From Klebsormidium nitens (lineage: Eukaryota; Plantae; Klebsormidiophyceae): a stretch of 32,457 nt of DNA. Below are positions 1 to 32,457 of this stretch, in pieces (within the stretch, counting starts at the first letter, position 1; each line of letters opens with the position of its first letter). Under the pieces are notes generated by a model, which worked only from the letters and a program-made list of their open reading frames with translations, was not told the DNA's origin and searched no databases. The stretch covers positions 1 to 32,457 of the forward strand of contig DF237749.1 in NCBI GenBank assembly GCA_000708835.1. Reading direction: 5' to 3'. The position numbers and the translations under genes were made by a program.

Positions 1-183
1 TGATTTGCAAGCTGCATTGGGGTGAATTCTCAATCAAGGAATCTGGTGGCGTTGAGTGGAGGAGTGGTAAGAGAGTGGTGACCTCCTAAGTGCAGCAGAG
101 GCACCTTCCACCAGCAATCGATGTGCAGGATGGTTGCCATGTGGGGAAGAGTCTGACCATGGTACTTTTCTGCATCTTTTGCG

Positions 184-3100
184 ATGGCAACTAGAGCTTG
201 CTTTGCTTTGCGGCGATCTATGGGAGTGGTGACTACTTCCAAATGTGCCAAAGGCCAAGAGCACACGCTTAGGCGATGCTTTCTCCTGCCAGAATCTGAA
301 AACCAACAAATACTTTCTCACTTGCGCCCCAGCCGGAAGAGTTCATTTGCCAAGCAGGCAGTGTCTGAAGCCTTGTCAATTCTGTGTCTCAGTTCCAGCT
401 CTTGTATTGTGAGAAAGACAAAGCCGCTAGGTCACGCGATTGGAAGTTGCCGGGCGTGCTCTTTTACTGTCCGCCCGATCCACAGTCCTGGTGCTCGATG
501 TGCGGAAGCAACAAGCGAGGCGGTTGGAACAAGCCAGGGTGATGTACAAGGTGATGATCCCACATAAGCTGCAGTTCTTAGAGTGGCAGTGCTTGCTCGT
601 AGTATTTCATCTTGGAGTAGTTCTGTAGGCATTGTCACAAAATGATGGTGGGATAGTCTGATTATTCATCTCCACTATCTTTGACGATATCACTGAAGGT
701 GGTTCCGTCGCAGAACCAGAAGAATTTGGAGTACGGGCGTCTATCTCTTTTCAACACTTCTTCATTGGACGACCATACCAGCAGCTGCAATGAAAACAAT
801 GACCACCAGTACTCAATGACAACTGGTGGTCGNNNNNNNNNNNNNNNNNNNNNNNNNNNNNNNNNNNNNNNNNNNNNNNNNNNNNNNNNNNNNNNNNNNN
901 NNNNNNNNNNNNNNNNNNNNNNNNNNNNNNNNNNNNNNNNNNNNNNNNNNNNNNNNNNNNNNNNNNNNNNNNNNNNNNNNNNNNNNNNNNNNNNNNNNNN
1001 NNNNNNNNNNNNNNNNNNNNNNNNNNNNNNNNNNNNNNNNNNNNNNNNNNNNNNNNNNNNNNNNNNNNNNNNNNNNNNNNNNNNNNNNNNNNNNNNNNNN
1101 NNNNNNNNNNNNNNNNNNNNNNNNNNNNNNNNNNNNNNNNNNNNNNNNNNNNNNNNNNNNNNNNNNNNNNNNNNNNNNNNNNNNNNNNNNNNNNNNNNNN
1201 NNNNNNNNNNNNNNNNNNNNNNNNNNNNNNNNNNNNNNNNNNNNNNNNNNNNNNNNNNNNNNNNNNNNNNNNNNNNNNNNNNNNNNNNNNNNNNNNNNNN
1301 NNNNNNNNNNNNNNNNNNNNNNNNNNNNNNNNNNNNNNNNNNNNNNNNNNNNNNNNNNNNNNNNNNNNNNNNNNNNNNNNNNNNNNNNNNNNNNNNNNNN
1401 NNNNNNNNNNNNNNNNNNNNNNNNNNNNNNNNNNNNNNNNNNNNNNNNNNNNNNNNAACTGATGCATCGGTCTTTGTAAAGGGCCACCAGTACTCAATGA
1501 CAACTGGTGGTCGTTGTCATTGAGTACTGGTGGTCATTGTTTTCATTGCAGCTGCTGGTATGCTGATCTGATGAGGAAGTGGTTTGCATTGGTGAATCCT
1601 GAATTACAAGAAGAGTTCCTCCTAATGAATCGCTGAGCAATCAATGATCTCTGATGACTCTTACGCAGTTTCAAATGTAACATTACTCTGGCACTTTGTG
1701 TGAATTGTAAGCTCTGATTTGGTCCCCAATCTGTCATTGTGGAACGAGCCTTTCTCAAAAAGGGCATGTCCAGCCTTCAATACTACTTGCATCTTTTCTG
1801 CTCAAAAGTTGCGCTTGTCGGGGCGCCATGTTACATTTCTGAAAAGGCCCCCATATAAAGAGCATACACTGCTGCTGCATGTGCCCTTTAGCGCCACTCC
1901 CATGACGGATTTTCCATTTCAGCGACGGAAACTTGTGGAGACAGAAGTTGTTTTAGTTTAGACCGTGTCGAAACGGCTTCATCACTGCCCTGCTTCAACT
2001 TCTTCTCTGCACCCCTTTCGTAGATTTCTACATGTTGAGGCGCCAGGTCGAGGAGGCCGCAGAGCGGTTGACAGCGGCCACTTCCGGCGTTGACATGAAA
2101 GGCCAGGAGGCAAAGCTGGCAGACCTGGAAGTGCGGACTTCCCAGGAGGACCTGTGGGATGATCCAAACGAAGCGCAAGCGGTGCTGTCTACACTCACTG
2201 AGATCAAGCAGCAGTTGGGGGAGATCCAGGAATTTCAATCAAAAGTGAGGATACTTTGTAAGGCGCTTGATCCCAGAAGCCCGATTGGTCACCTTCGTTG
2301 TGACCCTTACTGTCAAAGCAGAGAGGCTGAGGAGGCCATGGCTGTTGGACTGATTATGCATGCTTACTTTGTCCAGGATATCCACCGTTTGAGGAGTGGG
2401 GCTTTGACACGGTTTGCCGGTCACGCTTGCATTGATGCTGCGCTTTCCTCGGCAGGTATTAGCCGAGACAAAAGTAGCAAGCTTCTCTTCCCCGTTGTTC
2501 AAATGGTTCAATTCTTCTCTGTGTCACCATCTTTGAGTCAACGGTACGTTTCAGTGTTTATGCTGTGGATGCTCATCTTGCCTTCTGCACGCTTCCTGAT
2601 CAACTAAGAGCATATTACCAGGATGAGGTATTGGCTCTTCGCCTTCACAACCCAATCGAGTCGAAATATGTGTACCTGACGCAAATCATGCTTTTATCCA
2701 AATATTCAACACCTCAGCACACGGCTTTGTGAACTCCCTTCTCAATGGTGATAGGCTACAGTCTTATGACAAAAAAGGACCGTTTCTACGTTGAACGACC
2801 CTAGCATTTTCTCCTTCCTTTTCTTCAGGTCGAAGAAACGCAGATGATCGTAGAACTCTTAGACGGTTCGCAGACAATTGACTCGTCGCTCTTAGCGGAG
2901 GCACGCGCGAATCTCGCCTGGTTCAACAAAGCACTGGACCAGTACGAATTGAACCGATTACTTTCGGGTCCGTACGATTTGAGAGGTGCAAGACTCACAA
3001 TCACAGCTGGGGCCGGGGGTACTGATGCACAGGTAAGAATATCACTAGCATGGAAAGAGAGCAGTCCGTGAGTTTTCAAGTGAGGGTCCGCCGGGGCCTA

Positions 3101-4992
3101 GCCATTCATGTTGTTTGCGTTTCTCACGACCTGAATGAATGAAACAGGACCTGAATTATTTCCCACTGAAGAACTCCCGATTTGGTCGCCCATTCGCAAC
3201 TTCCAAAGGACGGTCCCAAGAATTTTTGAGCATTTTGCGCCGCTTGCCAATCTGTTCGCTTCATGAGTGCTTGAAACCACTTTTCGCATATGATCCCGTT
3301 CTGAGGGGGGCCACTAGCCTGAATGTCCAGTTTGAAGTTCAAGTCAATTTCGGAAGACTTCGATATTGTCTTTCTCTTTTTGGGAAGGACAGAGGAACTC
3401 GTATAAAAGGCGGCCGTTTGAGCGGAAACCTATCCACGCTTTCGTGCAAGCTCGAATAGGCTGTTAGCGGATTCAAGAACGGTTTCTCTATTTCAACTTT
3501 TGAGGGGCTTAGAAATCTGGGCAAGCGGTGGAACTTGGAAAAACATTCCAAGGACTAGGGGCGATCCGGCGCGCCTTCAGGAAGTTATGCCAGGACGAAC
3601 GTCTGAGAGGGCGAGTAGGTTGTAGAGTCGGGCGCACAAAGGCCAGAAATATGGCGTAATCAGAATCGGAAATGTTACTTTAAAGACCTTGCAGGTGCAG
3701 ATGATGCTCAGCCAATCACGATGCCTTTTCTCCTCCAGGACTGGGCGGAGATGCTGCTACGCATGTACTCGCGGTGGGCTGAGGCTCGCGGCTTCTCGTG
3801 CAAAGTCGTGGAGCGCAGCGAGGGCGACGAGGCGGGCATCAAAAGCGCGGCGCTCGACATCGACGGGCGGTATGCGTACGGGTACCTAGCGGGAGAAAAG
3901 GGTACGCACCGCTTGGTGCGAATATCGCCCTTTGGCGGCGGGAAGGCGCTTCGACAGGTGAGCGATCGGCGGGAACTGTTGTGAAATTCAATGTCTTTTG
4001 AACTCGTTCGAGCCGATACAGCTCTTCCCTGGCCAACTCTGCCTCCCCCCTTAGTTTTCCTTGCATTCCTTCTCTGCAAAGTCTCTGCTCTTTCTGCTAA
4101 AATTTCTGGGAATCACCGAAAACCCTAAAACCCCAAACCTCGCTAACCCCGCTTGTTCACCTCGACAACACAGACCAGCTTCAGCGGCGTGGAGGTGATG
4201 CCGATTCTTGACGAGGGGAGCACGGATGACGTCATCATTCCGGAGTCTGAGCTTGAGATCACGACAATGCGCTCCGGTGGTGCCGGTGGACAGAATGTGA
4301 ACAAGGTCGAGACCGGCGTTCGGATCGTGCACAAACCGACGGGGCTGGCGGTTAAGTGCACGGAAGAGAGGAGTCAGCTGCAGAACAAGGCGCGCGCGCT
4401 GGTAAACCTGAAAGCCAAGCTGCTGGTAGGGTCGCTTCCTTTGTTTCTCGTCCTTCTGCTCGTTTTCGTGATTACCCCCTGCATTTTCTTGTCTCTATTT
4501 GCCAGATCTCAGCCGAGTGAAAGTGAGATGGAATGCAGGTGTTTGCACCCTGGGCATTAAAAAGGAAGCTGATGTAGGTATTGTCATGTTTAGACAGGTT
4601 TAGCTTCCTTTGTATGAATCTAGAAGGGTTTTTGCATGTTTCCAGCAAAGAAACATGGTTGGTGCCGCATGGCACTCCTGTTTGCAGGCCCTGTTTAATC
4701 AGAAAGCTTGCTCAAACATCAATTGAGTGTTCTGCTCCATTGTTTGTAGGTTATTGCTCAAGAGCAAAAGGCGAAAGAGATTGCTGACATTCGGGGGGAC
4801 ATTGTGAAAGCGGAATGGGGGCAACAGGTACGAAATTATGTGTTTCACCCCTATAAGATGGTCAGAGATGTTCGCACGGGAGTAGAGACGTCCGACGTGG
4901 CAGGCGTAATGGACGGAGACCTTGATGCGTTGATAACGGGCTTTTTAAGGCATCGATACAAACAACAAGATGCTGAATCTGAGACCTTGTAA
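184..4992 (+). CDS. prfB1: Plastid peptide chain release factor 2 (PrfB1/HCF109-like), 6 exons
   Basis: Exons 184-538, 2024-2244, 2829-3032, 3739-3957, 4174-4425, 4750-4992 join in frame at GT-AG junctions. The protein has the RF2 motifs [34 protein letters not shown] (SPF anticodon mimic), [13 protein letters not shown] (GGQ) and [17 protein letters not shown]. Exon 1 is S/R-rich like a transit peptide and splices to give SQ-DFY, as in plant PrfB1. Exon 1 is less certain than the rest. Confidence 0.93.
774..1562. repeat. Inverted/palindromic repeat flanking the gap
   Basis: 774-823 (cataccagcagctgcaatgaaaacaatgaccaccagtactcaatgacaac) is the exact reverse complement of 1513-1562. 1484-1533 forms a perfect 21-bp stem with an 8-nt loop. 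ccaccagtactcaatgacaactggtggtcg also occurs as a direct repeat on both sides of the gap. Confidence 0.85.
833..1456. other. Assembly gap (624 N) inside prfB1 intron 1
   Basis: Run of N from 833 to 1456. Confidence 1.
4120..4150 (+). repeat. Telo-box-like AAACCCTA and degenerate AAACCC run next to the branch point of prfB1 intron 4
   Basis: aaaccctaaaaccccaaacctcgctaacccc lies just upstream of the acceptor at 4173. Confidence 0.5.
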
Positions 4993-5627
4993 ATTGTAGC
5001 ACCAGAAAGATTTTTACTTTGTTGCTATCATAAACTGTCATGGTAACAGCACCTGGTTTTGGATGCGCGCTCGCACTGAGATACCGTAGATATATGATTG
5101 AAATGGTTGCTCGCATGTGTGTCTCTCAGTAGACTAGCGTTGCGCGCGCCCCGGTAGTGTTGGACCTAGCGCCCATGCGCTAGATTGTATACTCACACAT
5201 CCGACAATAATCTGAAACAAAAGTTGCTTCAATTTGCATGTAAGCCGTCGAGCCCTTTCACATTAGACTTTAATCTTGGCCCATGAGGAATTGTTTTCAA
5301 AAACATGACAGGCCACGCTCAGAATCGTAACACACAGCTAGTGACTAAGGTTGCTTGATCACCATTACGTTTTTTGAATAGCCGCAGAGTATCAAGATTT
5401 CGCAAGACCATGCAATGCAGAAACAGCCACACGTTCACACAGTGCGCATTAAAGCGCGCAGTCACGCATTCGCACATGGCCCAGTTGCATAGAGTACTCA
5501 TGATGCAGTTGTGCGAGAATTCGGGCTTTTGGCCAGACTTCCACGGACATGTATCTAGAACAAACGACTAGCGCCCGCCCTTACATATCAATAATATATT
5601 TAAGCCGTTTGTACTGCTCGTGTTCTC

Positions 5628-8600
5628 TCAGCCCGGCGCCCCCGGCGCGTCCCCACCAAAGGCGTGCCAAAAGAGGCCCCCGAAGCCGAGGCACGACAAG
5701 CCCAGCACCGCTTCGCTGCCAAAGAACGCCCACCGCTTTTGGCCGCGACTCGACAAGGACTTCTGCAGGTTGCCGAAGACAAAGGGTAAGAGGTAGCTTT
5801 GTTTCAATGGAACAGAATCGTTTAAGATTGGAAGCCTTTCCTTTTTTTCAGTATGCGCTTGTCCCTTCCGGTTGTCGGCTGTTGCAATCAATTTAGCTAT
5901 GTGAAACCCGCCTCTAGATGGACGAAGCGATTCGAAAAGCTGGCATGAGAGGCGTAGATTGAGCAATAGCCCTTAGGGGTCAAACTTCTTGTTAAGAATT
6001 TCGGTGTAGCCGTGCTTCGAGCAGTACAAACGGGACTAAAAGGCTGGCGCAAACAACAAAGCTTGAGCGACAGGACTTGACGGATTCCAGATTCGGGTTT
6101 GGGTGTCGCTTAAGGCTTACATCAACCGGAACAACCGGGATTTCGAGCTGGCGTAAAAGGCGAATTTTGAGCAAACATTTCCCAGTACTTGACTTCCAGG
6201 TTAGAGTGCCGGTTAGTACTTGACTTCCAGCTTAGAGTGGCGGCTAAGGCTTATTCTGAGCAGTACAAATGGGATCCAGAGGCTGGCATAACTGACAATT
6301 GGGCAATGAGGCTTCTGCAATCAATATCCGGGCTAGGGTGCTGGTGAACGCTTACCTTGCGCAAAACAACCGGGATCCTGAGGTTGGAGTAATAAGCAAA
6401 GATTGAGCAGATTTTTCTGGTTGTTGACAGCCCGGGTTAGGGTGGCGGTTAAGGGCTTACCTCGAGCAGCACAAAGGGGATCCAGAGGCTGGCGTAGAAG
6501 GTGGTGTTGCAGAGCAGGACCCAGCCGTACCAGCGCAGCAGCTCGCCCCCCCCCAAGAGGAGCGACGCCACCACGCAGCACAGCGCCAGCCACGCGCGCC
6601 GCTGCTCCTCCGACGTCAGCTCGAACTGCGGAAACGAACGACGCGTTAGCTCCCACGGTCCTCCAGAAAAGGCACGTGGCAGACCAGAAGCAATAGCTTC
6701 TCTGAACAGGTTCAAGCCCCTCAATATTGAGGCACGGAAATGCGGAATGAATATCTGCGGCCTGCCCTGGAAACAAGAGGGGACGAAGCCACCCGCTTTG
6801 CTGTTCAGTTCGAAATTGGATTGCGAGGCGTACAGAGCTTTGAGAAGATGAAAAGTGAGCAGACTGTACGGACAATCCAGCCGACTCGACTACACCTGCG
6901 CAAAGCGCCAGCGTTGAACAGGTGGCAATTGGTACAAGGTCTCAGTGGTTCGCGAGCCTGTGCGGAGGAACAGAAAACCACTGGCAACTTTGAATCTTTC
7001 GGAAGCAAGGAGTCAACAGCGGAGTCGGCAGCCTTGTCAGGACTTTCGGTACTAGAGTCAGCTTGACCTGAGGCCAACAAATCCCAAAGCAAGCCACGGT
7101 TGGTTTCTTGTATACTAGGTAAAAGACGGAGGAGGGTTTGAACCTCAGCACAACAACCGGAACGGAAAGAAGACACGTGAAGCGACTAGCCGAGAAACGA
7201 TAAGGCTTTCGAAAAGGTGCGACAGCTTACCTGGTCCATGGCCCGTAAAATCTTTTCGAAGTCGAGCCCGCTCTCGTCGCGCGCCGAGCCGAGCAGCCGG
7301 TCTACCGACACCTTCGTCCACCGCAGGACCTGCAACCGACACGTGGCGAGGTCAGCAAGCTGCCACGTGTCCTTAACGACCACCAAGATATCTATGACTG
7401 TGTCAGACAGCGAGAGCGGGCAACGTAGCATCCCGAGGTATCCCTTAACCAAGCGCCCCTCAAACAAGCGCCCAGAGATAACCAATTTAAACACTGGGCG
7501 CTTTCTCTCAAACACACGGAAAGCACGATGATGCAAAAGTTGGGAGCCATATGCCGACATTCTTAAGTCAACATTTGGTTCCGCTCGGGTTCTCCGAGCC
7601 CGTGTGTAAGCGGCTAGTAGTCCTCAATCGCCGGCGAGAGCTTGAACAAGCAGAGCAAACCTGGTTTCTGCAAAGGTCGTGTCAAAACCTGTATCAATGC
7701 CGTAGATGAACCCAGACTTGAGTCTGAACCCACAAATCAAACCCACTTTCAAACCACACCCAGAACCCGTTCCAAAACCCACCAGCAGATTGAGGCACTT
7801 GAGCCAGCCGAGGCGCGAGTAGAGCGCGCTCGACATGAGGATGCCGTCTAGCAACACCGGCACGAACTTGTGGCTCCCGATGACCGCCTGCACCGCGAAG
7901 AAGAGCAGGTACGCCAGCCACGTGGCTGCAGGAGAGGCGAGGCAGCGGTCAGCGAGGCCGATGAGTGGAAGAAGCATGTCTCTTCAATTGACGTATCGTA
8001 AGCTTTAGATATAGTGAGCTCGTACCCTAACACTAGTAACCGAACCATTCAAATCACCCGCTCCGCACCCTGAAGCTCCAAAGTAACCCCACCCGTCCCA
8101 GGCTGGCTAGCTTACTATACATAAAGCTTACTGTACATAAAGCTTGACATACATATCATGAAATCGATTAAGCTGTGACCCTCCTTGCAGCGCGATCTAC
8201 GTTGAGAGATCGTCTTGCTACAATGAGTGAACGTGCTTTGTGCAACGGTTGGCTGAAACGACGGACGACCAGCCTGGAACCGGGTCTCTTGGAAAGTCAT
8301 CCAGACAGGCGTCAAATGCATTACCAAAGAGTAGTCCCCGATACCCAGAAGCGCACAGCGCGCCTTCCGTCTCTCGAAAGCGAGAGAGGGAAGGACGACG
8401 TCAAAAGCAGTGGCTTGAGCGCTGACGACACGGTTGAGGACAAAGTAAACGACCAGGGAGAACGCACGGGAAGGCACTTGTAAAGAAAGGAGGCAGGTCA
8501 AGCGCTCGCTAAAGAGGGCGTCTAACCACATGGGTTTGCGGGGGCCCCTTCGCAGAAGATCCTGTTCTTGTGTTGCCAAAAATCTGCTCACGTGGTAGCG

Positions 8601-11600
8601 GATTTAGCGCCCCCGGTATGCCCGGATACGGGCTATGTGGTTGCCAAGGCGTTACGGGTTACACGAGGCCCCTTATAACCAAAAACTTGGACGGTCAAGC
8701 TCGCTAAGAGTCGCACCTAGCAGCAGCTCCCCGTCCGCAAACACGCCGGGTGCGACGTCCATGACGAGCACGAACAGCACGTGGCGCGACCAGCTGCGGT
8801 GCCAAATCCGGTTCACCCACCCCTCCACCAGGATGCCTGCACAAGGAAACAGAGCGCTTTCGGGCTTTCCTTCCTTCTCTTCTCTTTTAGCCTCGAATAC
8901 GGCTTCTACTTGCTCTTAAACTGTTTTGTCTCTTTGCCCATAAGCCGGCCACCCACACCTTCACCAGGTTGCCTGCACAAGGAAAAAAGAGCGCTTTCGC
9001 GCTTTCGCTCCTTTCTTCCCCCTCTTTCTGCCTCGAATACGGCTTCTGCTTTGTTCTGAGACTTTCGTCTTCTCTTGCCCACAAGCCGGCCACTCACACC
9101 TTCTCCAGGATGCTTGCACGGAAAGATTCGTACTCATTCCTTTCTCTGCTTTTCCAAATCGGCCCGCTTCAAGTGACTCAATCGACAACTGGAGTTGTCT
9201 TCAAACCTGTCCGCACTAGATGTTCAAGAACCTGACGCGACACTCGCGATGTCCAAGATCTTCCATACACGAGTTCGGACATTTCGACACACCGGGCAGG
9301 ATCCCGTGCTCTATCTACCGAGAGAGAACTGCCCAATAGGTTGACCTGGCCAAATTCGTGCAGCCACCTCAAATAAGATTATGTGCGACGCCCAAATTTT
9401 CGCAGCGCAAGCAAGTAAGGACAGAAACTCCAGTATACCTAGAATTCCTCTAACCCTTTACACCTTAATCATCTCATTTTCTGTTCCGGAAGCCGATCCC
9501 TAACCCTCACCTCCCAGCGCTACCTCAATGCCCATCCCGTTCACATTTGGCTGCACAAAAGCGGCACACGTGTGTGCCGCTGACCCTAGAACCCTGTACC
9601 TTTTAATATACTTTGGCTCGAAACCCGCTCCATAACGCTCACCTCCCAGCGCCACTCCGATGCCCATCCCGTTGACCGCCGGCTGCACGAAGTCGGCCCA
9701 CGCGCGCGACGCGCACATGCGCGTGAGCGGCCCCCGCGCGACGCCGAACGCGCCGTGCTCCCGAAGCACGTGGCACGTCCAGCTGAGCGTGGAGTCAGGC
9801 GAGAAGAGGAGGCGGAACTTGAGCAAAAAGATGGGCAGCATGAAGCACACGGCCTGGAGAAGAAGGTTTAGGATGTAACTTTTGGGTTACGTTTTGGGTT
9901 TATTGCTTTGGCGTCGAGATATTGGGTTTGTGTTGTAGTGGGAAAGTGGAGTCCTTCGAGAGGTAAGAGGCGAAATTTCTCAGAAGAAGGTGGGCAGCAT
10001 GAAGCAGACGGCCTGGGAAGGGGGTAAAACTCTAGTTGTGAAGCTTTGGGCTCGAGGTATCCGGGTTTGGGTGAGGTTGAGAAGGCCGAATCGACCTGGA
10101 AAAGCTCTTGACAGGCGAATGGGCAGTCGGTCTGGAGAGTGAAGGAATGCTTTAAGTTTCGGTCGGGTTGCGGCAAGCACAATTTGGCGTCGAGAAGAGA
10201 GGGCTCAAAGCCAGCTCCGCTGATGGTTGCATCTAAATCAGGACTCGAGGCAGAGTCGGACGTCGGGGGTCAATGAACGGAAATGGATTCCAGATGGGTG
10301 TAAGGTTGAGAATGACGATGAGACAGGAGCCATGAGATCAGAACGGGGAGCGGTCGATCACCTGGCTGTTCTCGGCATCAGAATGGTGTCAAGCATTTTG
10401 AGCGGGACTCGATCGGCAAAATCCATGTTATCGCCACACTCCAAGAGCAATGAAGGAAGAGCTTGTGCTCAAATCTCGACAGTAGGAAGTTTTCGGCACT
10501 GCTGCCGTAAATCAGACGATAGCAGGTCTTTGCCACTCTGCTTTGCCATCAAAAGACAACCGACAGGTTTTTCTGTGAAGCAAGTCAAGAGTGAGTCATT
10601 CTCCTCTCACTTGGAACCACGAGACGTTGAACGAGTGCCGCCAGAGCTCCCGGCTCGTCTCGTACAAGTCCGGCCGGCAGAAGATGAGGTAGACGAACTT
10701 GAAGTAGTCTTGTAAGCTATAGTGATGCAACCGCCGCAGGTCCTGTATCAGTGGGGAAGAATAGGGTCAGCAGCACGAAGTGTTTCCAACTTGGTTAGGC
10801 TGCCTGCTCGCCAGAACCAAACCTGTTCTAACCTGTTCTAACCTGTTCTAACCTGTTCTAACCTCAACTTTGGCATGCGGATCCCTTGTACACTCGATGG
10901 CGCAGCTTTCAGATTTTGACGGCCATTCCAAAACAAGAGTTTTTGCTGCGGTCTGACGGTCGATTGACCGATAGATTGTGACTTCGCAGATCCGAAGTTC
11001 AACTTTCAGCGGGGCTTTGTCGGTGGCAGTTACCCCAATCTGTACTGTGTGTTCTATGGCCGCGCTGTAATCGTCAATTGCTCTTTCAAACTCAGACTTA
11101 CATTGCTGACCATCCGACACCGATCGAATCTACCACAACCGAATCTGACCATGACCCGAGCATCGTCCAGCCCCAAATCGCCTGGGTTCAGCCAGACTTG
11201 CAGTTGCCATTTGTAGGCGTACCTGACAGTGATCTATGCATCCTCTTATGGTCGGGCTAAATCCTCGCCAAACGAGACCTCGAACCATGACAAGACAACC
11301 ATACCGCAACACCGTTTTACCTTAACCTACCCTCATAACCGCTCAGTAACCACTTACCTGCAACAGCGCGTTTTGTAGCCGCACTTGGTGCTCCAGGTGC
11401 GTGACGGTGTGCGCTAGCTGCGCCACTTTCTCGTTAGTTCCCCTTATAAATGCACTCAGCTCCTTATAAGCGCACCGCAGCTCGTGCGCGCCCAGCTGGT
11501 GGCGGACCCCCCGCCAATGACACCCGAGCGGCTGTTGTGAGCAGGACACCTGGGGGAAAGAGATTTGGTGCGATTGAGGAGCTTGTAGCAAGGTTTGTTG

Positions 11601-12609
11601 CGATCTGAGCTTTCTTAGCAGGGCTGTGTTTGGAGTCGGGGTGTCAGAAAAGTTTTCACTGTGGTATACCATCCGTTTGAGCGATCCACTCAGTAAGTTG
11701 GAACAAAAGAGCAAGAGTCCGAGCACTCGAACCTGGATGAACTGTCTTTCCTTTCTAGGGAAAAAAGTAACGAGTACACGGCGCGCTTGTAAGAGACATT
11801 CTTTGATCGATAGGTGGCGTGTCCCGTGACTGTATAGTTTAAAAGGTGCGACTATACCACCTTGGGGGTAGCCTTTGTTGGTCAAGAATCAGGAGATCTG
11901 AGAAAGTTCGACATTCGGGATATCTGACATAACCTGACATCTGACATGACTGGGGTTCAGGGGATGCCAGCTGAAAGGTCACATTCTACATACCAGGAAG
12001 GGGGCCCCTTCTGCTTCACGTCCCAGGAACTTCATTGACAACTTTTGGCCTCCCCATGACTTTCTATGCTCTTCGCACTGGGAAGAGGTCGTAGCAAGAT
12101 GACATTTGACGCAAAGGGTCGCGCTCCTCAGCGTTGCATTGAAAAGTTACTCTTAAGTACCTGTGTCTCGATTCAAACCAGGTTTTTGATGCATGTAAGG
12201 AAAAGCGGAGGAGGGGGCTCACTTCCGCATACGCACAGACCCCCTGGTGCTGCTTCCACTCGCTCGCGCGCACCGCCCCCTCCTCACACCCCACGTTCCC
12301 GCACTTCACGAGCGCCCCCCGTAGCTCCGCCGCCAGGCCCCCATTCGGAGTTACCCCCCCTTCCGAGCCGCAGTCCGCTCTGCAAATTGGACATGTCTTT
12401 GGGGGGGGAATCGGGGTCGCAACATGGGGGGAATGCATCTGCCGGTGCGTCTCGTGCGCGAACGCGAGCGTTATGCACGTTCGGCAGAAGGAGTGGCGGC
12501 AGGGGGTGGAGTGGGGGTCCTCCATGATCTCGAGGCACAGGGGGCACACCCAGTGGTCTTTGGGAGTCTTGAGGACGCCGGGGGGGGAGGGGGGACTATT
12601 GGCAGCCAT
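5628..12609 (-). CDS. RING-HC E3 ligase-like protein with two TRAF-type zinc fingers, a coiled coil and a multi-pass membrane C-terminal region (about 527 aa, 9 core exons)
   Basis: Exons (minus) 12609-12223, 11549-11358, 10742-10611, 9853-9643, 8836-8717, 7925-7783, 7329-7231, 6625-6461, 5762-5628 are phase-compatible and GC3-rich. RING: CPLCLEIMEDPHSTPCRHSFCRTC...CPIC. TRAF-type fingers: CGNVGCEEGAVRASEWKQHQGVC and CSQQPLGCHWRGVRHQLGAHELRC. Several hydrophobic segments follow. A symmetric extra exon at 8476-8345 is possible. Confidence 0.72.
6008..6495 (-). repeat. Four degenerate tandem copies of the exon 8 3' end plus donor junction in the last intron
   Basis: Original (+ strand) cttacctcgagcagcacaaaggggatccagaggctggcgta at 6456. 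Copies at 6351, 6250, 6116 and about 6015, plus an internal 31-bp duplication at 6184-6245. Confidence 0.8.
8814..9125 (-). repeat. Three ~135-140-bp tandem units containing the exon 5 acceptor junction
   Basis: caccc...ccaggatgcctgcacaaggaaa recurs at about 8814, 8948 and 9090, with the shared flank gcctcgaatacggcttct. Confidence 0.85.
9505..9590 (-). repeat. Degenerate duplicate of the exon 4 3' end plus donor (possible 75-nt cassette exon 9585-9511)
   Basis: ctcacctcccagcgctacctcaatgcccatcccgtt matches ctcacctcccagcgccactccgatgcccatcccgtt at 9638. Confidence 0.8.
9975..10145 (-). repeat. Degenerate duplicates of the exon 4 acceptor junction
   Basis: tgggcagcatgaagcagacggcctgg at about 9991 matches tgggcagcatgaagcacacggcctgg at about 9832. 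A weaker third copy lies at about 10117-10145. Confidence 0.75.
10821..10864. repeat. 10-bp tandem repeat (acctgttcta) x4.4
   Basis: Read directly from the sequence. Confidence 0.95.
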
Positions 12610-13871
12610 TTTTCAAGGGGGGTTGGGAGGGGGAGGGGGAGGGCGGCTCTGCAATCGGTGATATTGTGAACTAGGGCTGCATGAGTTTTGGGGTCGTGAA
12701 GCGTTGTGCTGCAATGGGTGACGCACTATGCTCTCACTGCGTGCCTCGGGGCTGCCTTGCTTTGATTGGTGGTCAGTCCAAAAGCTGGCAATGTTTGACA
12801 GGATTCGGAGCCTGGCTACCGGACTTGATGGAGGGTTGTTGTGGCGCAGCGCATTGAGCACGAGGCTGGAAACAAATGATGCTTGGCCCCTAAAAACCTG
12901 ATAGCGCTCAATTTGCTCCAGTCGGTCGCATCGTCCCCCAAACGTGGAACAAGCAGCTACCAATTGCCCACAGTCACGCCACAGCCCGTCCCTGCATGTC
13001 AAAATATGAGATTCTTTCACAAGCAACTGCTGTGAGCTTACAATCAAGCTGCTGCCCAATTCGGTATCCAGTAAAACCTCCTCCCCTGCTGGCTACGAAA
13101 ATCATTGCAATTCTCCTGTCAACTTTTCTACTGACGGGCCGCTTTCTAGCAAAAACCGTACACCTTTCCGATCACCAACATGACTCCTTCCTTCCGAAGT
13201 AGTGGCCCACCCTATCCCTCTGAATTTAAGTTAGCACCCAGCAGCGCCAAGATGGGAAGACTTGCTCAGACATACTCATACTCCGAGCTTGCTGCTTCCG
13301 CCCTTTCTATAGTATTTCAGGCTAGCTGACAATTTTCTACTAGCAGGACAAAAGCTAGCGTTACAATAGTAGCTAAACGGAAGGCGCGGGAGGTAACGGC
13401 ATAGGCAGGACCATCCGGCCGGATGTATTTAACTGCTCCTAGCCTTCTGGGTCTTAACGATTTCCCGGGGCTTCAACGATCGCCGGGAATACAACCGACC
13501 AAGGCAACGACAGCAAAAGTTCCAACAGAACGTGTAACGCTGCATAAAAAGATAATAAACCGCAGGTGATGTCACTCAAGAGGGATGAATGGAGCTGCGA
13601 ACTCGGTCAAATCTGAAAGATCAGGGAGGCAGCTAGGAAGGCAGGGAGGCAGGGGCAGCTCCTCGCTAACTTCGCAGCAGAGCCGCTCAGGTGGTTTCTC
13701 TCTGTCATATCTTCTGAGGTTGCTGCCTTCAAGACGCATTGAGGAGCATGCCTCTCAGCTCGCAAAAGAACCTCTTGGTGGCGCCGACTGCAAGTGCTTC
13801 CGAACTACCACCCTTCAAAGTCCAGAGATCGTCCCAAACTTGGTGGTAGAGATCACGTCAGTTTTGACAGG
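12610..13871. promoter_or_regulatory. Divergent intergenic/promoter region between the RING gene and ELP2
   Basis: Head-to-head start codons at 12609 (-) and 13872 (+). No specific sites were assigned. Confidence 0.5.
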
Positions 13872-16800
13872 ATGGACGTTCGATTGGAACATGTGGGGGT
13901 GGGGTGCAACCGGGTGGTCAATGCCGCATCTTGGGGCCCCTCAGGCCTTGTCGCATTTGGCGCACACAATGCGGTGGCTCTATACAGTCCCGAGGTGAAG
14001 CTAACAACTCGATCGCCACTGCTTCTATGCAAATCATGTGTAGCTGGAGTTGCAATCAGTAATTATGCTCGTCACAGATAGATGCACCACCATTCAAAGT
14101 CTCCACTGATGCATCGAGTGCGAAGAGGCTATTTCGCTTCCACCATTTGTAAAACCCTCCGGGAAGTATGATAGACCGGAAACTGTACTTTCTTTTGTGC
14201 GTGTGGTGTTACAAAGCTAGGAGTACTCTCTCCTCTTTTTGACCTTCATATGTTGTAGCTCAACGCAGCTTCTCAGGTGCTTGCAGTCAATTATTCTTTG
14301 CCCCCTTTGGTGCCTTTGTTTTCCCTACGCGGATTTCTCATGCAGAATTCCCTGCTCATTCAGCCTAGTCTATCTATTATGAGCTGTTATGGTTCGCCCT
14401 TGAGTTAGAGTCTAATGAGAAATTCTATTGAGACCACGTGTCCTCATTGAAGTTGTTGAACGCTCAACAACGAACCAGAAGCATCGCTTCAATACCCATC
14501 TTTCATCTGCGATACAGGATGTGAGGGTTCTTACGACACTGCCAGGACACTCCGACCGCGTCAACTGCACCGAATGGCTGCCAAGGCACTCCGCCGGCCT
14601 TCCCACAAACCATGCAAACCACCCAGTAAACCCGCCTGGAAACCATCCTGCAAACCCGGCCCCAAGCCCCCTCCCCCTCATATTGGCCTCCGGAGATGCA
14701 TCCGGCACAATCTTCCTTTGGGGACAGCAAAGCACATCCCGCCAGGACCAACCTCGTGATACATCGGAACCCAACTTCGTATCTGTAGCACACATTCCAA
14801 CTGCGCACTCTGGGGCCGTCACGTGCTTAGTCAGTCACGTTCGTACTGTTACCCCGTCGGTTCATCCAGCGAGAATTATAGAGGCCCTGTTGGTTTCAAC
14901 CTCGTCGGACGGTACAGTTAAGATCTGGGGCATCAGCAAGGGAGGGGGATCCGGACAGGGCCTGGTAGAGACCACGTGTGTGCAGACCATCTCGGTGGGA
15001 CCGAAGGTGATGATGTCAGCGGCGATGACGGCGCTTTCTGAGAGGGGGTCCAGACTGCTGTTGGCGCTTGGGGGCTTGGACAATGCAGTGCACTTGTACA
15101 CCAGCTCAGAGCACCTTCAGGTGGGTGGGGCCTTAGTAAAATAGTGATTACCGTACCGATTGTCCGGTTGTGCAGATTTTTGCCCAATGATTAGTTTTGT
15201 ATCTCATGGGCTTTGGGCAGCTTCATCTATCCATTTACTTTGTCTTTTTACGGGGCAAAATGATCTGCAAATCTTTAATTGAATTTTATTTTCAAATTTT
15301 TGGAAGTCAAAGAATGTTTGATTGTTGCCCAACCGGACAATTGGTACGGTAGTTTGTATCTGAATCGTGACTCTGATCACTTCTTTTGTTGGGTTGTTCA
15401 AAGACTAGCACATCCGGTTCTGCTATTTTATCCTTCAGGAAAGGGGTAAGAGTAATCACATTCCCTGGTCTAAGTTGTTATGTATTGCTCGCACAGGCTG
15501 TCTGGAGTAAGGATCAAAAAGTTTGGGCGTTTAGTATGCTTTTCTCTTGGGATGGGGCCACGTTATCAGGAGAGAGGCCCTGAAGTTGGCGGTTTTTGAA
15601 AAGTTGCTTGAGGCAATGGTCGAAACCGACAATGAGAGGACCATACAGTATGTATCCACGGAGTGGTTTCGCTCAATCCCAAAACGGTCAACGAAACTTC
15701 TGTGGTGTTCCTCGTGCATAAGATCAGAATTTTCTCGTGACAGATGCTTGAAACTTCCTGACTTGCCTCTGCAGTTCTCAAAGGTCTGCTCTCTGACCGG
15801 TCACCAAGACTGGGTGCGCTCCCTCGCCTTCGCTCCCCGTCCGAACCCATCTGCATCCAACCCTCCTCCGCTGCTCTTGGCAAGCGGATCTCAGGATCGC
15901 AACGTGCGCATCTGGCGCATCGCGCCCCGGAAGTCGACCTCCACGTCAGTTTTGACTACGTCTACCGAACAAGAACCGATACCCTCCACTAGCTCGACCG
16001 GAAACGGCGAATCTAACTTGCTTTCTCCGAGCACGGAGGAAGGCAACCTCGCGCTTGGCAGCAGAGTAAGCAAACAAGCAAACCCGGCGAAACCGGAAAT
16101 AAACAGGTCGAATAGCGACCCCAAAGACGAGGCCCCGGATTTGGCGGGGTTCATGAGCCTGCTGCACATGTATGCGGCGGGCCCTGTTTTCCGGGTGGGC
16201 GGCCGCGTGTGGGAGGCGTCCCTGGAGTCGCTCCTCATTGGCCACGAGGACTGGGTGCACTCGGTGCGCTGGGCGCCGCCACCTGTCGCTTCCGTACTGC
16301 CAAGTGGCACCTCCGGAGGCGCTTCTCCCAGCTCAAATGCCACAGGGAGCAATGGTCTGATTCAAAATGGTGACGCAAGTTCATTAGAGAGAAGCGCAGA
16401 GGCAGCGGAAAGGAGAGTGAGGGAAAGCGCTGCGCGGTCGTCGCTCCTGTCGGCATCCATGGACCGTACGATGATGGTCTGGCGGCCGGACGCGCGCACG
16501 GGGCTCTGGACGTCCGAGGTGACCGTCGGCGAACTGGGGGTGTCCAACCTCGGCTTTTACACCGGGCTGTGGTCCCCCCGGGGGGATGCGATTCTGGCGC
16601 ACGGTTACACGGGCTCATTTCACTTGTGGGGTCGGGAAGTTCTGGAGTCTGGGGGGGAAGAGTGGCGCCCCCGGCTGGCTGTGTCAGGCCACGTGGGGGC
16701 CGTTTCGGACTGTGAATGGGATCGGGGGGGGCGGTATCTGCTGAGCGTGAGCCAAGATCAGACGGCAAGAATACAAGCGTGCTGGCAGTGGGGGGGCCGG

Positions 16801-18946
16801 GACGCGGGCTCGAAGTCAGAGGAGAAAGGGAAAAAAACGCCCGAAAGTGATGCAGCTGGGGGGAAAGAAACACCTGTGAGTTTGGGGGGGCGGAGAGCTG
16901 GTGGCCGCGCTTCGTGGCACGAAATTGCGCGGCCGCAGGTGCACGGGCATGACATCCACTGCTGCGCGTTCGCCGGCCCGGCCGCTGACGTCAGCACAAG
17001 CACCGCTGACGTCGGCGTGTACGTCAGCGGGTCCGAGGAGAAGGTTGCGCGGGTGTTCCAGGCGCCTGAGGCCTTTCTGCAGACGCTTTCGCAGGGGGCC
17101 GGCCTAGAGGATCCTCCGTCCGGTGCACTCGGAGCAGGGGCCGAAAGTAGCGCTAAGGGTTCCACCACAGAGAAGATTCTCGGCGCAAACATGTCAGCGT
17201 TGGGGCTGTCTCAAAAGCCGATTTATGCGGCCGGGGGGGCGAACAACGGGGACAAGAACGGGGGGGAGATGGGGGGCTTGGGGGGAGAGGCGTTTGACAC
17301 GGTGCCTGAGGCGGCCCCGAAAGTGTTGGAGGAACCGCCGCTTGAAGAGCATCTGGCGCAGAACACGCTGTGGCCGGAAGTGCGGAAGCTGTACGGGCAC
17401 GGCAACGAGCTGTGGTGCATGGCCGGTGAGAAGCTAGGGTTTTGGGTCTCAGGATATAAAGGCTTAGGTTCGTACTGTTCTGGGGGATTCGTTTCGATTT
17501 CCGGCACCACAAGAAAGGTGATGTCTCTGACTGATGACGTGCCAGGCGGTTGGGAAGTGATGTTTCCACATTTTGACGATCCATTTTTTCCCGGAATCAG
17601 TGCGTATAGTTCCAGGATCTTGAGCTGCAAATGCTAGGCTGTCAAAGGGGATTGACTTACCGGCAACCTTTTTGACACTTCAAGCAAACGCAATCGACTG
17701 GCCGCTGAAGTCGATATTACTCCACACCAAGTGCATGAAAAGCTCGTCGAAGCTGGAGTGCTTGCCCTCTCGAAGCTTGAGATTAGAAGGAGGACGAGCG
17801 GGACAGGCAGTACGATGGAAGGCTTCTGCTGACGTATTCTACTTCCAACGAACACGAACCTGACCATCTAGGCCCACCGACTCGTCTTCATAATCTTGCT
17901 TCCCCAAGTTTACAAATCTTTCGACATGTCTGCTAACGGCCTTGCTTTCCATCCCAGGCGATCATTCGGGCAGAATCCTAGCGACCGCCTCTAAGGCCCA
18001 GTCCGCGGCTGCTGCCGCCATCTGGCTGTGGGACACCGCCACGTGGCAGCCTGTGGGCCAGCTGTCGGCTCACCAGCTCACGGTCACCCAGCTTGAGTTC
18101 TCGGGCGACGACCGGTTCCTGCTGGCGGTCTCCAGGGACCGCCACGTGTCGCTTTGGGAGCGCACGGGTTCGGGGTCTGTTGGAAGCGCAGCCGGCACGG
18201 GACAAAACGGCGTCGAGCCTGGTTCGAAGGATCCTCCTGGGAAAAGCGACGGAAATCCTGTGCGGAAACGCGACGAAGAGAGTGTGCCGAGCACGAGTTC
18301 GGTGGAAACCTCTTCCCGGGGGGCAATTCAAGAGCTGATTCAAGAGCTGGCGGATGGAGTGGGAAGGAACGAGCGGGATGATAAAGAGGAGGAAGGCTTG
18401 GGGAGCTGGATCAAGGAAGGGTCGTACTTGGACCGCCGGACGGTGGTACCGTCGTCCGAAACCGGTCCGCCGTACCGGTTGGTGTTCAAAGTCGAGGCGC
18501 ACAAGCGGATCGTGTGGGCAGGAACTTGGGCGCCCGACGGGCGCACCTTCGCGACCGGTTCGCGCGACAAGCTCGTCAAGATCTGGGCGGTTTCGTACGG
18601 TGCGGACGGTCGTGCGACGGGCGTCCGGGAGGTAACGAGGCTCCCGGCTTTCAGGGAGAGCGTTACGGCGCTGGCGTGGGGGGCGAGGAACGTGCTGGCG
18701 GTGGGGCTGGAAAATGGCGGCCTGGAGCTGTGGCAGGGTGAACCGGGCGGGTTAAGCTTGACCAGGCGGTTTGACGCGGGGCTCTGCCACGTGGCAGCGG
18801 TACATAGGATCAGGTGGAAGAGCGGGTATGCCGATAGATGGGCGGGTGACAGTAGACAAGCGGAGGCCAGCCAAAGCGAGAGGCTTCAGTTGGCCGCGTG
18901 CGGTGCAGACCATTCAGTGCGCATCTTCTCGATAGACTTGAGATGA
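13872..18946 (+). CDS. ELP2: Elongator complex protein 2 (WD40), 4 exons
   Basis: Exons 13872-13994, 14518-15120, 15775-17425, 17958-18946. Motifs GCNRVVNAASW, LTGHQDWVRSLAF, LIGHEDWVHSVRW, HEIARPQVHGHDI, SGSEEKVARVF, PPLEEHLAQNTLWPEVRKLYGHGNEL and HKRIVWAGTW are characteristic of ELP2. Confidence 0.93.
15149..15351. mobile_element. MITE, Tc1/mariner/pogo-type (TA-flanked), in ELP2 intron 2
   Basis: 15149-15170 taccgtaccgattgtccggttg pairs with 15330-15351 caaccggacaattggtacggta (22 bp, 1 mismatch). TA at both outer ends, AT-rich interior, no ORF. Confidence 0.7.
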
Positions 18947-19188
18947 AAATCATTGTTGGATGTACGTATCCCTGTCTCGGCGAGAAAGGACGAGTCTGTA
19001 AGGCCTGAAGTGTTTGGAAAGTAAGTACTGCTGCCCTCTGCTTGAAGTGCATGCAGTCACGTACCTACATGTTGCTTTCTGTCATGGTGGTTCTCTACCT
19101 GGCAGCTATGTAGCTGCGATGTGGTCTTTGAGTTTCCTGTATGTGGCAGTCTGCGAGCTTGAGCTTTTGCCGTCCAAGAGAAACAATC

Positions 19189-19944
19189 GATCACAAGCAA
19201 CCTCTGGTGGGTATCGGCGGTCTCGATCGCGCGACGGTCCGGTCACAAATTTGAATCACCGGTGTGTCGCGTCGCGACAATTACTGTACGCGGTACTGAC
19301 GGTCGTGCAGACCGGTACTTGAGAATCCGGTCCGAGTTCATAAATTAGAATCTGTCTGACATTCCGATCGTCAGAAACTTCCGGAGTTTCCGGCGGTACG
19401 GTACCGATCAAGTCTGACCGTACGTGAAATTTGAAAATCATGGTTTCGATCGGAAGTTCCGACTCGAACCACCCTAGAGTACCGCGGTACCTAACTTGAA
19501 AGGAGAGTGCAGAAGATGGAAACGGGAGTGTAGGGAATGGCGCTTTTTAGAAGCAAGCAATGGCGGCCAACTTTGCAGCCACGATGGTGCTTCTTCCGAT
19601 TTGTCCTCAACATAACAAGATGTTGGAGCTTCGAAGGAGCCTTCATGACGCTCTCCCAACATTTTTTTCTGCTTGTCAGAGGTTTTTATAAGCTGCATAT
19701 GGCTCTTCTTTGCGTGCCAATTTGATGCTCCTCTCAAAGTGTAAAACCTGACACTGTCTAAGAATCTCCTCACACTTACTTACGGCCCGGCAAAATTTTT
19801 CTGAGTATTTGTACCGCCCGAGTAACATAAACCTGAGTAGCCGTGACGCTAATCGCCGGTAACACTGACCATATTCGATACGCGCTAAATCGATTTGGTG
19901 GCGGCCGGAGTCGGAACGGTACCCACCATAGGTAGCTTGTGATC
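19189..19944. mobile_element. Putative non-autonomous DNA element with imperfect 28-bp terminal inverted repeats
   Basis: gatcacaagcaacctctggtgggtatcg (19189-19216) versus cggtacccaccataggtagcttgtgatc (19917-19944), 3 mismatches. The left half is dense in CG palindromes. No target-site duplication was seen. Confidence 0.5.
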
Positions 19945-20533
19945 CTGATTGCGGCGGGAGAACCATGCTTTACAAACCGTTACACAATCATATCGCGTTC
20001 TGCTATAGATTAGGCATGCTTTGAACAATCAAATCTGCCATGACAAAGCTTGACGCGTTTGCCACATGGCCGATGCAGCATTCAATATATTTAACCAAAG
20101 ACGTCGAGGCAGTGACCGCACCGTAACATATGTCGCGCTAGCTCGTGGAAGTGTATCTTATTCGGCCACGCATTCAGAACACATGTATGCATCTACGCCA
20201 CCATGTAGAAGCTGGTATGCTGCAGCCGCGGCAACGACTGCCTGGTCCTTCCGCTTCCACTATACGTGCTCGCGTTTTGTAAGCTCTGGCTTAGCGCATA
20301 ATGATCATTGAGGTACTAGCAACTGTGTGCGGCGGCCGGACAGCATTGTAATGGCTCGCTTAACGGTACGGCGCTTCTATCGGTCATATCGAATCATAGT
20401 TATCAACTGAGAACATCAGGTGCTAAAATATTAGGGCCCTACTTATGGCATACAAAGCACTCTGAGGAAGTATCAGCAACGCATGGCATGTCTTGCCCAG
20501 CAATTTGCTCAACAGCCTATTACTTGAAGAGTC

Positions 20534-22715
20534 TCATCTGTCGGCGAAGACGCTTGCGAGGAGCCCGATCTGCCCCCCCGGTACTCTGCCAATCAGACGT
20601 TGGATCGACTTTTCAAGGTCCGTCAGCGACTCGTCCATGTCGAGCTTCTGCCTAATGAGGTCTTTGGCATGCGCCACGCTGTCCACACTGAGCGCCGCCA
20701 CGCGTCCGTCGAACAGCAAGAGCGCGGCTCCGCAGTCGTTTGTAGTCCACGTGTTGCTATCGAACAGCAGGTGGTGCTTGGTGCTGCTAACCCTCAACCC
20801 AACCGCTTTCATCACGGCCGGTGACTTATTCCACCCCCCTGGGACACGAGGCAGCTGAGAGTCGTCGACAAACGTGAACAGGACCAGATCATTCCCCTCG
20901 AGAAACGGTTGATATCCGGTTAGGATCTCCAGAAAGTCGGGGGCAAGTTCGTCTACAGGCTCCAAGATCGCGAAGTCCAGTCTCGTGTCTCTTTCTAGCA
21001 CTTTGAGTTCCATGGTCCTCTCAAGCGATGGTACTTGCACCAAGACAGTATCCCCTTGCCTAAACCGTGAAGGTAAGGCGTGGTTACACGTGACCGCTCG
21101 GTTTGGCTTGAAGAAGAACCCTGCCCCGTCGAGTGGCTCCAGGGAACCGCTTGACGATGCAGGGAACTGGAACATGGCATGGTTGACTTTCTTCACGACC
21201 GCTGTTGGACAAAGGCGGTGAGCTGCAGAAGGCGGAAGAACCTGACTCAATCAGATGCTTAGCCTTTTCAGTGCAAAAAAGCCTTCAATGGAGCCTTCCT
21301 TCTCAGCAACGTAAATCAGCGGATTCAATGTGCGAATTCTCTATCAGTTTGTAACTTCATATCCGCAGCCAGAATTACTTTTCGTATCCTTAATTCAGGT
21401 AGGTGCAGCAAAATGCGTCAGACGGTGAAAAAGAATGCACAGGTGACGTCGGTCGGTCACCATAGGAAGGCCTTACCGTTCTTTTCACTCTCAGCCAAAA
21501 CGGCTCTCCAAACTTCAAGCTGCTTGACCATATGCTTTTTGCTGACAAGATGCCCCACAAGAAGGCAGGCTGTGACAGCAGCAACGACCTGCGCGAAATC
21601 ATGCAATTGCTCCCTGAGCCAACAAGATGCCAAAAGCCTACTGGCTTCACGTGCCCATAATTTTGGTCAGGATCTGCAGGGATGCGCCTTAGAAACTCCA
21701 AAAAATAAAATGATACGGTGGATCTGTAGAAGAAGGACTTCCGCGCTGAGGCGTGAAAGTAAAAATGCTCAAAAGAGATTTGAAGCAAAGCTTAGGCTTG
21801 GTTAGATGATTCACTGGTGACTAAAACCAGCTAAGATCATCACGACTTACCAACGAGGTGCCAAGCAGTAGCTCAGGCGATCGGCCGTTGAACTCTGCGA
21901 AATCACGAAGAAGGTGCAATTTATAAATACTCAGAAAGCCGTTGTAGCAGATCAGAGGCAGTGAGGCAAGTTCATGAAGCAAGTGATTACAAAAAGGATA
22001 TTGGCCTGCTCTCTCGTTTCAATTGCAATCTACTACCCAACATGGTTTGACGGAACCAATCGCCCTGAACAAAAAAGCAAAGCAGACTCGTTCAAAATTG
22101 CCATTTGCGCGCTGAATTCCCTCATTGAACGAGGTAAAAGAGATGACAGAACAAGTCTCACTGGGTGCGTTGTGATTCTCTTCATTTCGTTGCAGGCTGT
22201 ATTCCAAATAGCAGCTGTCAGCACTCACGGCGTCCATTTGCTTGCTCTGCAAGATGCGCGTTGGTTTCCTCAATTTCAGTCGGCCTTCTAAGTTACAAAG
22301 AACTCTTCAATTAACGTCTCAGATTGCTTGCATGAAAGATTGTTGTAACGAATTTGAAAACCATGGTTTTGCATACTGCATAGAAGGCTCTAATGAAGAA
22401 GCAGGCGATGCACTCCTTTCGTCCTGAATCAAGCAGACGTGGCTCAGAGTGATCAGACTAGGAAAGTACCTGGCAAAAGAGCAACTGCGTCTTCAGGACC
22501 AGGTCAACTGGAATTTCAGCAGCTTTGCAAATCCAACTGCGCCCGTTGATCCTGGCGCATGTGACTTCCCGTATGATGCTAGCATACTCACAATCTTCTA
22601 AGCAGATAAGCTGAGGTCCCTGTAAGCGCAGGGGACCTTCTGTTACTGATGCTGTGGCCACTTCTCGGCCCAGGAGAATCAGAAAAAGGAAGAATATCAG
22701 TCGAGACCACCTCAT
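20534..22715 (-). CDS. Predicted type I membrane protein: signal peptide + SARAF/DUF1183-like ectodomain + TM + cytosolic trypsin-fold protease with Cys nucleophile (391 aa, 5 exons)
   Basis: Exons 22715-22470, 22246-22162, 21894-21851, 21588-21477, 21222-20534 total 1176 nt, in frame with GT-AG junctions. Signal peptide MRWSRLIFFLFLILLGREVATA; six-Cys domain QLIC..DC..VTC..WICKA..FCQ..DSCYLEYSL; TM LLLGTSLVVAAVTACLLVGHLVS-KKH; protease motifs AVTCNHAL, LDFAIL, NDCGAALL. The protease exon is secure; its linkage to the upstream exons is inferred. Confidence 0.65.
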
Positions 22716-23588
22716 CTTGCTTAAATGCATTCTTGTTGGCAGCAATCTAGGTGTTTGTTCGTATCTAGACACCTAACTCTCCAGGCTTTACTTAAGTGAA
22801 GCTTTTCCTGCTTAGTACTACCCGAACCGGCATCTATAGCAAGAGCACAGGGGTCAGCCCCGAAGAAAAATGAGAGCGCTCTTCTCTGCAGAAAGCAATT
22901 CTGTAGACTATCTGAATTCTGTCAGTGTAGACTCTCTGAGTCTCAAGCAGATAAGGTTGCGGTCGCCAGGCGCGCGCGCGGCCGGCCTCGCGTTGGAGGT
23001 TTGAAGGTTTGGCCGCCAGTACGCCCGCACGTCAAGATCGACACTGCGGCGGCATGCGCGCGATAGAACACTCAGTCCAATCTCTGCTGATCATTGCCAT
23101 GCAATGCTCAATTTGACATCTTGAAGAATGTTTCGGTTTCATCTATGCGCCATGACAGCAAAAGGGGTGCAAAACGATTATAGTTGTGCGGAAAATCCTA
23201 TTGCTCATAAGGAGGGACAACGAACAAGTTTGATTTCAAGGGACAACCTCCCTCAGAGCGCTGGGCTGGCTGACGATATCTTTTCAGCTGACCGCCGTAC
23301 TAGCTACTCAAAAGCCCAAGGCAGAAGCTTTCGTCCGGCACCGGAAAGTTTACAATCATTCCAATCCTGTAGTAGTAGACCGACGAGTAGGTAATTACAG
23401 GATCGCATGCCGGCACCCACTCCCCATGATGCATGATAACCAGCCTGATGGCCGACTTCTCCGCCTCGCGAAATGATATTTATCTCAACAAAGCCTTAAT
23501 TTCGAAAGGGAAGCCCGACTCCGCCGCAATCAGCAACATGTGAAGCAGGGAAATTCGTGAAATATAAATGCTCGCGTGATCAAGGTCG

Positions 23589-26500
23589 TCAGCTGAAGCT
23601 GGTGGACCAGCCATGCGCGTCGTGCGTGAACGCGGCCAGGTATGTCCGGACTGCCGCCTGCTGCTCTGCGGACGGTTTGGACGGATAGTACAGCCCCGAC
23701 TTTATGAGCTTCTTCTGCGTGTCTGACAAGTGCTGCGGGAACAGAATGCTGAACTCCACCCGCAAGTCCCCGACCGTGGCCTCGCTGTCGATGTCTGGGA
23801 TCGGCATGCCCTCCTTCTTTATGCGTTTGCAGTGGCCGGGCCTGCAGAACCGAGAACGCCGTTCGGAAACGAATGTGGATGGCCGGAAAGAGGTAATCAT
23901 CAAGACAGGCCGTCATGGTGACGGGGCGCGTTGATAGTTTCTGAAATCTCATCGATGGCGCAAACGAGCTTGCACATGCCAGGGCGTGTCTGCGCCTTTC
24001 TCTTTGACTTAGATTCTAGAAGTCGCAGAAATAACCTTCTGTTTACAGCACCTCACGACCTGAGCCCTTTGATGTAATCTCTAACCCAAAGGGTTAAGCA
24101 CTCACTTGATAACCTCTGGTACGTGGCATTTGAGCGTCCTTCCGTCCAAGGTTTTCTGCGAGCATAAACACGTCGGCGCTTCATTCTCAAGCGGAGCTTT
24201 TAGGAAGCTGCTGATTCCTTGTCGAATCGAATCTCAGGAGATTTTGAAGCCGTTTCTCATTACATAACATCCATTGCACGCTCCGAGGTCAAACAAGCGG
24301 ACTTGAAATGGTACTGTCATCTGTGGCCCTGGACCTCACCTCTAACACTGGTCCAGAAATAGCAGCAACTCTGTTAACTACTCAGAAGACTGCCCCGACA
24401 CCAACTTGTTGGCGCAAGCCTGCATGTTCCGCATGGGTAGGACTTTTACTCACCACGTCGACGGTCGTGCCGCTGAGCGCTTGCATGAGGGGGATGAGGG
24501 CCTTGTAGACCAAGTCGTGACCGTCGCGCCGAAGCGTGGGGTGCTTCGCCTCCGTCAGGACGTAAACTGCAGTGGCTGCAACGAAATGCACGGGAAAGTT
24601 GAGCCGTAGTCTGACATTTTTTGACAAAAGAAGGCCGAGTCCAGGAAGCGCTCTTAACAGATCAAAGAGTTTGAGCCCTGGGAGACAAAGGAAGGGAGGC
24701 ACATCGAGGAACACAGAACGGATTGAACGTTCTCTCAAGGCGCGTAGCAAAGGCTTTGCTTACTTGGCAGGAATGTTCTCTGCGGAATTTGCAACAGATT
24801 GCCACTATATTCGCACCGCTGTCACAGAAATTTCGGAACTTAAAATCTGGCATGCCCCGTATAAATTCGTTGAGGACGGCAACACTCAGCATCGCCCACT
24901 TTGTGGTGCGTACGGCCGCGATCTTCTTGACGATCTGCGTCTACCTAGTCTCCCCTTTCAGGAAAGGACAGCTGGACTTGTGCTCCTTACCTGGTTCAGC
25001 GTCCGGTACTTCGTCGCCTTGCTTGGGGAAGGCGAACTTGGTCCCACTTTTTGTGCCGGGTTTGACGATAATCGTCAGATTGACGAACCGCTCCTCGACG
25101 CTGCCGTCAGCTTTCCTGATCTGCAATTAATACGAAGCCGCTGTGATAACCTCATCTCGACAGCTCATTTTCATTACGTTCGTTTGAGATTGCGGGAGAC
25201 GCCTAGGAAGGGTGACAGTAAGCCAATGGACAATAAGGAGAGCGAATGTGAACTTTCATGATGCACCTCTTTACAATCTTTTGACGCACGAGAACCCAGA
25301 TCAAGACGCTTCAAACCCTCGAAGCTTTTCGATGCACGACATCACAGGTCTAAGTCCACCTTTTGGAAGTGCCAAAGCTCACCTCTCTCCTGTGCCGGAC
25401 CGTCTTCTTGCACCCGGCAAAGATCTCCTCGAGCGTGCACTCGAGCGGCCGCGCCTGTTCCGCGCTGCTGGGTCGCGGCCCAGCCGCAACCGCCAGCTTG
25501 GAAAACTTGTGGCCCAAATCGGTGAGAGCCTGGAACGGATTGCTGGTCCCGAAGAAGGTGGAGAAGATCTGGTCCGCGCGGGAGTCGGACCAAGAATAGG
25601 GCGGGCCTTGCAACTCTGCAAAAGGACGAAAGGTTCGGTAGGATGTCCTCGCTTTCCTTAATTTCGTTGGCAATGAAAGTCTGTCGGAAGAGGAGCTTTC
25701 TGCGAGTGGAGGGGGAATGGACAGCTCCACGAAAGCTCTCGCATGTCGGAGCCCTCCCAATAGAATTCCAAATCAAAACACGATATCTACATGTGCACAA
25801 CCCAAAAGAAGATACTGAAAGCTCTGCCGCACACAAAGCCTGCTGTCTGCTTGAAGCCTTTGGTTCATGTATCCGGAGATTGCACTATTCAAAGTCTTTC
25901 AGGACCGTTTACATGCATCAGCGCAGAGTAGGCGGCATTATGTTCTCCTCACCTGCATCGCTCTCCGGCACCCCGCTTTTCAGGCCCCTTTCTCCATACT
26001 TGTCATAGATGGCTCTTGTCCTTGCTGCAAAGCGCCATACTTCTCATTAGCATTCGGCAGGTGCAATAAAGTCACAGTCGATCTACTTTGCTGACGCTGA
26101 GACTGGCGCTCATATCGTAGACGCATTTCCGTTGGGATCGTCGCAATGAGTACCAAGCGCTATTTCGCGCACCAGTCTGATATAGTTGGCCACGAAAGAG
26201 AGGTTCTATTTAAAACTCGGTCGTAGGTCTCCGCACAGCCTAAGATTTCATCATAATTTCTCGTATCTCTGAGGAATGTTGATGCCTATTTGGCCATATC
26301 CAGGGTCCTTTATAGATTAAGACTACAAATGGGGATGGGTTAGGAACGCCCTGAAATCCCAGCTTATCTTGTAGTTACTCGCAAGGGCAGGCTGGTTGAA
26401 AGCAAGCAATAGTCTGGATTGACTCAATCTGCATGCTGGAGGGCAGAGCTGCACGATGCACACTCGTCAATGAAGTTTCCGTGATCTTTCAAGTAGGGGG

Positions 26501-27023
26501 GCACAGTGCTGGGAACGAGCTGAATCCCAAACCATTGCTGAGGACTTCATATGCCTCGCATGCTTGCATGTACTTCGAAGCATGCTCCCTGCTCCCCACA
26601 TTCTTGTCAGGGTGATTGGCAAGAGCAAGCCGCCGAAAGCTGCAAAGGAAGGAAAGAAACAGGAGATCAACATTCCGATCGGCAGAGACCTGTGCAAGTA
26701 TGTCAGAGAAAAGCATCACAGCGCCTCTCAGACCTTGGCTCACTTAGCGTGAGTGTAGTATCTGGCCTTCAGATGGTCACGAGCACTAATCTTTCCATTT
26801 GCCTTTTGTAGAGGAGGTCAAAGAAGGCTCAGCCTGCGTCTTTCCGAGGTCTTCAGCTAGGAGCCTTGAGACATTTCTCTTTGCTATTGGTGCATTCTGA
26901 AGCTCAAGAATCGTGGATCTATGATTGGGCCTTTAGCGGTCTGTTTGTGATAGGGACTTACGAGTCCTTAATGTCGTCCTTCGAACAGGCTTTGGTCAAG
27001 CCCAGGGCCCTGTAGTAATCCAT
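23589..27023 (-). CDS. Class B Hsp40/DnaJ, radial spoke protein 16 (RSP16)/DNAJB13-like, 8 exons
   Basis: Exons 27023-26962, 26639-26533, 26024-25953, 25615-25383, 25120-24991, 24575-24454, 24155-24106, 23841-23589. J domain MDYYRALGL...HPDKN...CEAYEVLS...YDKYGERGLK, then FFGTSNPF, LECTLEEIFAGC, RDGHDLVY and EGMP; no zinc finger. The tail (YLAAFTHDAHGWST) resembles my recollection of Chlamydomonas RSP16. Confidence 0.88.
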
Positions 27024-28449
27024 GAGCTCAAACTCTTTCCTTCTTCTCCCTTAATTCCAGCTTCAATCCTCTTATGCGTTGCAGCTTTGCTTGGGGTCAG
27101 AACGATAGACCAGCTGCTCGCGCAAATGCGCAACAACGTCAGAGCAGGCTAGTGAACTCCACTTGCTCCTCAATGCACGTGGCACTATTCCAATTCGCAA
27201 GGTTCAGGTCGATCAGCTAAGGTCGAGATCCCAGCACCTGCCTTGCAGCTGCGCATCTTCAGCCAGCTGTCAGGGGGCTATCAATGCCATCAGCAGACCT
27301 CCTTTCAGTTTTGAATAGAAACCCTTGGGAAGAAGAGCTGTGCGCATCATAGACATGATAATAGCCGGGCGTTACTCGTGCAGATCCCTAGCTCATTTTG
27401 GAGTGGAGGTGCTGAGACTCATTGTCCGTACGCGTGCCTTGGCCGGCTTCAGAAACGCTGACGTTGCTTTGACTCCGAGCTTCCGAGCTTCAAATCCGGT
27501 ATCAGATCAGCTTCACAGCTTCCGCAAATGTGCAATCCACAGACTACCTACTGTAAGTACCTAAGCTCCATTCCAATTCGGTAATCTGCAGGCGCCAGCA
27601 GCGGCCAATCATAAGTGGCAAAGGCCAGCTAAGCTGGCTGTGGCTTAGCTTAGGAAGGCCCAGGCCCAGCTAGGGCCGGGCTCACGGTGCATTTCGAAGG
27701 CTCACAATCCTGTGACCGAATTCCGCAACTATGTTTCGCGCGAGCATCCTGACTTGGTAGTTCGTCGCCGAGCCGCCGATGCTTTCATTGTCTGCGAACG
27801 GACGGTCAGATGTGCTTCAAAGTCGGCTGTTAAACCCGGCCCGGCCGGGAGCTACCGCGCGCGGCCGCCCGCTTCACGGTCACTGGTGCAGTTGACGCGA
27901 TGACCAAATGCCGCGGAATTGGCCTCGGACGTCCTCTACGTCCAGAGGATCCGCCGATCGCTGGAACTAGAAACCATACGCGCTCAGACCGTCCGTCTTC
28001 GACCCGTCAGACTCTCAGACCGTCATATGTCAGTCTTGTCAGTCTGTCACGTCTAGAAGTGGGCGTCGAACGCCCAAGTCTAGCACAGAGTGCGCTAGTT
28101 GAGTCAGCTCAGTGCTCAGTCTGAGGCGTAGCAGTCACTGCCAGTAGAACTTTCTTGAATGCAGCACTTCAGTTGCCAGAACACAAAGCGCCGCGGCTCT
28201 AATGCAACGCGGGCCACATGACTCGCCGGCGCTACCCCGGCGCTACATATCGTTGCCAGCCCGGCCCAAGCGCGTTGCCGTTGACATGATATGCCAATTC
28301 GCACCCGGATCCTGCGCAGGAGACACCTATGATTGACGGGATCACTTCAACAGCGTCCTGAACAGGTTAGTGCAAGCGTCTGAGAATCCTGGTCTCAGAC
28401 TGAGTCCTGGTCACACGATATAAAGGGAATGGCAGGCAGGGGGTTTCGT

Positions 28450-28704
28450 GGACCACACATTGACAATTCTTCTTAAGACCAGAGCCTGGAACCATGTACA
28501 AGGTGTGGTCCCAGGTAGGCGCCATCAACTATAAACATCTTCACAAAACGGGTGGAATGGCCGTCTCAGCTGGGACCACACGTTGACAATTCTTCTTTAG
28601 ATCAGAGCCTGGAACCATGTACAAGGTGCCAGTGGTCCCATGCGCCATCAACTACAACATCTTCCGGATTTTGGGTGGGATGGCCGTCTCAGATGGGACC
28701 ACAC
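28450..28704. repeat. Left array: ~123-bp direct repeats, each with inverted arms GGGACCACAC...GTGTGGTCCC
   Basis: Left arms at 28450, 28572 and 28695; right arms at 28503 and 28632. Linker gcgccatcaacta...atggccgtctcag. Confidence 0.9.
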
Positions 28705-28901
28705 CACGTCGATAATTATTAAAACCAAGCTTCAAAGTCATCTACTCCTGGTCTGCGCGCAGATTGTTCCAAAACTTCTCACAAGTTCGACTGTCCTGCA
28801 GAACGTGGGGGCTCCCTCTGGCGGCCCGCGTCTTGATGCCAATCTCCCTTCTGCTGGTCACTGCCAGTGCACAATCTACGGTGAGTAGTAGCCTCAGCCT
28901 T

Positions 28902-29348
28902 CTACCGGGCCATGCTGACGATAATGCGGTTGCTCTCGACGGTGATCGAAACCCTGTCGCCCCGACCAGCCCCCTTCCACTTGACGGTCCCGGATAGCTC
29001 CACGCCCCAAACGGCAAAACAGTGCGAGATGAGGTACTCTAACCAGCTCACGTAGTTGTAGAACTTCTCCCCCTTGTCCCACATGAGAGCGCGCTTGTTG
29101 GGTGAGAGCGTCCACTGGCAGTAGAAGGAGGGAAACTTCTCCGAGAGGTAGTCGAACCCCTCGCCGACGTACAGGGGCTTGATTACATCCCGCTCGATTG
29201 TGACCGGCTGCTCTTCGACAGCGGGATAAGGTAGCTCCAGGTCGTCCTGGTGGCGATGGTCGTGCACTGCTTCCAAGATTGCGCTCTCCTTGGCGGTCAG
29301 GGGTCTGGAAAGGGCAAAGCGGCCCATGAACTTGGTGTCGTAGCCCAT
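28902..29348 (-). CDS. Intronless 148-aa hypothetical protein resembling an uncharacterised phage/bacterial family
   Basis: Clean ATG-TAG ORF with GC3-rich codons. Motifs MGYDTKFMGRFALSRPLT, YCQWTLS, WDKGEKFYNYVSWLEYLI and WGVELSGTVKWKG match a pattern I recall from phage/bacterial hypothetical proteins (MGYxTxFxGxF...WDGGEKFYxYxxWLxYLI). Not verified by search. Confidence 0.75.
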   Translation of the reverse strand: MGYDTKFMGRFALSRPLTAKESAILEAVHDHRHQDDLELPYPAVEEQPVTIERDVIKPLYVGEGFDYLSEKFPSFYCQWTLSPNKRALMWDKGEKFYNYVSWLEYLISHCFAVWGVELSGTVKWKGAGRGDRVSITVESNRIIVSMAR

Positions 29349-29572
29349 GGTTATGAAGCCCTTATGGCGCCGAGACCTTTCCCTAAGTTAGTGTGGATCG
29401 AGCGAGGCCTGAAACTTCGTGGTCCTTGGAACCATGCAGGAGGTCGCGAGTCGGAAGAGGATCGCCTCGAGTAGGAAGAGCTCAACGGCACCCACGGTAT
29501 CAGGTACTCTTGAAAGCTTGTCAACTGAGGTGAGTTGCAATCATTACCCATAGAGCCTGTACATGTGCTGCA

Positions 29573-29770
29573 GATGGCCGTCTCAGATGGGACCACACCT
29601 TGTCATTAGTATTAAGCACCAAGACCAGGGTTACCTACAAAGTGTGGACCCAGGCGCCATCAACTACAACATCCTCAGAATTTTGGAAGGGATGGCCGTC
29701 TCAGAGGGGACCACACCTTGTCATTGATTCTTTAGAACAGAGTGGAGAGCTTCATGCAAAGTGTGGTCCC
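29573..29770. repeat. Right array: two further copies of the ~118-bp palindrome-armed repeat, same orientation
   Basis: gatggccgtctcag at 29573 and 29691; gggaccacac at 29589 and 29707; gtgtggaccc at 29642 and gtgtggtccc at 29761. Confidence 0.9.
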
Positions 29771-29944
29771 AAGTCTCAACGGCGTGCGTCTGCTTCCTTG
29801 ATGCCATCTTCGAGAGGACGCACGCTTAGAAACTTGCGCCTTTGTGAATGTGCAGATCTCCACAAACTCAGGTGAACTCTAGAGAGGGACACTTAGAGAC
29901 TTATGATCCTTCAGCTGAAGTAGCTTTGGTCCTGTGCAGCGGTC

Positions 29945-32208
29945 ATGGAACATCGGCGGTCACCTTCTCGAGTAGCCATCGTTGCAAGCGCCGTACCCCA
30001 CGAGACACGAAGCAACGTGACCGTGCTGCGTCACACGCAGCCTTCTCTGTGCTCCTCGCTTCACCAGACCGTTCGAGATGGCAAGAGCATTCGAGCTTGG
30101 AGCTTGGTTTCCACGGTGGCTGCCCCGGAACTCTCCTTCGAAGATCTGGCCACCGTCCCAGCCGCCCTGCCGCCTCCCCCTCGAGAGACCGTTCGTGGGA
30201 GAAGGAGCGCCGTCGCCCATGACGATGAATTCCGCTTCGACTACGGCTACGCTTTTTGCCTGCACCGGCAGAATGCCTTCACGAAGTCGGGCTTTCCTGT
30301 CATCTGCGACGGGGTGATCTGCCGGGGCAAAACGGAGGTCTACTCTAGGAAGACTCCGCCATTCATTTGGTCGCGGGACAGGAGCAGAGGAGGGGCTCTC
30401 ATCTGCCCTGGCAAACCGGGCAGTCGCTCGCATCTCTACTGCTTGAGATGTGCCAAGACCCAGTATGAAGCGGGCAACACGTTGGTGGATCAATCGGACG
30501 GAACGCCCGTAAGCTGGGAAGGGCTCTTCACCAAATGCACGGTCTTTCCAGACGCGGAAGTCGTTCGACAAAGCAGTACCGATGCGCTGCAAACCGAACG
30601 GGAGGTGCCGGAAGGGTCTGAGGCGGGGTTTGACTTTTGGGTGCAACATCGGGGCTTCCTCTGCTGGCGTTGCTCGGGGCGAGGGCTCCAGGTAGCGAAG
30701 CGGACTTCAGGCGCAAAGCGGCCTCTCATTTTGGAGGGAGCCAACTCCAGTGCTGGGGTGAAGCGGGCATGGGGGACGGTCCTTGCTTCTGCCATAAAGG
30801 CACCGGAAAAGCCAAAGGTACGGATAACCACATTACCCTTTACGATTCACGTGGCAGCCGTGTTGCAACTTCGCCGTTCAATTTGCCCGGCTCTGGCTTC
30901 TATGAGCACTGATGTTCTGTAACCAAGCTCTTGAGGTGTACAGAAAGACGAAGTTCGTTAGGATTGATTGCATGACTGATTCCCCTCCCCCCCCATAATC
31001 GTGCAGGTGGATAGACTACTGGAGCGGCTTCAGCAAGGCGTCCTGCTGCCTACGGCAATCACGACGGGCCTCTTTGTGCTGCCCAGCACGACAAAAGACG
31101 GAGATCCTCTAGAGATTGCCATCGATCGCAAGGGGGCCCTCATCAACCTGCCGAGGCTCGTGGCTATCGACCATACCGGTTCCTTTAGGTGCCAGTGCGG
31201 CGCAAAGACGTGCAAAGAGCAGGGACTCTCCTTTCTCGCAGAGGTTCAGGAACCGGCGAGCTGGTGGGGGCCGCTTCTGGACGGGCCCGGGGCTTATGTG
31301 GGGCCGTACCTGAACGAACGGGTCGTTGGGCGGGCTTTCGAGGTGACGGCCGGCGAAAGGGCTGGAAGGATTCCGTTGTCGGGGGGGCAGCTGGGAGCGA
31401 GGCTTCTCGGTGCCGATGCAGCGGCTTGGCGGGGGCCCTGCCTCAGAACGGTCGTCGCCGTGACGGAAACAGGGCCCGCGATCTGCATTCTCAGGGAGGA
31501 ATCCGGGGCTTGGGTGTGCGACGCCTGCGGAAGGGATCAAATGTGCGGTCATGTGCGCGCTGCAGCCCAGTTGATTGGCAACGGCTTGGAGGAGCAGAAG
31601 CCAACGATTCTGGAAGCGCATGTTAAACCGGAGGCGTTTGAGGAGCTTCATAGTTGCCGGAGGGAGCGTGTCTCTCAACGGGTCTCTCAACTCAAGAGTG
31701 GCGTGTCAAAGTCTGCAATGACCCCTTCTGTCGGGGACCGGCGGCTTCAGCAGATTTGCCCTGCACACACCGCGACTCACTCGAGGACTGGGAGTGTCCA
31801 CCGGCAAACGCTCTCGACTTGGGCCACTCGCACAAACCCGTTGATACGGTGCTGGCCCACGGTGGGAGACAATTGGTTGACCCCTGCGGTGCATGGGGCG
31901 ACCTCGGTTTCAAACATCCCAGCGATCAGGGGCTGTTCTGCGCGCCGAGGCCGGTCTCTCGATTGGCGCCATGCGGGAGGCCGTGGGTCCTCGACAGCCG
32001 GCAGGGGACCGTCACGACGGCCGAAGGGAGCCATTCGGTTGTCGTGCACAGACGAGTGTGCCAGAGCGCCGCAAGAGTGGCCTCGTGCTGCTCGCTGTCA
32101 TACGACGGCCTCGAGCACGGGATCTTCAACTTCTCAGGAGCGAACCTAATCTCGCACAAGCTCCTGCTGGCCAACCACTTTGCCAACGCTCTCGGCGTCA
32201 CGCACCAG
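29945..32208 (+). mobile_element. SWIM/CxC cysteine-cluster gene typical of KDZ (Kyakuja-Dileera-Zisupton) transposon proteins; 5' part only, continues beyond the window
   Basis: ORF 29945-30817 splices (AAG|gt...cag|GTG) to 31007. SWIM-like WVCDACGRDQMCGHV. A downstream frame (31654-32208) encodes CNDPFC...PCGRPW...C...SYDGLEHGIFNFSGANLISHKLL, resembling CxC4-type domains; donor at 32209. The catalytic transposase domain is not in the window, and the start codon is uncertain. Confidence 0.6.
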
Positions 32209-32381
32209 GTTAGCTTTGAGGGGCTCCGGATGGCCTCGGCGTCCATCGACGGTCCCGGAGCCTCCTTCAGGTTGGACGTGTTAGAATTCGGTTAGGAATT
32301 CGGTCAATCGAATTACTCTATGGTTAGTGAATCGACGGTCACACTGCACTTGAGGGAACGGCTAAGATCTGATCAGGATAA

Positions 32382-32442
32382 GTTGACTGTGCAAGGAAAG
32401 CTGACTGTGCTAGGAAAGCTGACTGTGCAAGGAAAGCTGACT
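32382..32442. repeat. 18-bp tandem repeat (gctgactgtgcaaggaaa) x3.4
   Basis: Read directly from the sequence; probably intronic. Confidence 0.95.
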
Positions 32443-32457
32443 AGGCTCAGTCTGTAA

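Follow-up and report, generated by a model that had tools for sequence, protein, structure and literature searches.

Gene structure, transcripts and public gene model

The stretch of Klebsormidium nitens DNA analysed here, 32,457 nucleotides in all and called the window below, carries on its minus strand a gene whose five exons join in frame across introns that are all GT..AG (Table 1). The joined CDS of 1176 nt comprises 391 codons and a stop. Exon 5 starts at 21222, its CT completing the split codon 163.

Table 1. Coordinates of the five-exon gene, its parts and its active-site columns.
Feature	Position	Strand	Description
Five exons	22715-22470, 22246-22162, 21894-21851, 21588-21477, 21222-20534	-	in-frame join
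5' UTR	22716..22903	-	transcript contig starts; 13-codon uORF (ATG 22833); optional in-frame ATG 22730
Signal peptide (predicted)	22650..22715	-	residues 1-22; from hydropathy scan and direct sequence reading
Exon 1, mature part	22470..22649	-	residues 23-82; first five of the six conserved Cys
Exon 2	22162..22246	-	85 nt; end of ectodomain, sixth Cys, C-x-LEY-x-L; junctions 22246/22470 and 21894/22162 in X1 and X3
Exon 3	21851..21894	-	44 nt; stalk and first half of TM helix; junction to exon 4 in X3 contig
Conserved start of intron 3	21808..21850	-	in-frame stop after 9 codons in both species
Exon 4	21477..21588	-	second half of TM helix, KKH, Met145, juxtamembrane helix
Exon 5 from first whole codon	20537..21220	-	trypsin-fold domain and two C-terminal helices, residues 164-391
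His210	21080-21082	-	TCNHAL; catalytic His column
Asp245	20975-20977	-	LDFAIL; catalytic Asp column
Cys326	20732-20734	-	NDCGAAL; nucleophile column
Ser341	20687-20689	-	position of the family S1-pocket His
Stop codon and 3' UTR	20343..20536	-	stop 20534-20536; X3 contig ends at 20343

Among the Logan contigs of public runs that fall on 20200-23100, a single contig of 1555 nt from one run (X3) extends from 20343 to 22903, skips exactly 21223-21476, 21589-21850, 21895-22161 and 22247-22469, and thereby contains all four predicted junctions, although contigs of this kind, being built from short words, do not prove that exon 1 and exon 5 lie on one molecule. In a second run (X1), three of the four junctions can be seen, the exon 3/4 junction being absent, and exon fragments of the gene are found in two further studies (X5 and X6). 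The label of these Logan runs as RNA is a guess only; since intron-less joints occur at GT..AG sites, the runs are read as cDNA. Transcript contigs begin at 22903 (X3), 22901 (X1) and 22885 (X5). In the 5' UTR, the reading frame cannot extend past the in-frame stops found upstream of 22772; the in-frame ATG at 22730 would prepend five residues (MHLSK) and is missing from the orthologue described below.

The orthologue lies on L001, a Logan contig (SRR23617307) from another Klebsormidium, which is syntenic and collinear with the window over ~19 kb and aligns across the whole gene. Exon lengths and phases are the same except for one indel of 3 nt, and all splice sites are kept; the exons are 74-84% identical, against 53-55% for the introns when indels are counted. 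Exon 2 shows 80% identity with zero indels, and the 8 differences in exon 3 consist of 5 that are synonymous and 3 within two replaced codons. The protein encoded by the orthologue (392 aa) is intact and retains all six Cys of the ectodomain, the TM helix, and the two protease residues His and Cys. Between the two sequences, dN/dS is highest in the ectodomain (0.50), lower in the stalk and TM helix (0.36) and lowest in the protease (0.25). The fusion of five exons in frame, as proposed in the initial annotation, is borne out by the 1555-nt contig with its four junctions and by an orthologue with every splice site; the five-exon gene of K. nitens is real and expressed, and yields one spliced mRNA.

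The translation of exon 5 is 100% identical to a public protein of K. nitens, KFL_008000040 (247 aa), which bears the UniRef name 'Trypsin family protein'. This model already uses intron 4 and starts at the internal Met of KKH-M-VKQ, which is residue 145, not 146, of the 391-aa protein; the signal peptide, the six-Cys ectodomain and the TM helix are missing from it. Upstream of Met145, exon 4 has 19 codons (126-144), which contain no ATG in K. nitens and whose acceptor site, frame and hydrophobic character are all kept in L001; they must therefore be translated from upstream. Word-based searches with exon 5, exon 1 and P0001 returned only P0001 and P0002 and no full-length or upstream annotated protein, and in the protein collections searched no public protein covers exons 1-3. 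The architecture of ectodomain, TM helix and protease, already suspected of being undescribed, is new in that it is absent from the public protein sets searched. The truncated public gene model is thus corrected by an N-terminal part of 144 residues, including the whole ectodomain and the TM helix, that is in no protein database searched.

Two neighbouring features are conserved in L001 as well, namely a large WD40-repeat gene on the plus strand (~13.9-18.9 kb), downstream of the protease gene, and a RING-finger ORF on the minus strand (12064-12609). Nothing ties either of them functionally to the protease gene. A tblastn match of the protease at 12443-12613 is weak, lies antisense to the RING-finger ORF and is regarded as chance.

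The leader: topology, six-Cys ectodomain and intron 3

Strongly hydrophobic 19-mers were found by hydropathy scan in only two places, i.e., the N-terminal signal peptide and residues ~116-143. In the former, a basic start precedes the hydrophobic core LIFFLFLILLG, positions -3/-1 are taken by small residues (A-T-A before S23), and cleavage is predicted. The latter, of which residues 117-141 make up the hydrophobic stretch, is a TM helix with the exon 3/4 junction inside it and KKH behind it; the hydropathy scan agrees with the earlier observation that the helix forms only across this junction. The succession of signal peptide, ectodomain, TM helix and cytosolic domain that had been put forward follows from sequence and hydropathy, and the product is predicted to be a type I single-pass membrane protein with its C-terminal domain in the cytosol, where by its sequence this domain is expected to end whether or not the first hydrophobic segment is cleaved.

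The ectodomain (residues 23-116) has six Cys, as had been read before, at positions 38, 42, 53, 63, 81 and 94, all of which are conserved in the L001 orthologue, and it is probably a domain of ~90 aa held by three disulfides. An AF2 model of the 60-aa piece encoded by exon 1 is unusable (pLDDT 39.7). In protein collections and JGI metagenomes, no relative of the ectodomain was found with the exception of one contig, L016, while a peptide-pattern scan of metagenomes gave no match and searching the window and L001-L018 with an ectodomain HMM brought no additional copies to light. A pattern for the exon 1/2 junction, intended for spliced cDNA in metagenomes, gave nine matches, all attributable to chance.

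L016 (JGI 3300030743) is an environmental contig on which one open frame encodes a leader of hydrophobic residues, followed by a domain with six Cys whose end reads C-V-LEY-A-L and by a TM helix, with the protease P0008 directly after it, i.e., the same layout as in the K. nitens protein. The joined ectodomains of K. nitens and L001 align with it end to end, all six Cys being matched, with z values of 5.4 and 9.7 (0/2000 shuffles). Two frame breaks and a shortened linker can be found in L016, which may have decayed or been poorly assembled. Since the same architecture is nonetheless present in L016, it is older than Klebsormidium.

The ectodomain had initially been described as SARAF-like, a proposal that the searches do not uphold. 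Pfam SARAF (PF06682) gave no match at E up to 10 for exon 1, for exon 2 or for the complete L016 ectodomain. In the PDB, which contains the SARAF luminal domain (6O2U), no SARAF chain was retrieved by phmmer or with either of two profiles, it being understood that HMMER filters hide hits with E >~2, and atlas feature searches were blank. At the top of the PDB profile results stand ICAM-1 and MTF2 (E 0.4-1.2), Cys-rich sequences that match by chance. The motifs P-Q-L-x-C, W-x-C and S-C-x-LEY-x-L nevertheless resemble SARAF in their order and spacing, and the TM helix begins ~20 residues past the LEY motif with KKH on its far side, a type I topology like that of SARAF. At the SARAF-like motifs, L016 reads C-L-G-G-C and C-V-LEY-A-L; the resemblance in motifs is a lead and not a test.

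The start of intron 3 also deserves consideration. Its first 43 nt are unusually conserved, at least 33 of 40 nt being identical to L001, and a stop falls at the same (tenth) intron codon. A 730-nt contig of X1 joins exons 1, 2 and 3 and then runs into intron 3 as far as 21684. The initial annotation had reckoned with transcripts ending in this intron: an intron-3-retaining form does exist in X1, but the full five-exon contig of X3 speaks against such transcripts being the only product. If intron 3 is retained, translation would end after 134 aa, of which exons 1-3 contribute 125 and the intron 9, and the product would be a secreted ectodomain lacking a full TM helix. The retained form may be a regulated product or an unspliced precursor, and the full-length protein may be accompanied by this shorter one.

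The trypsin-fold domain and its active site

That the cytosolic domain adopts the trypsin fold, as the initial annotation held, is agreed upon by Pfam, AF2, Foldseek and the ESM Atlas. The match of the domain to Pfam Trypsin_2 (PF13365) scores 28.7-28.9 bits (E 2e-6), a little above the cut-off of 27.6, and is shared by 63/64 family members. The AF2 model of the domain, built on a family alignment of 64 sequences (pLDDT 92.3, pTM 0.89), shows two beta-barrels with one helix on their N-terminal side and two on the C-terminal side, and the nearest solved structures by Foldseek are HtrA1, DegS, MucD and Rv3671c (prob 1.0, TM 0.5-0.6, identity 13-19%). For the public sequence, the ESM Atlas gives a pTM of 0.81 and structural neighbours that are all trypsin-like, with TM 0.62-0.67 to Trypsin_2 clusters; a PDB search by sequence alone gave no match for the protease.

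The family of the protease is eukaryotic and small: with 1.84 billion representatives searched exhaustively by HMMER, only 87 matches reached E <=1e-3, and most family members come from metagenomic or Logan contigs with eukaryote-like split genes. Two of them, P0019 (E 1.1e-12) and P0074 (E 2.1e-4), have the Crinkler header (PF20147) ahead of PF13365 and fall in the same tree as the K. nitens domain, and a further member, P0028, is from Phytophthora lilii (GMF11917.1). Trypsin has been listed among the C-terminal peptidase domains of Crinkler proteins in a review summarising Zhang et al. 2016 (PMC5289972). The kinship with Crinkler-associated trypsin domains that had been suggested is substantiated by P0019 and P0074, in which Pfam identifies both Crinkler and Trypsin_2. 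In exon 1 or exon 2 of the K. nitens gene, the Crinkler header has no Pfam match. Other leaders can be found in the family: P0017, P0037, P0049, P0052 and P0068 have an N-terminal TM segment and a coiled coil, and on the genomic contig L011 (ERR10900175) a TM exon and a coiled coil precede the protease exon. With these TM-bearing relatives and L011, membrane tethering is recurrent in the family. FastTree, run on the protease domain, places the two Klebsormidium sequences together with P0005, P0008 and P0010, the protease of L016 being sister to the pair.

With regard to the active site, the motifs TCNHAL, LDFAIL and DCGAALL, earlier designated as His, Asp and nucleophile loop, align with the catalytic columns of the family, whose consensus reads T-x-x-H-N, L-D-x-A-x-L, G-D-S-G-x-A-L and G-x-H-x-x-x-V-N. 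His210 and Asp245 occupy columns conserved at >=90%. Across the 72 aligned members, the nucleophile is Ser in 59 and Cys in 6, and the motif of K. nitens is N-D-C-G, not G-D-S-G. Besides the Asn that replaces Gly before the Asp of GDSG, Ser341 replaces the near-invariant His of GxH, and Ala replaces the Asn of VN; by analogy with 3C and Glu-specific enzymes, the GxH His would be an S1-pocket residue. A free-thiol nucleophile fits a reducing compartment. The L001 orthologue displays the same active-site changes and, in addition, Gly at the catalytic Asp column, which makes activity uncertain. In P0005, P0008 and P0010, the nearest clade, His or the nucleophile has been lost. Taken together, the active-site losses, the Gly in the orthologue and the decay of the nearest clade fit a drift towards a pseudo-protease; from the residues retained, activity as a Cys-His enzyme with altered specificity is plausible, not secure.

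Alternative readings, proposed function and relation to known systems

The reading that we consider probable, though by no means assured, is that of one expressed gene for a type I membrane protein, in which a membrane-tethered protease of the Crinkler trypsin family has a receptor-like leader in place of the header. It could be argued instead that the locus makes two products, a secreted six-Cys protein (exons 1-3 with intron 3 retained) and a soluble protease starting at Met145, the fused form being a minor by-product. The start of KFL_008000040 at Met145, the retention of intron 3 and lack of the exon 3/4 junction in X1, and the conservation in the orthologue of both the intron 3 stop and Met145 are in its favor. 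Yet all five exons are joined in the X3 contig, no contig begins inside intron 3 or exon 4, codons 126-144 are conserved and translated from upstream, and the TM helix is incomplete when exon 4 is left out, so that two separate products seem very improbable as the main output. A different question is whether the ectodomain is a true, shortened SARAF-fold domain, in which case the N-terminal half of the gene would derive from a SARAF-like ER protein and the product would reside in the ER membrane. In SARAF, the luminal domain folds into a beta-sandwich of ten strands, contains three disulfides and forms dimers through a swap of the last two strands (PMC8391525); six conserved Cys in the ectodomain match that number of disulfides, and the order of signal peptide, domain and TM helix is alike. 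The silence of Pfam, PDB phmmer, PDB profiles and atlas feature searches weighs against such an origin, as does the lack, in the ectodomain, of anything equivalent to the ~25 residues that precede the first SARAF Cys, and we regard it as possible but somewhat doubtful.

The same gene and topology would be compatible with a catalytically dead domain, i.e., a pseudo-protease in which the trypsin fold serves as a membrane-tethered binding or scaffold module. The missing S1 His and VN Asn, the Asn in place of the oxyanion-loop Gly, the Asp-to-Gly change in the orthologue, and sisters (P0005, P0008 and P0010) without His or nucleophile would be expected of such a module. On the other hand, His210 and Cys326 are kept in both Klebsormidium species, a dN/dS of 0.25 denotes constraint, and the Ser-to-Cys exchange recurs in family members that are otherwise intact. 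Cys-His dyads suffice in some trypsin-fold cysteine proteases, the 3C-like enzymes. A dead domain is rated as unlikely, while deserving to be kept in mind.

If the favored reading of a membrane-tethered protease is followed, the signal peptide would put the six-Cys domain in the lumen or outside the cell, the single TM helix would come next, and the C-terminal 228 aa with the trypsin fold would face the cytosol; such a leader, whose presence is shown, can only fix the protease domain at the cytosolic face of a membrane. The protein may then act as a membrane-tethered endopeptidase through His210 and Cys326, with Asp245 possibly dispensable, on substrates that would be cytosolic or membrane-proximal. 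The ectodomain would set the location and oligomeric state of the protein, and retention of intron 3 would release a secreted form consisting of the ectodomain only. Beyond this, a role in conflict or stress signalling can be conjectured by analogy with Crinkler-type domains. That the state of the ectodomain controls the protease, and that the protein has an immune, stress or death role, is likewise conjecture, and activation or signalling triggered by dimerisation or by Ca-store signals, as envisaged in the initial annotation, is speculation. The most elaborate version would be a receptor protease, in which a SARAF-fold sensor in the ER lumen or outside the cell controls a cytosolic Crinkler-type Cys/His protease via its oligomeric or redox state, a conserved intron-retention isoform being a soluble decoy ectodomain; we give it little credence. 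Were it true, it would represent a class of single-pass receptors whose output is proteolysis, not phosphorylation, in the algal lineage sister to land plants, and it could serve as a cell-death or stress switch.

The protease family as such is already known, and it is the architecture that is new. Trypsin domains of the Crinkler family have been known chiefly as effector payloads of pathogens; here one is part of an endogenous membrane protein of a free-living streptophyte alga, whereby the theme of an exchangeable leader on a constant payload extends to a receptor-like leader. Should the domain be active and controlled across the membrane, it would offer a simple system for transmembrane control of a protease, and the natural Ser-to-Cys change inside a GDSG family makes a small case study in nucleophile exchange.

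Several known systems combine some of these features. Type II transmembrane serine proteases of animals, such as matriptase and hepsin, are single-pass proteins with a trypsin-fold domain, but their protease is extracellular, a topology opposite to that of the K. nitens protein, to which they are unrelated beyond the fold. SARAF/TMEM66 (PF06682, 6O2U) has the same type I layout with a small luminal or extracellular six-Cys domain, whereas the K. nitens domain is shorter and is followed on the cytosolic side by a protease and not by the STIM1-binding tail of SARAF. The picornain 3C-type enzymes share the trypsin fold, the Cys nucleophile and action in the cytosol, one family member weakly matches Peptidase_C3, and 3C and NIa clusters appear as feature neighbours in the atlas. 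However, these are viral polyprotein enzymes with GxCG and an S1 His, while the K. nitens domain lacks the S1 His and its Cys has its origin within a GDSG family. HtrA, DegS and MucD (S1C) have the same double beta-barrel, and DegS is also anchored in the membrane; with identities of 13-19%, they nevertheless differ in that the K. nitens protein has no PDZ domain, and in that their proteases are periplasmic or secretory with a Ser nucleophile, whereas the K. nitens domain would be cytosolic.

The closest comparison is with the Crinkler trypsin proteins (P0019, P0074 and GMF11917.1). The K. nitens protein departs from them in the lack of PF20147, LxLFLAK and HVLVxxP, in a nucleophile that is Cys and not Ser, in the loss of the S1 His, and in its host, a free-living streptophyte alga. 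Common to both are a homologous protease with a helix before the barrel and two C-terminal helices, the motifs T-x-x-H-N, L-D-x-A-x-L and G-D-S-G-x-A-L by which the K. nitens domain aligns with the rest of the family, and an exchangeable N-terminal leader joined to a constant C-terminal enzymatic domain, the leader being in K. nitens a signal peptide, a six-Cys ectodomain and a TM helix.

Intron sequences and the 5' leader

Intron 3 of the protease gene is kept in one transcript contig from X1, a public run with transcript contigs matched to the gene. The beginning of this intron (its first 43 nt) displays an identity of at least 33/40 to the orthologue on L001, the syntenic contig of another Klebsormidium, and includes an in-frame stop found at the identical codon in the orthologue. 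Retention of intron 3 may give rise to a conserved isoform for a secreted ectodomain devoid of the TM helix. Within intron 2, a block of ~55 nt exhibits 34/40 identity to L001, far more than elsewhere in the gene's introns; it may be a small RNA or an element that acts in splicing. The 5' UTR harbors a short uORF, in a frame different from that of the main ORF, which encodes the 391-aa protein.

Location of the features in the window and on the contigs carrying relatives
Feature	Source	Positions	Strand	Description
uORF	window	22795-22833		13 codons (MPVRVVLSRKSFT)
Intron-2 block	window	22048-22103
Intron 3	window	21684-21850		part kept in the X1 contig
Intron 3, first 43 nt	window	21808-21850
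WD40-repeat ORFs	window	about 13870-18950	plus	several, long; Pfam E down to 5e-19
RING finger ORF	window	12064-12609	minus	C3HC4; Pfam E 1e-7
Low-G+C tract	window	1001-2000
Overlapping long ORFs	window	681-1523	both
L016	JGI 3300030743, Ga0265461_10027096	605-1607		environmental contig; six-Cys ectodomain, TM helix, protease
L011 (P0010)	Logan ERR10900175	1562-2773		TM exon, coiled coil, intron, protease exon, in order

Neighboring sequences

The WD40-repeat ORFs, 77-85% conserved in L001, probably belong to a single large multi-exon gene convergent with the protease gene. The RING finger ORF shows 91% identity in L001. Toward the start of the window, G+C falls sharply to 0.25, as compared with about 0.5 elsewhere; the long overlapping ORFs on both strands suggest a low-complexity or repeat tract.

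Relatives of the protease family

In P0010, the family member on L011, the TM exon starts at a splice acceptor and an Arg replaces the catalytic His in the protease exon. The copy on L016 has no in-frame start ATG, a frame shift around 1020-1070, a shorter linker and a Pro at the nucleophile position; it is either decayed or affected by an assembly error. Its domain order is that of the K. nitens gene.
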